A stretch of DNA of 51,822 nt from an uncultured Candidatus Saccharibacteria bacterium (GCA_964411375.1 CAYPKR010000001.1:304807-356628), one strand, 5' to 3'; positions 1-51,822 are shown, counted from the first letter of the stretch. The notes: a model not told the origin generated them from the letters alone. Made by a program: numbers and translations.

Positions 1-18
1 AGGAAACTGCCCGTTCAA

Positions 19-447
19 TTATTTTTGGTCAAATTCCACAGTCCACTCAATACCGTATTTGTCTCTGAACATTGCAAAGTAAGTGCCCCAAGGACTTTCT
101 GCCATTGGCATTTCAACAGTGCCACCTACCGAAAGTCCGTTGAAAATCCTGTCAGCATCTTCCTTACTTTCTGCAATAACTGCAATCTTAGATCTATTTT
201 CGTTCTCATTTACTCGTCCCATACTTTCTGGCACGTCATTTGCGATCAAGACGTTATTGCCGATAGGTAGAGTGATGTGCATTATTTTATCTGCTTCCTT
301 TTCAGATACCGGAAACTCGGCGCTTGCGATATCTTTGAAACGAGTAATCGTACCGAATTCTCCACCGAAAACGGATTTGTAAAAATGGAACGCTTCTTCG
401 GCGTTTCCGTTGAAATTGATGTAGGGATTTATCGTTGTCATAGTCAA
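19..447 (-). CDS. VOC-fold PhnB/YjdN-like protein (3-demethylubiquinone-9 3-methyltransferase-domain family)
   Basis: 142-aa ORF. The N-terminal INPYINFNGNAEEAFHFYKSVFGG and MHITLPIG patterns are typical of PhnB-like glyoxalase-fold proteins. Confidence 0.75.
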   Translation of the reverse strand: MTMTTINPYINFNGNAEEAFHFYKSVFGGEFGTITRFKDIASAEFPVSEKEADKIMHITLPIGNNVLIANDVPESMGRVNENENRSKIAVIAESKEDADRIFNGLSVGGTVEMPMAESPWGTYFAMFRDKYGIEWTVEFDQK

Positions 448-485
448 ACTATAAACGGCTTTATTAATTAGACAAGGTACATTTG

Positions 486-570
486 CGGAGGCGGAGAGAT
501 TCGAACTCTCGGAGGTTTGACCCTCACACGCTTTCCAAGCGTGCGCACTAGACCGCTATGCGACGCCTCC
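486..570 (-). tRNA. tRNA-Ser (anticodon GGA)
   Basis: Minus strand reads GGAGGCG...CGCCTCC G. Anticodon loop is TTGGAAA, there is a long variable arm, and the T-loop is TTCGAAT. No encoded CCA. Confidence 0.9.
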
Positions 571-996
571 GTGCCGCTCAGTTATAGCATATTGGTGTAT
601 TCTAAAAAATAATCTTTTTTATGCACCGCATGATATTGCATCTTTCGGTATCGGGTGTATCGTTTCTTTGGCAATGTTGCCGCGAGGGCCAAGTGATGTC
701 ACGGAATGGCTTTGGCGAAACTGATCTGCCCCTTTCGGGGAACAAAAGAGTGTCTTTGGGTGAGCCTTGGGGAGAATATATCGGACCACCGCAAGGAGAA
801 GGTTCTGAACCTGAATATGTAGCAGGTCTCGAGGATTCTGACGTTCTCGAGGCATTAATTGACCGAGGCATGACGGGGAATGCTATACAACAACCTCCTG
901 ACAGATAAATGTATTCCTGCTGACGACCGCGTACGCGGTCGTCTTCATGTATATATGGTAAAATAGGGATACTAAATAAATCTAACTACATACAAT

Positions 997-1407
997 ATGG
1001 ATACTGAAAAACACGATGATGCATACTGGAAGACAAAGCTCACACCCGAGCAGTACAAAATTCTTCGCGAGCGCGGCACTGATATGCCGTTCACCGGAGA
1101 ATATGTAAACAATCACTTAAACGGAATTTACACGTGTGTCGCCTGCGGCATGCCACTTTTTTCATCGGCACAAAAATTTGACTCTGGTTCCGGTTGGCCA
1201 TCGTTTACGGATGTTGTTGAAAAAGGAAATGTCGAACTACGTGATGATGATTCACATGGAATGCATCGCGTCGAAGTCGTCTGTAAAAATTGCGGCGGAC
1301 ATCTCGGACATGTATTTGAAGACGGACCAGCGGCAGAGGGTGGAAAACGCTACTGCATAAACTCAACATCACTCGATTTCAAAGAAGGAGCGGTTGATAC
1401 GAGGTGA
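997..1407 (+). CDS. msrB: peptide-methionine (R)-S-oxide reductase
   Basis: Two CxxC zinc motifs (CVACG, CKNCGGHLGHVF) and the catalytic RYCINS motif. Confidence 0.95.
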   Translation: MDTEKHDDAYWKTKLTPEQYKILRERGTDMPFTGEYVNNHLNGIYTCVACGMPLFSSAQKFDSGSGWPSFTDVVEKGNVELRDDDSHGMHRVEVVCKNCGGHLGHVFEDGPAAEGGKRYCINSTSLDFKEGAVDTR

Positions 1408-1408
1408 C

Positions 1409-1885
1409 ATGTCTCCACACACTCGACTTACAATAATTGCATCAATCTTCCTCGTGCTTATCGCGGGAGGATTTGCGTGGCACTATTTTTCTTCAAGTAG
1501 CGGAGCACAGATGCTTCCTAAGGCGGTACTCAAAATCAACGATGTTTCAGTGGTTGTCGACGTTGCCACCTCCGAAGCCGAACATGAGAAGGGACTATCG
1601 GGCAGAAAATCACTTTCTCCAAATAACGGCATGCTTTTCATTTTTCCCGTAGCTGGACGGTACGGATTTTGGATGCCGGACATGCATTTCTCGATCGACA
1701 TTATTTGGCTCGATGGTCATTTGAATGTTGTGCATATCGAAAAAAATGTAACGCCTGAATCATACCCAACCGTCTTCACCCCAGAAGAGAATGCAACGTA
1801 TGTACTCGAAGTCGTTTCCGGATTTGCCGAAGAGCATCAAATTAAAGTAGGCGATTCTGCCACATTCACGTTTGCCGCAGAATAA
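1409..1885 (+). CDS. DUF192-family protein with N-terminal membrane anchor
   Basis: GMLFIFP...GFWMPDMHFSIDIIWLD pattern of DUF192 (COG1430). ATG at 1409 follows a GAGG. The track start at 1394 is TTG and overlaps msrB. Confidence 0.8.
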   Translation: MSPHTRLTIIASIFLVLIAGGFAWHYFSSSSGAQMLPKAVLKINDVSVVVDVATSEAEHEKGLSGRKSLSPNNGMLFIFPVAGRYGFWMPDMHFSIDIIWLDGHLNVVHIEKNVTPESYPTVFTPEENATYVLEVVSGFAEEHQIKVGDSATFTFAAE

Positions 1886-1921
1886 CTTGCCTTAATTTTT
1901 TTCCGTGGCATAATATCAGCT

Positions 1922-2276
1922 GTCCGTACTGGATAGCTGCTCTACGTCGAAAGACATAGAGAGGAAAGTCCGAACACGCCCATATCCGAAAGGATATGGA
2001 GGACGGTAGCGGGTAACGCCCGTCGTGAGTAATCACAGGGATGCGAGCAGAGACGTCTAATCCGAGAGGAGAAGAATCCCCATAAGGATATTCCTGAAGG
2101 GATATTTCCGCCGAAATGCGGGAGTGAAACGGCTAAATTCCTACCTGCGTGCAAGGCCGTGCTTCGGAGTAATCCGAAGAGTGCCGCTTGAGGTTGTTGG
2201 CAACAACAATCCCAGATAAATAGCTGTCAGGTTTCCGAACGCGGAAACTCACAGAATTCGGCTTATAGGTACGAAC
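1922..2276 (+). ncRNA. rnpB: RNase P RNA (bacterial type A-like)
   Basis: Universally conserved GAGGAAAGTCCG (1961-1972) and ACAGAATTCGGCTTA (2251-2265). P1 pairing is cgtac 1925-1929 with gtacg 2269-2273. No credible ORF. Confidence 0.9.
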
Positions 2277-2285
2277 CGAAAAATG

Positions 2286-2316
2286 AAAAAGGACTCTTCA
2301 CTGAGTCCTTTTTCAT
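2286..2316 (+). terminator. intrinsic terminator after rnpB
   Basis: Hairpin ggactc / gagtcc with loop ttcact. A-run upstream and T-run downstream. Confidence 0.6.
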
Positions 2317-2418
2317 TTCATAACTTCACTATCTTGTTCATTTCCACATCTTGAATCGAACGGCGACCCTCTAGTACACTATAGGAAGTCGATTTCATTA
2401 TTCCGTTTATCAAAATGT

Positions 2419-4809
2419 ATGTCGTACCAAGAAGGAGAAGTTCTCTCCCATGAAATCGCACGTCCACATAGCCCATTAATAGATGGTATAACTGCAACCG
2501 CGCTCGCGCTCGCTGGAGGAGCGATGGCATTTTTTGTCATTCCTTCTGCGAATTTTCCGTTTCAGTTTACTAAGATCGCATTTATCTCTCTCGCCGCACT
2601 TGCGGGTCTCGCAGCGTACATTGTTGGACGCATGCAGGAGAGGAGAATACGATTTCCGAGGTCAATGCTCTTTTACGCAGTATGGCTTCTGCCGCTCGCG
2701 TACTTGCTTTCGGGAATTTTTTCGAGCAATGTCCAACTTTCTCTTGTTGGTGCAGAAGGTATCTCAAGCGATTCAGCAGTGTTCATGGCGATTCTCGCTA
2801 TTCTCTTTGCGGTCGTCATTTCATTTGCAAGAACCAAGGATAAAATTCTCCAGTATTATCTCGCCATCCTTGGCGGCGGTATTCTGCTTGCACTCCTCCA
2901 ACTCATCCGTCTCTTCGCTGATGGATTTACCCTTGGCGTTCTCCCCTCAAAAACAAGTTCGCTGATCGGTTCTTGGAATTCACTCTCATTGTTTTTCGGT
3001 CTTATCATCATTCTTTCCCTTATCACGCTCCTCGCTGTTCGTGTTGAAGGAATGCTTCGGTGGGTTATTGCCGCGGCGATCACCCTTTCCCTCATATTCC
3101 TCGCGGTCATTGATTACAATCTCACTTGGTGGCTCGTTGGAATCGCAGCACTCGGTGTATTCGTCTACAGTATTTCGTTCAACGGATTTGGTCGTGGCGG
3201 TCGGATGGTTTCCGGCATGTCATTCTCTTCGCTCATTGTTCTCGCGTTTGCAATCATCTTCATTATCTTCGGTACCAATCTCCAGACTGCGATTTCAAAT
3301 GCACTGAACATCCAATATGTTGAAGTTCGTCCGTCATGGCAGACAACCGTCGATATCGCGCGACAGTCGCTCAGTAACAATTTCCTCTTTGGTTCTGGCC
3401 CTGGCACATTTGGAAAAGAATGGCTTCTCCATAAACCAAATGGCGTAAATCAAACCAACTTCTGGAATGTTGATTTCCAGAGCGGCATTGGATTTATTCC
3501 ATCGACACTTGCGACAATGGGACTCATCGGCATCTTCGCATGGCTTCTGTTCTTCGGTACATTCCTTTGGACTGGTCTCAAAACACTCCTCCGTGGTGGT
3601 TCCGAAGATCCAATCGCATACTACTTATCGCTTTCATCGTTTGTCGGCGCACTCTATCTCTGGATCGCACAAATCTTCTACACACCAGGACCGGTAATGC
3701 TCGCACTCGCGTTTATCTTCACCGCGCTCTTTGTTGCATCTCTTAGACTGGTGAATGCAGGCGCAGAATGGGTGATTTCATTTATTGAAACACCGAAGCT
3801 TGGATTCCTTGCAGTTCTGTTCCTCACGATCGCATTCCTCGGAAGTGTTGCAGGAATTTTCTCAGTCGCAGAAACATACGCCGCAAGCAGTTACTATCAA
3901 ACGGCAATTACGTCCCTCAATACCGTAGGGGATTTGAGTGTAGGAGAAACGCACGTAATGCGCGCGCTTTCTTTCAACAAATCGGCTGAATACTATCGCC
4001 TCGTTGCAGCGATCAATGTCGCAAAGATCAATCAACTTGCGAATCAGCAAAATTTGACTCCCGATGAAGTACGCAACCAGTTCCAGGCAGCACTTGGAAA
4101 TGCAGTAACTGCAGCGCAATCTGCAACGCAGGTAGATCCAAATGATTACCAAAACTGGCTCGCACTTGCACAGGTATATCAGTCAGTTGTTCCGCTCAAA
4201 ATCCAAGGTGCATATGAGAACGCGATTGATTCGTACGAAAAAGCAATTGCACTCAATCCTCACGCGCCTTCGCTCTACTTGAATCAGGCAGAGCTCGCGG
4301 TCGTCAACAACAACATGCCTGAAGCAGAGAAATATGTGACGAAGGCGATTCAGGAAAAAAATAATTACACCGACGCAATCTTCCTCCTCTCGCAGATTCA
4401 GATCAATGAAGGAAAGATCGATGAAGCTTCGCAGGCAGTCGCAGCAGCAACGGTGATTGATCCAACAAATCCAGTTGCGTACTTCCAGCTCGGCGTCCTT
4501 CGCTACAGCAAGAAAGATTACACGACAACAATCGCAGCGCTTGAGCGAGCAGTTGCACTCACTCCAAACTACTCAAATGCACGCTACTTCCTGGGTCTCT
4601 CATACGCAGCGACCGGACGAAAGGATGACGCAATCGCGCAGTTTGTCGAAATCGAAAAATTGAATCCGGATAATCAAGAAGTAAAGACCGTTCTCGAAAA
4701 TCTCCGCGCGGGCAAGGAGCCATTCAGCCAGACCGCAGCAGCGAAAGTACAAGATTTGAAAGGACTTCCGGTTCCTGATCAAAAACCAGCCACGGACGAG
4801 GCACAGTAG
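2419..4809 (+). CDS. polytopic O-antigen ligase/polymerase-like membrane protein with C-terminal TPR repeats
   Basis: 796 aa with many TM segments. FLFGSGPGTFGKEW motif as in Wzy_C/O-antigen ligase proteins. The C-terminal ~300 aa has TPR-like periodicity (AIALNP, AVALTPNYSNARYFLGLSY). Confidence 0.7.
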   Translation: MSYQEGEVLSHEIARPHSPLIDGITATALALAGGAMAFFVIPSANFPFQFTKIAFISLAALAGLAAYIVGRMQERRIRFPRSMLFYAVWLLPLAYLLSGIFSSNVQLSLVGAEGISSDSAVFMAILAILFAVVISFARTKDKILQYYLAILGGGILLALLQLIRLFADGFTLGVLPSKTSSLIGSWNSLSLFFGLIIILSLITLLAVRVEGMLRWVIAAAITLSLIFLAVIDYNLTWWLVGIAALGVFVYSISFNGFGRGGRMVSGMSFSSLIVLAFAIIFIIFGTNLQTAISNALNIQYVEVRPSWQTTVDIARQSLSNNFLFGSGPGTFGKEWLLHKPNGVNQTNFWNVDFQSGIGFIPSTLATMGLIGIFAWLLFFGTFLWTGLKTLLRGGSEDPIAYYLSLSSFVGALYLWIAQIFYTPGPVMLALAFIFTALFVASLRLVNAGAEWVISFIETPKLGFLAVLFLTIAFLGSVAGIFSVAETYAASSYYQTAITSLNTVGDLSVGETHVMRALSFNKSAEYYRLVAAINVAKINQLANQQNLTPDEVRNQFQAALGNAVTAAQSATQVDPNDYQNWLALAQVYQSVVPLKIQGAYENAIDSYEKAIALNPHAPSLYLNQAELAVVNNNMPEAEKYVTKAIQEKNNYTDAIFLLSQIQINEGKIDEASQAVAAATVIDPTNPVAYFQLGVLRYSKKDYTTTIAALERAVALTPNYSNARYFLGLSYAATGRKDDAIAQFVEIEKLNPDNQEVKTVLENLRAGKEPFSQTAAAKVQDLKGLPVPDQKPATDEAQ

Positions 4810-4812
4810 GAA

Positions 4813-6483
4813 ATGGTTACACGATTCTTCAGTTTTTTGGGAAAAGAGATACGCGGCCTCCACGAGGCCGCGTATCTGTTGGCGATTTTCTCGCTGATCT
4901 CCCAAGTACTAGGGCTTCTTCGTGACCATTTGCTCGCATCCGCCTTCGGCGCAGGACAAACACTCGACATTTATTATGCCGCATTCAGGATTCCCGATTT
5001 TCTCTTTGTCTCGGTCGCTTCTCTTGTATCCGTCTACGTAATCATTCCGTTTATTTCTGAACGATTGACTGATAAGGAAGCGCTTCGCGTGTTTATGGGA
5101 AATGTTGCGACATGTTTCGGCATATTCATTGTTATCGTGTCGGGGATCGCATTTATTGCCGCTCCGCTCCTACTCTCGTGGTTATTTCCGACTTTGTATC
5201 TTGAGCGGGGAAGTGAACTTCTCTTGCTTACGCGCATTCTTCTCCTGCAACCAATCTTCCTTGGTTTCTCGAATCTTTTTGCGGGCGTTACGCAGGCATA
5301 TCACAAATTCATTCTCTATTCCGCAAGTCCTATTCTCTACAATGTTGGAATTATTCTCGGTGTCGTTCTTCTCTATCCTTTGTATGGAGTTGGTGGTCTT
5401 GCGATGGGTGTGGTCTTTGGCGCATTTCTTCATCTCTTGATTCAGGTTCCGTTCCTCATTCAAGAAGGCATCTTGCCATACCGAATACAAAAATTACGTA
5501 TTCGGGAAATGATGAATGTGGTAAAAACGTCCTTGCCGCGAACACTCGGACTTTCGCTCGGACAAATCGTACTTCTTGCGCTCATTTCGTTTGCTTCATC
5601 TCTTGTGCCTGGATCAATTGCAGTCTTTACGTTCGCATTCAACCTGCAGTCGGTGCCGCTTACGATAATTGGTGTCTCGTATTCAGTCGCTGCCTTTCCG
5701 ACTTTGGCTCGTCTTTTTTCAGAAGGCAATCGTGAAGCATTTTTTGAAAATATAGTTGCTGCGGCGCGCCACATTATTTTCTGGTCGTTTCCGGCGATAG
5801 TGTTTGTGATTGTGCTTCGTGCACAACTCGTTCGTGTAATCTTGGGAAGCGGTCAATTCGACTGGCCGGATACGAGACTTACTGCCGCAGCGCTTGCGCT
5901 GTTTGTCGTATCAATTGCCGCGCAAGCGCTCGTCCTGCTCATTTCTCGCGGATATTACGCGGCAGGGAAAACAAGCAAGCCACTTTCGGTTAATCTATTT
6001 ACTTCAATTGCGTCGGTCTTAGTTTCGTTTCTCTTGCTCCAATATTTCAACACTCATATCGGCTTTGAAGAATTTGTTGAGAATGTACTTCGCGTTGATG
6101 ATGTTACTGGTGCAGGAGTTTTGATGTTGCCGCTCGGCTTTTCGCTTGGCGCACTTCTCAATGCCATTGTTTTGCTATCACTGTTCCAAATTGATTTTGC
6201 CGATTTTTCTCCTGCGCTCACGGTAACTGTGTGGCAATCGAGCCTTGCCTCATTTGGTGGAGGAGTTGTCGCGTACCTCGGTCTGCAGATTTTTGATGAC
6301 CTTTTCAATATAAATACGTTCCTCGGAATTTTTCTCCAAGGTGCGCTTGCGGGACTCCTTGGACTTATCGCATGGATTGGTATTCTGGTACTTCTCAAAA
6401 ATCAGGAATTAAGAGAAACATGGAAGGCGCTTCGCTCAAGACTTTGGAAGGAACCGGTCGTTGTACCTGTTGAGGAGGTGTAA
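4813..6483 (+). CDS. murJ: lipid II flippase MurJ/MviN
   Basis: 556 aa, polytopic. N-terminal ISQVLGLLRDHLLASAFGAGQTLDIYYAAFRIPDFLF is the MurJ signature region. Confidence 0.85.
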   Translation: MVTRFFSFLGKEIRGLHEAAYLLAIFSLISQVLGLLRDHLLASAFGAGQTLDIYYAAFRIPDFLFVSVASLVSVYVIIPFISERLTDKEALRVFMGNVATCFGIFIVIVSGIAFIAAPLLLSWLFPTLYLERGSELLLLTRILLLQPIFLGFSNLFAGVTQAYHKFILYSASPILYNVGIILGVVLLYPLYGVGGLAMGVVFGAFLHLLIQVPFLIQEGILPYRIQKLRIREMMNVVKTSLPRTLGLSLGQIVLLALISFASSLVPGSIAVFTFAFNLQSVPLTIIGVSYSVAAFPTLARLFSEGNREAFFENIVAAARHIIFWSFPAIVFVIVLRAQLVRVILGSGQFDWPDTRLTAAALALFVVSIAAQALVLLISRGYYAAGKTSKPLSVNLFTSIASVLVSFLLLQYFNTHIGFEEFVENVLRVDDVTGAGVLMLPLGFSLGALLNAIVLLSLFQIDFADFSPALTVTVWQSSLASFGGGVVAYLGLQIFDDLFNINTFLGIFLQGALAGLLGLIAWIGILVLLKNQELRETWKALRSRLWKEPVVVPVEEV

Positions 6484-6704
6484 AAACGAAAGCGGCGAGG
6501 AGAATCCTCGCCGCACCCACACTACTTCACCACATATTATATTTCCGTGCTTTCTTCAGCCACCGCTTGCTCATCACGAGCCCCATGTTGAGCCAACGGG
6601 AATTTTTCGCCCGTCCGCGTCGGCGCACCTGCCTCTGTATTCGGTGATTCAATTTGCCTACTCCACTGCTGGTTTCTTGCACAGAAAATCACGCGACATT
6701 TTCT

Positions 6705-6733
6705 TTGTCAATTTTCGCTATTCCCGCTACAAT
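6705..6733 (+). promoter_or_regulatory. candidate sigma70-type promoter of lepA
   Basis: TTGTCA (6705-6710), 17-nt spacer, TACAAT (6728-6733). The ATG at 6744 is only 10 nt after the -10 element. Confidence 0.35.
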
Positions 6734-6743
6734 GCCGCTACGC

Positions 6744-8540
6744 ATGGAGAATATCCGCAATTTCAGCATTATCGCCCATATTGACCACGGCAAGTCGACT
6801 CTTGCCGATCGTTTGCTTGAGGTCACTGGTACCATCGAAAAGCGCAAAATGCGCGATCAAGTCCTTGATTCTATGGAACTCGAACGCGAGCGTGGCATCA
6901 CGATCAAAATGCAGCCATGTCGGATGGAATACACGTACAAGGGCGAAAAATACATTTTGAATTTGATCGACACGCCCGGACATATCGATTTTTCCTATGA
7001 AGTATCGCGCGCGCTTCATGCAGTCGAAGGGGTGCTCCTTTTGGTAGATGCAACGCAAGGCGTCCAAGCACAAACGCTCACCACACTCGGTATGGCGCGT
7101 GAACAAGGACTCGCGATTATTCCAGTCCTCAATAAAATCGACTCACCGCTTGCGCGCCCTGAAGACGTAACGCAAGAAATGATCAGACTGCTCGATTGCA
7201 GCCCCGATGACATAATCGCGACGTCTGGTCGCACTGGTGAAGGTGTCGAAGATTTACTTGCTGCAGTCATTGAGCGAATTCCGCCGCCAAAAAAAGAAGG
7301 CGAGAGCAAAGATCCTCGCGCGCTCGTCTTCGATTTTCAATACTCCAATCATCGCGGTGTCATCGTGTACCTTCGCGTGTTTGATGGAGCGCTCAAACGC
7401 GGCGACAGCTTGAAGTTTGCTGCGACAGGAGAATCATTTCTCGCGCTCGAAGTTGGCGTCTTTAAACCATTTGAAACACCATCCGAAAGTTTACAGGCAG
7501 GAGAAATCGGGTACGTGGTGACCGGAATCAAGCGTCCAGGTATCGCGTCCGTTGGAGATACGATTATGCCATCGAAAGGTTCGCTTCCGGCACTCGCAGG
7601 CTACATGCTTCCGCGTCCAGTCGTTTGGGCATCCGTGTATCCAGAATCTCAAGATGATTTTCCTATTTTAAAACAAGCGCTCGAACGGCTTCGCCTCTCC
7701 GATTCATCACTCTCGTACGAAGAAGAAACTTCCTCTATTCTTGGTCGCGGTTTTCGGTGCGGAATGCTTGGTATGCTTCATCTTGAAATCGTCACCGAGC
7801 GTCTTCGCCGCGAATTCAATCTCGAACTCATCGTGACACTTCCATCCATCATTTATGAAGTAACCTATCCGGGCGGCAAACACGAAACGATCTACTCTCC
7901 GTCAAAATTTCCTGAATATCGCCGCGCCGAAAAAATAATGGAGCCGTGGGTCAATGTTTCGGTTATCACGCCGCCTGAATATGTGGGCGGAGTAATGCAA
8001 CTCTTATACGAACACGAAGCAGAGCTTGGTGATTCAGAAACATTTCCAGACGGCAGAACAATGATGCAGATCAAAATGCCGCTTCGCGAACTGATGCGCA
8101 ACTTTTTTGATAAGCTCAAAAGTGTTTCATCCGGCTTTGCATCTGTTTCCTACGAATTTGCGGAAATGCGCGAGGCAGATGTCGCACGTCTCGATGTATT
8201 GGTCGCCGAAGAGCTCGTTCCGGCATTTTGTCGCGTCGTTTCAGTTCGCCGCATCGAACTCGAAGCACAGATGATGGTAGAAAAACTTCATGATTCGCTT
8301 CCGCGCCAGCAATTTGTTACGAAAATCCAGGCAGTTGGGCTTGGTCGCATCCTTTCTTCAAAGACACTTTCTGCATTTAAGAAAGAACTTGGCAACTTCG
8401 GCAAAAACGGCGGCGACGTCACGCGTAAAATGAAGCTTCTCGAAAAGCAGAAGAAAGGGAAGAAGAAGCTCCAAGCGCAAGCAAAAGTCCATATCCCTCA
8501 TGAAGTCTTTTTGAAGGTGATGCGCGGAGAGGAAAAGTAA
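6744..8540 (+). CDS. lepA: elongation factor 4 (LepA)
   Basis: MENIRNFSIIAHIDHGKSTLADRLL G1 motif, DTPGHIDF, NKID, and a LepA-specific C-terminal domain. The track ORF starts upstream at 6654; I chose the ATG at 6744. Confidence 0.95.
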   Translation: MENIRNFSIIAHIDHGKSTLADRLLEVTGTIEKRKMRDQVLDSMELERERGITIKMQPCRMEYTYKGEKYILNLIDTPGHIDFSYEVSRALHAVEGVLLLVDATQGVQAQTLTTLGMAREQGLAIIPVLNKIDSPLARPEDVTQEMIRLLDCSPDDIIATSGRTGEGVEDLLAAVIERIPPPKKEGESKDPRALVFDFQYSNHRGVIVYLRVFDGALKRGDSLKFAATGESFLALEVGVFKPFETPSESLQAGEIGYVVTGIKRPGIASVGDTIMPSKGSLPALAGYMLPRPVVWASVYPESQDDFPILKQALERLRLSDSSLSYEEETSSILGRGFRCGMLGMLHLEIVTERLRREFNLELIVTLPSIIYEVTYPGGKHETIYSPSKFPEYRRAEKIMEPWVNVSVITPPEYVGGVMQLLYEHEAELGDSETFPDGRTMMQIKMPLRELMRNFFDKLKSVSSGFASVSYEFAEMREADVARLDVLVAEELVPAFCRVVSVRRIELEAQMMVEKLHDSLPRQQFVTKIQAVGLGRILSSKTLSAFKKELGNFGKNGGDVTRKMKLLEKQKKGKKKLQAQAKVHIPHEVFLKVMRGEEK

Positions 8541-8565
8541 AAATCCGGTTTTGACCGGATTTTTA
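8540..8565. terminator. hairpin terminator after lepA
   Basis: aaaatccggt / accggatttt stem with flanking A and T runs. Confidence 0.6.
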
Positions 8566-8583
8566 CTTGGGATTCGTTTGAGT

Positions 8584-8694
8584 TTACCGATACAAGAACG
8601 GCATGTAGAGGAGGATCATGCCGACGATCATAATGATTGAGAGCACCATCCAGACAGCGCCGACGACTTTCTTTGTTTTCTTATGGAATAGCAT
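8584..8694 (-). CDS. possible 36-aa hydrophobic peptide
   Basis: Below the track cutoff. Reads MLFHKKTKKVVGAVWMVLSIIMIVGMILLYMPFLYR, one TM helix. No clear SD. Confidence 0.25.
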   Translation of the reverse strand: MLFHKKTKKVVGAVWMVLSIIMIVGMILLYMPFLYR

Positions 8695-8775
8695 GGTATT
8701 TACGGCAATTTTTAGTAGGATTAGGAAATGATAGCGCCCCGAGGCGCTTCAGGCAAGATACCAAATCTAACTTGT

Positions 8776-9150
8776 ATGGCAGAGTTTTACGAAAAAAGAA
8801 AACTGAAACGTCTCATGTATTCGCCGCCGGCGCTCGCGCTATTTGCGCTCGTTGTCCTATTTTTTGTCTCAACTGCATGGAGCGCATACAACAAGGAGCG
8901 AGATACAGCGCTCAAGCGACAAGAAGCGGCAGTAGAGTTAGCGTCACTCGAAGCACGTGAGGTGGCGCTTAAAGAAAATCTGGACCGACTCCATAGCGAA
9001 TCAGGTATCGAATCTGAAATACGTGACCGATTTGATGTCGGCAAAGCAGGGGAACATGAAATCGTGATTGTTGACCCGCCACCTCAGGCTTCGTCAACTA
9101 CAACCGAAGCACCAAAACACTGGTGGCAGAAGGTATTTTCGTGGTTTTAG
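8776..9150 (+). CDS. FtsB/DivIC-like septum formation initiator
   Basis: N-terminal TM helix, then a coiled coil, then IRDRFDVGKAGEHEIVIV, as in DivIC/FtsB family proteins. Start chosen at MAEFYEKRK. Confidence 0.65.
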   Translation: MAEFYEKRKLKRLMYSPPALALFALVVLFFVSTAWSAYNKERDTALKRQEAAVELASLEAREVALKENLDRLHSESGIESEIRDRFDVGKAGEHEIVIVDPPPQASSTTTEAPKHWWQKVFSWF

Positions 9151-9176
9151 GTAAAATTGCTAGAATCCTTTGTATC

Positions 9177-9250
9177 GCGGGATTCGTTTAGTGGTAGGAT
9201 CGGTGCTTCCCAAGCACTGGGCAGGAGTTCGATTCTCCTATCCCGCACCA
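9177..9250 (+). tRNA. tRNA-Gly (anticodon CCC), CCA encoded
   Basis: GCGGGAT...ATCCCGC A CCA. Anticodon loop TTCCCAA, T-loop TTCGATT. The D-stem is weak (G:U pairs). Confidence 0.85.
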
Positions 9251-9253
9251 AAA

Positions 9254-9541
9254 TCATTCTTTGATATATAGATCTCCAATCGGCTCGGGTCTATTCAATT
9301 CATTCAGCTGCCACGGAGTGGCTCCCTTGATGAGCACTTGCTCTTCTTCAGTCAGACCTTTCCACCACGTAATATTTACTGGATCTATCATCCATCCTTC
9401 AGATGCCGCCGCGAGCGCATTTGGTTCTTCAGGAAGTTCAAATGCTCCTAATGCGGCAATATCTCTCTTTAAAGTTTCCAGATTTGGCTCTGGAAGCCTT
9501 GTTTTCTCGCTTGGAAAGTTTTCAATATCACTCATATCCAT
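9254..9541 (-). CDS. hypothetical acidic protein
   Basis: 95-aa ORF with no family I recognise. It sits directly after tRNA-Gly. Confidence 0.45.
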   Translation of the reverse strand: MDMSDIENFPSEKTRLPEPNLETLKRDIAALGAFELPEEPNALAAASEGWMIDPVNITWWKGLTEEEQVLIKGATPWQLNELNRPEPIGDLYIKE

Positions 9542-9637
9542 ATTCTATCGGGAGGTATCCTATCCTGTCCATGCAGCAATCCATGGATTTCCTTGTTTTT
9601 GCATAGGCATAGCTATGTAGTGATATTATTTAAATAA

Positions 9638-10251
9638 ATGAACTATAAATCAATTTTGCTAATTATTGGGTTTATCGGCGTTGGTGTTGCAGGATGGTAT
9701 TTTAATCAGCACGATAATTATTCATCAGTTGTTCCGGACTGGGAACGTGGAGATACGGGGGCAGCGCAGAGTGAAGAAAATTCACAGTCTGATTACAATG
9801 ATCCTTCCGATTATTCACCGCCGGTTACCTCTATATACAAAGAAAATTACTCGAATGCTGAATTCGGTCTTCAACTTATGGCTTCCCAAAGGTATCGTAG
9901 CGAAAGAAGTAAGCGAACGATATGGTACTACCACAGCTATCACCCTCAGCTTTTATCCGGAAGATAAACCTAGTCCTGTGAAAGGGGGATTTTACGGCAC
10001 TCTTTCCATCAATGGATTAGGAAAAGGGTATGAAGAACATGGTCACTGTTTCAACTCGTTCCCTTGTAGTGGGCGGTGAAAAAGCTGAATTGGAAGTATG
10101 GAGACTGGATGGAGTAAAAAACTCTGATAATGATACGGCGGTTATATTCCTAGATCATTTAGGATCTAATTACGTGCTAATGCTTCCGTATAATTCTAAA
10201 AATCAATCACTTTCTGATCAGCTTCTTGCCTCTATTACATTCACAAAATAA
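9638..10251 (+). pseudogene. membrane-anchored hypothetical gene split over three frames
   Basis: Three consecutive ORFs (9638.., 9666.., 10030..) read as one protein if single-nt shifts are allowed near 9889 and near 10026. The N-terminal part has a TM helix. Confidence 0.55.
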
Positions 10252-10313
10252 TCTTATTTGCCTGTATAAAATAAGTGATATACTAGGCAGGTTACTCTAA
10301 ATAAAAGCTCTTT

Positions 10314-10604
10314 ATGGATGCATCAATGAACACAATGCCAGTCACATCACAGGCACCTACGACGGAACACGAAGTAGAAATTTATTCGACCCCTTCGTGT
10401 CACTTCTGCGCTATGGCAAAAGCATTCCTCCAAGCGCATGAGATCGCCTATACCGAATACAATGTTGCGGCAGATCCAGAAAAACGCGGAGAAATGATCC
10501 AAAAGAGCGGACAGATGGGGGTTCCCGTCATCATCATCGACAACAATCTCATTGTTGGCTACAACAAGCCAAAAATAATGAATCTCCTTGGGGTTACGGA
10601 GTAA
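10314..10604 (+). CDS. glutaredoxin-like protein (NrdH/YruB type)
   Basis: CHFC active site in EIYSTPSCHFCAMAKAFL and a GVPVIIID thioredoxin-fold motif. Confidence 0.85.
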   Translation: MDASMNTMPVTSQAPTTEHEVEIYSTPSCHFCAMAKAFLQAHEIAYTEYNVAADPEKRGEMIQKSGQMGVPVIIIDNNLIVGYNKPKIMNLLGVTE

Positions 10605-10622
10605 AACTCTCAATCTCCAAAC

Positions 10623-10649
10623 AAAAAACTGCCCTAAGGCAGTTTTTTG
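10623..10649. terminator. bidirectional terminator between convergent genes
   Basis: ctgcc ctaa ggcag hairpin flanked by an A-run and a T-run. Confidence 0.6.
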
Positions 10650-10660
10650 TTTCTTAAGTG

Positions 10661-11794
10661 TTAATTGGTGAGCCTTCGGAGATCATTGAACCAGAAATAC
10701 AAGGAAAGAATCGCAACAATCAGAAACGTCAGAGGAAAATGACCGATCGATATCAGGATGATCGCCAGTCCGAAGACGAGCATTCTTCCGAGAATAGTCG
10801 GAATTTCTCGAAGTACGACAAACTGTGCGTCCGCGCCGCGTGCTCGGTTGAACATCACCGCTCCGTATGCCATGGCGAATATTCCAATTGCGAATCCGCG
10901 AAGTGCGGTTACTGCATAGAGCATGAGTGGTGTCGGCATATATATCGCAACAAAATATGAAATGACCCACGAAATCGTTGTCGCGATTGCGCCAAAGCGA
11001 ATGACTTTTTCTTTGTGCCACTCATCGATCAAATATCCGGTCAAATAGGTCACTGCGATCCCGATAATACTCGTGATGACGCCGAGAATACCAAGATCAA
11101 GTACCGTGAGTCCGGCAATAAAGATAAACAACGACCAAATTATTCCCGCATCTTGTCCTAAGTTATCGAGGATTTCCGGGATGATGAATTGTCGGTTTTT
11201 CTTGATGATATCGATAATCGCCTGTTTCCTAAATTCGAAGTTTGTCTTTTCGTGCGAGAGCGGGATGACTGGTATCAGAGAAATCAAAATAAAAAAGAGC
11301 GCGACTATAAATAATATCGGGTACCCTAAGTGGGTGATGATAAGCGCCGCGACGAGCGGGATTCCAAGTCCGACGATTGCTCCGATATTCGAAATTGCTG
11401 CAAGTGATGAGCCAATATTTGTGTGCGTAGTCTTGCGGATCGTGAGGATGTTGTACGGGATCCAGAAAAATGCTGATTCCATACCGCTTATCATTCCCAA
11501 AAGGTAAATATACTCAGGATGGCGAGGAAGTAGATACAATCCTCCGAAGAGGAGCGTCACCAATATTGCTCGAATGTACCAGCCTCTCACCAGACCAATC
11601 CTGTTTGAGACAAATACCGCAAAGAAGGCTCCGACCATCAAGGAAGCATGGTGAATGATGAGCCACAAAAGTACCGTGGTGAGCGAGAATCCGAGATGGA
11701 GAAGGTATATCGGAATAAAAATACCGACCAACCCGGTGCCAATACCCATAAGGGTATTCATAATGAGGATGCGGTGAAAGTCGGTAAGTTGCAT
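10661..11794 (-). CDS. MFS-type transporter
   Basis: 377 aa with about 11-12 TM helices and typical MFS loop spacing. Confidence 0.75.
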   Translation of the reverse strand: MQLTDFHRILIMNTLMGIGTGLVGIFIPIYLLHLGFSLTTVLLWLIIHHASLMVGAFFAVFVSNRIGLVRGWYIRAILVTLLFGGLYLLPRHPEYIYLLGMISGMESAFFWIPYNILTIRKTTHTNIGSSLAAISNIGAIVGLGIPLVAALIITHLGYPILFIVALFFILISLIPVIPLSHEKTNFEFRKQAIIDIIKKNRQFIIPEILDNLGQDAGIIWSLFIFIAGLTVLDLGILGVITSIIGIAVTYLTGYLIDEWHKEKVIRFGAIATTISWVISYFVAIYMPTPLMLYAVTALRGFAIGIFAMAYGAVMFNRARGADAQFVVLREIPTILGRMLVFGLAIILISIGHFPLTFLIVAILSLYFWFNDLRRLTN

Positions 11795-11843
11795 GCGAAG
11801 CGCTCGTATACTGATTTTTCTAGTGTAGCATCTTCTAATCGAG

Positions 11844-11915
11844 TGCCTCCAGCAGGAATCGAACCTACATCTCTCCCTTAGGACGGGATTGCTCTATCCA
11901 TTGAGCTACGGAGGC
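11844..11915 (-). tRNA. tRNA-Arg (anticodon CCT)
   Basis: GCCTCCG...TGGAGGC A. Anticodon loop GTCCTAA, T-loop TTCGATT. Confidence 0.88.
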
Positions 11916-11988
11916 AATTCCGATCATTCTACCGATCGGAACGTAATTGGCAAAATCAAACTCCTTCCATTTGCTATACTACTTTTTA

Positions 11989-12978
11989 ATGAAAGAAGGA
12001 GTCTCACGAAGAGAATTTTTAAAGGTCGCGGGCGGCGCGGCAGTATCAGCACTTGTATCCGAAGATAGTGATGCTTCCGAGCATCTATCTCGAATTGAAA
12101 AGGAAGATATTAGAAAAGAGCAAGCAGTCCGGGACTCACTCACAAAAATCCATGACTATTTTTTGGAGAATACCTTTATTGACGAAACACTTGATGATGG
12201 ATTTGCAGGAGAAACCACTTCTCTAGAGCTTAGAGTTGAAGCTGCAACCGAACTCCTCGAACAATACGAAGGAAAATTATCGGGGCTTGCCGAGATGATT
12301 ATTTTTCAAAAGGGAGAGACGAAATCCCCGACATACAACAGTGTGCTTGAAAACGACCTCCTTCAGATTCGAAATAAAGTGGCGGAAGTATTTGTGCTTC
12401 ATAACGAGCTTCGAGAAAGCCAAAATATAAAACCTCCGCTCGATCCATTCGCAGAAAGCAACCCAACCTTTCAAGTGCTCGGTCTCTTGGATGGTGATCC
12501 TATTCTAAATTTTCCCGAAGCGGAACGGCTCGGAGAAGAGCTTGATCCGCTTCTTCCTGAAGTCACGTCGATATTTACGAAAGTTCTTGAGGATATTGAA
12601 AATGAGGAAGGCGCATTCTTGGGGGATGCAATTGTAGAGCCGGGGTCGTTTCCATTTCGAAATCATTCGATTGAACAAGCTGAAGATTGTATCCGCACTG
12701 GAGAAGTCTTGGCAGAACGGATAAATTCATATATTAAGATCATAATTGGTTCAATCGATGGGTGGGCGCGGCATGGAATACAGCATATCGGTGAAGATCA
12801 GCAGGAAAATGCGAAGCGTTCTCTTGAAGCATTTATGGAATACAGCAAAAAAATCGCCCACGCCACTCATCTTCTTGCAGTTCCCCTCAAACTTCATCCC
12901 AATGTCGGATTACCACAAGAGCTGATAGAAGACGCAAAAAAGACAAAAGCCCTCCTATCTTTGGGACGATCAATTTAA
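11989..12978 (+). CDS. hypothetical acidic helical protein with Tat-type signal peptide
   Basis: MKEGVSRREFLKVAGGAAVSALV twin-arginine motif. The rest matches nothing I recognise. The track start at 11947 is TTG. Confidence 0.6.
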   Translation: MKEGVSRREFLKVAGGAAVSALVSEDSDASEHLSRIEKEDIRKEQAVRDSLTKIHDYFLENTFIDETLDDGFAGETTSLELRVEAATELLEQYEGKLSGLAEMIIFQKGETKSPTYNSVLENDLLQIRNKVAEVFVLHNELRESQNIKPPLDPFAESNPTFQVLGLLDGDPILNFPEAERLGEELDPLLPEVTSIFTKVLEDIENEEGAFLGDAIVEPGSFPFRNHSIEQAEDCIRTGEVLAERINSYIKIIIGSIDGWARHGIQHIGEDQQENAKRSLEAFMEYSKKIAHATHLLAVPLKLHPNVGLPQELIEDAKKTKALLSLGRSI

Positions 12979-13005
12979 TATCCGATTTGGTATACTATCT
13001 AACAC

Positions 13006-13326
13006 ATGCCGGACACTGAAGAAACACGTTTACTTCGAGAAACGCTTGCTGTTGAAAAAGAGAACAATCGTCTTCTTCGGAAGATGAATCGTGACGCGCT
13101 TATTGGACGGGTTTTGACTGTTGTCTTTTGGGCAATCACGCTTGGCGTGCCCGTGATCTTGTATTATTTCTTTGTAGCGCCGTATATCCAGTCATTCAAA
13201 GAGTCGTATCAGGGGGTGCAGAACAGTGCCAAGGAAATACAGTCAATCGAGGCAAAATTGCCGCCGTGGGCGCGGGAGATGTACGAAAAAATGTTTGGCA
13301 AGGCAGGTACTTCTACGAATCAATAA
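13006..13326 (+). CDS. hypothetical single-pass membrane protein
   Basis: 106-aa ORF with one TM helix (VLTVVFWAITLGVPVILYYFFV), followed by a strong terminator. Confidence 0.55.
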   Translation: MPDTEETRLLRETLAVEKENNRLLRKMNRDALIGRVLTVVFWAITLGVPVILYYFFVAPYIQSFKESYQGVQNSAKEIQSIEAKLPPWAREMYEKMFGKAGTSTNQ

Positions 13327-13344
13327 ATCTCGTGTGAGGCTTCA

Positions 13345-13390
13345 GGCACAAAATGAAAAATCCCCCTGAGGGGATTTTTCATTTTGTGCC
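13345..13390. terminator. 21-bp perfect hairpin, bidirectional terminator
   Basis: ggcacaaaatgaaaaatcccc / ggggatttttcattttgtgcc with loop ctga. Its last 4 nt overlap the 3' end of tRNA-Phe. Confidence 0.7.
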
Positions 13391-13460
13391 GAGGGGCGGA
13401 GTCGAACCGCCGACCCTTTGTTCTTCAGACAAATGCTCTAACCAACTGAGCTACCTCGGC
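13387..13460 (-). tRNA. tRNA-Phe (anticodon GAA)
   Basis: GCCGAGGTAGCTCAGTTGGTTAGAGC. Anticodon loop CTGAAGA, T-loop TTCGACT. Confidence 0.92.
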
Positions 13461-13553
13461 ATCGCTCCTTTTTATCATATTACCTGCATTCCCTCAATCA
13501 CGCTGACATAGCAATAACCCCGGTGAAAGCCGGAGTTATTTACTGCTTAAAAT

Positions 13554-14063
13554 CTAGTTCGCCCTCACCTTAAGCTTCGTCTGCTTTGCCTTATCAATCT
13601 TTGGAAGGCGAATCGTTAAGAGTCCGTACTTTTCGAGTGCTTCCGCATCTTCAACTTCGATTTCTTGCGGAAGGAGAATAGTTCGTGAGAATGATCCCCA
13701 ATAGAGTTCGCGGTAGAAGTAATTGTCGTCCGATACCTCGTGAATATCTTCGCGTTTGCCACGGATCGTCACCATGTCGCGAGTGATTGAAACATCCAAG
13801 TCTTCCGGCCGAACACCAGCAACAATTGCCTTGATGATGATTTCGTCAGAATTTTGGTATACGTCAACGGTAAGCTGACCCTCTGTTTCTTCCTCTTCTA
13901 TGTGTGAGTAGCGAGGATCGGGCTGTGGCGCACGCTCCGGTGCTCTCGAAGGCGCACGTTCTGGAGTGCGGGATACTACCGGCTGATCGTCAAACTCATC
14001 GTATTCATCCATATCCACCGATCCGGTGAGTCGTTCGAAGAATGATCGTTTTTCTCGCGCCAT
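13554..14063 (-). CDS. Hsp20/alpha-crystallin small heat-shock protein
   Basis: ACD core LTVDVYQN...VSITRDMVTIRGKRE...GSFSRTILLP...GLLTIRLPK. Confidence 0.9.
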   Translation of the reverse strand: MAREKRSFFERLTGSVDMDEYDEFDDQPVVSRTPERAPSRAPERAPQPDPRYSHIEEEETEGQLTVDVYQNSDEIIIKAIVAGVRPEDLDVSITRDMVTIRGKREDIHEVSDDNYFYRELYWGSFSRTILLPQEIEVEDAEALEKYGLLTIRLPKIDKAKQTKLKVRAN

Positions 14064-14072
14064 GTTACTTGA

Positions 14073-14762
14073 TTAGGGAGTAATTCGTTTTGCTTTTTCA
14101 AAAAATAAGAAAAGAAGGATGATACCAACCCACACGCCGTAGAAGACGCGGAAAATATCAGGTGTACCGTGCCCTGTATCTCCGATTATAAAAAAGTTAA
14201 AGAGTACATGCAATGCAATCGCGAGGATAGCACCTGTTAATAAGTAAATATGTTTTCTTGATGAACCTCGGTAAAACGCAAGCGCAATCGCGCTGCCGAC
14301 AACTGCCGAAGAAAGTACATGGAGAAGCGATGCGCCAAGAAAGCGGAGGTCGCTCGTCAAGACGGATCGAAGAATATCATTGTCGAGGATCGGTCCTAGG
14401 ATAAAGAGGGAATTTTCAAGCGCAGTGAAGCCGAGCGCTACCGAAATCATATAGATCATCGCGTCGATAGGTTCATCGAGAGACGCTCTCCACATGACGG
14501 TCAAATATGCTGCGATAACTTTAAGGATTTCTTCAGCTGCTGCCCATGCGATTATGAGTGGAGTACCGGCTAAGAAATTCATAGAGAAACGCTCTATAGG
14601 AATGACGCAGATTACTGCGATCATTCCGCCAATGAAGGAGAGTGCGATGAGTGAGCGCGGTTCTGGATGGGCGCTGTCTTCGCGGAGAAACAGCCAAAGC
14701 CATAGTAGCGCAGGAAGTGCGCCACCAAGTGCGGCATACGAAAGAGAACTAAACCAATGCAT
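14073..14762 (-). CDS. PrsW-family intramembrane metalloprotease
   Basis: Polytopic, with EEILK, FTALEN, HVLSSAVVG and HVLFNF motifs as in PrsW. Confidence 0.7.
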   Translation of the reverse strand: MHWFSSLSYAALGGALPALLWLWLFLREDSAHPEPRSLIALSFIGGMIAVICVIPIERFSMNFLAGTPLIIAWAAAEEILKVIAAYLTVMWRASLDEPIDAMIYMISVALGFTALENSLFILGPILDNDILRSVLTSDLRFLGASLLHVLSSAVVGSAIALAFYRGSSRKHIYLLTGAILAIALHVLFNFFIIGDTGHGTPDIFRVFYGVWVGIILLFLFFEKAKRITP

Positions 14763-14774
14763 TGATACGTTATG

Positions 14775-16892
14775 CTACTTTGGCCACTCGCTGACCATCA
14801 ACAATCCATCACCTGTTACTTCTTGCCAAATTTCTTCGGTTACAAACGGCATGAATGGATGAAGAAGCTTGAGGACTGTTTCAAGAATATGTCTCAAGAC
14901 AAACTGTCTCGATGTTCGTGCAGAGGAGTCGGAACCCGCAAGAATGGGCTTTGATGATTCAAGTATATCATCAGCGAGCGTATGCCATATATAGTGATAG
15001 ATTTTTTCAGCGGCAAGATAGAATCGGTAATTTTCCATATCGCTCGTACTGTCTGCCGCGAGTGTAGACAGGTCGTCAATCAATTTTTGATCATCTTCGG
15101 TGAGTGTTGGAGTGCTTGCTCGATCAAAATCTTCCGTGCTCGATAGGATAAAGCGGGTAATATTCCAAAGCTTGTTCGCAAAATTTTTATATCCCTTGAT
15201 CTTATCTTCGCGAAGCGACAAATCAGAGCCTGGCGTATTGCCGACAATGAGTCCCATGCGAAGCGCATCAGTACCATATTTATCAGTCAAATCGAGCGGA
15301 TTTACGACATTTCCTTTCGACTTCGACATCTTTTTGCCGTTCTGATCATTAACAAGTCCGTGGAGATATACGGTATGGAATGGTGCCTTCTTCGCTAGAT
15401 ACAATCCAAAAATAACCATTCGTGGCACCCATTTGAAAATGAGATCATGTCCCGTTTCCATGACATCAGTAGGGTAGTATTTTTGGTAATTATCTCCTTC
15501 CGGATACCCGAGTGTGAGAAGTGGCCACTGGCCTGAGGAAAACCAGGTGTCAAATGTATCAGGATCTTGCTCCCAACCCTCGCCATTTGGTTTTTCTTTG
15601 GACGCGCGGATTTCTTCAGTCGCAAGACCTCGATTCTTAAACCATGCTGGAATCTGAATACCCCACACGATTTGGCGAGAAATGTTCCAATCGATCGTAT
15701 TTTGCATCCAGTAGCGGAAAATCTTTTCGTAATTGTCAGGAACGAATTTGATTTCGCCTCGGTCAACCGACTCAAGCGCCAATTTTCCAAGCGGTTCCAT
15801 CTTCACGAACCACTGATCTTTGACCTGCGGTTCGATCATCGTGTTGCACTTATAACAGCGCTTCACAACATGGTTGTACTTTTCATCGACTGACAGAAGC
15901 AGTCCTTTGGCTTTGAGTTTCTCGACGATTTTTTCGCGAGCATCCTTAATATTCATCCCTGCAAATTCGCCTGCGATCGGAAGCAGCTTTCCGCGCCAGT
16001 CGATGATCTGCTCCATATCGAGATTGTGGCGGGTGGCGATTTCAAAGTCGATCTGTGAGTGCCACGGCGTAATCGTCATCGCGCCTGTCCCGAATTCCAT
16101 ATCGACTGCGCTGTCCTTGATGACGGTTGCGGTAATGGGGCCATTGATCCATTCAAGCTCTATTTTTTGTCCATGCATAAAATCTTTGTAGCGCACATCA
16201 TTTGGATGTACGACCACATATTTATCGCCGAATTTTGTTTCAGGACGGACGGTACCGATTGAAAACGGTCCATATTTGAAATGATAGAAGGGTGCCGTTT
16301 CTTCGACACTCTCGGTCTCCACTTCTGAAAGGGAAGTCTGATGTTTCGGACACCAGTTGATAGTACGCGATCCTCGATACACGAGACCATCTTCGTGCAT
16401 CTGTATAAATGTGTCTTGAACTTTAGAAACGATTTCAGGATCGAGTGTAAATTTCTCACGCGACCAATCGCAGGAAGCGCCAAGTTTCCGCACTTGATCT
16501 TCCATATTTTTCTTATTCTCCAAAGTGAACGTGTAGATTTCGTCGTACAGTGCTTTCGGTTCCATTCCAAAACGAGAACGACCCTCCTTCTCGAGCTTCT
16601 TCTCGTATACGACCTGTGTTTCAAATCCGGCATGATCCGCCCCAGGAAGCCAGAGTGCACGGTAGCCCTGCATGCGCTTGAAGCGCGTCATGATGTCTTC
16701 GAGCGTGATGAAGAGCGCGTGGCCGGCATGTAAATTGCCGTTCGCATTCGGCGGCGGCATGATTATTGTGAATGGCTTTCCGTTTCCACTCGGAAGATTG
16801 TCTGGATTGAAATAACCAGATTCTTCCCAGAGTTTGTATATCCGATCTTCGGTTTCGGCTGGGCTATACGGCTTGAGGAATTTATCGTCCAT
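14775..16892 (-). CDS. valS: valine--tRNA ligase (short form)
   Basis: PPPNANGNLHAGHA (HIGH region) and KMSKSKGN, with class Ia ValRS layout. Only 705 aa. Confidence 0.9.
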   Translation of the reverse strand: MDDKFLKPYSPAETEDRIYKLWEESGYFNPDNLPSGNGKPFTIIMPPPNANGNLHAGHALFITLEDIMTRFKRMQGYRALWLPGADHAGFETQVVYEKKLEKEGRSRFGMEPKALYDEIYTFTLENKKNMEDQVRKLGASCDWSREKFTLDPEIVSKVQDTFIQMHEDGLVYRGSRTINWCPKHQTSLSEVETESVEETAPFYHFKYGPFSIGTVRPETKFGDKYVVVHPNDVRYKDFMHGQKIELEWINGPITATVIKDSAVDMEFGTGAMTITPWHSQIDFEIATRHNLDMEQIIDWRGKLLPIAGEFAGMNIKDAREKIVEKLKAKGLLLSVDEKYNHVVKRCYKCNTMIEPQVKDQWFVKMEPLGKLALESVDRGEIKFVPDNYEKIFRYWMQNTIDWNISRQIVWGIQIPAWFKNRGLATEEIRASKEKPNGEGWEQDPDTFDTWFSSGQWPLLTLGYPEGDNYQKYYPTDVMETGHDLIFKWVPRMVIFGLYLAKKAPFHTVYLHGLVNDQNGKKMSKSKGNVVNPLDLTDKYGTDALRMGLIVGNTPGSDLSLREDKIKGYKNFANKLWNITRFILSSTEDFDRASTPTLTEDDQKLIDDLSTLAADSTSDMENYRFYLAAEKIYHYIWHTLADDILESSKPILAGSDSSARTSRQFVLRHILETVLKLLHPFMPFVTEEIWQEVTGDGLLMVSEWPK

Positions 16893-16996
16893 ATACTATA
16901 TGTAGGTGATGCAATCCTAGCAAAAATAGCAAGATTCTTGAAGTTCATTGACACTACATGGAGGAAGCATATTGTAATTAGTGAAAGGAGAGTGTC

Positions 16997-17128
16997 ATGC
17001 CCAATAAGTACATGACTCCTAAGTACAACCCGAGGCCGGAGTGGCCAGCAATTCCATGGTGGCTTGCACTCGGATTCTCAATTATGATCCTCGGCGTTCT
17101 TGTTCTCGCGTTCAAATTGGGAATGTAA
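16997..17128 (+). CDS. 43-aa membrane peptide
   Basis: Below the track cutoff. AAGGAG SD 7 nt before the ATG. Reads MPNKYMTPKYNPRPEWPAIPWWLALGFSIMILGVLVLAFKLGM. A hairpin (ggcgtccg...cggacgcc) follows. Confidence 0.5.
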   Translation: MPNKYMTPKYNPRPEWPAIPWWLALGFSIMILGVLVLAFKLGM

Positions 17129-17194
17129 GTTGAATCCAGCAAACTCAATAATCCAACGGCGTCCGAGCCCTCCGGACGCCGCTTCTTGTATTGA

Positions 17195-17223
17195 TTGACA
17201 ATCGCCGTCAATTTCTCTATGGT
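17195..17223 (+). promoter_or_regulatory. candidate sigma70-type promoter
   Basis: TTGACA (17195-17200), 17-nt spacer, TATGGT (17218-17223). Confidence 0.35.
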
Positions 17224-17229
17224 TCGAGG

Positions 17230-17362
17230 AGCAGAGAGGCGGTGCCTGTTTGGTATCGCTTCTTCTTATTTCTCTCTGGTGTATAAAAACCCGTGCAGGG
17301 ACGCTCAATTCTAGTCCGCGAGGACTGTTTCCCCAATTGAGCGTCCGTGTGCGGGTTTTTTG
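17230..17362 (+). ncRNA. candidate small RNA ending in a long terminator stem
   Basis: A promoter-like element lies upstream. There is no ORF over 14 codons. A ~21-bp stem (17290-17310 with 17335-17355, one mismatch) carries an inner hairpin and a T-run. Confidence 0.3.
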
Positions 17363-17577
17363 CAAGCGGAACACGATATAGGTGGATATGTCTAGATTGA
17401 CTGCGTCTACTTAGTAGTTATGATGCAAATCATACCACACTAGATGTATCTCGGGGGAAACGGATACACCATCAGTGATTAGTAAACGATGATGGAACGT
17501 TTCTTCACAGCGAGCACAGAACTTGTGCAGCGCCTAGGGCGACTGTATTTTTTCCGTGTTCATATATATATGTAAAA

Positions 17578-17614
17578 CACATGCCCCATGTCGCTTTGCG
17601 ACATGGGGCATGTG
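17578..17614. repeat. 17-bp perfect palindrome with 3-nt loop
   Basis: cacatgccccatgtcgc ttt gcgacatggggcatgtg. It lies 120 nt upstream of the 17734 start codon. Confidence 0.85.
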
Positions 17615-17733
17615 CTGTACAGAAATGTAGGGCATATTTGGTCGATACCAGATTTTTTGTTCCGTTTACCCTTAAGGGACGGAGGAAAGAATCTGCACAA
17701 AAAAATTATTCAAACAGAAATTACATAAACACA

Positions 17734-18804
17734 ATGACAAACTCAAAGAAGCTCGCAGCGCTCGCAGCGCTTCCAGCTCTCGCAATCGGTCTTTCAGCTG
17801 CTCCGGCACTCGCATTCGTCCCAGCAGGTGATGTCACAACAGTGAATGTGTCGAATTCGAATTCCGCATCGGTTTCAAATTCCGTCACACTCAACTCATC
17901 AACTGGCGGCAATACTGCAAATGGCGGTAACGGCGCAAAGGGCGGAAACGGAGGCAACTCTGGTTCTAACGCAGGAAACGGCGGCGAAGGCGGTAACGGC
18001 GGAAACGCAGGAAACGGTGGCGACGCAGACGGCGCTTTCGGTTCGACTCATCACCACTCATCTGACAACGTAGCAGTTGGTGGCGATGCAGGTAACGGCG
18101 GCGACGGCGCAAACGGCGGCAAGGGTGGCAACACCGGTGACGCTGGTATGGGTGGCAACGGTGGTATGGGCGGACTCGGCGGCATGATTGTCACCGGCAA
18201 CGCATCAGCTACTTCAGCTATCTCAAACGAAGTAAATCACAACTCAACGAAGGTAACCCTCAATGATGGTGATCCTGAGTACAACATTTTCGCAAAGGAG
18301 TCTTACTCTGCAAATTCAAGCTGGGGCCACAAGCACGGTTCGAATAATGAAAAGTGGAGCGATGTATACGTACAGACTGTTGTCCCTCAGAAGACACACG
18401 TCAACGTTTCTAACTCAAACTCTGCAGCAGTTTCAAACTCTGTATCAGGAGATGCTTCAACTGGCGACAACACTGCAAACGGTGGTAATGGCGCAAAGGG
18501 AGGCAAAGGAGGTAACTCTGGCTCAAACGCAGGTAATGGTGGCGATGGTGCTAACGGCGGCAAGGCTGGAAACGGCGGTGACGCAGAAGGCCACGGCACT
18601 GTTCTTGGCGGCATGGGTGGTAATGGCGGGGACGGCGCACACGGCGGTAAGGGCGGAAACACTGGCGACGGTGCAAACGCAGGAAACGGCGGTGATGGCG
18701 CAGAAGGCGGCGCAATTGCAACTGGCGATGCTGATCTCGTATCAGTTATTGCAAACGTCATCAACAAGAACATCACTCGCGTTCTCAAGAACGCAGGAAA
18801 CTAG
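17734..18804 (+). CDS. secreted Gly/Asn-rich repeat protein (two internal repeats)
   Basis: Signal peptide MTNSKKLAALAALPALAIGLSAAPALA. Two ~130-aa repeats each start VNVSNSNSAxVSNSV and end TG-x-A...N-x-N-x-T-x-V. The GGNGG-type low-complexity core is described in findings. Confidence 0.8.
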   Translation: MTNSKKLAALAALPALAIGLSAAPALAFVPAGDVTTVNVSNSNSASVSNSVTLNSSTGGNTANGGNGAKGGNGGNSGSNAGNGGEGGNGGNAGNGGDADGAFGSTHHHSSDNVAVGGDAGNGGDGANGGKGGNTGDAGMGGNGGMGGLGGMIVTGNASATSAISNEVNHNSTKVTLNDGDPEYNIFAKESYSANSSWGHKHGSNNEKWSDVYVQTVVPQKTHVNVSNSNSAAVSNSVSGDASTGDNTANGGNGAKGGKGGNSGSNAGNGGDGANGGKAGNGGDAEGHGTVLGGMGGNGGDGAHGGKGGNTGDGANAGNGGDGAEGGAIATGDADLVSVIANVINKNITRVLKNAGN

Positions 18805-18894
18805 TTGATTTCTCCTTGGAGCGGAACAGCAATGTTCCGCCCTTCGGATGCGGTTTGGAGCAGGCACTCAAAATCGCATAAGAGGGAAAAAAAG

Positions 18895-19440
18895 ATGAAA
18901 ACGATCTTCAGTACATTGATAGCGTTTCTTATGTTCGCACCGTTTGCATTTGCAGATTCTATTTCGGTGACCAACGAAGTTCATCTCAAAGCTTCATCTG
19001 GTGGAAATAGTTCAAACGGCGGCACCATTCATACCGGTTCGGTTTCTGCGTCAGTCGACATTGCCAACGACGAACCGAATCAGGACGTGCATACCTATAT
19101 TTCAACCACCACTGAAAGTTCGATCCACATCGATATTCAAAATGGTCGAAATGGTTCGGATGGTGCAAATGGGTCGGACGGCGAAGATGGAACAGACGGT
19201 ATGGATGGAGTTCCTGGAAAAGACGGAGTTTCTGGCGAGAAGAGTCAACCAATCGTCCATACTCATCCGATCATCAAAAATCCGACCACGGCAACTTCGA
19301 GTGCACCTCTCCATGCCTCGAGTTCGAACGCAGCAGCGATCCTTGCAGTCAAGGAAGAAGAAACGAAATCAATTACTCATTCGATACATCTTTTTTTCGA
19401 AGCAGTAACAAATTATGTCTGGTACTTCTTTACAAAATAA
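18895..19440 (+). CDS. secreted protein with one repeat module and a collagen-like GXY run
   Basis: AGAGGGA SD, then signal peptide MKTIFSTLIAFLMFAPFAFA. Eleven consecutive G-X-Y triplets are encoded at 19144-19242. Confidence 0.7.
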   Translation: MKTIFSTLIAFLMFAPFAFADSISVTNEVHLKASSGGNSSNGGTIHTGSVSASVDIANDEPNQDVHTYISTTTESSIHIDIQNGRNGSDGANGSDGEDGTDGMDGVPGKDGVSGEKSQPIVHTHPIIKNPTTATSSAPLHASSSNAAAILAVKEEETKSITHSIHLFFEAVTNYVWYFFTK

Positions 19441-19450
19441 TGATACTTTC

Positions 19451-22400
19451 ATGCGAAGATATTCGCGCGCTTTTGGCGTGCTTCTGATCGTTTCCCTGAT
19501 TGCGTTCGGAAATCCCGCAATCGTCCTTCTCGCGGATGAAGCTCCGGCGGATTCCACACCACCTGCTGAATCGACGACGCCACCCGCGGAGACTACTCCT
19601 CCAGCAGAAACAACACCACCAGCAGACACCACGCCTCCAGCGGGGAATGATGGTGCTTCTACTCCTTCTGTCGAAACGCCTGCTCCAGACACCACTACTA
19701 CTCCTGCCGACGCTCCATCAGATACTACTACCGTAACAACCGGCGACGCAGTTTCTGGTTCAGACACCACAACAACCGTAAACACCAACGAAACAAGCGT
19801 TGATCAAAATGCCCCAGCACCAACCGGTTCTGGTGGCGGAGCGCCAAGTGACGTTTCTCCTTCCGGTTCAGGAGGCGCTGCACCAACTGATCATCAAAAT
19901 CTTTCTGGAAATGCAAACGCCGAGACGAATGTCACCGTTGATAACGAAAATACTGCAACTGCATCAAACAATGTATCTTCTGATGCACAAACGGGAGGTA
20001 ATTCGGCAGAGAATACCGCAACGACAACTTCAGGAAACGCATCAGTCACGACCGGCAACGCATACGCATACGCAAACGTCGTTAATGTCTTGAACACCAA
20101 TATCTTTAACTCGCAAGGATTCTTCCTCTTTCTCAACTCATTCTTCGGTGGCGGAACGCTCGATCTCTCGAATCTTTCGTTTATGAATCCGACTGGCGGA
20201 CCATCGGGTACGACGTATTGTTCGCTCGGCGGTTGTGATGATGAAAACGATACGCAGTACGTTGCAATCAACAACAACAACGCAACAATCGACAATCAAG
20301 TCATTGTGCGTGCAGGTTCCGGTGGCAACACCGCAACTGCAGGAAACGGCGACGCATCAGTCACGACCGGCAACGCGTACGCTGCTGCAAACGTGGTGAA
20401 CGTTGCAAACACCAACTTTGTTGATTCCAACTACCTCCTTCTTTCGTTCAACAATTTTGGTGATATGAACGGAGACGTCATTCTCCCAACTGCTGATTTC
20501 TGGTCACATCTCTTTGGTTCCGGAAGCGGACTTGGGTCAGGCGGATCTCTTAATTCAACCAACACAAACACCGCAAACATCACGAACAATGTTGGTGCGG
20601 ATGCATCGAGCGGCAATAATTCAGCAACTGCAGATGGCGGTAGCGCATCAGTTCAAACCGGAAATGTGAGCGCAAATGGTGGCGTTACCAACGTCGTCAA
20701 TACCAATCAAGTTGGTGGAACGAGCGTATTCCTTCTCTTCCGCGTATTTGGTGATTGGGCAGGGGATGTCTTCAACGCGCCGCCTGGAATCGAGTGGGCT
20801 GAAACACCAAATGGTATTCAACTCTTCTCTGCAGACGGAACAGGAGATGGACTTTCAGCACTTCAGAATTTGAATTCAACAAATAGTTCGACCGCATCAA
20901 TCACCAATGACGTTCATGTGTATGCGCTGACGGGCGATAACCAGGCAAGTGCAAATGGCGGCAACGCATCGGTTCAAACGGGTAACGCATACGCGGCAGC
21001 AAACGTGATGAACATCGCAAACACGAATGTCATCGGTCGCAACTGGATCTTCGCAGTCTTCAACATCTTCGGAAATTGGCACGGCAATATTTCATTCGGT
21101 CAGCCGGATCTTTGGATCGGCGCGCTCGCAACCCCTGATACGACTGGTGAACTCGTCTCGGGAACCGATGTTGCATATCACTTCACCGTAACCAACCGCG
21201 GAAAAGCAACGGCAACGAATGTCCATGTTGATCTCAGTTACGATCACGCACACATTCCGTTTATCGATGGCAATTCATTTGATATCGGCACCCTCGCACC
21301 AGGTCAAACCGTTGAAGTTGTAAAGCATGCGACAATCACCAACTTGCCGCTTGGCGATACGCCGCTTCCAGTCACTGCACACGTTACTGAACACGAAACT
21401 GATGCAAACCCAGCAGACAACCAAGACGAAGTTACGATTGTCGGACAATTCTATGTAACCGGCGGATCATTCGGTGCTGCACAGGTAAGTGGCATTCCAG
21501 GGGGAGCAGGGTACGTTGATCCAGTTTGGAAAATTGTAAAGACTGTTTCTGCAACATCGACTACTGCATCATCAACGGTTGATTACAAAGTGGTCATCAA
21601 CAACGATGGCGCGCCTGCATACAGTGCAACCCTCTTCGATACCGTAACTGACCAAGACGGCAATATTATCTTCGAGCAATCGTGGGATCTTGGTACCGTA
21701 CCGCACGGTGAGGAAGATACCATCACGTATTCCGTCTTCTTCCACGACAATATTCCTGCGGGCGTCTACACCAACCATGCATTCGTCAAAGCATGGAGCC
21801 GCGATCCAAATCCAGGCAAAGGAGTTGAGTCTGATTCGCCAATTGCAACGGCAAGCGTCCGCATTCTCGGAGACGCGCCAATCGCAAAAGCAAACCGCTC
21901 ATGCGATCAATACATTCACAAAGCAATTCGAGCTGGACAGAAGAATGATCCAACCGAAGTGTCGAAACTCCAGAATTTCCTCTCTTCATTCGGTGGATTC
22001 TCCAATGTCCACGACACTGGCGTATACGATCAAGCAACGCAAGATGCAGTACGTCTCTTCCAGGATCAGCACAAGGATGATGTCTTGAATCCATGGGGGC
22101 TTGAAGGTCCAACCGGATACGTCTACATCACGACGAGAAAGAAGATTAATGATATCTACTGCCAAGGCGTTCGTGATTTCCCACTCACCTCAAACGATAC
22201 GACTGAAATCAATTCATTCCGCGGATACTTGCTCTCACTTCGTGCATCTCACGCTGATCGTGGAGTCAGACTCTTCGAACTTCCAACAGGGGATGCGACA
22301 AGCGAAGCAACTGGTGCAAATGACGTTGTCTCAACCAGCGGTCCAGGCGTATTCACCAGAACCTTGAATACTGCAAAAGACAGTGCAACAAACACTTCTG

Positions 22401-22540
22401 CTGCAGTCATCAACGCAACTGAAGCACTTGGTCTCATGGTTACAACCACTGCAGATGCGCTTCACGGAATCAAAGGTTGGATTCATGGATTCTCCGGTGT
22501 CCTCAAAAACAAACTTTCTGGATTCCATTTCGGAAAGTAA
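19451..22540 (+). CDS. giant secreted surface protein: PT-rich linker, 4 repeat modules, CARDB/DUF11-like domains, PG-binding-like domain
   Basis: Signal/anchor MRRYSRAFGVLLIVSLIAFG and a TPPAE-type repeat. Four modules end in TGNAYA-x-ANV-x-N-x-x-NTN. HFTVTNRGKATATNVHV-type beta-sandwich segments are present. C-terminal LQNFLSS...YDQATQDAVRLFQ resembles PG_binding_1. Confidence 0.8.
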   Translation: MRRYSRAFGVLLIVSLIAFGNPAIVLLADEAPADSTPPAESTTPPAETTPPAETTPPADTTPPAGNDGASTPSVETPAPDTTTTPADAPSDTTTVTTGDAVSGSDTTTTVNTNETSVDQNAPAPTGSGGGAPSDVSPSGSGGAAPTDHQNLSGNANAETNVTVDNENTATASNNVSSDAQTGGNSAENTATTTSGNASVTTGNAYAYANVVNVLNTNIFNSQGFFLFLNSFFGGGTLDLSNLSFMNPTGGPSGTTYCSLGGCDDENDTQYVAINNNNATIDNQVIVRAGSGGNTATAGNGDASVTTGNAYAAANVVNVANTNFVDSNYLLLSFNNFGDMNGDVILPTADFWSHLFGSGSGLGSGGSLNSTNTNTANITNNVGADASSGNNSATADGGSASVQTGNVSANGGVTNVVNTNQVGGTSVFLLFRVFGDWAGDVFNAPPGIEWAETPNGIQLFSADGTGDGLSALQNLNSTNSSTASITNDVHVYALTGDNQASANGGNASVQTGNAYAAANVMNIANTNVIGRNWIFAVFNIFGNWHGNISFGQPDLWIGALATPDTTGELVSGTDVAYHFTVTNRGKATATNVHVDLSYDHAHIPFIDGNSFDIGTLAPGQTVEVVKHATITNLPLGDTPLPVTAHVTEHETDANPADNQDEVTIVGQFYVTGGSFGAAQVSGIPGGAGYVDPVWKIVKTVSATSTTASSTVDYKVVINNDGAPAYSATLFDTVTDQDGNIIFEQSWDLGTVPHGEEDTITYSVFFHDNIPAGVYTNHAFVKAWSRDPNPGKGVESDSPIATASVRILGDAPIAKANRSCDQYIHKAIRAGQKNDPTEVSKLQNFLSSFGGFSNVHDTGVYDQATQDAVRLFQDQHKDDVLNPWGLEGPTGYVYITTRKKINDIYCQGVRDFPLTSNDTTEINSFRGYLLSLRASHADRGVRLFELPTGDATSEATGANDVVSTSGPGVFTRTLNTAKDSATNTSAAVINATEALGLMVTTTADALHGIKGWIHGFSGVLKNKLSGFHFGK

Positions 22541-22546
22541 GATTCA

Positions 22547-22597
22547 AAATTAAAAACAAAAAATACCGGCCGAGCCGGTATTTTTTGTTTTTAATTT
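22547..22597. terminator. 24-bp hairpin terminator
   Basis: aaattaaaaacaaaaaataccggc cga gccggtattttttgtttttaattt. Confidence 0.7.
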
Positions 22598-22722
22598 GTC
22601 AGGTGTGTGGTAACTGAAGTCGGAATAGTTTCTTTTTCTCTCCCAAACACAAAGGCAAAAAAAGAAAGCAGTATACAAACACCGATAAGTCCGAAAGCGA
22701 TTTTGTATTGCGTAGTGTTCAT
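22591..22722 (-). CDS. possible 43-aa membrane peptide
   Basis: Below the track cutoff. Reads MNTTQYKIAFGLIGVCILLSFFAFVFGREKETIPTSVTTHLTN. No clear SD. Confidence 0.25.
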   Translation of the reverse strand: MNTTQYKIAFGLIGVCILLSFFAFVFGREKETIPTSVTTHLTN

Positions 22723-22857
22723 GGAAGGCTAACTACTTGCATATTTTGAATGGACTGATACTGTGATCATAGACGTGCCAGTGAAATTTTTCGATCCTCA
22801 CCGGCATGTTGTTTCCGCCCGACTTTGTGTCCTGCGCGTCCTCGCGCAGGCACTTTT

Positions 22858-24096
22858 TTATTTTGCCTCAATCTTTTCTCCGAGTTTCAGCGCTCCATTT
22901 ACGCGAATCGGCACGACTCCTTGATCTTCCGGTGGAAGATCTTCTTGGCTTTTCAAAAATCTGAAATATCCAGCTGCCGCGATCATGATTGCGTTGTCTG
23001 TCGTAAGCTCTTTTGGTGGGATATACAATTTTATATTTGGAAAATCCGCTTTCATCATTTTTTCGAATGCGAGGCGAATGGTGTTGTTTGCCGCCACGCC
23101 GCCGCCAACAACAAGCGTGTGCGCGCTATGTTCCTCGATTGCCCGCCGTGTTTTCGCGACCAAAATTTCAGTAACTGAATCTTCAAACTCGCGTGCGATT
23201 TTTTGCTTCGTTGTGGTATCGAGTGTTGGAATATCGCGGATAAGATACAACACTGCCGTTTTTAATCCCGAAAATGAAAAGTCACAATTTGCCGAATTAA
23301 TCATTGGACGGGGCAGGGTGCAGTCAATTGAGAGGGGATGGTGATATGAGCTGTGAGCCGCAATTCTAGCCTCTTCAGCGAGGTTCTGGAGCCCAACGCC
23401 GCCTGGATAGGGAATGCCGAGGAGACGCGCAACTTTGTCGAATGCTTCGCCAACGGCGTCATCTCTGGTCGTCCCGACCATTGCGTATTCCATCCATGAG
23501 TTCGCAAGAACAAGCTCCGTGTGCCCACCGCTAATCAAAAGCGCAATCATCGGAAAATCAACTTTTGGAATTTTATATTCCAGGGTTTTTCCTTGTCGAA
23601 GCATCATGGACGATGCGATATGTCCTTCCATGTGATTCACCAGAACAAGTGGCTTATTCCACGCGATCGAGAGCGCGTGCGCAAATGAAAGTCCTATCCA
23701 AAGTGCTGGCTCGAGTCCTGGACCTTGTGTTACCGCAATTGCGTCGATATCGGGCACACCATGTTGCTCGACAAAATCTTGCGTCGCTTTTCGAAGCACT
23801 GGTTCTTTGACAAGTATTTCACGGATTTTTTCCGTCTCATCTTTTGGAAGTACCCGAAGTTTTGTATTCAATAATTTTGCCTGATCCATCGCGTCCATAA
23901 GGAGCGGCAAAATATTTTCGGCATGTTCACGACGTGCGAGGGAAGGATGAACGCCGCCAAATTCGGCATGCTTGGCGACTTGTGAGTAAAGCGCATTTCC
24001 CAGCACTGTGAACGAAGCGCCAAGAAGATCGCCTTCGCATTCAAGAATGGAGAGCGCCGTTTCGTCGCAGGAGGTTTCAATGCCGAGGATTTTCAT
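22858..24096 (-). CDS. tsaD: tRNA N6-adenosine threonylcarbamoyltransferase (Kae1/TsaD family), expanded
   Basis: MKILGIETSCDETA, HMEGH, GGGVAAN motifs. 412 aa. Confidence 0.9.
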   Translation of the reverse strand: MKILGIETSCDETALSILECEGDLLGASFTVLGNALYSQVAKHAEFGGVHPSLARREHAENILPLLMDAMDQAKLLNTKLRVLPKDETEKIREILVKEPVLRKATQDFVEQHGVPDIDAIAVTQGPGLEPALWIGLSFAHALSIAWNKPLVLVNHMEGHIASSMMLRQGKTLEYKIPKVDFPMIALLISGGHTELVLANSWMEYAMVGTTRDDAVGEAFDKVARLLGIPYPGGVGLQNLAEEARIAAHSSYHHPLSIDCTLPRPMINSANCDFSFSGLKTAVLYLIRDIPTLDTTTKQKIAREFEDSVTEILVAKTRRAIEEHSAHTLVVGGGVAANNTIRLAFEKMMKADFPNIKLYIPPKELTTDNAIMIAAAGYFRFLKSQEDLPPEDQGVVPIRVNGALKLGEKIEAK

Positions 24097-24126
24097 CGCG
24101 TTATTATACCTATTTCGAAAGGATCA

Positions 24127-24513
24127 TTACAGTTCCTCGCTCTGGCGTTTCTTGTTCGTAAAAGGACTGGTATGCGTATGGCTCGCGACGACAGTGATGA
24201 AGCTGAGGATGATTCCGATGCCGACAAAGATGTAGATCATCGTGAATATTTTCCCGAGCGCCGTATGGGGTGCGAGATCTCCAAATCCGACGGTAGTCAG
24301 GGTCGTTACGGAAAAATACAGCGAATCGAGGATACTCCACCCCTCGACGCCGTTATAAAAAAGCGTTCCCGATACCAGAAGCACGATTACGAGGAAGAAG
24401 AGCGACTTGAACTCGGGATCCTTGAATCCGATCCAGATCGCGCGGATGAACCGCCAGAGAGTGAAGAAGAAGGGGAGCATGAGAGATTTTACTTCTCTGA
24501 GCCAGACCACCAC
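24127..24513 (-). CDS. minimal two-TM potassium channel
   Basis: Selectivity filter TTVGFGD between two TM helices. 128 aa with no cytoplasmic regulatory domain. The start is uncertain. Confidence 0.8.
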   Translation of the reverse strand: MVVWLREVKSLMLPFFFTLWRFIRAIWIGFKDPEFKSLFFLVIVLLVSGTLFYNGVEGWSILDSLYFSVTTLTTVGFGDLAPHTALGKIFTMIYIFVGIGIILSFITVVASHTHTSPFTNKKRQSEEL

Positions 24514-24752
24514 TCATGCAATGTTCGTCGATGTGTACGACTTGCTACCGTATCAGTAACATTATTCTTTTCGCTCATTACCGACATGTTTTTTCTGGTA
24601 TTTATTTCAATTTGCTCGAGAAGTTCTATAGCCTTGTTGATTTTCCAATACCATGTAACAAGTTCTCGAATTATAAAAAAGAAGAGAGCGAAGACAAAAA
24701 TATACATTAAGATATCGGACGGGCTATTTATGTGAAATTGATACAAATTCAT
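24489..24752 (-). CDS. hypothetical single-pass membrane protein
   Basis: 87-aa ORF with a TM helix (ILMYIFVFALFFFII). It overlaps the annotated start of the channel gene by 25 nt. Confidence 0.4.
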   Translation of the reverse strand: MNLYQFHINSPSDILMYIFVFALFFFIIRELVTWYWKINKAIELLEQIEINTRKNMSVMSEKNNVTDTVASRTHRRTLHEWWSGSEK

Positions 24753-24781
24753 TTTCTTAAATATAGTAACACTTAAGGCTT

Positions 24782-24856
24782 GGTCACAAGTAAATTTCCT
24801 GACGGAAATTTCTCGCGACCCCGGCTCGCCGTCGCTAGCGCGACAGGGCTCCGCCT
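24782..24856 (-). repeat. tRNA-trailer two-hairpin element, copy Y (downstream of tRNA-Val)
   Basis: Read on the minus strand it aligns with 33104-33177. Hairpin 1 is at 24829-24846. Hairpin 2 is at 24782-24820, 17 bp with one bulged A. Confidence 0.7.
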
Positions 24857-24923
24857 TTCGAGTCCCTTACCGCGCACTCTTCGCTCACTATCGTTCGCTT
24901 CGGTGCGCGGTAAGGGACTCGAA
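24857..24923. repeat. 21-bp perfect inverted repeat; one arm is the 3' end of tRNA-Val
   Basis: ttcgagtcccttaccgcgcac (24857-24877) is the exact reverse complement of 24903-24923. Spacer is 25 nt. Confidence 0.9.
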
Positions 24924-24976
24924 CCCCTGACCCTCTCAACGTCAATGAGATGCTCTACCAACTGAGCTAACCGCGC
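24904..24976 (-). tRNA. tRNA-Val (anticodon GAC)
   Basis: GCGCGGTTAGCTCAGTTGGTAGAGC. Anticodon loop TTGACGT, T-loop TTCGAGT, acceptor ACCGCGC A. Confidence 0.92.
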
Positions 24977-25045
24977 ATTTGAACACATATTCCGTCTTCA
25001 GAATACGGCAACAGTACATGGTTTTTTGCTATTATTCAAGCCACT

Positions 25046-25663
25046 ATGGAGCGGCTCATATTCGCAGAAAAAGGTCCTTCGGCGATCAAAATGTATAAAA
25101 GAGCGGTCGAAGTTCTTCAAGATGGCGGAGTCATTATTTATCCGACCGACACGATATATGGCTTCGGCGTTGATGGGGAAGACGAAGAAGCGCTCGAGCG
25201 TTTGTATTCAATAAAAAAGCGCGATCCAAAAAAACCACTGCTTGTCGTGGTTTCTGATATCGAAATGGCACGAACCTACGTCACATTTACGCCCGAAGCT
25301 AAGCGGCTCGTCGATACATTTCTGCCGGGCGCACTTACCTTGGTGCTTCCACGAAATCCTGATGCACCGGAGCGATTTCTTCCGAATATTCAAACAATTG
25401 GTATTCGAATTCCGCAAAATCCTTTCTGCCTCAATCTTGTCCGCCAATTTGGAAAACCAATCACCTCAACGAGCGTGAATCATGCCGGTGAAGATCCACT
25501 CACCGATCCCGATGATATCGAAACGCTTTTTGGCGATGAAGCAGATCTCTTGATTGATGTGGGAAATATTCAAAACCCTCCATCAACGATCGTTGATTTT
25601 TCAGGTGAAACCCCCAAGGTGCTTCGCGAAGGTAAAATTACTGCAGAAGAATTGAATCTATAA
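25046..25663 (+). CDS. tsaC: L-threonylcarbamoyladenylate synthase (YrdC/Sua5 domain)
   Basis: GGVIIYPTDTIYGFGVD and KPITSTSVN motifs of the YrdC fold. Confidence 0.88.
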   Translation: MERLIFAEKGPSAIKMYKRAVEVLQDGGVIIYPTDTIYGFGVDGEDEEALERLYSIKKRDPKKPLLVVVSDIEMARTYVTFTPEAKRLVDTFLPGALTLVLPRNPDAPERFLPNIQTIGIRIPQNPFCLNLVRQFGKPITSTSVNHAGEDPLTDPDDIETLFGDEADLLIDVGNIQNPPSTIVDFSGETPKVLREGKITAEELNL

Positions 25664-25668
25664 CCTAT

Positions 25669-26079
25669 TTATTTTTGTTCCGGCATTACTGCCTGGAGGA
25701 CGCCAAAAATATTTCCTTCGGTATCTTTGTAGTAGGCGAGAAAGCCAATGCCCGGATACATTTGTTTTTCGAGAGCGACAGTAGCGTTCGCCTCCTGTAG
25801 TTTGCCAATAGTCTCATCAATATCTTTGACAGTAATGGTCATCACGAATGCATTAATCGCGTCTCCTTGTTTTGGCGCATCTCCCATGCGCTTCAGCATC
25901 CCGCCATTTACTCCGTGCCACTGTGCACCCGGTTCGTCTTCTCCGGTCATCACTGCATAATATTCCATACCTCCCGGCAAATCCCATTTTTGGAATGTCC
26001 AGCCGAAAACATCTCCATAAAACTTTTTGGCGCGATCGAGATCGTTTGCGTGGATTTCAAAGTGTACAGGTCGATTCAT
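25669..26079 (-). CDS. VOC/glyoxalase-family protein
   Basis: VHFEIHANDLDRAKKFYGDVFGW and a C-terminal DTEGNIFGV pattern. Confidence 0.8.
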   Translation of the reverse strand: MNRPVHFEIHANDLDRAKKFYGDVFGWTFQKWDLPGGMEYYAVMTGEDEPGAQWHGVNGGMLKRMGDAPKQGDAINAFVMTITVKDIDETIGKLQEANATVALEKQMYPGIGFLAYYKDTEGNIFGVLQAVMPEQK

Positions 26080-26229
26080 AATATTCGTCGATTAGATTTC
26101 TAATTTGATAGAACTGTAGCAGAATCCCTCTGTAGATCCAATGAAGACGAATGGCTAAAAATGTTCCCAAATAAAAAACAAAAAATACGGCACATGCCGT
26201 ATTTTTTGTTTCACCGATTATATTCTGAT

Positions 26230-26667
26230 TTACATCGATCCTCCCATCGTGGATGAGCTCATCGGCATTTTCATCATTCCGTCTTTCATGATGAATCCGA
26301 TCCAAAGTGCTGCAGCGGCAATAACGACGTGGAGAAGATTATCCGCCATATTCATCATCATGCCGAATACCATTCCGCTCATCGCAAAACCCATGACGGC
26401 AACAAGCCCATACACAACTCCGAATGCTTGAAAGTACAGTTTTGCATACTTCTCGCTCATCATGGCGGCAATAAGGGCAACGACGCCAGACGCGATATGC
26501 ACCAAATTATGCATCATATCGACTTCAAAAAGTCCCAGAAGCATTCCATTCAAAGTGATTCCGGGTACAAAACCAAGTACGCCGACAAGCAAAAATACGA
26601 CGGCAAATACCCATGCTAATTTTTGGGCAGACACGTTTTTTATATTTCTAATTAGTAAGTTCTTCAT
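26230..26667 (-). CDS. DUF4383-like membrane protein with Met-rich tail
   Basis: FVPGIT...MHNLVHIASGVVALIAA pattern with four TM helices. The C-terminus is MKDGMMKMPMSSSTMGGSM. Confidence 0.7.
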   Translation of the reverse strand: MKNLLIRNIKNVSAQKLAWVFAVVFLLVGVLGFVPGITLNGMLLGLFEVDMMHNLVHIASGVVALIAAMMSEKYAKLYFQAFGVVYGLVAVMGFAMSGMVFGMMMNMADNLLHVVIAAAALWIGFIMKDGMMKMPMSSSTMGGSM

Positions 26668-26739
26668 GGGCGGACTAGCCCATGAGATTTACCGATAGTA
26701 TAGAACGGAGGAATATGTGTGTCCTCCCGATTATGCACA

Positions 26740-27162
26740 TTATTTTCTTCGCGCTTCCTGCGCCTTTTTAATATTTTTCTTTTGTGCACGGCGCATTGCA
26801 GGAGTCGGCTTATCTTTTTCGGGAACATTCTTCCTTGGATGTGCTTTGAAGATATCCGCTTTCACATGAATGATTTTTCCGCTGATTGATTTGAGGACGC
26901 TTTTTGCTTTTGGCGCAGTGATTATCAAATGTCCATTCGTCACATGCGCATCTTCCTTGCTCACGAGCCATGTCACCGTATCCCAGCTTCCGCTTGATCG
27001 TTTGCCTGCAAGCCGCTCAAGCCCGCCTTTTTGTCCAACATCTTGCATGCGAAATGTTTTGAACTCGCTTTTCGGTCGGATTTCGATCCGATAAAATTTT
27101 CCGTTGCCAGTCGATCCTGGTTTTTTGCGTCGATGTCCTTCCTCTGTATTTTTTGTCGCCAT
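26740..27162 (-). CDS. conserved-looking basic hypothetical protein
   Basis: 140-aa ORF. FYRIEIRPKSEFKTFRMQDVG...GKRSSGSWDTVTWLVSKEDAH resembles an uncharacterised family whose name I cannot recall. Confidence 0.55.
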   Translation of the reverse strand: MATKNTEEGHRRKKPGSTGNGKFYRIEIRPKSEFKTFRMQDVGQKGGLERLAGKRSSGSWDTVTWLVSKEDAHVTNGHLIITAPKAKSVLKSISGKIIHVKADIFKAHPRKNVPEKDKPTPAMRRAQKKNIKKAQEARRK

Positions 27163-27164
27163 AC

Positions 27165-27458
27165 TTATCTATGGTATGACCTCGGCATTTTATTGTCCAT
27201 CCAGTTCCACCACAGCAAGAGTTTCGGATCGTGTTTTTTCTCTGATGCGTAATACACCGCACATCGAAATGTGTAGAGCACGCAGCGATCCATGTGCGCG
27301 CCTGCCTTCTTTTCTAAATCCGCATAGAGTTTTTCTGGATTTTTTCTTTTGAGATCGGAAACGCGCTTGATTCCGAGCGATTCTAAATCCGCCGCGAGGG
27401 ATTTTCCAATTCCTGGAATTTCCTCAAGAGAACTCTTTTTTCTTATCGATTTTTTCAT
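27165..27458 (-). CDS. helix-hairpin-helix protein of the 'pathogenicity locus' (Cdd1-like) family
   Basis: LEEIPGIGKSLAADLESLGI HhH motif, then ...DRCVLYTFRCAVYY...WWNW. Start taken at MKKSIRKK, because the longer track ORF overlaps the upstream gene. Confidence 0.7.
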   Translation of the reverse strand: MKKSIRKKSSLEEIPGIGKSLAADLESLGIKRVSDLKRKNPEKLYADLEKKAGAHMDRCVLYTFRCAVYYASEKKHDPKLLLWWNWMDNKMPRSYHR

Positions 27459-27459
27459 G

Positions 27460-28044
27460 CTAGATGATTGCGCGAAGAAGAATAATGGAACCAAAAAGAA
27501 ATATGCCCCATTCGATGAAATTCGTGACTTTAAGCCAGTATTCAGTTTTTGTAGAAAAAGGATGCAGGTAAATATCGCTAATCCAATTTTCAATACCATA
27601 CTCTCTGGCAACTTCCGGCATTTCCTCAGCGCTCCATGAGTGAATAAATTTTTTCGAAGGTCGTCCGGTTCGGTCGGAAAAGAATTTGTATGAACGAGTA
27701 GAGAAGGGCCATAGCCATTTGATTCCCCAGCCGATCCCAATGGTGTCGTGAAGAAAATGACAGAGAATGCCGAGAAGAAAAATAGTACTGGCGACTTCGC
27801 TCACAAAAAAGTAACTAAATGCAATCGGAATGATATAGAGAATAGGGAAGTGAAGTAATTCTCGGTGTGCTCCGATTACTTTTCCTCCCACTCTGCCTCG
27901 CTCCGCATATTCAACAAGAAAATCGATATCAGGAAGCAGCGCAATAAGTACCGAAAAAAGTACGAGGTATGGCGTTATAGGAATATCAAATATGTAGCCA
28001 ACAAACGTGGCAATGAGAAATCCGATTCCAATATCCGCCTGCAT
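27460..28044 (-). CDS. membrane-bound metal-dependent hydrolase (DUF457/YdjM-like)
   Basis: LLPDIDF, HRELLHFP and CHFLHDTIG motifs in a polytopic protein. Confidence 0.75.
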   Translation of the reverse strand: MQADIGIGFLIATFVGYIFDIPITPYLVLFSVLIALLPDIDFLVEYAERGRVGGKVIGAHRELLHFPILYIIPIAFSYFFVSEVASTIFLLGILCHFLHDTIGIGWGIKWLWPFSTRSYKFFSDRTGRPSKKFIHSWSAEEMPEVAREYGIENWISDIYLHPFSTKTEYWLKVTNFIEWGIFLFGSIILLRAII

Positions 28045-28200
28045 TATTTTAGTCTACGAAAAATTTCCTAAATTGGACAGTATGAAAAATATTCAGAATT
28101 GTGTTTAAAAAATTCATCTCGAATTCAGACATACTTCCGTACAATTGAGCTATCGCCGGAGTGGTCACCGGCTCAATTACCCGAAATTCAATTCTTCCAT

Positions 28201-28338
28201 ATGTTGAACAAAGTATACGAACACAATAGAAACCGATTGATGGACGAAGAGATTCGGAGAGAGATTGTACGAAAGTTGCGTGATTTGGAGCGCCCAAGTC
28301 CGACGCCCATAATCCGTAGCGGTCTCTTTGACGAATGA
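28201..28338 (+). CDS. possible 45-aa charged peptide
   Basis: MLNKVYEHNRNRLMDEEIRREIVRKLRDLERP... is followed by a strong terminator. No family assignment. Confidence 0.3.
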   Translation: MLNKVYEHNRNRLMDEEIRREIVRKLRDLERPSPTPIIRSGLFDE

Positions 28339-28347
28339 TGCGCGGAA

Positions 28348-28399
28348 GGAAATCCCCGATTTTGCGCTTTGTTTCCCGAGCGCAAAATCGGGGATTTCC
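28348..28399. terminator. 20-bp perfect hairpin, bidirectional terminator
   Basis: ggaaatccccgattttgcgc / gcgcaaaatcggggatttcc with a 12-nt loop. Confidence 0.75.
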
Positions 28400-28401
28400 G
28401 T

Positions 28402-29457
28402 TTATAGAGTAGTCTTAAATTCTCCGCCGTTTTCAAGTACTTGAAAATCAACGCCCGCTTCTGTTTGAAGTAATTTTTTGAGGTGTTCCGTAGGTTCGTC
28501 TTGTCCATCGTCCGCGAGTCGAAACGTTCCATGATGCATCGCGATCGATTTTTCAATGTGGAGTTCTTTGTGTATTCGAATCGCTTCGTCTGGTGAGATA
28601 TGAACGGGTGACATCATCCACGGCGGAAGATATGCGCCGATCGGAATAAGTGCAAGACGAAATGACTGATATTTTTCTTTGATCTTTTCGACAAATACTC
28701 CGTACCCAGTATCTCCTGCAAAATAGATGTTTCCATTCGGTGTCTCGATTGTGAACCCCATCCAAAGCGTTTTGTTTCGATCGGCAAATGCGCGCGCTGA
28801 AAAGTGCTGCGCAGGCATTACAACGATTTTCAAATGTTCGTCGATATTTCGCTCGTCCCACCAATCCATATCTTCCGATCCTTGAATTCCGTGTTTTAGA
28901 AGATACGTCCTATTACCAAGTCCGGTAAGAATTAGGGGATGCCATTTCTTTGAAATTCTGCGAAGTGCAGAGAGATCCATATGATCGTAATGGTTGTGAG
29001 AAAGAAGCACCATATCGATCGGCGGCAGATCTTCTAGTTTGATTCCTGGTGCGCGGTATCGCTTCGGTCCAATAAAGGAGAGGGGACTGACTCGAGTCGC
29101 AAATACTGGATCGGTCAAAATATTTTTTCCATACATCTGGATCAAAAAAGTCGAATGATTGATGTACGTTATTTTTATATTGCTTCCTGAAACACGCTCT
29201 ACAATTGTTGGAGTGAAAGTGTTGTTTCGCAATTGCCACGTATTTTTGCGCCGCTCTAGCATCCACTTAAAAACAGATGGATGACCGTTGCTTTTGAATG
29301 TGAGTCGAATGGGCGAGCCGTAGCTTTTGAATCGCTCTCCATCAAAATGATCAGAAACAGGACCCTTGTATCCATCTGACGAAATGTGGCGGAGAAATAG
29401 AAAAACCAAAAGGGATATGACCGCGATGAATAAGATTGTATCAATAAGGATTTCCAT
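28402..29457 (-). CDS. MBL-fold hydrolase (NAPE-PLD-like) with N-terminal TM anchor
   Basis: LLSHNHYDHMD metal-binding motif, plus later GDTGY and HHGTF motifs. Confidence 0.8.
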   Translation of the reverse strand: MEILIDTILFIAVISLLVFLFLRHISSDGYKGPVSDHFDGERFKSYGSPIRLTFKSNGHPSVFKWMLERRKNTWQLRNNTFTPTIVERVSGSNIKITYINHSTFLIQMYGKNILTDPVFATRVSPLSFIGPKRYRAPGIKLEDLPPIDMVLLSHNHYDHMDLSALRRISKKWHPLILTGLGNRTYLLKHGIQGSEDMDWWDERNIDEHLKIVVMPAQHFSARAFADRNKTLWMGFTIETPNGNIYFAGDTGYGVFVEKIKEKYQSFRLALIPIGAYLPPWMMSPVHISPDEAIRIHKELHIEKSIAMHHGTFRLADDGQDEPTEHLKKLLQTEAGVDFQVLENGGEFKTTL

Positions 29458-29504
29458 AATTCTCCGTAGTATATGAAAAATCGGCGAACTTCGCCTTATC
29501 TACA

Positions 29505-29533
29505 AAAGAAAGTGCCCCTCCGGAGAGGGGCAC
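29505..29533 (-). terminator. terminator after the tyrosinase gene
   Basis: gtgcccctc cgga gaggggcac, followed on the minus strand by tttcttttg. Confidence 0.6.
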
Positions 29534-29545
29534 AGGTGGATGCGG

Positions 29546-30859
29546 TCAGCCGCGGACTTCGAGAGTCCGGATATTGCCGATCGCGGTAGTTTGTTTGAAC
29601 GGTAGTTGAGGAACAAAGGTGAGATTGAGGACGGTTGCTGAACCGACCTGATTCGTAATATCGAACACTTGACTGGTCCCGCCGGCGCCGCAGATGTCAC
29701 CGTGCCGGACTGGCGCGATGGACCCTGCAAAATAGGGGCCGTCTGCTTTGGGGGTAACCCCGCTTGGCAGATCGACATAGAGTTCTTCGAACGCACCCGA
29801 TCCATTGCAGGTGATGCCGGAGAGGGTGAGTAGTACCCGCCCACTTCGTGCCGCATGAGTCAGTTTGACCTGAACCGTCGTCTTGTTTGATGGAAGTGCG
29901 AGTCCATTTACGGTCGCGAGCACTTCCGCGGGCTGAAGAATGACTGCCGATTTCGCCATCATGAGCGACATTCGAGCAGCAGGTGCGGCTGGTAATGTTG
30001 GCCACGCTTCATATTTCTGTGCGAAATCTTCTCCCAATATCTGGGATACAGGCTTTTGCACGGAGTTTCCATTCGCATCCCGAAACGCGAACATCTGGTA
30101 CAAGAACGCGTCGGTCGAGGGATATTCGCCGCCGCGGCTTCGCCAGAAGCGAATGAGCATCTGGATCCAGCCGTGGAGGAGATAGAAGAGCGGATCCCGC
30201 GGTGCAACCGCAAGATCTACCATGTCGCCGCCGGTCGCGTTATGAATCGGACCATGTGGCTGTGCCTGAAGTGAGCCCTGGATTGCCCCGGTTTCCCGAA
30301 GCGGCGGCCCAGCAATGCCACCGAGACTTGGGCTTCCATCCGTTGTCGTATATGGAACGACTTGGACAGAGTTTTGCCATTGTACGGCAGAAAGCGGATA
30401 CGCCCCGCCGTTATTGATGGAAGATGCGCGAGTTGGGTGGTAGAGAGCAGAGGTTTTGGTTCGAAACTCGGATGGCAGTATTCGCCCTGACATCTTCGAA
30501 AAGTCGAGATAGGGGAGGGAGAACTGTGGATCGGCCGAGAGGACACGGATGACCTGCTCGAACCACCACAAAAAGCCAGCGTGCCACGGACCAAAATGGT
30601 AACTCCCGTGGACGGCGAGCTCGTTATGGAATCCAACGAAATAGGCCATGCTGTACGGGTCTTCCCATGGCGCACTTGGGTTGCCGGGCCGATTTTTTAT
30701 AGCGGTCCAGCCCTTGATAAAGGAAGCTCGATTCCGCTTACCGTCGGGAGTGGTGCTGGTCCACTCGGTCCGCAAGAAGCTTGCGGCGTTGAGGACGGTG
30801 GGAAGGGCTACCGAAGCAGCACTTGCCAGGAAAAGTTGGAGGGCGTCACGTCGCCTCAT
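29546..30859 (-). CDS. tyrosinase / type-3 copper polyphenol oxidase with Tat-type signal
   Basis: CuA region FHNELAVHGSYHFGPWHAGFLWWFEQ. CuB region PHGPIHNATGGDM...RDPLFYLLHGW. N-terminal MRRRDALQLFLASAASVALP. Start taken at 30859. Confidence 0.85.
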   Translation of the reverse strand: MRRRDALQLFLASAASVALPTVLNAASFLRTEWTSTTPDGKRNRASFIKGWTAIKNRPGNPSAPWEDPYSMAYFVGFHNELAVHGSYHFGPWHAGFLWWFEQVIRVLSADPQFSLPYLDFSKMSGRILPSEFRTKTSALYHPTRASSINNGGAYPLSAVQWQNSVQVVPYTTTDGSPSLGGIAGPPLRETGAIQGSLQAQPHGPIHNATGGDMVDLAVAPRDPLFYLLHGWIQMLIRFWRSRGGEYPSTDAFLYQMFAFRDANGNSVQKPVSQILGEDFAQKYEAWPTLPAAPAARMSLMMAKSAVILQPAEVLATVNGLALPSNKTTVQVKLTHAARSGRVLLTLSGITCNGSGAFEELYVDLPSGVTPKADGPYFAGSIAPVRHGDICGAGGTSQVFDITNQVGSATVLNLTFVPQLPFKQTTAIGNIRTLEVRG

Positions 30860-30962
30860 CTCGAGGTACTCCTGTTGTGTAAAGGTTCGTCTGTACCGGA
30901 CAATACCAGAAGCCGTCTGTAAATACAATGAAAAGGCGTAATTGGGGAGATTCAATCCTTTT

Positions 30963-31004
30963 CAAGGGATTTGAGAACTGTGCATAACTTTCTCAAATCC
31001 CTTG
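30963..31004. repeat. 15-bp perfect inverted repeat
   Basis: caagggatttgagaa (30963-30977) pairs with ttctcaaatcccttg (30990-31004). A T-run follows. Confidence 0.8.
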
Positions 31005-31017
31005 ACTCCTTTTTTGG

Positions 31018-31049
31018 ATATGCTACCTTGTTGCTACAAGGTAGCATAT
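31018..31049. promoter_or_regulatory. 14-bp perfect palindrome, candidate PadR operator
   Basis: atatgctaccttgt tgct acaaggtagcatat ends 8 nt before the padR-like start codon. Confidence 0.5.
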
Positions 31050-31056
31050 AAACAAT

Positions 31057-31380
31057 ATGATCAGTAATGAAAAATCAATGCCGATCAAGAGCGGACTACT
31101 TGAGTTCGTAATCTTGAAAATCATATCGGGTGAGCAAGTATATGTTGCCGATATCATCAAACGACTTTCTGAAACAGAATTCAAAACGCAGGAGGGAACA
31201 TTGTATCCGTTACTTTCACGCCTTCGCCGCGAAGAACTTGTCGAATATGAATGGAAAGAATCAGAAGCCGGACCGCCGCGAAAATATTATCGCCTGACTG
31301 ATAAAGGCACCGAACAATTGAAGGAGATGCAAAATTATTGGAAGGACATTATTCAAACCATTAGCAAATTAGGAAAATAA
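31057..31380 (+). CDS. PadR-family transcriptional regulator
   Basis: LLEFVILKIIS...GTLYPLLSRLRREELVEYEW...RKYYRLTDKG winged-helix signature. Confidence 0.9.
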   Translation: MISNEKSMPIKSGLLEFVILKIISGEQVYVADIIKRLSETEFKTQEGTLYPLLSRLRREELVEYEWKESEAGPPRKYYRLTDKGTEQLKEMQNYWKDIIQTISKLGK

Positions 31381-31381
31381 T

Positions 31382-32287
31382 ATGAACGCAGTAGTAACGG
31401 TAAATTTGGGCAACAATGCCTACCAGCTCGACGAGAGCGCTGCAGCAAAACTGCGGGCATATCTTGCTTCCGCAGAGCGTGCACTCGAAGGCAATCCTGA
31501 CAAGAATGAAATCATTGCTGATCTTGAAAGTGCTATTGGAGAAAAATGTCGCGCATTCCTGAATTCGCACAAAACAGTCGTCGTCGAAGGTGATATCGAA
31601 GAGATTATTACCGAGATGGGTCCGGTCGCTGGAGAAAAGAATGAGGAAGAGAAACAGTCCGATCCAAAAACAACAAACGAATCGAAAGAAGAATCAAAAG
31701 CACCAAAACGATTCTATCGAATTCGCGAAGGATCCATGGTTGCCGGAATATGTACGGGACTCGCGACGTACTTCGATGTCGATGTCACCCTTGTTCGAAT
31801 CGCTTCCGTTGTTCTTATATTTTTGACGAGCGGATTTTGGATTCTCTTCTACATCATTCTTGCGGTAATTACACCTGTAGCAGAAACACCACGTGAGCGC
31901 GCAGCTGCAAGCGGTGTGCCACCATTTACGGCACAAGAGCTCATCAACCAAGCAAAGTCAGGATATGCCAATTTTAAAAATTCAAAAGAATGGCGTGAGT
32001 GGAATCGTACCTTTCGCGAGAATACCAGACAGTGGAAACGTGATATGAAAAATCAGTACAAGATGCATCATAACCGTCGCTGGTACAATCAACCTGAAAC
32101 ACCGAGACATCAACCGACGTGGGCTGATCAGTTGGTCGGAAATATTATCGGACTTATGTGGCTTGCGGTGATCTCATTCGGTCTGTGGTTTGGGTACCAT
32201 CATTCTTCACTTATACATAACGGACTCGATCTCTTGGGCACAGAAATCCAACAGTTCTTCGACTGGCTTGCGATGAAGATAAACTAA
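31382..32287 (+). CDS. PspC-domain membrane protein
   Basis: FYRIREGSMVAGICTGLATYFDVDVTLVRIASVVL is the PspC domain. The gene starts 2 nt after the PadR gene ends. Confidence 0.8.
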   Translation: MNAVVTVNLGNNAYQLDESAAAKLRAYLASAERALEGNPDKNEIIADLESAIGEKCRAFLNSHKTVVVEGDIEEIITEMGPVAGEKNEEEKQSDPKTTNESKEESKAPKRFYRIREGSMVAGICTGLATYFDVDVTLVRIASVVLIFLTSGFWILFYIILAVITPVAETPRERAAASGVPPFTAQELINQAKSGYANFKNSKEWREWNRTFRENTRQWKRDMKNQYKMHHNRRWYNQPETPRHQPTWADQLVGNIIGLMWLAVISFGLWFGYHHSSLIHNGLDLLGTEIQQFFDWLAMKIN

Positions 32288-32297
32288 CACTCATGTT

Positions 32298-32343
32298 AAA
32301 AACAAATCAGCCGCGGGCTTTGCCCGCGGCTGATTTGTTTTTT
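32298..32343. terminator. bidirectional terminator
   Basis: aaacaaatcagccgcgggc / gcccgcggctgatttgttt. Confidence 0.7.
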
Positions 32344-32346
32344 ACT

Positions 32347-32607
32347 CTACTTTCGATGCGCGACAAACAACTGATTGAATTTCAGTCCCAAAATACCAAA
32401 GAGATACACGAGCTCAAGAATTCCTGCGGTATTAACGATTAAGAGAACGATAAACCAAACAGATTCGTTCCTTTGCGCGCTATGCCACAAAGCAAGTCCT
32501 TTCCATAACAAACTCCATATAATAATGAGGAGAAGTCCTGAGCCAAAATACGGCATGCCAGGTCCTCCGATACCGAATCCATATTGGATCGAGTGAAAGT
32601 TCATCAT
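32347..32607 (-). CDS. small two-TM membrane protein (DUF5652-like)
   Basis: LLWKGLALWHSAQRNESVWFIVLLIVNTAGILELVYL pattern. Start at MMNFHS; the longer track ORF runs into the tRNA-Ser gene. Confidence 0.6.
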   Translation of the reverse strand: MMNFHSIQYGFGIGGPGMPYFGSGLLLIIIWSLLWKGLALWHSAQRNESVWFIVLLIVNTAGILELVYLFGILGLKFNQLFVAHRK

Positions 32608-32635
32608 GGGGAAAGTATAGCACTGATGTACATTG

Positions 32636-32722
32636 CGGAGAGGAAGAGATTCGAACTCTTGATACCATTTCTGGTATGCCGGTTTTCGAAACCGGTGCTT
32701 TCGACCACTCAGCCACCTCTCC
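32636..32722 (-). tRNA. tRNA-Ser (anticodon CGA)
   Basis: GGAGAGGTGGCTGAGTGG. Anticodon loop TTCGAAA, long variable arm, T-loop TTCGAAT. Confidence 0.9.
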
Positions 32723-32830
32723 AATATCTATTCTTTTGTAACACAATTTACATCTGAAGAAATGTTGCGCGCCTTTCCTCCTTCCGCCCGTCTTGCAAAA
32801 GCTCGACATGGGCGAATCTGCTACGCAGAT

Positions 32831-32864
32831 CGGATAGAAAGCAAAGCAGTTTGCTTTCTATCCG
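32831..32864. repeat. 15-bp hairpin A, core shared with hairpin B
   Basis: cggatagaaagcaaa gcag tttgctttctatccg. Its 20-nt core is the reverse complement of 33069-33088. Confidence 0.8.
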
Positions 32865-32865
32865 G

Positions 32866-32880
32866 TCAGCCACCTCTCCA
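32866..32880 (-). repeat. 15-nt duplicate of the tRNA-Ser(CGA) 5' end
   Basis: tcagccacctctcca is identical to 32709-32723, in direct orientation, 157 nt away. Confidence 0.85.
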
Positions 32881-32984
32881 CGTTTTTCAGCCAATTGAGG
32901 CTAAAAGTAGCCCGAATATAGCACATTTGAGGGTATTTTCTAAGTACCGAAACTGTGTTACAGTTGCGCGGTCTAAACGACTAT

Positions 32985-33059
32985 GGCCCTATCGTCTAAC
33001 GGTTAGGACAGCGCCCTTTCACGGCGTAAATGGGGGTTCGATTCCCCCTAGGGTCACCA
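32985..33059 (+). tRNA. tRNA-Glu (anticodon TTC), CCA encoded
   Basis: GGCCCTATCGTCTAACGGTTAGGAC. Anticodon loop CTTTCAC, T-loop TTCGATT, ends TAGGGTC A CCA. Confidence 0.92.
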
Positions 33060-33065
33060 AGTAAT

Positions 33066-33091
33066 GAAAAAGCAAACTGCTTTGCTTTTTC
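33066..33091. repeat. 11-bp hairpin B after tRNA-Glu
   Basis: gaaaaagcaaa ctgc tttgctttttc. Confidence 0.8.
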
Positions 33092-33103
33092 GAACATTGG
33101 TGA

Positions 33104-33177
33104 AGCCGGAGGCATGTCGTTCTGCGACAGCCGAGGCGGGGTCGCGGAAATTGTATGTAATAACAATTATCCGTGAC
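33104..33177 (+). repeat. tRNA-trailer two-hairpin element, copy X (downstream of tRNA-Glu)
   Basis: Aligns with the minus strand of 24782-24856. Hairpin 1 is tgtcg/cgaca (33115-33129). Hairpin 2 is at 33141-33177, 13 bp with one bulged A. Confidence 0.7.
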
Positions 33178-33296
33178 ACATGAATAAAATAGAAAAGCCC
33201 CAGTTCTTCCGGGGTCTTTCTATTTTTGGTGTGATTGACCATCGTAATAAAAAAAGAATCACCCTCACGGGGCGATTCATGCATTTGCTCAGTCAA

Positions 33297-33875
33297 TTAT
33301 AATTTCCAATCACCATCGTGATGCTTGAGGGCGGCGATCATTCGCGCGACATTCTTGCCGACAAGTACTTGGTCGGTCATCTGCCATTTTTCATGATCAT
33401 TGTGCTCGCCCACATGCCGGTTGCGGTAAAAGGCAGAGTACGGTGGAATCGTAAGGCCCATATGCAGTAGTGGTCCAATGAGATCCATACAAGTCTTCAT
33501 GCCGCCATCGCTGTTGCAGTTGGTAATGACACCCGCAACTCGGCCTTCCAGCGCGAATGAATATTCAAGCGAGGTCATCCAATCGAGGAAGCACTTCATG
33601 AGCGTACTCATTCCGTACCAATGGACTGGTGTTCCGAAAATAAATCCATCAGCCTGCCGCATTGTGGTAAATACTGAATGCAATCCATGCGGAACGTTTG
33701 TGTATGAACCGTCATGGAACGGCACATTGAAGTCAGCGGCATATATCGCTTCTACGCGAACACTCCGCCCCCCGATCCTTTCCCCCTCTTCCTGCACTGC
33801 CCGAAGAGATTCAGCAAGCATATCGTCAAGCGCGCCTGACTTGGTAGGGGAACCATTTATCCCGATGACATACAT
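33297..33875 (-). CDS. flavodoxin-like fold NAD(P)H-dependent FMN reductase
   Basis: MYVIGINGSPTKSG N-terminus and a GTPVHWYGMS motif. Confidence 0.75.
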   Translation of the reverse strand: MYVIGINGSPTKSGALDDMLAESLRAVQEEGERIGGRSVRVEAIYAADFNVPFHDGSYTNVPHGLHSVFTTMRQADGFIFGTPVHWYGMSTLMKCFLDWMTSLEYSFALEGRVAGVITNCNSDGGMKTCMDLIGPLLHMGLTIPPYSAFYRNRHVGEHNDHEKWQMTDQVLVGKNVARMIAALKHHDGDWKL

Positions 33876-33992
33876 GGGTAGAATTCCGATGGTTTGTCCT
33901 GCGTGGCACTATGCCAGACTAATCTAAATCTGTAAATACTTTCAAAATTTCTCTTAATCCATCTGACATGTATCTCATCGTATACTGTACTG

Positions 33993-34937
33993 ATGCGAAG
34001 ATTGATCGGAAATATCGTGTTGCTCGCAGGACTTGGCGTGCTGGTATTCATATTCCGCGAACCCCTCGGAGAGAGTTGGCGGCTTTTTCAAAATAAAATC
34101 AATCCGTGTTCGGAGCCAATTGTCTATACAATCGGTACATTCGATTCGAAGTTTGGCATAACCAAAGATGTATTTCTTGCGGATATCAAACAAGGTGAAT
34201 CGCTGTGGGAAAAAGCTGCAGGAAGAAATCTCTTTGAGTATGATCCGCTAACTAAAGATCCTCATGCACTCACGATAAATCTTGTTTACGATTATCGGCA
34301 GGACGCAACCAAGCGTATGGCGGAGCTTGGCGTCAAAGTTGAAAACAGCAAGGCATCGTACGACGAGCTTCGCGCAAAATACCTTTCACTGAAGTCCTCG
34401 CTTGATAGCGCGAAAGCAAAATTTGAACGTGACAATGCGGCATTTTCTGCGCGGAATGAAGCGTACAAAAAAGAAGTGCAGTATTGGAATGATCGAGGTG
34501 GCGCACGCGAGCCAGAATTTTCTCGTATTCAAGCCGAAGGTGCTGCACTTAAAGCGCAGTTTCAAACTATTTCCGAAGAGCAAACAAGTATCAACAAAAC
34601 AGTCGATACAATCAATGCGCTGGTCGTCGTCATAAATCAAATCGCAAATAATATTAATCTGAACGCTGAAGCGTTCAATGAGATCGGAAAATCGCGTGGT
34701 GACGAATTTGAGGAAGGAATTTACGAGCGAGATGGTTCGACACAAAAAATCGATATTTACGAATTTACTGATTCAGAAAAATTGGTGCGAGTACTCGCGC
34801 ACGAACTTGGACATGCACTTGGACTCGCCCATGTCGATGATTCAAAAGCGATCATGTATTCGCTAAATCAGGGAACCGGTGTATCTCTGACTGCCGCAGA
34901 TGTTTCAGAACTTACTGCAAAATGTCGGCTTAAATAA
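33993..34937 (+). CDS. membrane-anchored matrixin-like (M10) zinc metalloprotease with coiled-coil insert
   Basis: VLAHELGHALGLAHVDDSKAIMY contains HExxHxxGxxH plus the Met-turn. N-terminal TM helix. Confidence 0.75.
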   Translation: MRRLIGNIVLLAGLGVLVFIFREPLGESWRLFQNKINPCSEPIVYTIGTFDSKFGITKDVFLADIKQGESLWEKAAGRNLFEYDPLTKDPHALTINLVYDYRQDATKRMAELGVKVENSKASYDELRAKYLSLKSSLDSAKAKFERDNAAFSARNEAYKKEVQYWNDRGGAREPEFSRIQAEGAALKAQFQTISEEQTSINKTVDTINALVVVINQIANNINLNAEAFNEIGKSRGDEFEEGIYERDGSTQKIDIYEFTDSEKLVRVLAHELGHALGLAHVDDSKAIMYSLNQGTGVSLTAADVSELTAKCRLK

Positions 34938-34943
34938 TTACGA

Positions 34944-35480
34944 TTGGAAAATAATTCGTATAAACTCATACGATCGAAACGAAAAACACTCGCGCTCTCG
35001 GTGACGAGAGAAGCGACCCTCATTGTCCGTGCGCCGATTCGAACGCCACTTTGGTATATAGAAGGATTGGTGCGGGAGAAGGAAGAGTGGATTAAGAAAG
35101 CGATTTTGAAAATGCGAAAGCTTCCGCAAATCGCGCCGATTTTGCCATGGCAAAATCGGCGCGAGTATTTGAAGCATACAGAAGCAGCTCGAGCGCTTGT
35201 CGTTTCGAGAATCAAAGAACTCAACCGAGCGTACTGTTTCAAATACCGAAAAATTGCCATTCGGAATCAGAAGTCGAGGTGGGGAAGCTGTTCAAAAGCA
35301 GGGAATCTTAATTTTAATTACCGAATCATCTTTTTGGAGCCGGTAGTCGTTGATTACTTGATTGTTCACGAACTCTGTCATCTGAAAGAAATGAACCACG
35401 GCAAGCGATTTTGGAAATTGGTGGAAGAGACAATTCCAAATTACAAAATACTTCGAAGAAAACTTAAATATACCGGCTAG
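34944..35480 (+). CDS. YgjP-like (DUF45/M48-type) metal-dependent hydrolase
   Basis: WGSCS...LNFNYRIIFLEPVVVDYLIVHELCHLKEMNHGKRFW. TTG start. Confidence 0.8.
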   Translation: MENNSYKLIRSKRKTLALSVTREATLIVRAPIRTPLWYIEGLVREKEEWIKKAILKMRKLPQIAPILPWQNRREYLKHTEAARALVVSRIKELNRAYCFKYRKIAIRNQKSRWGSCSKAGNLNFNYRIIFLEPVVVDYLIVHELCHLKEMNHGKRFWKLVEETIPNYKILRRKLKYTG

Positions 35481-35626
35481 ATTTTGGCGAAAATTGCCAA
35501 AAATGTGGAATTGTTTCCTAATGTAAAATCTGTTGTTTTTGAGGATAGTCATTCGTCTACACTATTGTCGCCATATACTCTTTGGCGGCAATACTAGACT
35601 AATTGAGCAACATAATTACGACGTAT

Positions 35627-36409
35627 ATGAACAAAATAAGTCAGATCGGGACTGGTGCAGTGCTCGCGTCAATAATTGCCGCAACGCCACTTTTTGCACT
35701 CGCACATGAGGGGCACGAAGGAGAAGGAAATCATGGAACCTCATTCAGTACTCGCATGGAAGCGAAAATTGATTCCGTATTGGATTTGTTCAATCGAAAA
35801 TCGGACAATGCAGGAAAAGGTAAAAAGTCAGAAAATGACGATAATTCGGGGATCGCATTCCGCGGCACGGTGTCGGCAAATGCAAGCTCGACCCTTACGG
35901 TGCTCGGATCAGATGGCAAAACCTACACCGTCGATACGACTGGTGCGATGATCAAATCAGTCGCAACCTCGACTCACGGCACGATTGCAGTCGGCGATAT
36001 CAAGATCCAGGATCCGATTTTTGTCGCAGGATCTGAAACTGGTACAACGACCATCGAAGCGTCACTCATTGTTGTCGGAGTATTTGGCGAGAAAGTACAT
36101 GACCGAAGAGGAAAGGATTCATGGAAAAAGTTTGACGGTGTTGCCAAGGGTGTTGTCACTTCAGTAGACGGGAACACTATTACCATTCTGAACAAAAAGA
36201 CTGGCACAACGACAGTCGTCACCGATTCGAATACTGCCTTTCGCCTTGATGGTGCGACTACGACATCTGGTTCAGTCGCAGTTGGTTCAAAGGTAGTTAT
36301 TACGGGAACAACCACTGCAACCTCAACGGTATCTGCATCGATTGTTGATGTATTTACCAAAGGATTCAAAAAGTTTGTGCACGTCTGTTTTGGATGGATG
36401 CATAAATAA
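35627..36409 (+). CDS. secreted protein with DUF5666-like repeats
   Basis: Signal peptide, a His-rich stretch (HEGHEGEGNHG), and repeated G-x-V-x-S-V-x-G-x-T-(L/I)-T-(V/I) beta-strand motifs. Confidence 0.55.
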   Translation: MNKISQIGTGAVLASIIAATPLFALAHEGHEGEGNHGTSFSTRMEAKIDSVLDLFNRKSDNAGKGKKSENDDNSGIAFRGTVSANASSTLTVLGSDGKTYTVDTTGAMIKSVATSTHGTIAVGDIKIQDPIFVAGSETGTTTIEASLIVVGVFGEKVHDRRGKDSWKKFDGVAKGVVTSVDGNTITILNKKTGTTTVVTDSNTAFRLDGATTTSGSVAVGSKVVITGTTTATSTVSASIVDVFTKGFKKFVHVCFGWMHK

Positions 36410-36434
36410 ATTCTAACCTTACTACCTTTAGTAA

Positions 36435-36475
36435 AAATCAGCTGGCGAAGCAACGCTTCGCCAGCTGATTTGTTT
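36435..36475. terminator. hairpin terminator
   Basis: aaatcagctggcgaagc / gcttcgccagctgattt. Confidence 0.7.
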
Positions 36476-36545
36476 CTCTAGCCGCTTAACCTTTGCTTCA
36501 CGTTCTATTCGCTACCATTATTTATTATTCGATAATGCATTCGGT

Positions 36546-37085
36546 ATGAAACAAACAACCATTGGCGTTTTTGCTTCTCGCGGCGACGCCGAACGTGCAA
36601 TCAATCGAGTACACAACGAATTGTCAGTTCCGAACGAAGACATTTCTTTCTTGTACCGAAATACGGCAGGAGAAATCAAAGAAGTGCCGTCCGATGCAGT
36701 GAGTTCAAGTACACCCGGAGAAGGCGCAGTGACCGGTGCTGAAGTTGGTGGAACACTTGGTGCGCTGGCGGGAATTGCCGCAATTGCTGGAGCAATTCCA
36801 ACACTCGGTCCACTCTTTGTCGCTGGACCGCTCGCATTAGCACTCGGAATAACTGGGGCTATCGGTACCACCGCTGCGGCAGCGATAACTGGTGCCGCCG
36901 CAGGCGGTTTAATTGGAGCCCTCTTAAGTCTTGGTGTGGGACGTGAACGTGCACAGGAATACGAAGACCGAGTACTTGCCGGAAATGTGCTCGTGATCAC
37001 AAACGCTTCAAAAGATGCCGATGTTGCTTCTGTTTTCAGGAGCTGTGGGGCTATCGAAGTAGAAATCTACGCTATTAGAGTCTAA
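36546..37085 (+). CDS. general stress protein 17M-like domain protein with Gly-zipper membrane segment
   Basis: TIGVFASRGDAERAINRV N-terminal domain, then a G/A-rich hydrophobic region. Confidence 0.6.
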   Translation: MKQTTIGVFASRGDAERAINRVHNELSVPNEDISFLYRNTAGEIKEVPSDAVSSSTPGEGAVTGAEVGGTLGALAGIAAIAGAIPTLGPLFVAGPLALALGITGAIGTTAAAAITGAAAGGLIGALLSLGVGRERAQEYEDRVLAGNVLVITNASKDADVASVFRSCGAIEVEIYAIRV

Positions 37086-37366
37086 GCAGCGGAGTTATCC
37101 ACCGGATATGATGGGGATATCCGCACAAATGGCATAGGGTATGGGATTGTTGTTTTACCAAGATCCACCCACAATATTGTCAGATCTTTTAGGAATTTGT
37201 CGGATTCTTCAAAATATATGTGCTGAAGTTCCCACAACGTACTCGGCCCTTAGGGCATTCGAGACTCGGGACAAAAAATACAGACAAAGTAAGAATTCCT
37301 GACGGATTATAAAGATCAATTCCCAAGAAAAATGCTCCAGTTATGAGATGGAGCATTTTTCTTTTG

Positions 37367-38290
37367 CTATCTTGCGCGCAAGTACATATATATGTCTTCC
37401 AGTGCTTTGACGCCATCACCTGCGGCGATGTTGTTTTGGTGATAGAGCTCGTCAGTACAATCACCGACTGCCCAAACTCCTGGAATATTTGTTTGCTGAT
37501 TTTTTGGATTCGTGATGACGCGCTTCAGTTCATCCATCGCGATAATGCCCTCCGCGTATTCGGTACTTGGAATCATACCAATTTCGACAAAGACACCAGT
37601 TACCGGAAGTTCTTTGAGATCGCCAGAGTTTTTGTCTGTGTAGGTGAATCCGGTGACAAATTGTTCGCCTTTGACTGCAACCGGATCGGCGTTCGTGATG
37701 ATTTTGATATTTGGATGCTTGCTGACTGCTTCGACCGTTGATGGATCGGCTTTGAAATTGTTTGATCGATTTACGAGTGTGACGCTTTTTGCATATGCGA
37801 GAAGTTGCGCGGCAGTTTCGAATGCAGCATTTCCACCTCCAACAACGACAACATCAGCGCCACCAAAGAGGGGACCATCACACGATGCACAATACGTGAG
37901 TCCTTTGTGTTCAAATTGATCCGCACCAGGTACTTCAAGTTTGCGACGATGCCCGCCGGACGCGATCAATACCGTTTTTGCTTGATGCGTTTTATTTTCT
38001 GAATCAGTTACTTGGAATCCGCCTTCGATTTTTTCGAGTTTCGTGGCGCGTACTCCTTCGACTATCGAAACCCATGTATCTGCATACGTTTCCAAATGTT
38101 TTTTGAGTGCAACCGCCAAATCGGGTCCAGCGATTGCGGGCGTTCCGATCCAATTTTGGATTTCAGGTGAATCGATTGATTGTCCGCCAAATGATTCAGT
38201 AATGAATATTGTCGTAAGTTGTTTTCTCGCCGCATACACTCCCGCAGAAACGCCTGCCGGACCGCCGCCGATGATGATGAGATCGTGCAT
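37367..38290 (-). CDS. trxB: thioredoxin-disulfide reductase-like flavoprotein
   Basis: DLIIIGGGPAG FAD motif, redox CASC, VVVVGGGNAAFE NADPH motif, GVWAVGDC. Confidence 0.85.
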   Translation of the reverse strand: MHDLIIIGGGPAGVSAGVYAARKQLTTIFITESFGGQSIDSPEIQNWIGTPAIAGPDLAVALKKHLETYADTWVSIVEGVRATKLEKIEGGFQVTDSENKTHQAKTVLIASGGHRRKLEVPGADQFEHKGLTYCASCDGPLFGGADVVVVGGGNAAFETAAQLLAYAKSVTLVNRSNNFKADPSTVEAVSKHPNIKIITNADPVAVKGEQFVTGFTYTDKNSGDLKELPVTGVFVEIGMIPSTEYAEGIIAMDELKRVITNPKNQQTNIPGVWAVGDCTDELYHQNNIAAGDGVKALEDIYMYLRAR

Positions 38291-38403
38291 AGGGGAATAT
38301 TGTAGCACCAAACGGATGGATTGTGTCGCAGAGTAAGCCTTGCTTTCCTTCTATTTGGATTGTATACATTCAGATAGTCAGCAACAGTCCAGGAGAGCAA
38401 GTT

Positions 38404-38712
38404 ATGCGGTTCACATCATTATTGTTGATAGCGATATCGGCAAATCTAGCCGGAAGACTACTACCGTGGGACGTCCTTGGTGCGGGGATCATATTGCTTG
38501 CCGCTGTCGTAGCGTTTTCTTGGCTCCTTAAAAGTTACAAGCATTTATCGAGGGTGGCAGCATTTCGAATCACTGGGACGCTTTTGGTTGTAACCTCATC
38601 CATGATCTTTGGATTCATACTAAGTATTGGAACGGAGGGAATCTATTTATACCTATCGGTTCTTCTACTCTTTTGCGTTGCTACCTATGGACTGCGGCTT
38701 AATAGAGTGTAA
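38404..38712 (+). CDS. hypothetical membrane protein
   Basis: About 102 aa with 3-4 TM helices. A terminator hairpin follows (ccccgccagcc...ggccggcgggg). Confidence 0.45.
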   Translation: MRFTSLLLIAISANLAGRLLPWDVLGAGIILLAAVVAFSWLLKSYKHLSRVAAFRITGTLLVVTSSMIFGFILSIGTEGIYLYLSVLLLFCVATYGLRLNRV

Positions 38713-38834
38713 CCAAATATTTATTGTTCGTGCATAGCGAGAGACACCCCGCCAGCCAAGAGGCCGGCGGGGTTGTTTTTTATCCGATCTATTGTATAAA
38801 GGCCCTGGGTCTCTCGTAGGGAAAGGAATCTATT

Positions 38835-39155
38835 ATGAAAAGACGTATCCTGAGATTACTGTGGACAGTGTTCTTCGGAGGATTAATCTGGCTTGCCCTC
38901 TGGTTAGGTTCCGACCCGAGTTCTCTTCCGAAGAAGGAAGTCGTCTTCTATCTATGGGCATTTCTGCTCCTCGGCAGTATTCTCTTCAAGTACATTGACT
39001 ATATTTCACAGAATTCATTACTCAGCGTAGTGGTGTTCGCTATCGCTATAATAATTGGGGGATGGCCTCTCGCCGATATGTCTGAGGTTGAGTTGCAGAT
39101 GGCAGTCTGGGGAATTTTCCTTTCTGGAATACTATTACTTTGGAGGAGGGAATAA
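38835..39155 (+). CDS. hypothetical membrane protein
   Basis: 106 aa with 3-4 TM helices. A hairpin follows at 39175-39199. Confidence 0.45.
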   Translation: MKRRILRLLWTVFFGGLIWLALWLGSDPSSLPKKEVVFYLWAFLLLGSILFKYIDYISQNSLLSVVVFAIAIIIGGWPLADMSEVELQMAVWGIFLSGILLLWRRE

Positions 39156-39226
39156 TCCTCAAACGCCGAACGAAGACCGGCCACCCCTGGTGGCCGGTCG
39201 TTCCTATTTTGGATATATCAAGAAAA

Positions 39227-40399
39227 TTACTTTATCTTTGATCGGCGGAGAAATGCCGGTACTGCGCCCCAGTCATCATCGTCATCAATCACTTTTGGAT
39301 CTTCTTTCTTTTCAGGCTCTTCCTTGGCGATCGGCTTTACTGTAGGAATATCGAGCACATTGTGAATCGCTGCGCGGTCCTCGTTCAAATTTTTTACTTC
39401 ATCGCGAAACGAAGTGAAGAGGGACGATGAACGAGCTGGTCCGCTCTCGGGGAAACCGGTTGCGATAACCGTGACCTTGATTTCGTTTTTCTTGAGCTTC
39501 TCGTCCTTGAATGCACCAAAGATGACGCGTGCATTTGGATCGATTGATTCGGTGATGATTTTTGCCGCATCCTGAACTTCGAGCATTCCGAGATCGTCGC
39601 CTCCCGCGATTGCGAAGAGTACACCTTTTGCACCAGAGATTGAGATTTCGAGAAGGGGAGAATTGATTGCGGCGCGTGCAGCTTCTTCAGCGCGCTTGTC
39701 GCCAGACGCTACTCCAACACCCATGAGTGCTGATCCTGCATTTTCCATAACAGAGCGAATATCGGCGAAGTCGACGTTGACGATGCCGGGAGTAGTGATG
39801 AGATCAGAAATTCCTTCAACTGCTTGGCGGAGAATGTCATCGCAGAGTGCGAATGCATTTTTGACACTCGTATCGCGATCAACAACCGCGAGTAGGCGAT
39901 CGTTTGGAATCACGATGAGCGCATCAACTTCTTTCTTGAGTTCTTCAAGACCGAGGTCTGCCATTCGCTGACGCTGCTGTCCTTCAAATGAGAACGGCTT
40001 CGTAACAACGCCAACCGTGAGCGCGCCAACTTCTTTTGCCGCACGCGCAACAACAGACGATGCACCGGTTCCGGTACCACCACCCATTCCGCAGGTGATG
40101 AAAGTCATGTCTGAACCTTTCAGTGCATCAATGACTTCTTCTTTTGTTTCTTCTGCTGCACGCTTTCCGACATCAGGATGTCCGCCGGCTCCGAGACCAC
40201 GAGTCAAATTTTTTCCAACGTGAATTTTTTTCTTCGCAAGAGATTGCTGAAGATCTTGCGCATCGGTGTTGACGACGATGAATTCAACTCCTTTTACTTT
40301 GGAATTGATCATGTGATTCACGGCATTTTTGCCGGAACCACCAACTCCTACTACTCGAATTCGTGCAAATGCTTCGACATCCTGATTGACTTGTTTCAT
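39227..40399 (-). CDS. ftsZ: cell division protein FtsZ
   Basis: GVGGSGKNAVN, NTDAQDL and GGGTGTGAS tubulin signature. Confidence 0.97.
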   Translation of the reverse strand: MKQVNQDVEAFARIRVVGVGGSGKNAVNHMINSKVKGVEFIVVNTDAQDLQQSLAKKKIHVGKNLTRGLGAGGHPDVGKRAAEETKEEVIDALKGSDMTFITCGMGGGTGTGASSVVARAAKEVGALTVGVVTKPFSFEGQQRQRMADLGLEELKKEVDALIVIPNDRLLAVVDRDTSVKNAFALCDDILRQAVEGISDLITTPGIVNVDFADIRSVMENAGSALMGVGVASGDKRAEEAARAAINSPLLEISISGAKGVLFAIAGGDDLGMLEVQDAAKIITESIDPNARVIFGAFKDEKLKKNEIKVTVIATGFPESGPARSSSLFTSFRDEVKNLNEDRAAIHNVLDIPTVKPIAKEEPEKKEDPKVIDDDDDWGAVPAFLRRSKIK

Positions 40400-40525
40400 A
40401 TAGTATGTTCCGCTCGCTGTATTAGTTTTTCTATCATATCAGAAATAGCACTTGGCAATCATTGACATAAAACTCAATATATTCTTGAGTACCAGAAGTG
40501 GTTACCTCAGGAAGCGAGACCTGTG

Positions 40526-40732
40526 ATGCTAGAGAAATCCAAGTCTTTACAGGAACTTTGGTGGTTCATCATTCTTACAGCTTTTGCGATATTCCTCGTC
40601 ATCTATGTACTCCTGCATCTATCAAGCCCGTTTCCTTTGAGACCTCTCTTCCCTGCATCAGTGTTTGAAATAGTCGCAGTTATGTCCCTCCTATCCTATA
40701 TACGGTCTAAAGGGGGAGGGAGGGAAAAGTGA
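40526..40732 (+). CDS. possible small two-TM membrane protein
   Basis: 68-aa ORF between ftsZ and ftsA on the opposite strand. The 40748-40769 hairpin plus T-run follows it. Confidence 0.3.
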   Translation: MLEKSKSLQELWWFIILTAFAIFLVIYVLLHLSSPFPLRPLFPASVFEIVAVMSLLSYIRSKGGGREK

Positions 40733-40747
40733 TGTCCATATTGCAAA

Positions 40748-40778
40748 CCCCGCGCCGAGAGGCGCGGGGGAATTTTTT
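40748..40778. terminator. hairpin terminator between ftsA and ftsZ
   Basis: ccccgcgcc gaga ggcgcgggg with T-runs on both strands. Confidence 0.65.
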
Positions 40779-40783
40779 ATGGA

Positions 40784-41950
40784 CTACGGCAAAAACTGTT
40801 TAAACCAACGTTTTATATTGTTGAGGAGAGGGCCAATTGTGTCCGGCATACTCTCGCCTTCGTCGGACATTCCCCAGATTGTGATTCCGTACGGCACTGT
40901 CCACGATGAATCCTTCAGTTTTGTTTTTCCCGAACCTACATCAAGCGTGATTGCTTTTGAAGGAATTTTAAGAATGCTTCGCGCGAGGTCTTCGATGCCG
41001 TTCGCATTTGATCCGCCGCCAGTCAGGATGATACCCGCGGGCAAGAGTCCGCTTTTGCCGATTTTTTTCAAATGGGCATCGATCAGTTCAAAAATGTCGG
41101 AAAGTCTGGCGTTGATAATTTCATCAAGTTTTTTCTTTGGATAGTTACCGCCAGATACCGCGCCACGTTTCAGATGCTCTGCTTCATCAAGCGAAACTTT
41201 GAACCCAAGCGCCAAGTCGTTGGTGATATCAGTCGAACCGATTGGAAATGTCTTCACCGATATCGGCGTATTATTTTCAAATACCGCAATCGAAACAGTT
41301 TCGGCGCCAACGTTTGCAAGTACGCATCCCGCAATTTTTTGTGCCTTCGTGAGGGTTGCGAAACTTGCAGCAATGGGAGACGCCATAACATCAATCACGC
41401 TGACACCAACATCTTCAACCGTTGCGATCAAATCAGAAAGGTGTTGTTCAAGTGTCGTTATAAAAAGTATTTCAACTTCGAGTTTGTTGCCCTTCATTCC
41501 TTGCGGTCGACCAAGGACTTTTTGTCCATCAAGAAAATATGCAATCGGAATCTGATGGATGATTTTTTTATTGGTTGTATACGGCAGGGAACGCTCTTCG
41601 GCATTTTCAACCGCACGCTTCATGTCGAGGTCGGTGACTTCGGAATCGCCGCGTGCAATTATCGTCTCGCCTTTGCCCCGCACTTCGTCCAAGCTAACGC
41701 CACCAACTGCCAAATATGCCCGACGTATTTTTGTACCGGATATTTTTTCGGTTTGGGAAATAGCTCCCCGAACACTTCTCGCTACATCTCCTTGATTGAT
41801 GATGTAGCCGTGGCGAAGACCACGTGATTGGGCAAAACCCGTGCCAATTATGGTCGGCACCATTCTCCCTCGTTCTTCGGCTGTTTCGCAAGCAACGACC
41901 TTTACCCCAAAGGTACCGACGTCGATGCCGACTGTGACGTGCTTCGCCAT
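40784..41950 (-). CDS. ftsA: cell division protein FtsA
   Basis: Actin-fold motifs VGIDVGTFGVKVV and ILTGGGSNANGI. 388 aa. Confidence 0.93.
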   Translation of the reverse strand: MAKHVTVGIDVGTFGVKVVACETAEERGRMVPTIIGTGFAQSRGLRHGYIINQGDVARSVRGAISQTEKISGTKIRRAYLAVGGVSLDEVRGKGETIIARGDSEVTDLDMKRAVENAEERSLPYTTNKKIIHQIPIAYFLDGQKVLGRPQGMKGNKLEVEILFITTLEQHLSDLIATVEDVGVSVIDVMASPIAASFATLTKAQKIAGCVLANVGAETVSIAVFENNTPISVKTFPIGSTDITNDLALGFKVSLDEAEHLKRGAVSGGNYPKKKLDEIINARLSDIFELIDAHLKKIGKSGLLPAGIILTGGGSNANGIEDLARSILKIPSKAITLDVGSGKTKLKDSSWTVPYGITIWGMSDEGESMPDTIGPLLNNIKRWFKQFLP

Positions 41951-41996
41951 ATTATTTTAAAGAAAATCTCCCACACCAATTGATGTGGATAGAGAA

Positions 41997-42404
41997 CTAG
42001 CGCGCGTGCGGGTCAGGCAGACCAAATGCGCGCATATATTTGCTCTCCAATTTCTCCATTGTAGCGCCATGTGGGTGACCCTTCAAATGAAGCATTCCGT
42101 GGATAAATAAATATCCCGTGAACTCGGTTGGTGTCATATCGAATTTTTTTGCTTCAATTTGGACACGCGGCATTGCGATATATATTTCGCCCAGTGTCTT
42201 TGAAAGGGGGAATGAAAGCACATTTGTTGGATAGTCTTTCTTTCGATACGTTCGATTCAAGGAGCGGGAGCGTTTGTCACCAATGAGTTGGAGTGACAAT
42301 TCATAGGAATTACCCAGAACCGAACGCTTTATTTCCATAAACGGCAAACGCGGGATCGTCCCGCGAGTGGTGTTCGTAAGCGCGAATGAGGCGCCTGCCT
42401 TCAT
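41997..42404 (-). CDS. ybeY: rRNA maturation endoribonuclease YbeY
   Basis: FIHGMLHLKGHPHG is the HxxxHxxxxxH zinc motif. Confidence 0.9.
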   Translation of the reverse strand: MKAGASFALTNTTRGTIPRLPFMEIKRSVLGNSYELSLQLIGDKRSRSLNRTYRKKDYPTNVLSFPLSKTLGEIYIAMPRVQIEAKKFDMTPTEFTGYLFIHGMLHLKGHPHGATMEKLESKYMRAFGLPDPHAR

Positions 42405-42405
42405 A

Positions 42406-42657
42406 TTATTTCTTCGGAGCGCCGGGAGCGGCTTCAGTGATTTTTCCAGACTTCAACATGTCCTGATAGCGAACCTGGCGGCGGAGGCGAAGAAGCGTCT
42501 TCTTTTTGCTGGTTGCCTTTGATGGAGAGCGTTCAAAATAACGAAGTCCACGAACACGAGGAAGAATACCTGCGCCCTGGACGCGCTTTGTGAACTTGCG
42601 GATAACGCTCGACGCGGACTCGCTTGGCGTCTTTTTAACTTCTACGTTTACTGCCAT
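42406..42657 (-). CDS. rpsU: 30S ribosomal protein S21
   Basis: 83-aa basic protein. IRKFTKRVQGAGIL...ERSPSKATSKKK follows the S21 pattern. Confidence 0.8.
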   Translation of the reverse strand: MAVNVEVKKTPSESASSVIRKFTKRVQGAGILPRVRGLRYFERSPSKATSKKKTLLRLRRQVRYQDMLKSGKITEAAPGAPKK

Positions 42658-42710
42658 AGGTCGTGACTATACCATATATAGTCTGAATTTCGCAAGGGTG
42701 CCTAGGGAGG

Positions 42711-43919
42711 CTACGCCCTGACAGCCTTGAAATAGGTGGGAAGGCGCTCAATAGAGACGGTTTCTTGAGCGCGGGTGCCGATATTTCGAACGATAACCGA
42801 TCGCTCAACCGCTTCTTTCTGTCCCATAATGACGAGATACGGTACCCCGAGACGCTCAGCTGAGGCGACTTGCTCTGAAAAGCCTGAATCAGCGATCGAG
42901 TGGCGGAATGGGATATGTGCCTTTCGGAGTGTTTCAATAACGTCGAGGCTGTGGAGTTTTGCTTCGGTACCAAGGTGCACAAAATATACTTTTGGTTGGC
43001 GCATGCGAGGAGTGGGCGAGCGCGCCAATACTTTTCCTGGATTCTGAAGAGAAAAGACGATTCCGACTGCAGGAAGCGGCAATTTGAACATTCGTTTTGG
43101 AAGTTCATCGATGCGGCCACCACGAACGATAAGATCATGCTCTTCCTCTGCAGATTCGTTCTGCCTGCGAATATCAAAAATAGTTTCGCTGTAATATTCG
43201 CGAGAACCAATCAAATATTCGTCGAGCTCAAATTGAATATCCGATGCTTCGAGTTGCTCCAAGACTTCGCGGAAATTGCGGCGAGAGGCGCTTGAGAGAA
43301 ATTCAACCGAGCGTGGCAATTCCTCGACAATCGGATGCCTCTTTTTTACGAGATAGAGAAATGCTTCAAGTGCATCTTCCTTGAGAAGTGCTTCCACTTG
43401 CGGCGGAAGATCATTCGCTCGACGCTTCAGTGCAACGCCAAGTTCGCGAAGATATCTTGCTTTTGAATCGCGGTCGCCAACTGAATTAACGTATACGGTG
43501 AGATCGTTTTGCCCGATTTCTTCCAAGATTGAAAGTGCTGCTTTCAAGATGACCGCTTCACCAACACTTTGATTCGCGCCGTACGCATGCAGTCCAAACG
43601 AAAATGTCTTCATTGAACGAGGCTCATTTGATTTACGTGCAAGATCAAACGATGTGTGGAAAAAGAGCGTCGGTTGTTTTCTTGAGAGAATACCTTGTTC
43701 ACCACAAAAACGAAGCGTCTTTGAAAGTTCGCTCCCGATCATGTCAGCTCCGCGTTGCGGAAGGGAGTTTGGAATCATCGTGAGACGCGATCCTTTTTCA
43801 TTTCGCGCACCACGAAGTGTTTGTTGAACTTCATCGAGCGGCATAAAACCGTAGTGAGTCGCGGTGCCGGAAGCCCGCTTCACAAAATCAGCATTCATTT
43901 GTTTTCGTCCGAGTACCAT
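42711..43919 (-). CDS. histidyl-tRNA synthetase-like class II protein (divergent)
   Basis: C-terminal HGTP anticodon-binding-like domain (VYFVHLG...VPYLVIMGQKE). The motif-3-like segment RGGRIDEL...PAVGIVFSL is present. The motif-2 region is degenerate. Confidence 0.65.
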   Translation of the reverse strand: MVLGRKQMNADFVKRASGTATHYGFMPLDEVQQTLRGARNEKGSRLTMIPNSLPQRGADMIGSELSKTLRFCGEQGILSRKQPTLFFHTSFDLARKSNEPRSMKTFSFGLHAYGANQSVGEAVILKAALSILEEIGQNDLTVYVNSVGDRDSKARYLRELGVALKRRANDLPPQVEALLKEDALEAFLYLVKKRHPIVEELPRSVEFLSSASRRNFREVLEQLEASDIQFELDEYLIGSREYYSETIFDIRRQNESAEEEHDLIVRGGRIDELPKRMFKLPLPAVGIVFSLQNPGKVLARSPTPRMRQPKVYFVHLGTEAKLHSLDVIETLRKAHIPFRHSIADSGFSEQVASAERLGVPYLVIMGQKEAVERSVIVRNIGTRAQETVSIERLPTYFKAVRA

Positions 43920-43942
43920 GTGCGTTTTCCTGATTACTATTC

Positions 43943-44524
43943 CTACTGACTCGTGCGTGAAATGCTCGAGAGGGAATATGCACCAGGAAATACGCTCACG
44001 CGCGGCAATGGTAGAAGTCTGAGAAATGCCCGTCCAACCAAATCCTCTTTTGGTACAGGACCCCAGATACGAGAATCGGAGCTTGCGCGGCGATTGTCGC
44101 CCATTACAAAGTATTGATTATCGGAAAGTTGCGTATCGGTTGAGAGATCGCTCTGATTTTCTGAAGCGACATATCCTTCGTTGGTAAGAGTTGTGATGAG
44201 ATTGCCATCTTTGTCGGTTATGGTGATGGTCGATCCGTGCACTGACACTTTTTCACCTGGAAGCCCGATGATTCGTTTGATGAAATACTTACTCGTATCG
44301 AGTGGATACTTAAAAATGACGACATCGCCGCGCTCTGGCGCTTCAAATTTGTAGGAGAGTTGATCGACGATCAGATATTCGCCCGTTTCAAATGTTGGTG
44401 ACATCGATTCGCCGGAGACGATGAACGGTTGAGCGATGTACAGGCGGAACGGAACAACAATCAAGAGTGCGATTATTGCAAATTTGAAAATTTCACTGAA
44501 GAAATTTTCTTTGTGAGGTTCCAT
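43943..44524 (-). CDS. lepB: signal peptidase I
   Basis: SGESMSPTF (Ser box), RGDVVIF, GDNRRASSDSRIWGPV. Start taken at MEPHKENFF. Confidence 0.88.
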   Translation of the reverse strand: MEPHKENFFSEIFKFAIIALLIVVPFRLYIAQPFIVSGESMSPTFETGEYLIVDQLSYKFEAPERGDVVIFKYPLDTSKYFIKRIIGLPGEKVSVHGSTITITDKDGNLITTLTNEGYVASENQSDLSTDTQLSDNQYFVMGDNRRASSDSRIWGPVPKEDLVGRAFLRLLPLPRVSVFPGAYSLSSISRTSQ

Positions 44525-44665
44525 TGCGAAATATTGTAGTACAGCGACCTGGTTGACACAAGCAGATTTTGCGTGTCGGCGTTTGAATTCGTGCAGATTT
44601 TCTCCACGAATGGTAGAATGAAAAATAATTTTTAATAATTTCCAGTAATTCTTTTTGGAACACGC

Positions 44666-45256
44666 ATGAGTTTTGTAATCGTGGGACTTGGAAACCCGGG
44701 AGAGGAGTACGACAACACGCGCCACAACACGGGCAGGATGATTGTTTCAAAACTTGCGTCGCATTTTGATGCGGGAGAGTGGAAATTGGACAAAAAACTC
44801 GGGGCCGAAGTCGCAAAAGGTCAAATCGGTAAAGAATCGGTAAAGTTTGTGCTTCCCAATACCTTTATGAATCTGTCGGGGAAGGCGGTGAAACCCTTGA
44901 TTGGAAGCGCGAAAGCGGCTGAGAAACTCATTGTTATATACGACGAGCTTGATTTGCCGATCGGCAGCCTCAAAATTTCGTTCGGCAAAAATTCTGGCGG
45001 ACATCGAGGGATCGAATCCATCATCAAAGCACTGAAGACAAAAGATTTTGTCCGGATTCGTGTCGGAATCTCACCGACGACTCCGTCCGGCAAACTCAAA
45101 AAACCCTCCGGGGAAGATGCGGTCATCAAATTTATTTTAGGTACTTTTAAAAAGCCGGAATTGGAACAATTAAAAAAACAGGAAAAGAAAATCCGCGAAG
45201 CAGTCGAAATCATCGTGACCGAATCAAAAGAAAAAGCGATGAGTACAATACACTAA
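44666..45256 (+). CDS. pth: peptidyl-tRNA hydrolase
   Basis: VGLGNPGEEYDNTRHNTG and GGHRGIESI motifs. Confidence 0.93.
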   Translation: MSFVIVGLGNPGEEYDNTRHNTGRMIVSKLASHFDAGEWKLDKKLGAEVAKGQIGKESVKFVLPNTFMNLSGKAVKPLIGSAKAAEKLIVIYDELDLPIGSLKISFGKNSGGHRGIESIIKALKTKDFVRIRVGISPTTPSGKLKKPSGEDAVIKFILGTFKKPELEQLKKQEKKIREAVEIIVTESKEKAMSTIH

Positions 45257-45260
45257 GGAA

Positions 45261-45303
45261 AAAATAAAACAGGCGTGAGCTTCGCTCACGCCTGTTTTAT
45301 TTT
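45261..45303. terminator. bidirectional terminator
   Basis: aaaataaaacaggcgtgagc ttc gctcacgcctgttttatttt. Confidence 0.75.
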
Positions 45304-45317
45304 ATTTGGAATCAATT

Positions 45318-46460
45318 TTACTTCTTCTCCACTTTCTTTCCGCCGTAGGAGAGCGTCATGCGCTGTTCGTTCGGTTCAAAAAGGGTAATGGTGAATGGAT
45401 AGCTTTTTCCAAGTTCGAGTGTTGCGCGAAGTTCTTCCTCACTCTTCCATTCAGAAATGTGGACGAGTCCCGCGACACCTTCTTCGATTGATGCGAGCGC
45501 GCCGTGTTTGTTGTACTTAATGATGACTGCTTCAACCGTGTCACCCTTTTTGTACTTTTCCTTCGCACCGTGCCATGGATTTTCTTTGAGTGCTTTGATC
45601 GAGAGGGAAATCTTACCTTCCTTGATCTCGATAATTTTTACTTTGACGCTTTCGCCAACTTTGTAGACCGAGCGTGGATTTTCAACAAGACCCCAATCGA
45701 TTTCAGAAATGTGGACGAGTCCTTCAAGTCCGTTTTCAATCTTCACGAAGATTCCGAAATCAACCGCGCCGGTGACGACTCCTTCAAGTACATCGCCAAC
45801 CTGGTAGCGATCGACGATTGCTTCGCGTGCTTTCTGCTCAAGACCCTTTTCAGAGAAAATAAGTTTTCCTTCTTTTGGATCAGCAGTGATGATCGAAACT
45901 GCGAGGCGCTCTCCAACAAAGCGGCGGAGTTCAGAAAGAATTTTTTCCTTGTCGCCGTCATCAATGCGCGGATAATGTTCCGCCTTGAGTTGCGATGCAG
46001 GAAGGAATCCAACGATACCTTGCCACTCGATGATGAGTCCGCCCTTGTTTGCATCCTTTACTGGAAGCTCGAATACCGTTTTGTTCTGAATTGCGATTTC
46101 TGCTTCGCTCCAAATAATCGCCTGACGTGCTTCTTTGAGCGAGAGCTCGATGTAGCCGTCTTTGTTTTCAGGGTCGACGATCTTCGCCGCGATCGTGTCG
46201 TTCATATTGACGCGGCGAAGAATATCACGTGCGTTCAAATATTCGCGACCATAGATAATACCCGTCCCAAATGGGGGAAGGTCGACATAAATCTTATTGT
46301 GTCCGATTCCGACAACGGGGCCTTCGATAAGGTCGCCTGCCTTCGGCTTTTCTGGACTCTTTTCCATGAGAGCCGTCATTGGCCCTTCTGGCACGACAAC
46401 CGTCTCTTCGTCAGTTTCCTCGACTTCTGCTTGGCGCGGCTTCTTTTTTGTTTCTTCCAT
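45318..46460 (-). CDS. rpsA: 30S ribosomal protein S1 (four S1 domains)
   Basis: Repeated S1 OB-fold motifs (GDLIEGPVVGI, GLIIEWQGIVGFLPASQ, GDVLEGVVTGAVDFGIFV, GDTVEAVIIKYNKHGAL). Confidence 0.9.
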   Translation of the reverse strand: MEETKKKPRQAEVEETDEETVVVPEGPMTALMEKSPEKPKAGDLIEGPVVGIGHNKIYVDLPPFGTGIIYGREYLNARDILRRVNMNDTIAAKIVDPENKDGYIELSLKEARQAIIWSEAEIAIQNKTVFELPVKDANKGGLIIEWQGIVGFLPASQLKAEHYPRIDDGDKEKILSELRRFVGERLAVSIITADPKEGKLIFSEKGLEQKAREAIVDRYQVGDVLEGVVTGAVDFGIFVKIENGLEGLVHISEIDWGLVENPRSVYKVGESVKVKIIEIKEGKISLSIKALKENPWHGAKEKYKKGDTVEAVIIKYNKHGALASIEEGVAGLVHISEWKSEEELRATLELGKSYPFTITLFEPNEQRMTLSYGGKKVEKK

Positions 46461-46742
46461 AGTGATGTTCTTCGCGTCCGGGTGTTGCTCGCCGTATCGT
46501 CATGTGCGTGAGCAAGGGTTAATCCGCCGCAAAGTGCTAATAGAATTAGGCGCAATATATATGAAAAACCGAGAATCGTCTAGTCGCCCGCTATAAAATC
46601 TTCATCTGTTTTGTTGCGGCTCTTAAAAAGCTCTCCCAGAGCTTTTTAATCACTCGCCCTACTATTTATAAGGCTTACTTCGGGCTTCGTCTGCGCCTCG
46701 CATCTGAAAGATTCTATAGCGGGCTTTGTCCTACTAATAATC

Positions 46743-46775
46743 CAAAAAAACAACAAACCCGCACAAGTGGCGGGT
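46743..46775 (-). terminator. intrinsic terminator (minus strand)
   Basis: acccgc / gcgggt hairpin, followed on the minus strand by tttgttgttttttt. Confidence 0.55.
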
Positions 46776-46856
46776 CGTCGAGATCAATTAACTTTGAAAG
46801 AGCGAGGTGGTGGGGACCGAAGTCCCCACCGGGCTAGAGATTCAGATGTTCGCAGG

Positions 46857-47051
46857 TCACGCCGGCTGCTGGATCTGGGCCTCGGTCAGCGCGTACATGG
46901 CAGCGGCATGTGGCGCACGCCCGAGGTTCGGTCCGTTGGATTCCTGCATGTCGGCGCGGTTCGGTGCGGTCGCAGCGGCCATGGCGACGTCCGGCGCGTG
47001 GCTGGTCTTGCGCATTGCGGGCGGTCCGTGGGTACCGAAGAGTCGATGCAT
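46857..47051 (-). CDS. 64-aa GC-rich small ORF (unit 1), no family assigned
   Basis: GGAGAC SD 4 nt before the ATG. 51 of 64 third codon positions are G/C by my count. Two hairpins lie downstream (46809-46830 and 46757-46775). Confidence 0.4.
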   Translation of the reverse strand: MHRLFGTHGPPAMRKTSHAPDVAMAAATAPNRADMQESNGPNLGRAPHAAAMYALTEAQIQQPA

Positions 47052-47186
47052 GATCGTCTCCAAAGCGAGCCGGAATATTGCCTTGGCTCTATAAGGCGGA
47101 ACACCTACACCTGCAGATGTCTGCTGCCATTTGTATCAAATAGATGAAGTGCCCACAACTCTATTTCAAAAAACCTGGGGATTGCA

Positions 47187-47235
47187 AAATTAAAAATGAA
47201 TGGACCCCCAGAGCAACTAGGGTGCTTGGGGGTCC
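47187..47235 (-). terminator. intrinsic terminator (minus strand) ending unit 2
   Basis: ggaccccca / tgggggtcc stem, followed on the minus strand by attcatttttaatttt. Confidence 0.5.
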
Positions 47236-47566
47236 GGACGAACTCTAGTTCGTCTCTATTCGGCTGGTGCCCACTAAGGGCGTGCGATATGTACTGGGTG
47301 TTTTGGTACCATCCCTGACTGAACAACTGATTCCTTTCAAGGGATTGTTCAGTCAGGGTTCTCGGTTGTTACCTCCACTGATTTTGTTCGAGGTCGTGGC
47401 GAGAGCGTCGATGCTTCTCGCTTCGTGCGGCGATCTGTTGCCATTGATTGCGCCGGCGTGCCGGCCGATGGCAACGGGCAGTTTTAGGACGGGATCTGCC
47501 AACCCTAGGCGCTCGCGAGATATGGCCAATCAATGGGCTGATCGGCGAGCGCCGCCGGCGCCCGAC

Positions 47567-47656
47567 CTAGACGGTCAGATGAGCGGCGCCGAAGCCGGGA
47601 TCGTTGCCGTGCAGGCGATCGTTCGCTCGAAAGCGCGGGGGATCGTGCTGGTGCAT
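47567..47656 (-). CDS. 29-codon small ORF (unit 2), possibly a decayed paralogue of unit 1
   Basis: GGAGAG SD 4 nt before the ATG. Reads MHQHDPPRFRANDRLHGNDPGFGAAHLTV, then TAG. Confidence 0.25.
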   Translation of the reverse strand: MHQHDPPRFRANDRLHGNDPGFGAAHLTV

Positions 47657-47709
47657 CGGTCTCTCCGACCAGTAGCCGCGCACAAACGACATTCGCTGTG
47701 CTGGAAAGA

Positions 47710-47738
47710 TTTATAACAGGTTCTTTTAAAATTGTCAA
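47710..47738 (-). promoter_or_regulatory. near-consensus sigma70-type promoter (minus strand)
   Basis: TTGACA (47738-47733), 17-nt spacer, TATAAA (47715-47710). Confidence 0.45.
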
Positions 47739-47837
47739 CTATTTTTTACTATGTCATGATGAGGAATAAAAATATGGCTTAAAATAAGGATTTATTGGAA
47801 CATCACTATAATTTTGTCAAATTAATCTTCATCAATT

Positions 47838-47877
47838 AAAAAATGAAGAGCCGTACCTCGCGAGAGCAAGGTACGGC
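47838..47877 (-). terminator. terminator after the LamG-like gene
   Basis: gccgtacct / aggtacggc stem, followed on the minus strand by cttcatttttt. Confidence 0.6.
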
Positions 47878-47889
47878 TAGGGTCAAGCG

Positions 47890-48570
47890 TTACCGCTTGT
47901 AGATGTAGGGTCCGTCGAGACTGCCTTTGTAACCATCACCGCCGAAGACGACTGGTTCCTGGTTGCTGATCGCGCCCAAATATATGGTGCGCTTTGCAAC
48001 AATCGCTATTCCTACTTGGAGTTGGACCAAGTTGCCGATTCGGAAACACTGAATCTGCCGCCATGTACCATCGTCGAGTGATTCGCCACCCGAAAGCGTT
48101 ACCGAAACCAGCGCGCCTTGCCAGGCACTTGCGAAGGTGCATTCCACACGACCACCATGATTCATGGCGAGCGACCAACCTGATCCAGAATTTTGTTTCC
48201 GGATGAGGTTGTACGTCCTACCAACCGCCGGTCGATGATTTTTCGCTGGATGTACGAATACGCTTACATGGAAATTTTTGGGTCCAGGTTCGAGTTCCGT
48301 ACTCGATTCGACAACCGCTCTGCTTGCCGCGGTGCCATTGAAGACATATGCCTGATCGATGCCATTTGGTGTGAGTAGAATTTGATTGATATTCCCGTCG
48401 TGACCACCAATGATATCCTGCATGCCCGTTCGAACGATTCCACCACTTTGTATGTAGGTGGAATCCATCGGCCACAACGCTTTGAGTTGCCAATCGGCTC
48501 CTTCGGCGGTTGCGGCAGTAATCCCGAGCATGAGCGCGCCTACGGCGCCCAAAACTGTATGAAGTCGCAC
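47890..48570 (-). CDS. secreted LamG/concanavalin-A-like lectin-fold protein
   Basis: Signal peptide MRLHTVLGAVGALMLGITAATA. A single ~200-aa beta-rich domain has the F-x-G pattern plus ...DDGTWRQIQCFRIGNLVQLQV, typical of Laminin_G_3-like domains. Confidence 0.6.
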   Translation of the reverse strand: MRLHTVLGAVGALMLGITAATAEGADWQLKALWPMDSTYIQSGGIVRTGMQDIIGGHDGNINQILLTPNGIDQAYVFNGTAASRAVVESSTELEPGPKNFHVSVFVHPAKNHRPAVGRTYNLIRKQNSGSGWSLAMNHGGRVECTFASAWQGALVSVTLSGGESLDDGTWRQIQCFRIGNLVQLQVGIAIVAKRTIYLGAISNQEPVVFGGDGYKGSLDGPYIYKR

Positions 48571-48720
48571 ATCAACCTCCTAGAAAAACTAACCGCACTT
48601 GAGTAGTGCAGTAGTCGCGAACACTTCGCGCCCGAACGGTTTTTAACACACAGGCATAAATTTGTATAGTATTCGGCATTTGTTACAAAAACGTGGTGCT
48701 TCAGGTATACTCTTAACACT

Positions 48721-49353
48721 ATGGTCATCAGTTATCACGGCGGAGAGATGGTAAAAGTAACGTTCGGCAGCACGACGCTTGCTTTTAATCCCATTTCCAA
48801 AGATTCGCAGTTGAAGCCGGTTCGCTTTGGAGCGGATATCGCGCTCGTTTCCGTTAATCATCCCGATATGAATGGCGCTGATCAAGTTGCGCATGGCGAC
48901 AAACAGCCGTTCGTTATCAATGGTCCCGGCGAATACGAAGTCGGCGGCATTTTCGTTAAAGGGTTTGCATCAAAATCAAAATACGGCGGCGAAGATCATA
49001 TCAATACGATCTATCACGTCACGCTTGAAGGAATGAATATTCTTTTCCTCGGCGCGGTGAATGAGAAAAAATTTGGACAAGAACTCGGCGAGTCCTTGGA
49101 AGTGGTTGATATTTTGTTTGTTCCAATCGGAGGAGAGGGAACGCTCTCCCCATCAGAAGCAAACGATTTGGCAGTCGATCTTTCGCCGCACTTGGTAATT
49201 CCAATTCATTACGGCGATATTGGTGGTAAAAATGCACTCCAGACATTCCTCAAAGAAAGTGGATCGGGAAATGTTGCGCCTCAAGAAAAATTAACTCTCA
49301 AGAAAAAAGATCTAGACGGCAAAGACGGCGAAGTGATCGTCTTGGCGTCCTAG
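48721..49353 (+). CDS. MBL-fold metal-dependent hydrolase (UPF0173/UlaG-like)
   Basis: About 210 aa. ISYHGGEMVKVTF...DIALVSVNH...DILFVPIGG pattern. Confidence 0.75.
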   Translation: MVISYHGGEMVKVTFGSTTLAFNPISKDSQLKPVRFGADIALVSVNHPDMNGADQVAHGDKQPFVINGPGEYEVGGIFVKGFASKSKYGGEDHINTIYHVTLEGMNILFLGAVNEKKFGQELGESLEVVDILFVPIGGEGTLSPSEANDLAVDLSPHLVIPIHYGDIGGKNALQTFLKESGSGNVAPQEKLTLKKKDLDGKDGEVIVLAS

Positions 49354-49527
49354 CTTCAGGAAAAACGCATCTACTTTGTTGCGGAACCTCTGCTTCTCGT
49401 CGTCGTATTATTCATACGCCTCCTCAAAGCTTTCTCCGCGCCGCGTATCTGCATTTTTTCCTGAAACTAGGTTTCTTCGAATAGATTCTCTACTTATTTT
49501 GTAGCGTTGGCGCTATACTATTCGTAA

Positions 49528-49965
49528 ATGATTGATCGTTTTTTCGCATTTCTCGAACACATGCGTACGCAGCCGGAGCATACGCGCCGGACGTTCGCGC
49601 TTAGCGTCTCCGCGGGTATAACGCTCCTGCTTCTCATTATCTGGGGCGTATTCGTACTTCCTCGATCTATTTCAAATGCATCGAATGCGCAAAAAACATC
49701 GGCTACCAACGTGCTCGACGTGCCAGCTCCTGACCAGTCAGCGAAGGAAAGTACCGGAAACACTCAGGCAGACTGGGCAACGTCATGGAATGAACTTCAG
49801 GCAAAGTATGGCAGTTCTGCGAATGCGAATGCCAACGTAAATGGAGCGCCTAATCAGAACGCCGCATCCTCGAGCGACACAACTGGCGCAGACACGGTTA
49901 CCCCAAAAAACTATAACCCCGATCTCCCGGTTCTTCCTGATACGCCGTCATATCCTTCCTACTGA
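49528..49965 (+). CDS. hypothetical membrane-anchored protein
   Basis: 145-aa ORF with one TM helix, then a low-complexity S/N/A/P-rich tail. Confidence 0.5.
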   Translation: MIDRFFAFLEHMRTQPEHTRRTFALSVSAGITLLLLIIWGVFVLPRSISNASNAQKTSATNVLDVPAPDQSAKESTGNTQADWATSWNELQAKYGSSANANANVNGAPNQNAASSSDTTGADTVTPKNYNPDLPVLPDTPSYPSY

Positions 49966-50023
49966 TTTTCCTCAGTAATTTTGCTTCAAATAAAACGCCA
50001 ATCGTGCTACAATAGGCGCAATT

Positions 50024-51822
50024 ATGGCGAAGTACGATGCGTCGGAAGAATCAAAACCGACCGGTAATGTTATTACCCAAAATATAACCTCCGAAATGAA
50101 GGAGGCGTATTTGAATTACGCCATGTCGGTCATCACCTCGCGCGCGCTTCCTGATGTGCGCGATGGACTCAAGCCAGTGCATCGCCGCATTCTCTTTGCG
50201 ATGCATGAAATGGGACTCACACCGACTGCAAAATTTCGAAAATCAGCGCAAACCGTCGGCGAAGTGCTCGGTAAATTCCACCCGCACGGCGACTCGTCGG
50301 TATATGACGCGATGACCAAAATGGCGCAGGACTTTACGATGCGCTACCCCCTGGTTCTTGGCCAAGGAAACTTCGGTTCTCTAGACGGCGATCCACCCGC
50401 CGCGATGCGTTACACCGAATCAAAAATGTCTCGTATGTCGCTCGAGCTCATGCGCGACCTCGAAAAAGAGACGATCAACTGGCGTCCTAACTACGACGGT
50501 ACTCGTCGCGAGCCGGAAGTATTGCCTGCCGCAGTTCCCAATATTCTTTTGAATGGAACGCTCGGTATCGCCGTCGGTATGGCGACCAATATTCCGCCGC
50601 ACAATCTAACGGAAGTCATGAATGCCGTCTCTCACTTGATTGAAAATCCGGAAGCAACAACCGACGACCTCTGCGAATTCATCAAAGGTCCTGATTATCC
50701 AACTGGCGGCATCATTTATAACGAACGCGAAATCAAGCATGCATATGCGAGCGGCAAAGGCCCGATCGTATCGCGTGGCGAGGCAGAAATTGTTGAAGAC
50801 AAAAAAGGGAATTACTCCATCATCATCACGTCGATTCCGTATCGCGTGAACAAAGCGACCTTGATCGAAAAGATCGCCGATTTGGTGCACGAGAAAAAAC
50901 TCGAAGGGATCAAAGCGCTTCGTGATGAATCGACCAAGGATGTTCGCATCGTCATTGAGCTTAAAAATACTGCGCAGCCGCAAAAAGTACTCAACTATAT
51001 TTACAAACACACCGAGCTTGAAAGCGTGTTCCATTTGAACATGGTTGTCTTGGTGGACGGTATTCCACAGACATTGTCGCTCAAGGGCGTTCTTGAAGAA
51101 TTCGTCAAACATCGTCGTGATGTGGTAAAGCGCCGTACCGAATTTGATCTTCGTAAGGCGGAAGAGCGCGAGCATATTCTTCTCGGTCTCAAAAAAGCGC
51201 TTGATCATATCGATGAAATAATCAAAACAATTCGTGCCGCAAAGGATGTGCCAACCGCACATGCCGAGCTCATGAAGAAATTTAAGTTTTCTGAACTTCA
51301 GGCGACTGCGATTCTCGAAATGCGCCTCCAAAAGCTCGCTGGGCTTGAACGAAAGAAGATCGAAGAAGAACTCAAAGAAGTTCAAGAATTTATCGCAAAA
51401 TGCAAAGATATTCTTTCCAGCGCCAAGAAAATTCTCACCGTCGTCAAAGGTGAAGTAAAAGAAATCGTCGAAAAATACGGCGATGATCGCAAAGCTCGCT
51501 TGGTAAAAGGCGGCGTGAAGACACTTTCTGATGAAGATTTGATTGCCGACGAAGAAAACGTACTCGTCTTAACTGCTGACGGCTATGTAAAGCGCACCAA
51601 TCCGAACGAATACAAAAAGCAGAAGCGCGGCGGTATTGGCGTGATTGATCTCAACACCAAGGAAGAAGATTTTGTCACGATGTTCTTGACCGCATCGACG
51701 CATAGCGATGTTCTCTTCTTCTCAAACAAAGGAAAAGCGTATCAGATAAAGATGTACGATGTGCCGGAAGCAAAACGCGCAACGAAAGGAAAGGCACTCG
51801 TAAACTTCCTCTCGCTCGGATC
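50024..51822 (+). CDS. gyrA: DNA gyrase subunit A, 5' part (runs off the window)
   Basis: Absent from the track because no stop lies inside the window. Translation gives [42 protein letters not shown]...[13 protein letters not shown]. Confidence 0.95.

What the first reader, a model, noticed from the sequence alone, without database searches (positions are those of the whole stretch)
17734..22540. Three adjacent genes for secreted proteins that share an unnamed repeat module: a candidate cell-surface structure locus
All three ORFs start with signal peptides. All three contain the same module: N-x-(S/T/N)-N-x-A-x-(V/I)-x-N-x-V-x3-(A/S)-x-(S/T)-G-(G/D/N)-N-(S/T)-A, then ...-(V/I)-x-T-G-(N/D)-A-x-A-x-(A/S)-x-(V/I)-x-N-x-x-N-(T/K)-N.

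Examples of the module:
- Gene 1: VNVSNSNSASVSNSVTLNSSTGGNTANGG....IVTGNASATSAISNEVNHNST, present twice.
- Gene 2: ISVTNEVHLKASSGGNSSNGGTIHTGSVSASVDIAND, present once.
- Gene 3: VTVDNENTATASNNVSSDAQTGGNSAENTATTTSGNASVTTGNAYAYANVVNVLNTNIF.

Gene 3 carries four copies in total. Each is followed by a hydrophobic F-x-x-F-G-(D/N)-(W/M)-x-G-(D/N)-(V/I) strand.

Gene 3 also has a TPPAE-type Pro/Thr linker, two CARDB/DUF11-like segments and a C-terminal segment resembling a peptidoglycan-binding domain. I cannot assign the shared module to a named family. Its regular alternation suggests a beta-solenoid or beta-sandwich fibre. A paralogous, co-oriented, tightly spaced trio is what a dedicated surface appendage, S-layer or adhesin system would look like.
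Basis: partly seen in the sequence, partly recalled or inferred. Interest (0 to 1): 0.7.

Follow-up and report, generated by a model that had tools for sequence, protein, structure and literature searches.

The report
Surface-protein operon sharing an unnamed module
Three neighbouring genes of an ultra-small (CPR/Patescibacteria) bacterium encode secreted cell-envelope proteins built from the same all-beta building block, which matched no family library or solved structure I could search; the trio is kept together across relatives and is a candidate for the still unidentified outer surface layer of these cells.

Summary
Genes g1 (17734-18804), g2 (18895-19440) and g3 (19415-22540) lie on the + strand. 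Each starts with a signal-peptide-like N-terminus. All three share a ~55-residue Asn/Thr/Gly/Ala-rich module. g3 has four full copies plus one partial copy. g1 has two copies, each split by a Gly-rich insert. g2 has one.

Profile-profile comparison gives 94-97% probability that the modules are related. None of 2000 composition-preserving shuffles reached the real scores.

The module matches nothing in Pfam, NCBIfam or PDB sequences. A confident AlphaFold model of the g3 array (pLDDT 86.5, pTM 0.81, all beta) has no Foldseek match in PDB or BFVD.

g3 also carries two DUF11/CLIPPER domains and a PG_binding_1 domain. g2 and g3 end in amphipathic helices.

A g1-like gene sits upstream in 72 of 73 related loci. 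A g2-like gene is present in at least 59 of 73. Flanking genes are not conserved and no dedicated secretion genes were found.

Best reading: a Sec-exported envelope assembly with g3 as the wall-tethered base, g2 as a small tethered protein and g1 as the free subunit. Co-assembly is inferred, not shown.

A conserved, covarying RNA hairpin precedes g1.

The parts
17397..17424 (+). Promoter-like site (TTGACT-16-TATGAT) about 310 nt upstream of g1.
   Evidence: Consensus scan only. It lies downstream of a terminator-like hairpin at 17157-17181 that follows a 43-aa membrane ORF.
17581..17613 (+). Perfect 15-bp hairpin in the g1 leader (CATGCCCCATGTCGC-TTT-GCGACATGGGGCATG).
   Evidence: Read from the sequence. 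Related loci show a hairpin of different sequence at a similar place, but its covariation was not tested.
17651..17695 (+). Conserved structured leader hairpin. Its 3' arm holds an SD-like GGAGGAA, about 40 nt before the g1 ATG.
   Evidence: RNAalifold predicts 15 pairs, 8 of them with compensatory changes. 88.9% of cells are paired against 77.6% in shuffles (0/500) and at most 63% when partners are slid. The covariance model finds it once per locus, directly upstream of the g1-like gene, in 19 loci and nowhere else in the window. No Rfam family matches.
17734..18804 (+). g1: 356-aa secreted protein. Mature form about 30.5 kDa, pI 4.96, no Cys, 25% Gly, no anchor. It has two modules.
   Evidence: ORF and translation. 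134 homologs, all unnamed or hypothetical, with no Pfam domain except one isolated precomputed hit (PF02934 on P0137). Family consensus.
17833..18261 (+). g1 module 1: N-half (residues 34-63), Gly-rich insert (64-150), C-half (151-176).
   Evidence: HMM half-hits at 36-76 and 136-171. hhalign gives 96.8% across the insert. The insert has a period of 3, with 90% G/A/S in one frame.
18391..18789 (+). g1 module 2: N-half (residues 220-249), Gly-rich insert (250-326), C-half (327-352).
   Evidence: HMM half-hits at 221-262 and 314-348. hhalign gives 96.4%. The insert has a period of 3, with 92% G/A/S in one frame.
18895..19440 (+). g2: 181-aa protein. It has a signal peptide, one module (residues 21-64), a collagen-like G-X-Y x11 run (83-116) and a C-terminal aromatic amphipathic helix (about 160-181).
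   Evidence: Translation. Module hit at 23-58 and hhalign 94.2%. Collagen scores 26.3 bits, just under the Pfam cut-off of 27.2. The C-terminal helix ending ...FSxF is conserved in about 60 synteny-derived homologs.
19415..22540 (+). g3: 1041-aa protein (an alternative start at 19451 gives MRRYS...). In order: signal peptide or anchor, Pro/Thr linker, module array, two CLIPPER domains, PG_binding_1, C-terminal amphipathic helix.
   Evidence: ORF. At least 184 homologs, many carrying DUF11 and PG_binding_1. Pfam results.
19688..19792 (+). g3 partial fifth module (residues 92-126), C-half only (TTVTTGDAVSGSDTTTTVNTNE).
   Evidence: 13.1 bits against HMM positions 23-57. The element IxTGDAxAxxxxxNxxNTN is conserved in the family consensus. 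Most g3-like proteins show five matched stretches.
19925..21100 (+). g3 array of four full modules (residues 171-250, 282-357, 378-453, 484-562). Each module is a core plus a hydrophobic FxxFGxWxG tail.
   Evidence: HMM scores 75-101 bits per copy. The AlphaFold2 model has pLDDT 86.5 and pTM 0.81, is all beta, and repeats the same strand pattern four times. There is no Pfam hit at E<=1 and no significant Foldseek match.
21152..21439 (+). g3 CLIPPER/DUF11 domain 1 (residues 580-675).
   Evidence: PF01345, 39.2 bits for the whole protein against a cut-off of 24.6.
21533..21817 (+). g3 CLIPPER/DUF11 domain 2 (residues 707-801), with conserved Lys, Asp and Asn.
   Evidence: PF01345, 31.1 bits on the isolated segment. 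The K, D and N columns are conserved in 105-108 of 109 homologs. DUF11 was renamed CLIPPER as an isopeptide-bond domain in PMC12617251.
21953..22072 (+). g3 peptidoglycan-binding domain (residues 847-886).
   Evidence: PF01471, 27.7 bits against a cut-off of 23. It recurs in many homologs.
22421..22537 (+). g3 C-terminal amphipathic, aromatic helix (...GIKGWIHGFSGVLKNKLSGFHFGK).
   Evidence: Comparable C-termini occur in g3 homologs. Some have a clear TM helix followed by R/K and AFTSF. They resemble the g2 C-terminus.
22550..22594 (.). Bidirectional terminator-like hairpin (about 20-bp stem flanked by A- and T-runs), 10 nt after the g3 stop.
   Evidence: Terminator scan.

Best explanation
This is an operon that is conserved in the Parcubacteria/Paceibacteria part of Patescibacteria. 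It encodes three Sec-exported, acidic cell-envelope structural proteins that share one all-beta module not found in any library I searched.

Proposed roles:
- g3 is the wall-tethered base. From the N-terminus it has a Pro/Thr linker, a rigid array of four modules, two CLIPPER (isopeptide-type) stalk domains, a peptidoglycan-binding domain and a C-terminal amphipathic helix.
- g2 is a small protein with one module and the same kind of C-terminal helix.
- g1 is the untethered subunit. It has two modules whose hairpin tip is expanded into Gly-rich, period-3 inserts.

Most likely g1 is retained on, or polymerises from, the tethered g2 and g3 through module-to-module beta-sheet contacts. This would form a surface layer or fibre outside the wall.

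Shown here: the shared module, the domain make-up, the synteny, the absence of a match in the searched libraries, and the all-beta prediction. Inferred: export, wall tethering, co-assembly and high expression.
For: Shared module:
- Profile-profile probabilities are 94-97%.
- Shuffle controls give 0 of 2000.
- A jackhmmer search seeded with g2 recovers the g3 and g1 families from the ORFs of the 84 fetched loci.
- The g1-family HMM hits g3 proteins at E 1e-20 to 1e-6.

Linkage:
- A g1-like gene lies upstream on the same strand in 72 of 73 loci.
- A g2-like gene is present in at least 59 of 73 loci: 46 between g1 and g3, 13 just after g3.
- The flanking genes differ between loci. The most frequent neighbour occurs in only 15 of about 80 loci. 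In one locus the trio sits between EF-G and EF-Tu.

Envelope location:
- Signal-peptide-like N-termini with a conserved PAxA motif in the g1 family.
- A signal peptidase I gene in the window.
- PG_binding_1 and two CLIPPER domains above the Pfam cut-offs.
- Mature pI of 4.3-5.0 with 0, 0 and 4 Cys.
- No dedicated secretion or sortase genes in the window or the flanks.

Structure:
- The four g3 modules are predicted as one confident all-beta body (pLDDT 86.5, pTM 0.81).
- The g1 modules show the same long-strand and hairpin elements.

Operon signals: a terminator-like hairpin right after g3 and a conserved leader hairpin before g1.

Background: CPR cells show a periodic outer layer (3.2-3.8 nm and 10 nm spacings) and no outer membrane, and its components are unknown (PMC7906910; PMC5220378).
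Against: - There is no direct evidence that the three proteins touch each other. The residues shared by all three families (TGGN and TGDA turns, alternating N/V/A) look fold-determining rather than interface-specific.
- No expression, proteomic or imaging data were found.
- The g1 model is only moderate (pLDDT 69.9, pTM 0.44).
- g2 evolves fast (only 3 word-index homologs) and is undetected in 14 of 73 loci, partly because of my filters.
- Signal peptides were judged by eye.
- The isopeptide bond and peptidoglycan binding are inferred from family membership alone.
Confidence: 0.55

Rival explanations
1. The three are independent adhesins or host-attachment proteins of an episymbiont. In this reading the module is a ligand-binding (for example glycan-binding) domain displayed on a CLIPPER stalk. 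The genes are neighbours because they arose by duplication, not because their products assemble together.
For: CLIPPER/DUF11 domains are typical stalks of fibrillar adhesins (PMC12617251). g3 has a distal-array, stalk and anchor layout. g1 paralogs are multiplied in some loci: three copies in L037, L052 and L065. Other large surface proteins with SpaA, PG_binding_1, lectin or RTX domains are frequent neighbours. CPR cells attach to hosts (PMC7906910).
Against: The order and presence of the trio are conserved far beyond what duplication alone would leave. g1 has no anchor at all, so it would need a partner to stay on the cell. The conserved positions are turns and alternating core residues, not a pocket-like patch.
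Confidence: 0.25
2. This is a curli-like functional-amyloid system. The anchored proteins g2 and g3 would act as nucleators, and secreted g1 would polymerise on them into beta-solenoid or amyloid fibres.
For: The modules are Asn/Gly/Ser/Thr/Ala-rich strand-turn-strand units with GGN-x-A turns reminiscent of CsgA repeats. The only, and non-significant, Foldseek neighbours are beta-solenoids and amyloids: FapC 9nqd at E 0.57 and CsgA 8c50 at E 1.4, plus SufD and EtpA. The split into anchored and free proteins sharing one repeat parallels CsgB/CsgA (my knowledge of curli).
Against: No Curlin_rpt hit at E<=1. TM-scores are below 0.11. There are no CsgG/E/F-like genes. The module is 55-78 aa long, against about 22 aa for a curlin repeat. 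The g3 array is predicted as a compact monomeric body.
Confidence: 0.12
3. The resemblance among the three proteins is a low-complexity or compositional artefact, and the genes are unrelated hypothetical ORFs.
For: All three are rich in N, G, S, T and A. The first four-sequence HMM did not detect the C-half in g1 or g2.
Against: Shuffle controls give 0 of 2000. hhalign aligns both halves across the insert at 96-97%. Hundreds of conserved homologs exist. Synteny is conserved. The AF2 model is confident.
Confidence: 0.01

Closest known systems
Fibrillar adhesins with CLIPPER (DUF11) stalks and a cell-wall anchor (PMC12617251)
   Same: g3 has two DUF11/CLIPPER domains above the Pfam cut-off. The second keeps conserved Lys, Asp and Asn. 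The domains lie between a distal beta-rich region and a wall-binding domain.
   Different: There are only two stalk domains. The anchor is PG_binding_1 plus an amphipathic helix, not LPXTG or OmpA-like. The distal part is an unnamed four-module array. g3 is also locked in an operon with two small proteins that share the module.
Curli (CsgA/CsgB) and Fap functional amyloids
   Same: Secreted N/G/S/T/A-rich strand-turn-strand repeats, and a tethered protein and a free protein sharing the same repeat. They are the only, weak, Foldseek neighbours.
   Different: No Curlin_rpt match, TM-scores below 0.11, no CsgG/E/F or FapF machinery, a monoderm-type envelope, and a much longer repeat unit.
S-layer proteins of monoderm bacteria with a wall-binding domain
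   Same: Acidic, Cys-poor, Sec-secreted and wall-tethered. The 5' leader is long and structured. CPR cells have a periodic outer layer.
   Different: No SLH, CWB2 or other known S-layer domain. The anchor sits on g3 and the candidate major subunit g1 is only about 30 kDa. Lattice formation is untested.
Polyglycine-II / PPII helix bundles (snow-flea antifreeze protein, phage S16 gp38 'PGII sandwich', Obg N-domain; from my own knowledge)
   Same: The g1 inserts have a period-3 pattern with 90-92% G/A/S in one frame. They are modelled with pLDDT 74-89 but without DSSP helix or strand.
   Different: Foldseek found no match for the g1 model. Here the Gly-rich part is an insertion inside a beta module, and its length varies from about 20 to more than 100 residues among homologs.
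Bacterial collagen-like surface proteins (Scl1/Scl2, BclA)
   Same: g2 has 11 uninterrupted G-X-Y triplets.
   Different: The Pfam score is just below the cut-off. The run is short and is replaced by Ser/Thr-rich spacers in g2 homologs. There is no LPXTG.

Membership tests
Pfam DUF11 / CLIPPER (PF01345) | HMM match above the gathering score | tested here: met
   39.2 bits against 24.6, in two stretches (g3 580-675 and 707-801).
Pfam DUF11 / CLIPPER (PF01345) | Lys-Asn isopeptide bond with a catalytic Asp/Glu | tested here: inconclusive
   In domain 2 the K, D and N columns are conserved in 105-108 of 109 homologs. The residues were not mapped onto a structure. No PDB sequence hit was obtained for this region.
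PG_binding_1 (PF01471) | HMM match above the gathering score | tested here: met
   27.7 bits against 23, at g3 847-886. The domain recurs in homologs. Binding itself was not tested.
Curli subunits (Curlin_rpt) | Match to the curlin repeat HMM | tested here: not met
   No Curlin_rpt hit at E<=1 for g1, g2, g3 or the isolated module array.
Curli subunits (Curlin_rpt) | Accessory secretion genes (CsgG/E/F) nearby | tested here: not met
   The window ORFs and the most frequent flanking clusters of about 80 loci are housekeeping genes or other surface proteins.
Curli / Fap amyloid fold | Structural similarity to CsgA or FapC | tested here: not met
   Foldseek gives E 1.4 (8c50) and 0.57 (9nqd), with TM-scores at or below 0.10.
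LPXTG sortase substrates | C-terminal LPXTG motif, then a TM helix and a basic tail | tested here: not met
   No C-terminal LPXTG in g1, g2 or g3. The only loose match is an internal LPVTA at g3 651. No sortase gene is present in the window.
Collagen triple-helix repeat (PF01391) | Uninterrupted G-X-Y repeats and an HMM match | tested here: inconclusive
   g2 has 11 G-X-Y triplets. The Pfam score of 26.3 is below the cut-off of 27.2. The run is not conserved in g2 homologs.
RTX beta-roll (HemolysinCabind) | GGxGxDxUx nonapeptide HMM match in the g1 Gly-rich inserts | tested here: not met
   No hit at E<=1. The periodicity is 3, not 9.
Polyglycine-II helix bundle | Gly or another small residue every third position | tested here: met
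   One frame is 90-92% G/A/S. The lag-3 and lag-6 autocorrelations are positive.
Polyglycine-II helix bundle | Bundle of PPII-type helices in three dimensions | tested here: inconclusive
   The inserts are modelled without DSSP secondary structure at pLDDT 74-89.
S-layer protein | Known S-layer or anchoring domain (SLH, CWB2 and the like) | tested here: not met
   Pfam and NCBIfam show none. Only PG_binding_1 is present, on g3.
S-layer protein | Self-assembly into a two-dimensional lattice covering the cell | not testable with these tools
   This needs EM or cryo-ET of cells or of purified protein.

The most novel reading that the evidence does not exclude
The trio makes the periodic outer surface layer seen by cryo-TEM on CPR/Patescibacteria cells, whose protein components have never been identified. 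It would be built on a beta fold with no solved relative. g1 would be the lattice or fibre subunit, carrying polyglycine-II-type inserts. g2 and g3 would be its membrane and peptidoglycan tethers. A lineage-specific structured mRNA leader would support high expression.
Probability: 0.2. Interest if true: 0.85.

Novelty: new variant of a known kind. Interest (0 to 1): 0.62.

Why it matters
The make-up of the CPR/Patescibacteria cell envelope is an acknowledged open question. [quoted passage not shown] Another reports periodic surface layers with no outer membrane (PMC7906910).

This locus offers concrete candidates that can be cloned:
- a module family with at least 1687 clusters at 50% identity in public data;
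- a confident predicted structure that no solved structure resembles;
- a conserved three-gene unit;
- a peptidoglycan tether.

That makes the question testable by proteomics, by in-vitro assembly and by cryo-ET with subtomogram fitting. It would also add a new domain family, and a new cis-regulatory RNA motif, to the databases.

Tried and rejected
- **Four-sequence HMM.** An HMM built only from the window's g3 copies found the N-half in g1 and g2 but not the C-half. A 154-copy family HMM and hhalign resolved this.
- **MAFFT of the seven window modules.** It misplaced the g1 C-halves (A3). I used the five-sequence A5 for the large search instead.
- **PDB sequence searches.** g3, g1, the CLIPPER region and the A1 profile gave nothing apart from one Gly-rich chance hit.
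- **Foldseek.** The g3 array against PDB and BFVD, and g1 against PDB, gave nothing significant.
- **g2 homolog search.** It returned only three relatives. I collected the g2 family through synteny and jackhmmer instead.
- **Conserved accessory genes.** Clustering the flanking ORFs of about 80 loci showed no conserved partner.
- **LPXTG, RTX and curlin readings.** All rejected.
- **Rfam.** Gathering and E-value searches of the leader gave only chance miRNA-like hairpin hits.
- **Upstream variable hairpin and the GGTCGATA box.** Their variable spacing defeated the alignment, so they are recorded as untested.
- **Literature.** Searches for a description of this module or of CPR S-layer proteins found none.

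Full report
**1. What is at the coordinates**

The interval 17734-22540 holds three + strand ORFs.
- g1 runs from 17734 to 18804 (356 aa). I used the Met that precedes a signal peptide; the longest ORF starts at 17581.
- g2 runs from 18895 to 19440 (181 aa).
- g3 runs from 19415 to 22540 (1041 aa). An alternative start at 19451 gives MRRYSRAF...

The gaps are 90 nt between g1 and g2, and an overlap or about 10 nt between g2 and g3. A terminator-like hairpin with a stem of about 20 bp sits 10 nt after the g3 stop. A promoter-like site lies about 310 nt upstream of g1.

The rest of the 51.8-kb window encodes housekeeping functions. These include ValRS, HSP20, PrsW, TsaD, Sua5, MurJ, LepA, FtsZ, FtsA, HisRS, signal peptidase I, Pth, ribosomal protein S1, RNase P RNA and tRNAs. 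There is no sortase and no dedicated secretion system.

**2. The repeat module is real**

An HMM built from the four g3 copies recovers them at 1e-30 to 1e-38. Its N-half hits only g1 (both copies) and g2 among 740 six-frame segments of the window.

A 154-copy family HMM gave the following on the window proteins:
- g3: full copies at 171-250, 282-357, 378-453 and 484-562, plus a partial fifth copy (C-half only) at 92-126.
- g1: N- and C-halves at 36-76/136-171 and 221-262/314-348.
- g2: residues 23-58.

Composition-preserving shuffles never reached the real scores. g1 scores 26.3 bits against a shuffled maximum of -13.7. g2 scores 16.7 bits against 13.9. Both are 0 of 2000.

Profile-profile alignment (hhalign) relates the g3 module to both g1 modules at 96.8% and 96.4%. 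Both halves align across the Gly-rich insert. The g3 module relates to the g2 family at 94.2%.

The core consensus is VxVxNxNxAxVxNxVxVxAxTGxNxA ... IxTGDAxAxxxVxNxVNxNxT. Only g3 adds the hydrophobic tail (N)YLLxxFNNFGDWxGDIVLP.

**3. Other domains**

- Pfam places two DUF11/CLIPPER domains in g3, at 580-675 and 707-801.
- Pfam places PG_binding_1 at g3 847-886. All three matches are above their cut-offs.
- DUF11 was recently renamed CLIPPER and shown to hold an intramolecular isopeptide bond (PMC12617251).
- In g3 domain 2 a Lys, an Asp and an Asn are conserved in 105-108 of 109 homologs. This fits such a bond, but I did not map the residues onto a structure.
- g2 has 11 uninterrupted G-X-Y triplets. 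Collagen scores 26.3 bits, just under the cut-off of 27.2. Homologs replace this run with Ser/Thr-rich spacers.
- g2 homologs end in an aromatic amphipathic helix (...IFKNVFSIF). Many g3 homologs end similarly, some with a clear TM helix followed by basic residues and AFTSF.
- The mature proteins are acidic (pI 4.96, 4.91 and 4.28). They have 0, 0 and 4 Cys and no LPXTG.

**4. The Gly-rich inserts of g1**

Each g1 module is interrupted between ...TGGNTANGG and ...IVTGNA by a Gly-rich stretch of 77-87 residues. The same position is a short hairpin tip in g3.

The inserts have a period of 3. One frame is 90-92% G/A/S, and the lag-3 and lag-6 autocorrelations are positive. Their length varies from about 20 to more than 100 residues among homologs.

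AlphaFold models parts of them at pLDDT 74-89 with no DSSP helix or strand. That fits polyglycine-II/PPII-type helices, but I could not inspect coordinates, so this stays an inference.

**5. Is the module known?**

- No Pfam or NCBIfam family matches g1 or the isolated 406-aa g3 array at E<=1.
- The precomputed Pfam lists of more than 250 homologs show only DUF11, DUF7507, CARDB, NPCBM_assoc and PG_binding_1, plus two isolated hits. These are families I did not find in the window's own module array. Their positions in the homologs were not checked.
- Other proteins carrying the module also have no Pfam hit.
- PDB sequence searches with single sequences and with the 110-sequence family profile return nothing to the module.
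- The AlphaFold2 model of g3 165-570 is confident (pLDDT 86.5, pTM 0.81) and all beta. It repeats one pattern four times: a 21-residue strand, two 4-residue strands, an 11-residue strand, then 3- and 10-residue strands.
- Foldseek finds no significant match in PDB (best E 0.44, TM below 0.11). The weak list is beta-solenoids and amyloids: SufD, FapC, CsgA and EtpA. Nothing significant appears in BFVD either.
- The g1 model has no PDB match at all.
- AFDB, the ESM Atlas and HHpred databases were not available. The claim is therefore 'no named family and no solved relative', not 'new fold' in an absolute sense.

**6. Distribution and synteny**

- g3 has at least 184 homologs at E<=1e-3, and g1 has 134.
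- Source names include Kaiserbacteria, Harrisonbacteria, Vogelbacteria, Giovannonibacteria, Nomurabacteria, Sungbacteria, Ryanbacteria, Minisyncoccia and one Microgenomates protein.
- The 56-position module profile finds 1687 clusters at 50% identity with E<=1e-3 among 1.84 billion representatives, and 864 at E<=1e-10.
- A scan of one genome per GTDB species found 224 matching stretches (tblastn E<=1e-3). The best 80 are all Patescibacteria-type MAGs.
- In those loci plus four others, 72 of the 73 with at least 1.8 kb of upstream DNA have a g1-like gene upstream on the same strand.
- At least 59 of 73 have a g2-like small gene: 46 between g1 and g3, and 13 directly after g3. Some of the misses are artefacts of my filters.
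- Several loci carry two or three g1 paralogs.
- Flanking genes are not conserved. The most frequent is another SpaA + PG_binding_1 surface protein (15 loci). ValRS and a CAP-domain protein follow with 10 each, then TsaD (8), PrsW and a subtilase (7 each).
- In one genome the trio lies between fusA and tuf. The conserved unit is the trio itself.

**7. How it most likely works**

Shown: three co-transcribable genes, an N-terminal export-type signal on each, one shared beta module, a wall-binding domain and stalk domains on g3, C-terminal amphipathic helices on g2 and g3 but not on g1, and no dedicated machinery.

Inferred:
- Sec export and cleavage by signal peptidase I.
- g3 tethered to peptidoglycan, and possibly to the membrane, with its rigid module array held outward on the CLIPPER stalk.
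- g2 tethered by its C-terminal helix.
- g1, which has no anchor, retained or polymerised through module-module contacts. The outcome would be a layer or fibre.

I put this at 0.55.

The main rival is that these are separate adhesins whose module binds a host ligand (0.25). A curli-like nucleator and subunit amyloid is a more specific variant (0.12); its family tests failed but the logic remains possible. A compositional artefact is excluded.

**8. Relation to open questions**

Cryo-TEM of groundwater CPR cells shows a periodic outer layer (3.2-3.8 nm and 10 nm) and no outer membrane (PMC7906910). A Parcubacteria genome paper states that the envelope's structure and formation remain unclear (PMC5220378).

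My literature searches found no description of this module or of CPR S-layer proteins. The trio is therefore a reasonable candidate, but there is no expression or imaging evidence.

**9. Leader RNA (seen in passing, partly followed up)**

A 45-nt hairpin lies about 40 nt before the g1 ATG, at 17651-17695. The ATG itself has no SD sequence. The hairpin has an outer stem, a 3-nt bulge, an inner CCC/GGG stem and a TTAA loop. Its 3' arm contains GGAGGAA.

- RNAalifold predicts 15 pairs, 8 with compensatory changes.
- 88.9% of cells are paired, against 77.6% in shuffles (0 of 500) and at most 63% in slid controls.
- A covariance model finds it once per locus, directly upstream of the g1-like gene, in 19 of the 82 related loci searched (977 kb with the window). 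It finds nothing else in the window.
- Rfam has no match.
- A conserved GGTCGATA box and a variable hairpin lie further upstream; these were not tested.

By analogy with 5' stabilising hairpins and the STAB-SD element (my own knowledge), it may stabilise a highly expressed mRNA. This is untested.

**10. Verdict**

The thing belongs to a known kind (a wall-tethered surface-protein system), but it is built on a domain that matched no library I searched and sits in a conserved three-gene arrangement. I rate it a new variant of a known kind, with interest 0.62.

Noticed in passing
window 17651-17695 (+): A conserved 45-nt RNA hairpin with compensatory base changes lies about 40 nt upstream of the g1 start. 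An SD-like GGAGGAA sits in its 3' arm. It is found once per locus, directly upstream of the g1-like gene, in 19 related loci, and it has no Rfam family.
   Followed up: partly
window 17581-17648 (+): A perfect 15-bp hairpin (17581-17613) and a conserved GGTCGATA box (about 17640-17648) lie upstream of the leader hairpin. Relatives have a hairpin of different sequence followed by the same box. Its role (promoter element, RNA domain or protein site) is unknown.
   Followed up: partly
window 16998-17129 (+): An unannotated 43-aa ORF (MPNKYMTPKYNPRPEWPAIPWWLALGFSIMILGVLVLAFKLGM) has an RBS-like GGAGAG and one predicted TM helix. A terminator-like hairpin follows at 17157-17181. It lies between ValRS and the g1 leader.
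   Followed up: no
window 29546-30955 (-): A 469-aa protein has a tyrosinase central domain (PF00264, E 8e-22) and a weak DUF7868 match. This is an unusual enzyme for a reduced CPR genome and could relate to cross-linking or pigment chemistry at the envelope.
   Followed up: no
window 35603-36409 (+); 33993-34937 (+): A DUF5666-containing protein and a matrixin-type (Peptidase_M10) protein are further possible secreted or envelope proteins in the same window.
   Followed up: no
L002 2040-10324: In one relative, on a 977-kb contig, the whole trio is inserted between fusA (EF-G) and tuf (EF-Tu). This is a context usually associated with strong expression.
   Followed up: no
L047 and L060 (same contig CAZWFX010000002.1); L037, L052, L065: Some genomes carry two g3-like loci about 17 kb apart, or two to three tandem g1 paralogs. 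This suggests diversification of the free subunit.
   Followed up: no
g1 homologs in A2 (e.g. P0121-P0142): Most g1 homologs have a conserved CGC(D/E) motif right after the first module. The window's g1 lacks it and has no Cys at all.
   Followed up: no
window 18895-19440; P0358: The public gene call for g2 (169 aa) starts 12 codons downstream of the Met that gives a complete signal peptide and has an AGAGGG RBS. Public calls for several g1 homologs are extended upstream into the leader, because the leader happens to be an open frame.
   Followed up: partly

Follow-up and report, generated by a model that had tools for sequence, protein, structure and literature searches.

Two copies of a structured, tRNA-linked module in a patescibacterial genome and its relatives: a candidate mobile element of tRNA 3′ ends

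The window analysed here is a 51,822-nt stretch of DNA in which two non-coding elements, copy X and copy Y, lie downstream of different tRNA genes. Copy X follows a tRNA-Glu(ttc) gene with an encoded CCA (32985 to 33059, plus strand; called by ARAGORN and, at 64.6 bits, by the Rfam tRNA model), and copy Y follows a tRNA-Val(gac) gene (24902 to 24976, minus strand; ARAGORN and Rfam) in which T54 is at 24923 and A73 at 24904. A previous reading of this DNA, made from the sequence alone, had described a two-hairpin element that occurs twice in the orientation of its tRNA, and this is what we find: the whole cores (X, 33105 to 33177, plus strand; Y, 24782 to 24855, minus strand) are homologous two-hairpin units that start 45 to 46 nt past the ends of the two tRNA genes, with no credible ORF over either copy, as that reading had also stated.

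Copy X opens with hairpin P1 (33105 to 33137, plus strand), which the fold and the covariation of both basal helices in the family resolve into an outer stem of 3 bp, an internal loop GGA/GA, an inner stem of 3 bp and an apical hairpin. A conserved G-rich junction (33138 to 33140, plus strand), invariant in X, in Y, in the related locus L004 and in most family members, leads to hairpin P2 (33141 to 33177, plus strand), which folds with G.U pairs and a bulged A at 33169 and is matched by our covariance model at 97.5 bits. Between tRNA-Glu and X lies a further small hairpin, H0 (33067 to 33090, plus strand), overlooked previously, which reads AAAAAGCAAA-CTGC-TTTGCTTTTT and contains a signature of the family, GCAAACTGCTTTGC. 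Past the 3′ side of X, and outside the element, a terminator scan places a bidirectional terminator-like hairpin at 33188 to 33225, including 33198 to 33214, in agreement with the earlier description of a distinct hairpin of this kind after X.

Copy Y, on the minus strand throughout, has the same order of parts: P1 at 24823 to 24855 (GGC-GGA-GCC ... GGC-GA-GCC; fold and covariation), then a GG junction and P2 at 24782 to 24822, with a bulged A at 24791 and a covariance-model match of 96.2 bits. Directly upstream of its core is an inverted copy of the end of tRNA-Val that the earlier description had missed: this 5′ arm (24857 to 24877), GTGCGCGGTAAGGGACTCGAA, is a perfect 21-nt reverse complement of tRNA-Val positions 54 to 74 (arm search, 0 mismatches). 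On the other side, at 24766 to 24782, comparison with the intact arms of L044, L069, L008 and L013 identifies a decayed 3′ arm, which reads CAAGCCTTAAGTGTTAC where intact modules have CGAGTCCCTTACCGCGCAC. Copy X is without tRNA-derived arms on either side.

Aligned without gaps (X 33103 to 33180 against Y 24780 to 24857, minus strand), the two copies bear out the homology that had been claimed for them, although the 5′ half aligns gap-free where three 1-nt gaps had been placed. The linker given as identical in both copies is an exact 10-mer, CGGGGTCGCG, which a scan of the window finds at the X and Y sites only. The shared two-hairpin architecture also holds, in that both copies fold alike and place the bulged A correspondingly; their fold energies of −35.7 (X) and −42.4 (Y) kcal/mol have z scores of −4.6 and −5.1, and none of 200 shuffles is as stable. 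The antisense strands of X and Y fold clearly worse than the tRNA-sense strands because G.U pairs turn into C.A. What had been taken for a co-varying direct repeat around hairpin 1, by contrast, is not a repeat: it is the two strands of the P1 base, which run through an outer stem of 3 bp, the conserved G-N-A/G-A internal loop and an inner stem. A one-off local duplication or chance likeness within the window would fit the presence of only two copies in 52 kb, but it is refuted by the X-Y identity of 49 of 78 positions, set against 19.4 ± 3.9 for all 78-mers of the window with a runner-up match of 37, and by the more than 130 homologous copies that we find in unrelated contigs, with covariation.

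The TsaD protein encoded next to Y has nearest homologues that are 90%, 76% and 69% identical, and on the strength of these homologues we assign the window to Patescibacteria. In the 69% relative (GCA_964567265; L001), tRNA-Val is followed by the same architecture, in which the sequences of P1 and P2 are entirely unlike those of the window copies and the junction motifs are kept (..ACTCGAA, GGGGTCG, GTGACC); this relative has no element after tRNA-Glu and retains the Val module despite a rearranged locus. In the 90% relative, L004, P1 of the Val-linked copy matches Y and its P2 is near-identical to that of X, and a P2 shared in this way by X and a Val-linked copy indicates that copying or gene conversion has linked the Glu and Val loci since the lineages split. 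The inverted Val arm of Y is also present in L004, L062, L055, L025, L036 and L001. A scan of one genome per species with the 3′ 23-mer of tRNA-Val gave 70 loci, almost all from Patescibacteria, and in a subset of these an element follows tRNA-Val; several of the elements end in GTGAC and then CGAGTCCCTTACCGCGCAC, a direct copy of the 3′ end of tRNA-Val itself.

A covariance model, R1, was built from X, Y and L004. Further copies do exist in related genomes: R1 has 22 matches at E < 0.01 in the 70 genome loci, and these follow tRNA-Val, Glu, Arg, Ser and Leu genes and in some cases form tandem arrays. A second set came from a core-pattern scan of metagenomes, which gave at least 120 contigs and is biased to intact cores because the pattern fixes 21 core bases; on these loci R1 finds at least 115 copies at E < 1e-3, in 100 of the contigs listed, the E-values of the model being rough. 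The total exceeds 130 homologous copies in genome and metagenome contigs of Patescibacteria, and the family is restricted to this group as far as sampled, with the metagenome contigs counted without taxonomic assignment.

The stems covary, in line with the pairing that had been proposed for them. Among the metagenome matches listed, 95.9% of cells are paired, 530 cells carry double changes, and 17 of 20 pairs have changed on both sides; the covariation score in these matches is 0.574, compared with 0.05 to 0.09 when partners are slid by 1 to 3 columns, and 0 of 500 shuffles reach the observed value, for a test that covers the three helices of the model on a model-fitted alignment that favours the model's structure. 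The invariance of the G.U at the base of P2 is partly imposed by the search pattern, which left P1 and upper P2 free, but the same conserved G.U is found in the pattern-independent genome set, and it forms in the tRNA-sense strand only. The conserved core thus consists of P1 with its G-N-A/G-A loop, the G-rich junction, and P2 with its conserved G.U and bulged A. In 19 of 117 copies, among the matches listed, the junction has GAGAA in place of TCGAA; this variant would be expected to pair with the CGA of the opposite strand through tandem G.A pairs, and it looks like an RNA structural motif and not like templated copying. Four loci (L013, L051, L008 and L186) carry a core of unrelated sequence, type B, on the same scaffold, with a direct arm that starts from T54, and some modules have an optional third hairpin after CGA.

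The link to tRNA genes, put forward as a check in the sequence-only reading, is systematic: 97 of 117 copies (83%), among the matches listed, have a same-strand tRNA at most 300 nt upstream, against 4% of random control positions, and the median distance from tRNA to core is 63 nt (117 copies whose contigs extend 300 nt or more upstream, among the matches listed). All 20 amino-acid specificities occur among the module-linked tRNAs, the strand of the module is always that of the tRNA, and the tRNA itself is intact. Module and tRNA are usually separated by a terminator-like hairpin that is U-rich on its 3′ side. This position, 3′ of tRNA genes and on the same strand, is what one would expect of a structure for tRNA termination or 3′ processing that has no mobility and whose copies resemble one another by convergence or by descent of tRNA flanks, and in the window the terminator stem of tRNA-Phe does reach 5 nt into the tRNA. 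We consider that explanation very improbable. The core is without a U tract, no terminator is called at Y (24500 to 25150), and a distinct terminator precedes or follows the core, that of X being the separate hairpin described above, and neither an intrinsic terminator nor the terminator module suggested previously is supported; moreover, conserved unpaired nucleotides and homology across 20 tRNA types oppose convergence, and the arrays, cargo inserts and target duplications of the family would be left unexplained.

The defining feature of the family, which the sequence-only reading had overlooked, is a pair of arms that mimic the end of the neighbouring tRNA. In complete modules the order is tRNA, spacer hairpin, inverted complement of tRNA positions 54 to ~73, core, and direct copy of C56 to ~77, and the arms match the adjacent tRNA, whichever its specificity, across all 20. 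The 18 nt after GTGAC, the 3′ arm, are identical at 17 or more of 18 positions to tRNA C56 to 73 in 52 of 84 modules among the matches listed. The direct repeat begins at C56 (T54 in type B) and has a modal length of 21 to 23 nt, from C56 to ~77; longer duplications of 28 to 75 nt into the spacer and tandem units also occur. The T-loop part of the 5′ arm follows the T-loop of the local tRNA (ACTCGAA, ATTCGAA, AATCGAA, AGTCGAA, GATCGAA or AATTGAA), and the 12 core-proximal nucleotides of this arm match their own tRNA with at most one mismatch in 49 of 102 modules, compared with 2.8% for other tRNAs, among the matches listed. The predicted fold of a complete module is a three-way junction, closed by a stem that reproduces the neighbouring tRNA's acceptor and T stems. 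This acceptor-plus-T-stem closure is present in complete modules and absent from the window copies, Y having a perfect 5′ arm and a lost 3′ arm and X having neither. We infer that Y is an old copy that has kept its inverted arm while its direct arm decayed, and X appears to be an armless copy composed of H0 and the core.

Several loci have the appearance of insertions. In the module-free genomes L060, L032 and L015 the ATG of TsaD is 0 to 10 nt past tRNA-Val, and at the module-bearing L069 it is 3 nt past the direct 3′ arm. Cores at different tRNAs of the same contig are 70 to 86% identical (L083, Arg and Gly; L167, Pro and Gly; L152, Thr and Trp; L113, Lys and Cys), whereas the median core identity between contigs is ~40%, pairs at the same tRNA included. 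In the Arg module of L083 the 5′ arm belongs to the wrong type of T-loop and the 3′ arm is perfect, which suggests that the left side partly travels with the element and that the right side comes from the target. Tandem units are common and are found, for instance, in L059, L089, L143, L187 and L113, the last of which has four clustered tRNAs on one strand with a module after each. The typical insert is 120 to 230 nt long, and versions with cargo are rare; L101 has a cargo insert of 0.8 kb, and in L044 tRNA-Ser(gct) is separated by 3.3 kb of cargo, which encodes an HNH homing endonuclease and unknown ORFs, from a module whose 3′ arm is an exact copy of the end of this tRNA.

These observations invite comparison with islands and phages that an integrase inserts at the T-loop of tRNA genes, of which the modules could be scars or miniatures: the repeats would be attL and attR, the core would be an attP-proximal region that may fold as single-stranded DNA in the manner of CTX-phage or integron attC sites, and the tyrosine recombinase would be encoded elsewhere. 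A direct repeat that begins in the T-loop, ends shortly after the tRNA and leaves that tRNA restored corresponds to the T-loop class of tRNA integration sites reportedly described by Williams in 2002, and it is present on both sides of the insert as such islands would have it; the tandem accretion, the 3.3-kb cargo version of L044 within the same repeats, and a duplicated flank that is 75 to 90% identical, as a left copy derived from a related donor would be, all speak for this origin. Against it, tyrosine and serine recombinases are absent from the 393 ORFs that neighbour the cores, no integrase occurs in or near ~140 modules or in the L044 insert, the inserts are only 120 to 230 nt long, and a single weakly "viral" contig carries the element. 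One core family is moreover found at 20 or more specificities with matching arms, and near-identical cores stand at different tRNAs of one genome; an attP carried by the element cannot account for these findings unless chimeric tRNAs are produced. We regard an origin of this kind as unlikely.

On the best reading, X and Y are resident copies, in part degenerate, of an insertion module that is non-coding and non-autonomous, is specific to tRNA 3′ ends and is widespread in Patescibacteria. Of the three suggestions made by the sequence-only reading, the footprint of a tRNA-targeting element fits best, since repeats derived from the target, the 3′ end of the tRNA, border the complete copies; a tRNA-cotranscribed ncRNA, another of the three, may also be correct. 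We give a probability of roughly one in two to the module being a non-autonomous mobile one, whose tRNA-end-mimicking stem would match the target, allow the module to be removed harmlessly from tRNA transcripts, or do both. Such a module would insert into or just after the segment of a tRNA gene that runs from the T-loop to the 3′ end, and its insertion would duplicate ~22 bp of target, like a target-site duplication or an att repeat, in a way that preserves tRNA function; it would then move or be copied between the tRNA genes of one genome. The relevant form would be a single strand of tRNA-sense polarity, either a transcript or top-strand DNA, and the conserved structure of the tRNA-sense single strand suggests that a single strand is what is recognised. 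Folded into a three-way junction, the sense strand would offer a putative trans-acting machinery a target match by way of the stem; alternatively, the stem may allow tRNA-processing enzymes to cut the transcript of the element off the tRNA.

Mobility is opposed by the neighbourhood of the cores, where the 393 ORFs within 2.5 kb include no recurrent transposase, integrase, HUH nuclease or reverse transcriptase. The recurrent families among these ORFs, as clustered by BLAST, are housekeeping only, and neither the surroundings of X and Y nor the L044 insert contain a recombinase or transposase. We also know of no transposition or integration mechanism that yields both direct and inverted target-specific copies, and we saw neither an excised or circular form nor a filled/empty pair of alleles within a population. 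More tentatively, the family might be a class of protein-less, tRNA-mimicking elements able to colonise any tRNA gene, whose arms are re-templated or quickly matched at each target; an equally novel alternative, held with the same reserve, would be ~20 cognate acceptor-arm mimics that carry one RNA domain, undergo tRNA-like processing and serve a function specific to Patescibacteria.

The main rival to a mobile module is a host-beneficial, tRNA-scaffolded non-coding RNA, which we consider possible but less probable. It would be cotranscribed with the tRNA, its arm stem would be cut by RNase P and RNase Z and receive CCA, and a stable RNA of ~110 to 180 nt would display P1 and P2; copies would have arisen by duplication and not by mobility, X and Y being forms that have decayed or are independent of arms. 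The strong covariation, the conserved G.U, bulged A and internal loop, the stability bias toward the sense strand, and arms that equal the adjacent tRNA's acceptor and T stems all suit such an RNA, as do the tandem-G.A junction variant, the ability of one scaffold to bear either of two unrelated cores (A and B) and, optionally, a third hairpin, and the interleaving of modules among the four one-strand tRNAs of L113, with which they would probably be co-transcribed. So does the behaviour of the 3′ arm in L087, L121, L132 and L137/L169, where it is 18/18 identical to the tRNA while the duplicated flank past ~77 has diverged by 10 to 25%; an intact arm beside a diverged flank is unlike a neutral insertion scar and points to selection or gene conversion acting on the arm, which may possibly reflect an RNA function at the level of the host. 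CCA follows the 3′ arm in 37% of modules and the module-bearing tRNAs in 20%, a marginal difference among the matches listed (p = 0.03 to 0.06) that at p = 0.03 would favour such an RNA; a "CA" past position 73 is general to these tRNA genes.

Other results weigh against a tRNA-scaffolded RNA. The U-rich terminator-like hairpin usually lies between tRNA and module, ~40% of 3′ arms are decayed beside intact cores (among the matches listed), and armless copies such as X persist. When compensation between the arms was tested, the 5′ arm did not offset 3′-arm changes: of the positions at which tRNA and 3′ arm disagree, it pairs with the nucleotide of the tRNA at 102 and with that of the altered arm at 8. 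Pairing within the arm stem of resident copies is therefore not what maintains the 5′ arm, and the inverted arm is instead kept in step with the live tRNA, as it is in Y; gene conversion within the palindrome of tRNA end, spacer and arm could produce this pattern, and so could selection. A test of the need for processing likewise showed no link between arm integrity and the presence of a downstream tRNA (odds ratio 1.8, p = 0.31). The mobile-module and host-RNA readings are not mutually exclusive.

The statement that the element belongs to no named family is upheld by Rfam 15, which at gathering score finds seven tRNAs and RNase P RNA as its only matches in the whole window; at E ≤ 10 the X and Y regions give only noise below 26 bits, and 17 complete-module loci give tRNAs and one group I intron elsewhere, with no match to the module. 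Both ARAGORN and the Rfam tRNA model call the upstream tRNA only and never the module as a cloverleaf. The module is apparently undescribed, in that the literature searched holds no description of it, which is weak negative evidence only.

Known classes were considered in turn and set aside. Domains V and VI of group II introns came into question because the element has its bulged A 8 nt from the 3′ end, finishes in AC and is placed after terminators; they were rejected because RF00029 has no match at E ≤ 10 and the architecture of P1 is wrong, which leaves the bulged A as the sole likeness to domain VI. Hammerhead and other small ribozymes and the T-box lack their core motifs here, and the G-N-A/G-A loop is no K-turn, since its single bulged base lies between the two G.A pairs, whereas a K-turn has a 3-nt bulge ahead of them. 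A MITE or IS derivative does not fit flanking inverted sequences that are copies of the adjacent tRNA and vary by locus, nor was a transposase found; REP or REPIN elements with a RAYT do not fit 83% tRNA linkage (among the matches listed), and no HUH- or RAYT-like ORF cluster occurs near the cores. The junctions TCGAA|core and GTGAC|CGA misfit the GTTRRRY of integron attC, and for neither attC nor Xer sites is there a linked integrase. A primer-binding site for mature tRNA, or a reverse-transcribed mature tRNA, is contradicted by the CCA-less genes of L106, L150, L160 and L112, because there the 5′ arm extends as a complement to the adjoining genomic sequence and not to CCA. A phage origin was dismissed since one of six pattern matches in viral contigs is real (L075) and its genes are cellular. 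TIGR-Tas guide arrays consist of 36-nt units with two ~9-nt spacers between edge and loop repeats and have a Nop-domain gene nearby (PMC12045711); their unit architecture is unrelated to that of the module, near whose cores there is no Tas-like gene.

Among systems that the module resembles in part, islands and prophages integrated at tRNA genes by T-loop-class tyrosine integrases, together with their integrase-less derivatives (CIMEs, cis-mobilisable elements), share the flanking direct repeat of the tRNA 3′ end from the T-loop, a functional tRNA, a fixed orientation and tandem accretion; the module differs from them in having no integrase found, a length of 120 to 230 nt, an additional inverted copy, a structured core and an occurrence at every specificity. 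The RtT repeats of the E. coli tyrT operon (RF00391) are likewise repeat units downstream of a tRNA gene, and the final ~19 nt of the tRNA are repeated at the end of each RtT unit, but they are unrelated in sequence and structure, the module has no Rfam match, and they occupy a single enterobacterial locus without an inverted arm. REP, BIME, REPIN, BOX, Correia and ERIC sequences are small non-coding intergenic hairpin repeats that form arrays and are homogeneous within a genome, as is the module, which is distinguished by its strict link to tRNA 3′ ends, its target-derived arms, its duplication of 21 to 23 nt and the lack of any RAYT or transposase found. The attP hairpin of CTX phage, integron attC and the T-shaped hairpins of parvoviruses have in common with it a folded strand, a target-matching stem, a branched tip and an extrahelical base; in the module there are no Xer or IntI boxes and no associated recombinase, and DNA as the active form is putative. 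Like tRNA-like handles (mascRNA/MALAT1, viral tRNA-like elements, tmRNA), its mimic of acceptor and T stems could recruit RNase P, RNase Z and the CCA-adding enzyme, but it is an exact copy of the neighbouring tRNA, replaces the T-loop with two hairpins, and has no Rfam match to tRNA or tRNA-like models. With group II intron domains V and VI it shares two 3′-terminal hairpins, a bulged A ~8 nt from the 3′ end and an AC end, together with a frequent position just after a terminator-like hairpin, as in class C introns; unlike them it has a 3 × 2 loop in P1 in place of the catalytic AGC/CGC triad and 2-nt bulge of domain V, and it is accompanied by neither an intron body nor a reverse transcriptase.

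The genomes of Patescibacteria are tiny and contain ~40 to 50 mostly single-copy tRNA genes, and a module that colonises the 3′ ends of tRNAs of every specificity without inactivating them is conspicuous in the biology of these genomes. If the module is mobile, its start in the T-loop, ~22-bp duplication and inverted target-specific arm would match no known transposon or integrase system, and it could reveal a new form of target recognition, on DNA or RNA, by structure and base pairing; as a new element class it would imply structure-guided insertion in trans at the T-loop, or recombination guided by RNA or single-stranded DNA. If it is an RNA gene, it would be a natural tRNA scaffold displaying a conserved domain and a major non-coding RNA family for Patescibacteria, for which, to our knowledge, almost none have been described. 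In metagenome-assembled genomes of Patescibacteria the modules account for contig breaks and spurious ORF calls beside tRNAs, and their partial tRNA copies can mislead island predictors that work from tRNA fragments.

The H0 hairpin seen before X is itself a recurrent part of the family. The motif GCAAACTGCTTTGC is found again upstream of the cores in L024, L075, L010, L167 and L176, and AACTGCTT, the motif of this small conserved hairpin with its CUGC loop, lies within 90 nt upstream of the core in 30 of 117 copies among the matches listed, where H0 often breaks the 5′ arm or sits in the spacer.

The tRNA-linked module, in which a two-hairpin core lies between an inverted and a direct arm that both copy the 3' end of the adjacent tRNA, varies in its cargo, its core, and its hairpin complement among loci from other Patescibacteria genomes and metagenome contigs. 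At L044, a 3.3-kb insert (1664-4950) is bounded on one side by tRNA-Ser(gct) and on the other by a module with matching arms. The insert codes for an HNH homing endonuclease carrying homing-endonuclease-associated repeats, and its four further ORFs have no Pfam match. A second, unrelated core, here called type B, occupies an arm scaffold of the same kind downstream of tRNA-Val/Ser on the minus strand of L013 and the plus strand of L051, and also occurs in L008, L186, and L093. It reads ..GACCTTGYGAG..hairpin..GGTGTACTGAANCTGTAAG, and the direct arm of type B modules begins at tRNA position T54, not C56. An optional extra hairpin (e.g., AGCGTACTCGCGG) was observed downstream of the core in L116, L158, L145, L148, L107, L099, L156, and L081. 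Because it sits behind the CGA with which the direct arm opens, this hairpin falls within the T-loop remnant, ahead of the T-stem and acceptor copy. A group I catalytic intron (58.6 bits) was found in L089 (4331-4534, plus strand), near tRNAs and a module copy.

The two core copies of the window, X (33104-33177, after tRNA-Glu) and Y (24782-24856, after tRNA-Val), are inverted relative to each other around an 8.3-kb segment, with both tRNAs on the inner side. In L001, a relative, tRNA-Val and its module are flipped relative to TsaD, the protein gene adjoining Y, and the ion-channel gene. On this basis, modules may mark or promote local rearrangements. At L025 (2560-2775, plus strand), a 5' fragment of tRNA-Glu stops at the T-stem (..GAGAGGGG) and is followed by a hairpin, then a core copy and, shortly downstream, an intact tRNA-Glu; this arrangement is evidence for rearranged tRNA fragments near modules.

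Behind the tRNA-Phe gene of the window (13386-13460, minus strand), the terminator hairpin (13345-13390) is a perfect 21-bp palindrome whose stem takes in the tRNA's last 5 nt (GGCAC/GTGCC); it looks like a miniature of the palindrome that tRNA end and inverted arm form in the modules. Two similar A/T-flanked terminator palindromes of the AAAAAATACCGGC..GCCGGTATTTTTT type (22547-22597 and 26169-26211) are 74% alike and 3.6 kb apart. A promoter-like match (24760-24789, minus strand), composed of TTGTGA at the 3' end of Y's second hairpin, P2, and TATATT downstream, precedes an 87-aa ORF and the ion-channel gene, and may be a coincidence.

Elsewhere in the window, a bacterial class A RNase P RNA lies at 1921-2281 (plus strand, 116.5 bits). 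Several families of internal direct repeats (17800-21100, plus strand; 89- to 192-nt units), with coding repeats rich in Gly/Asn, lie inside and upstream of a 1041-aa ORF (19415-22540, plus strand) that probably encodes a repetitive surface protein.
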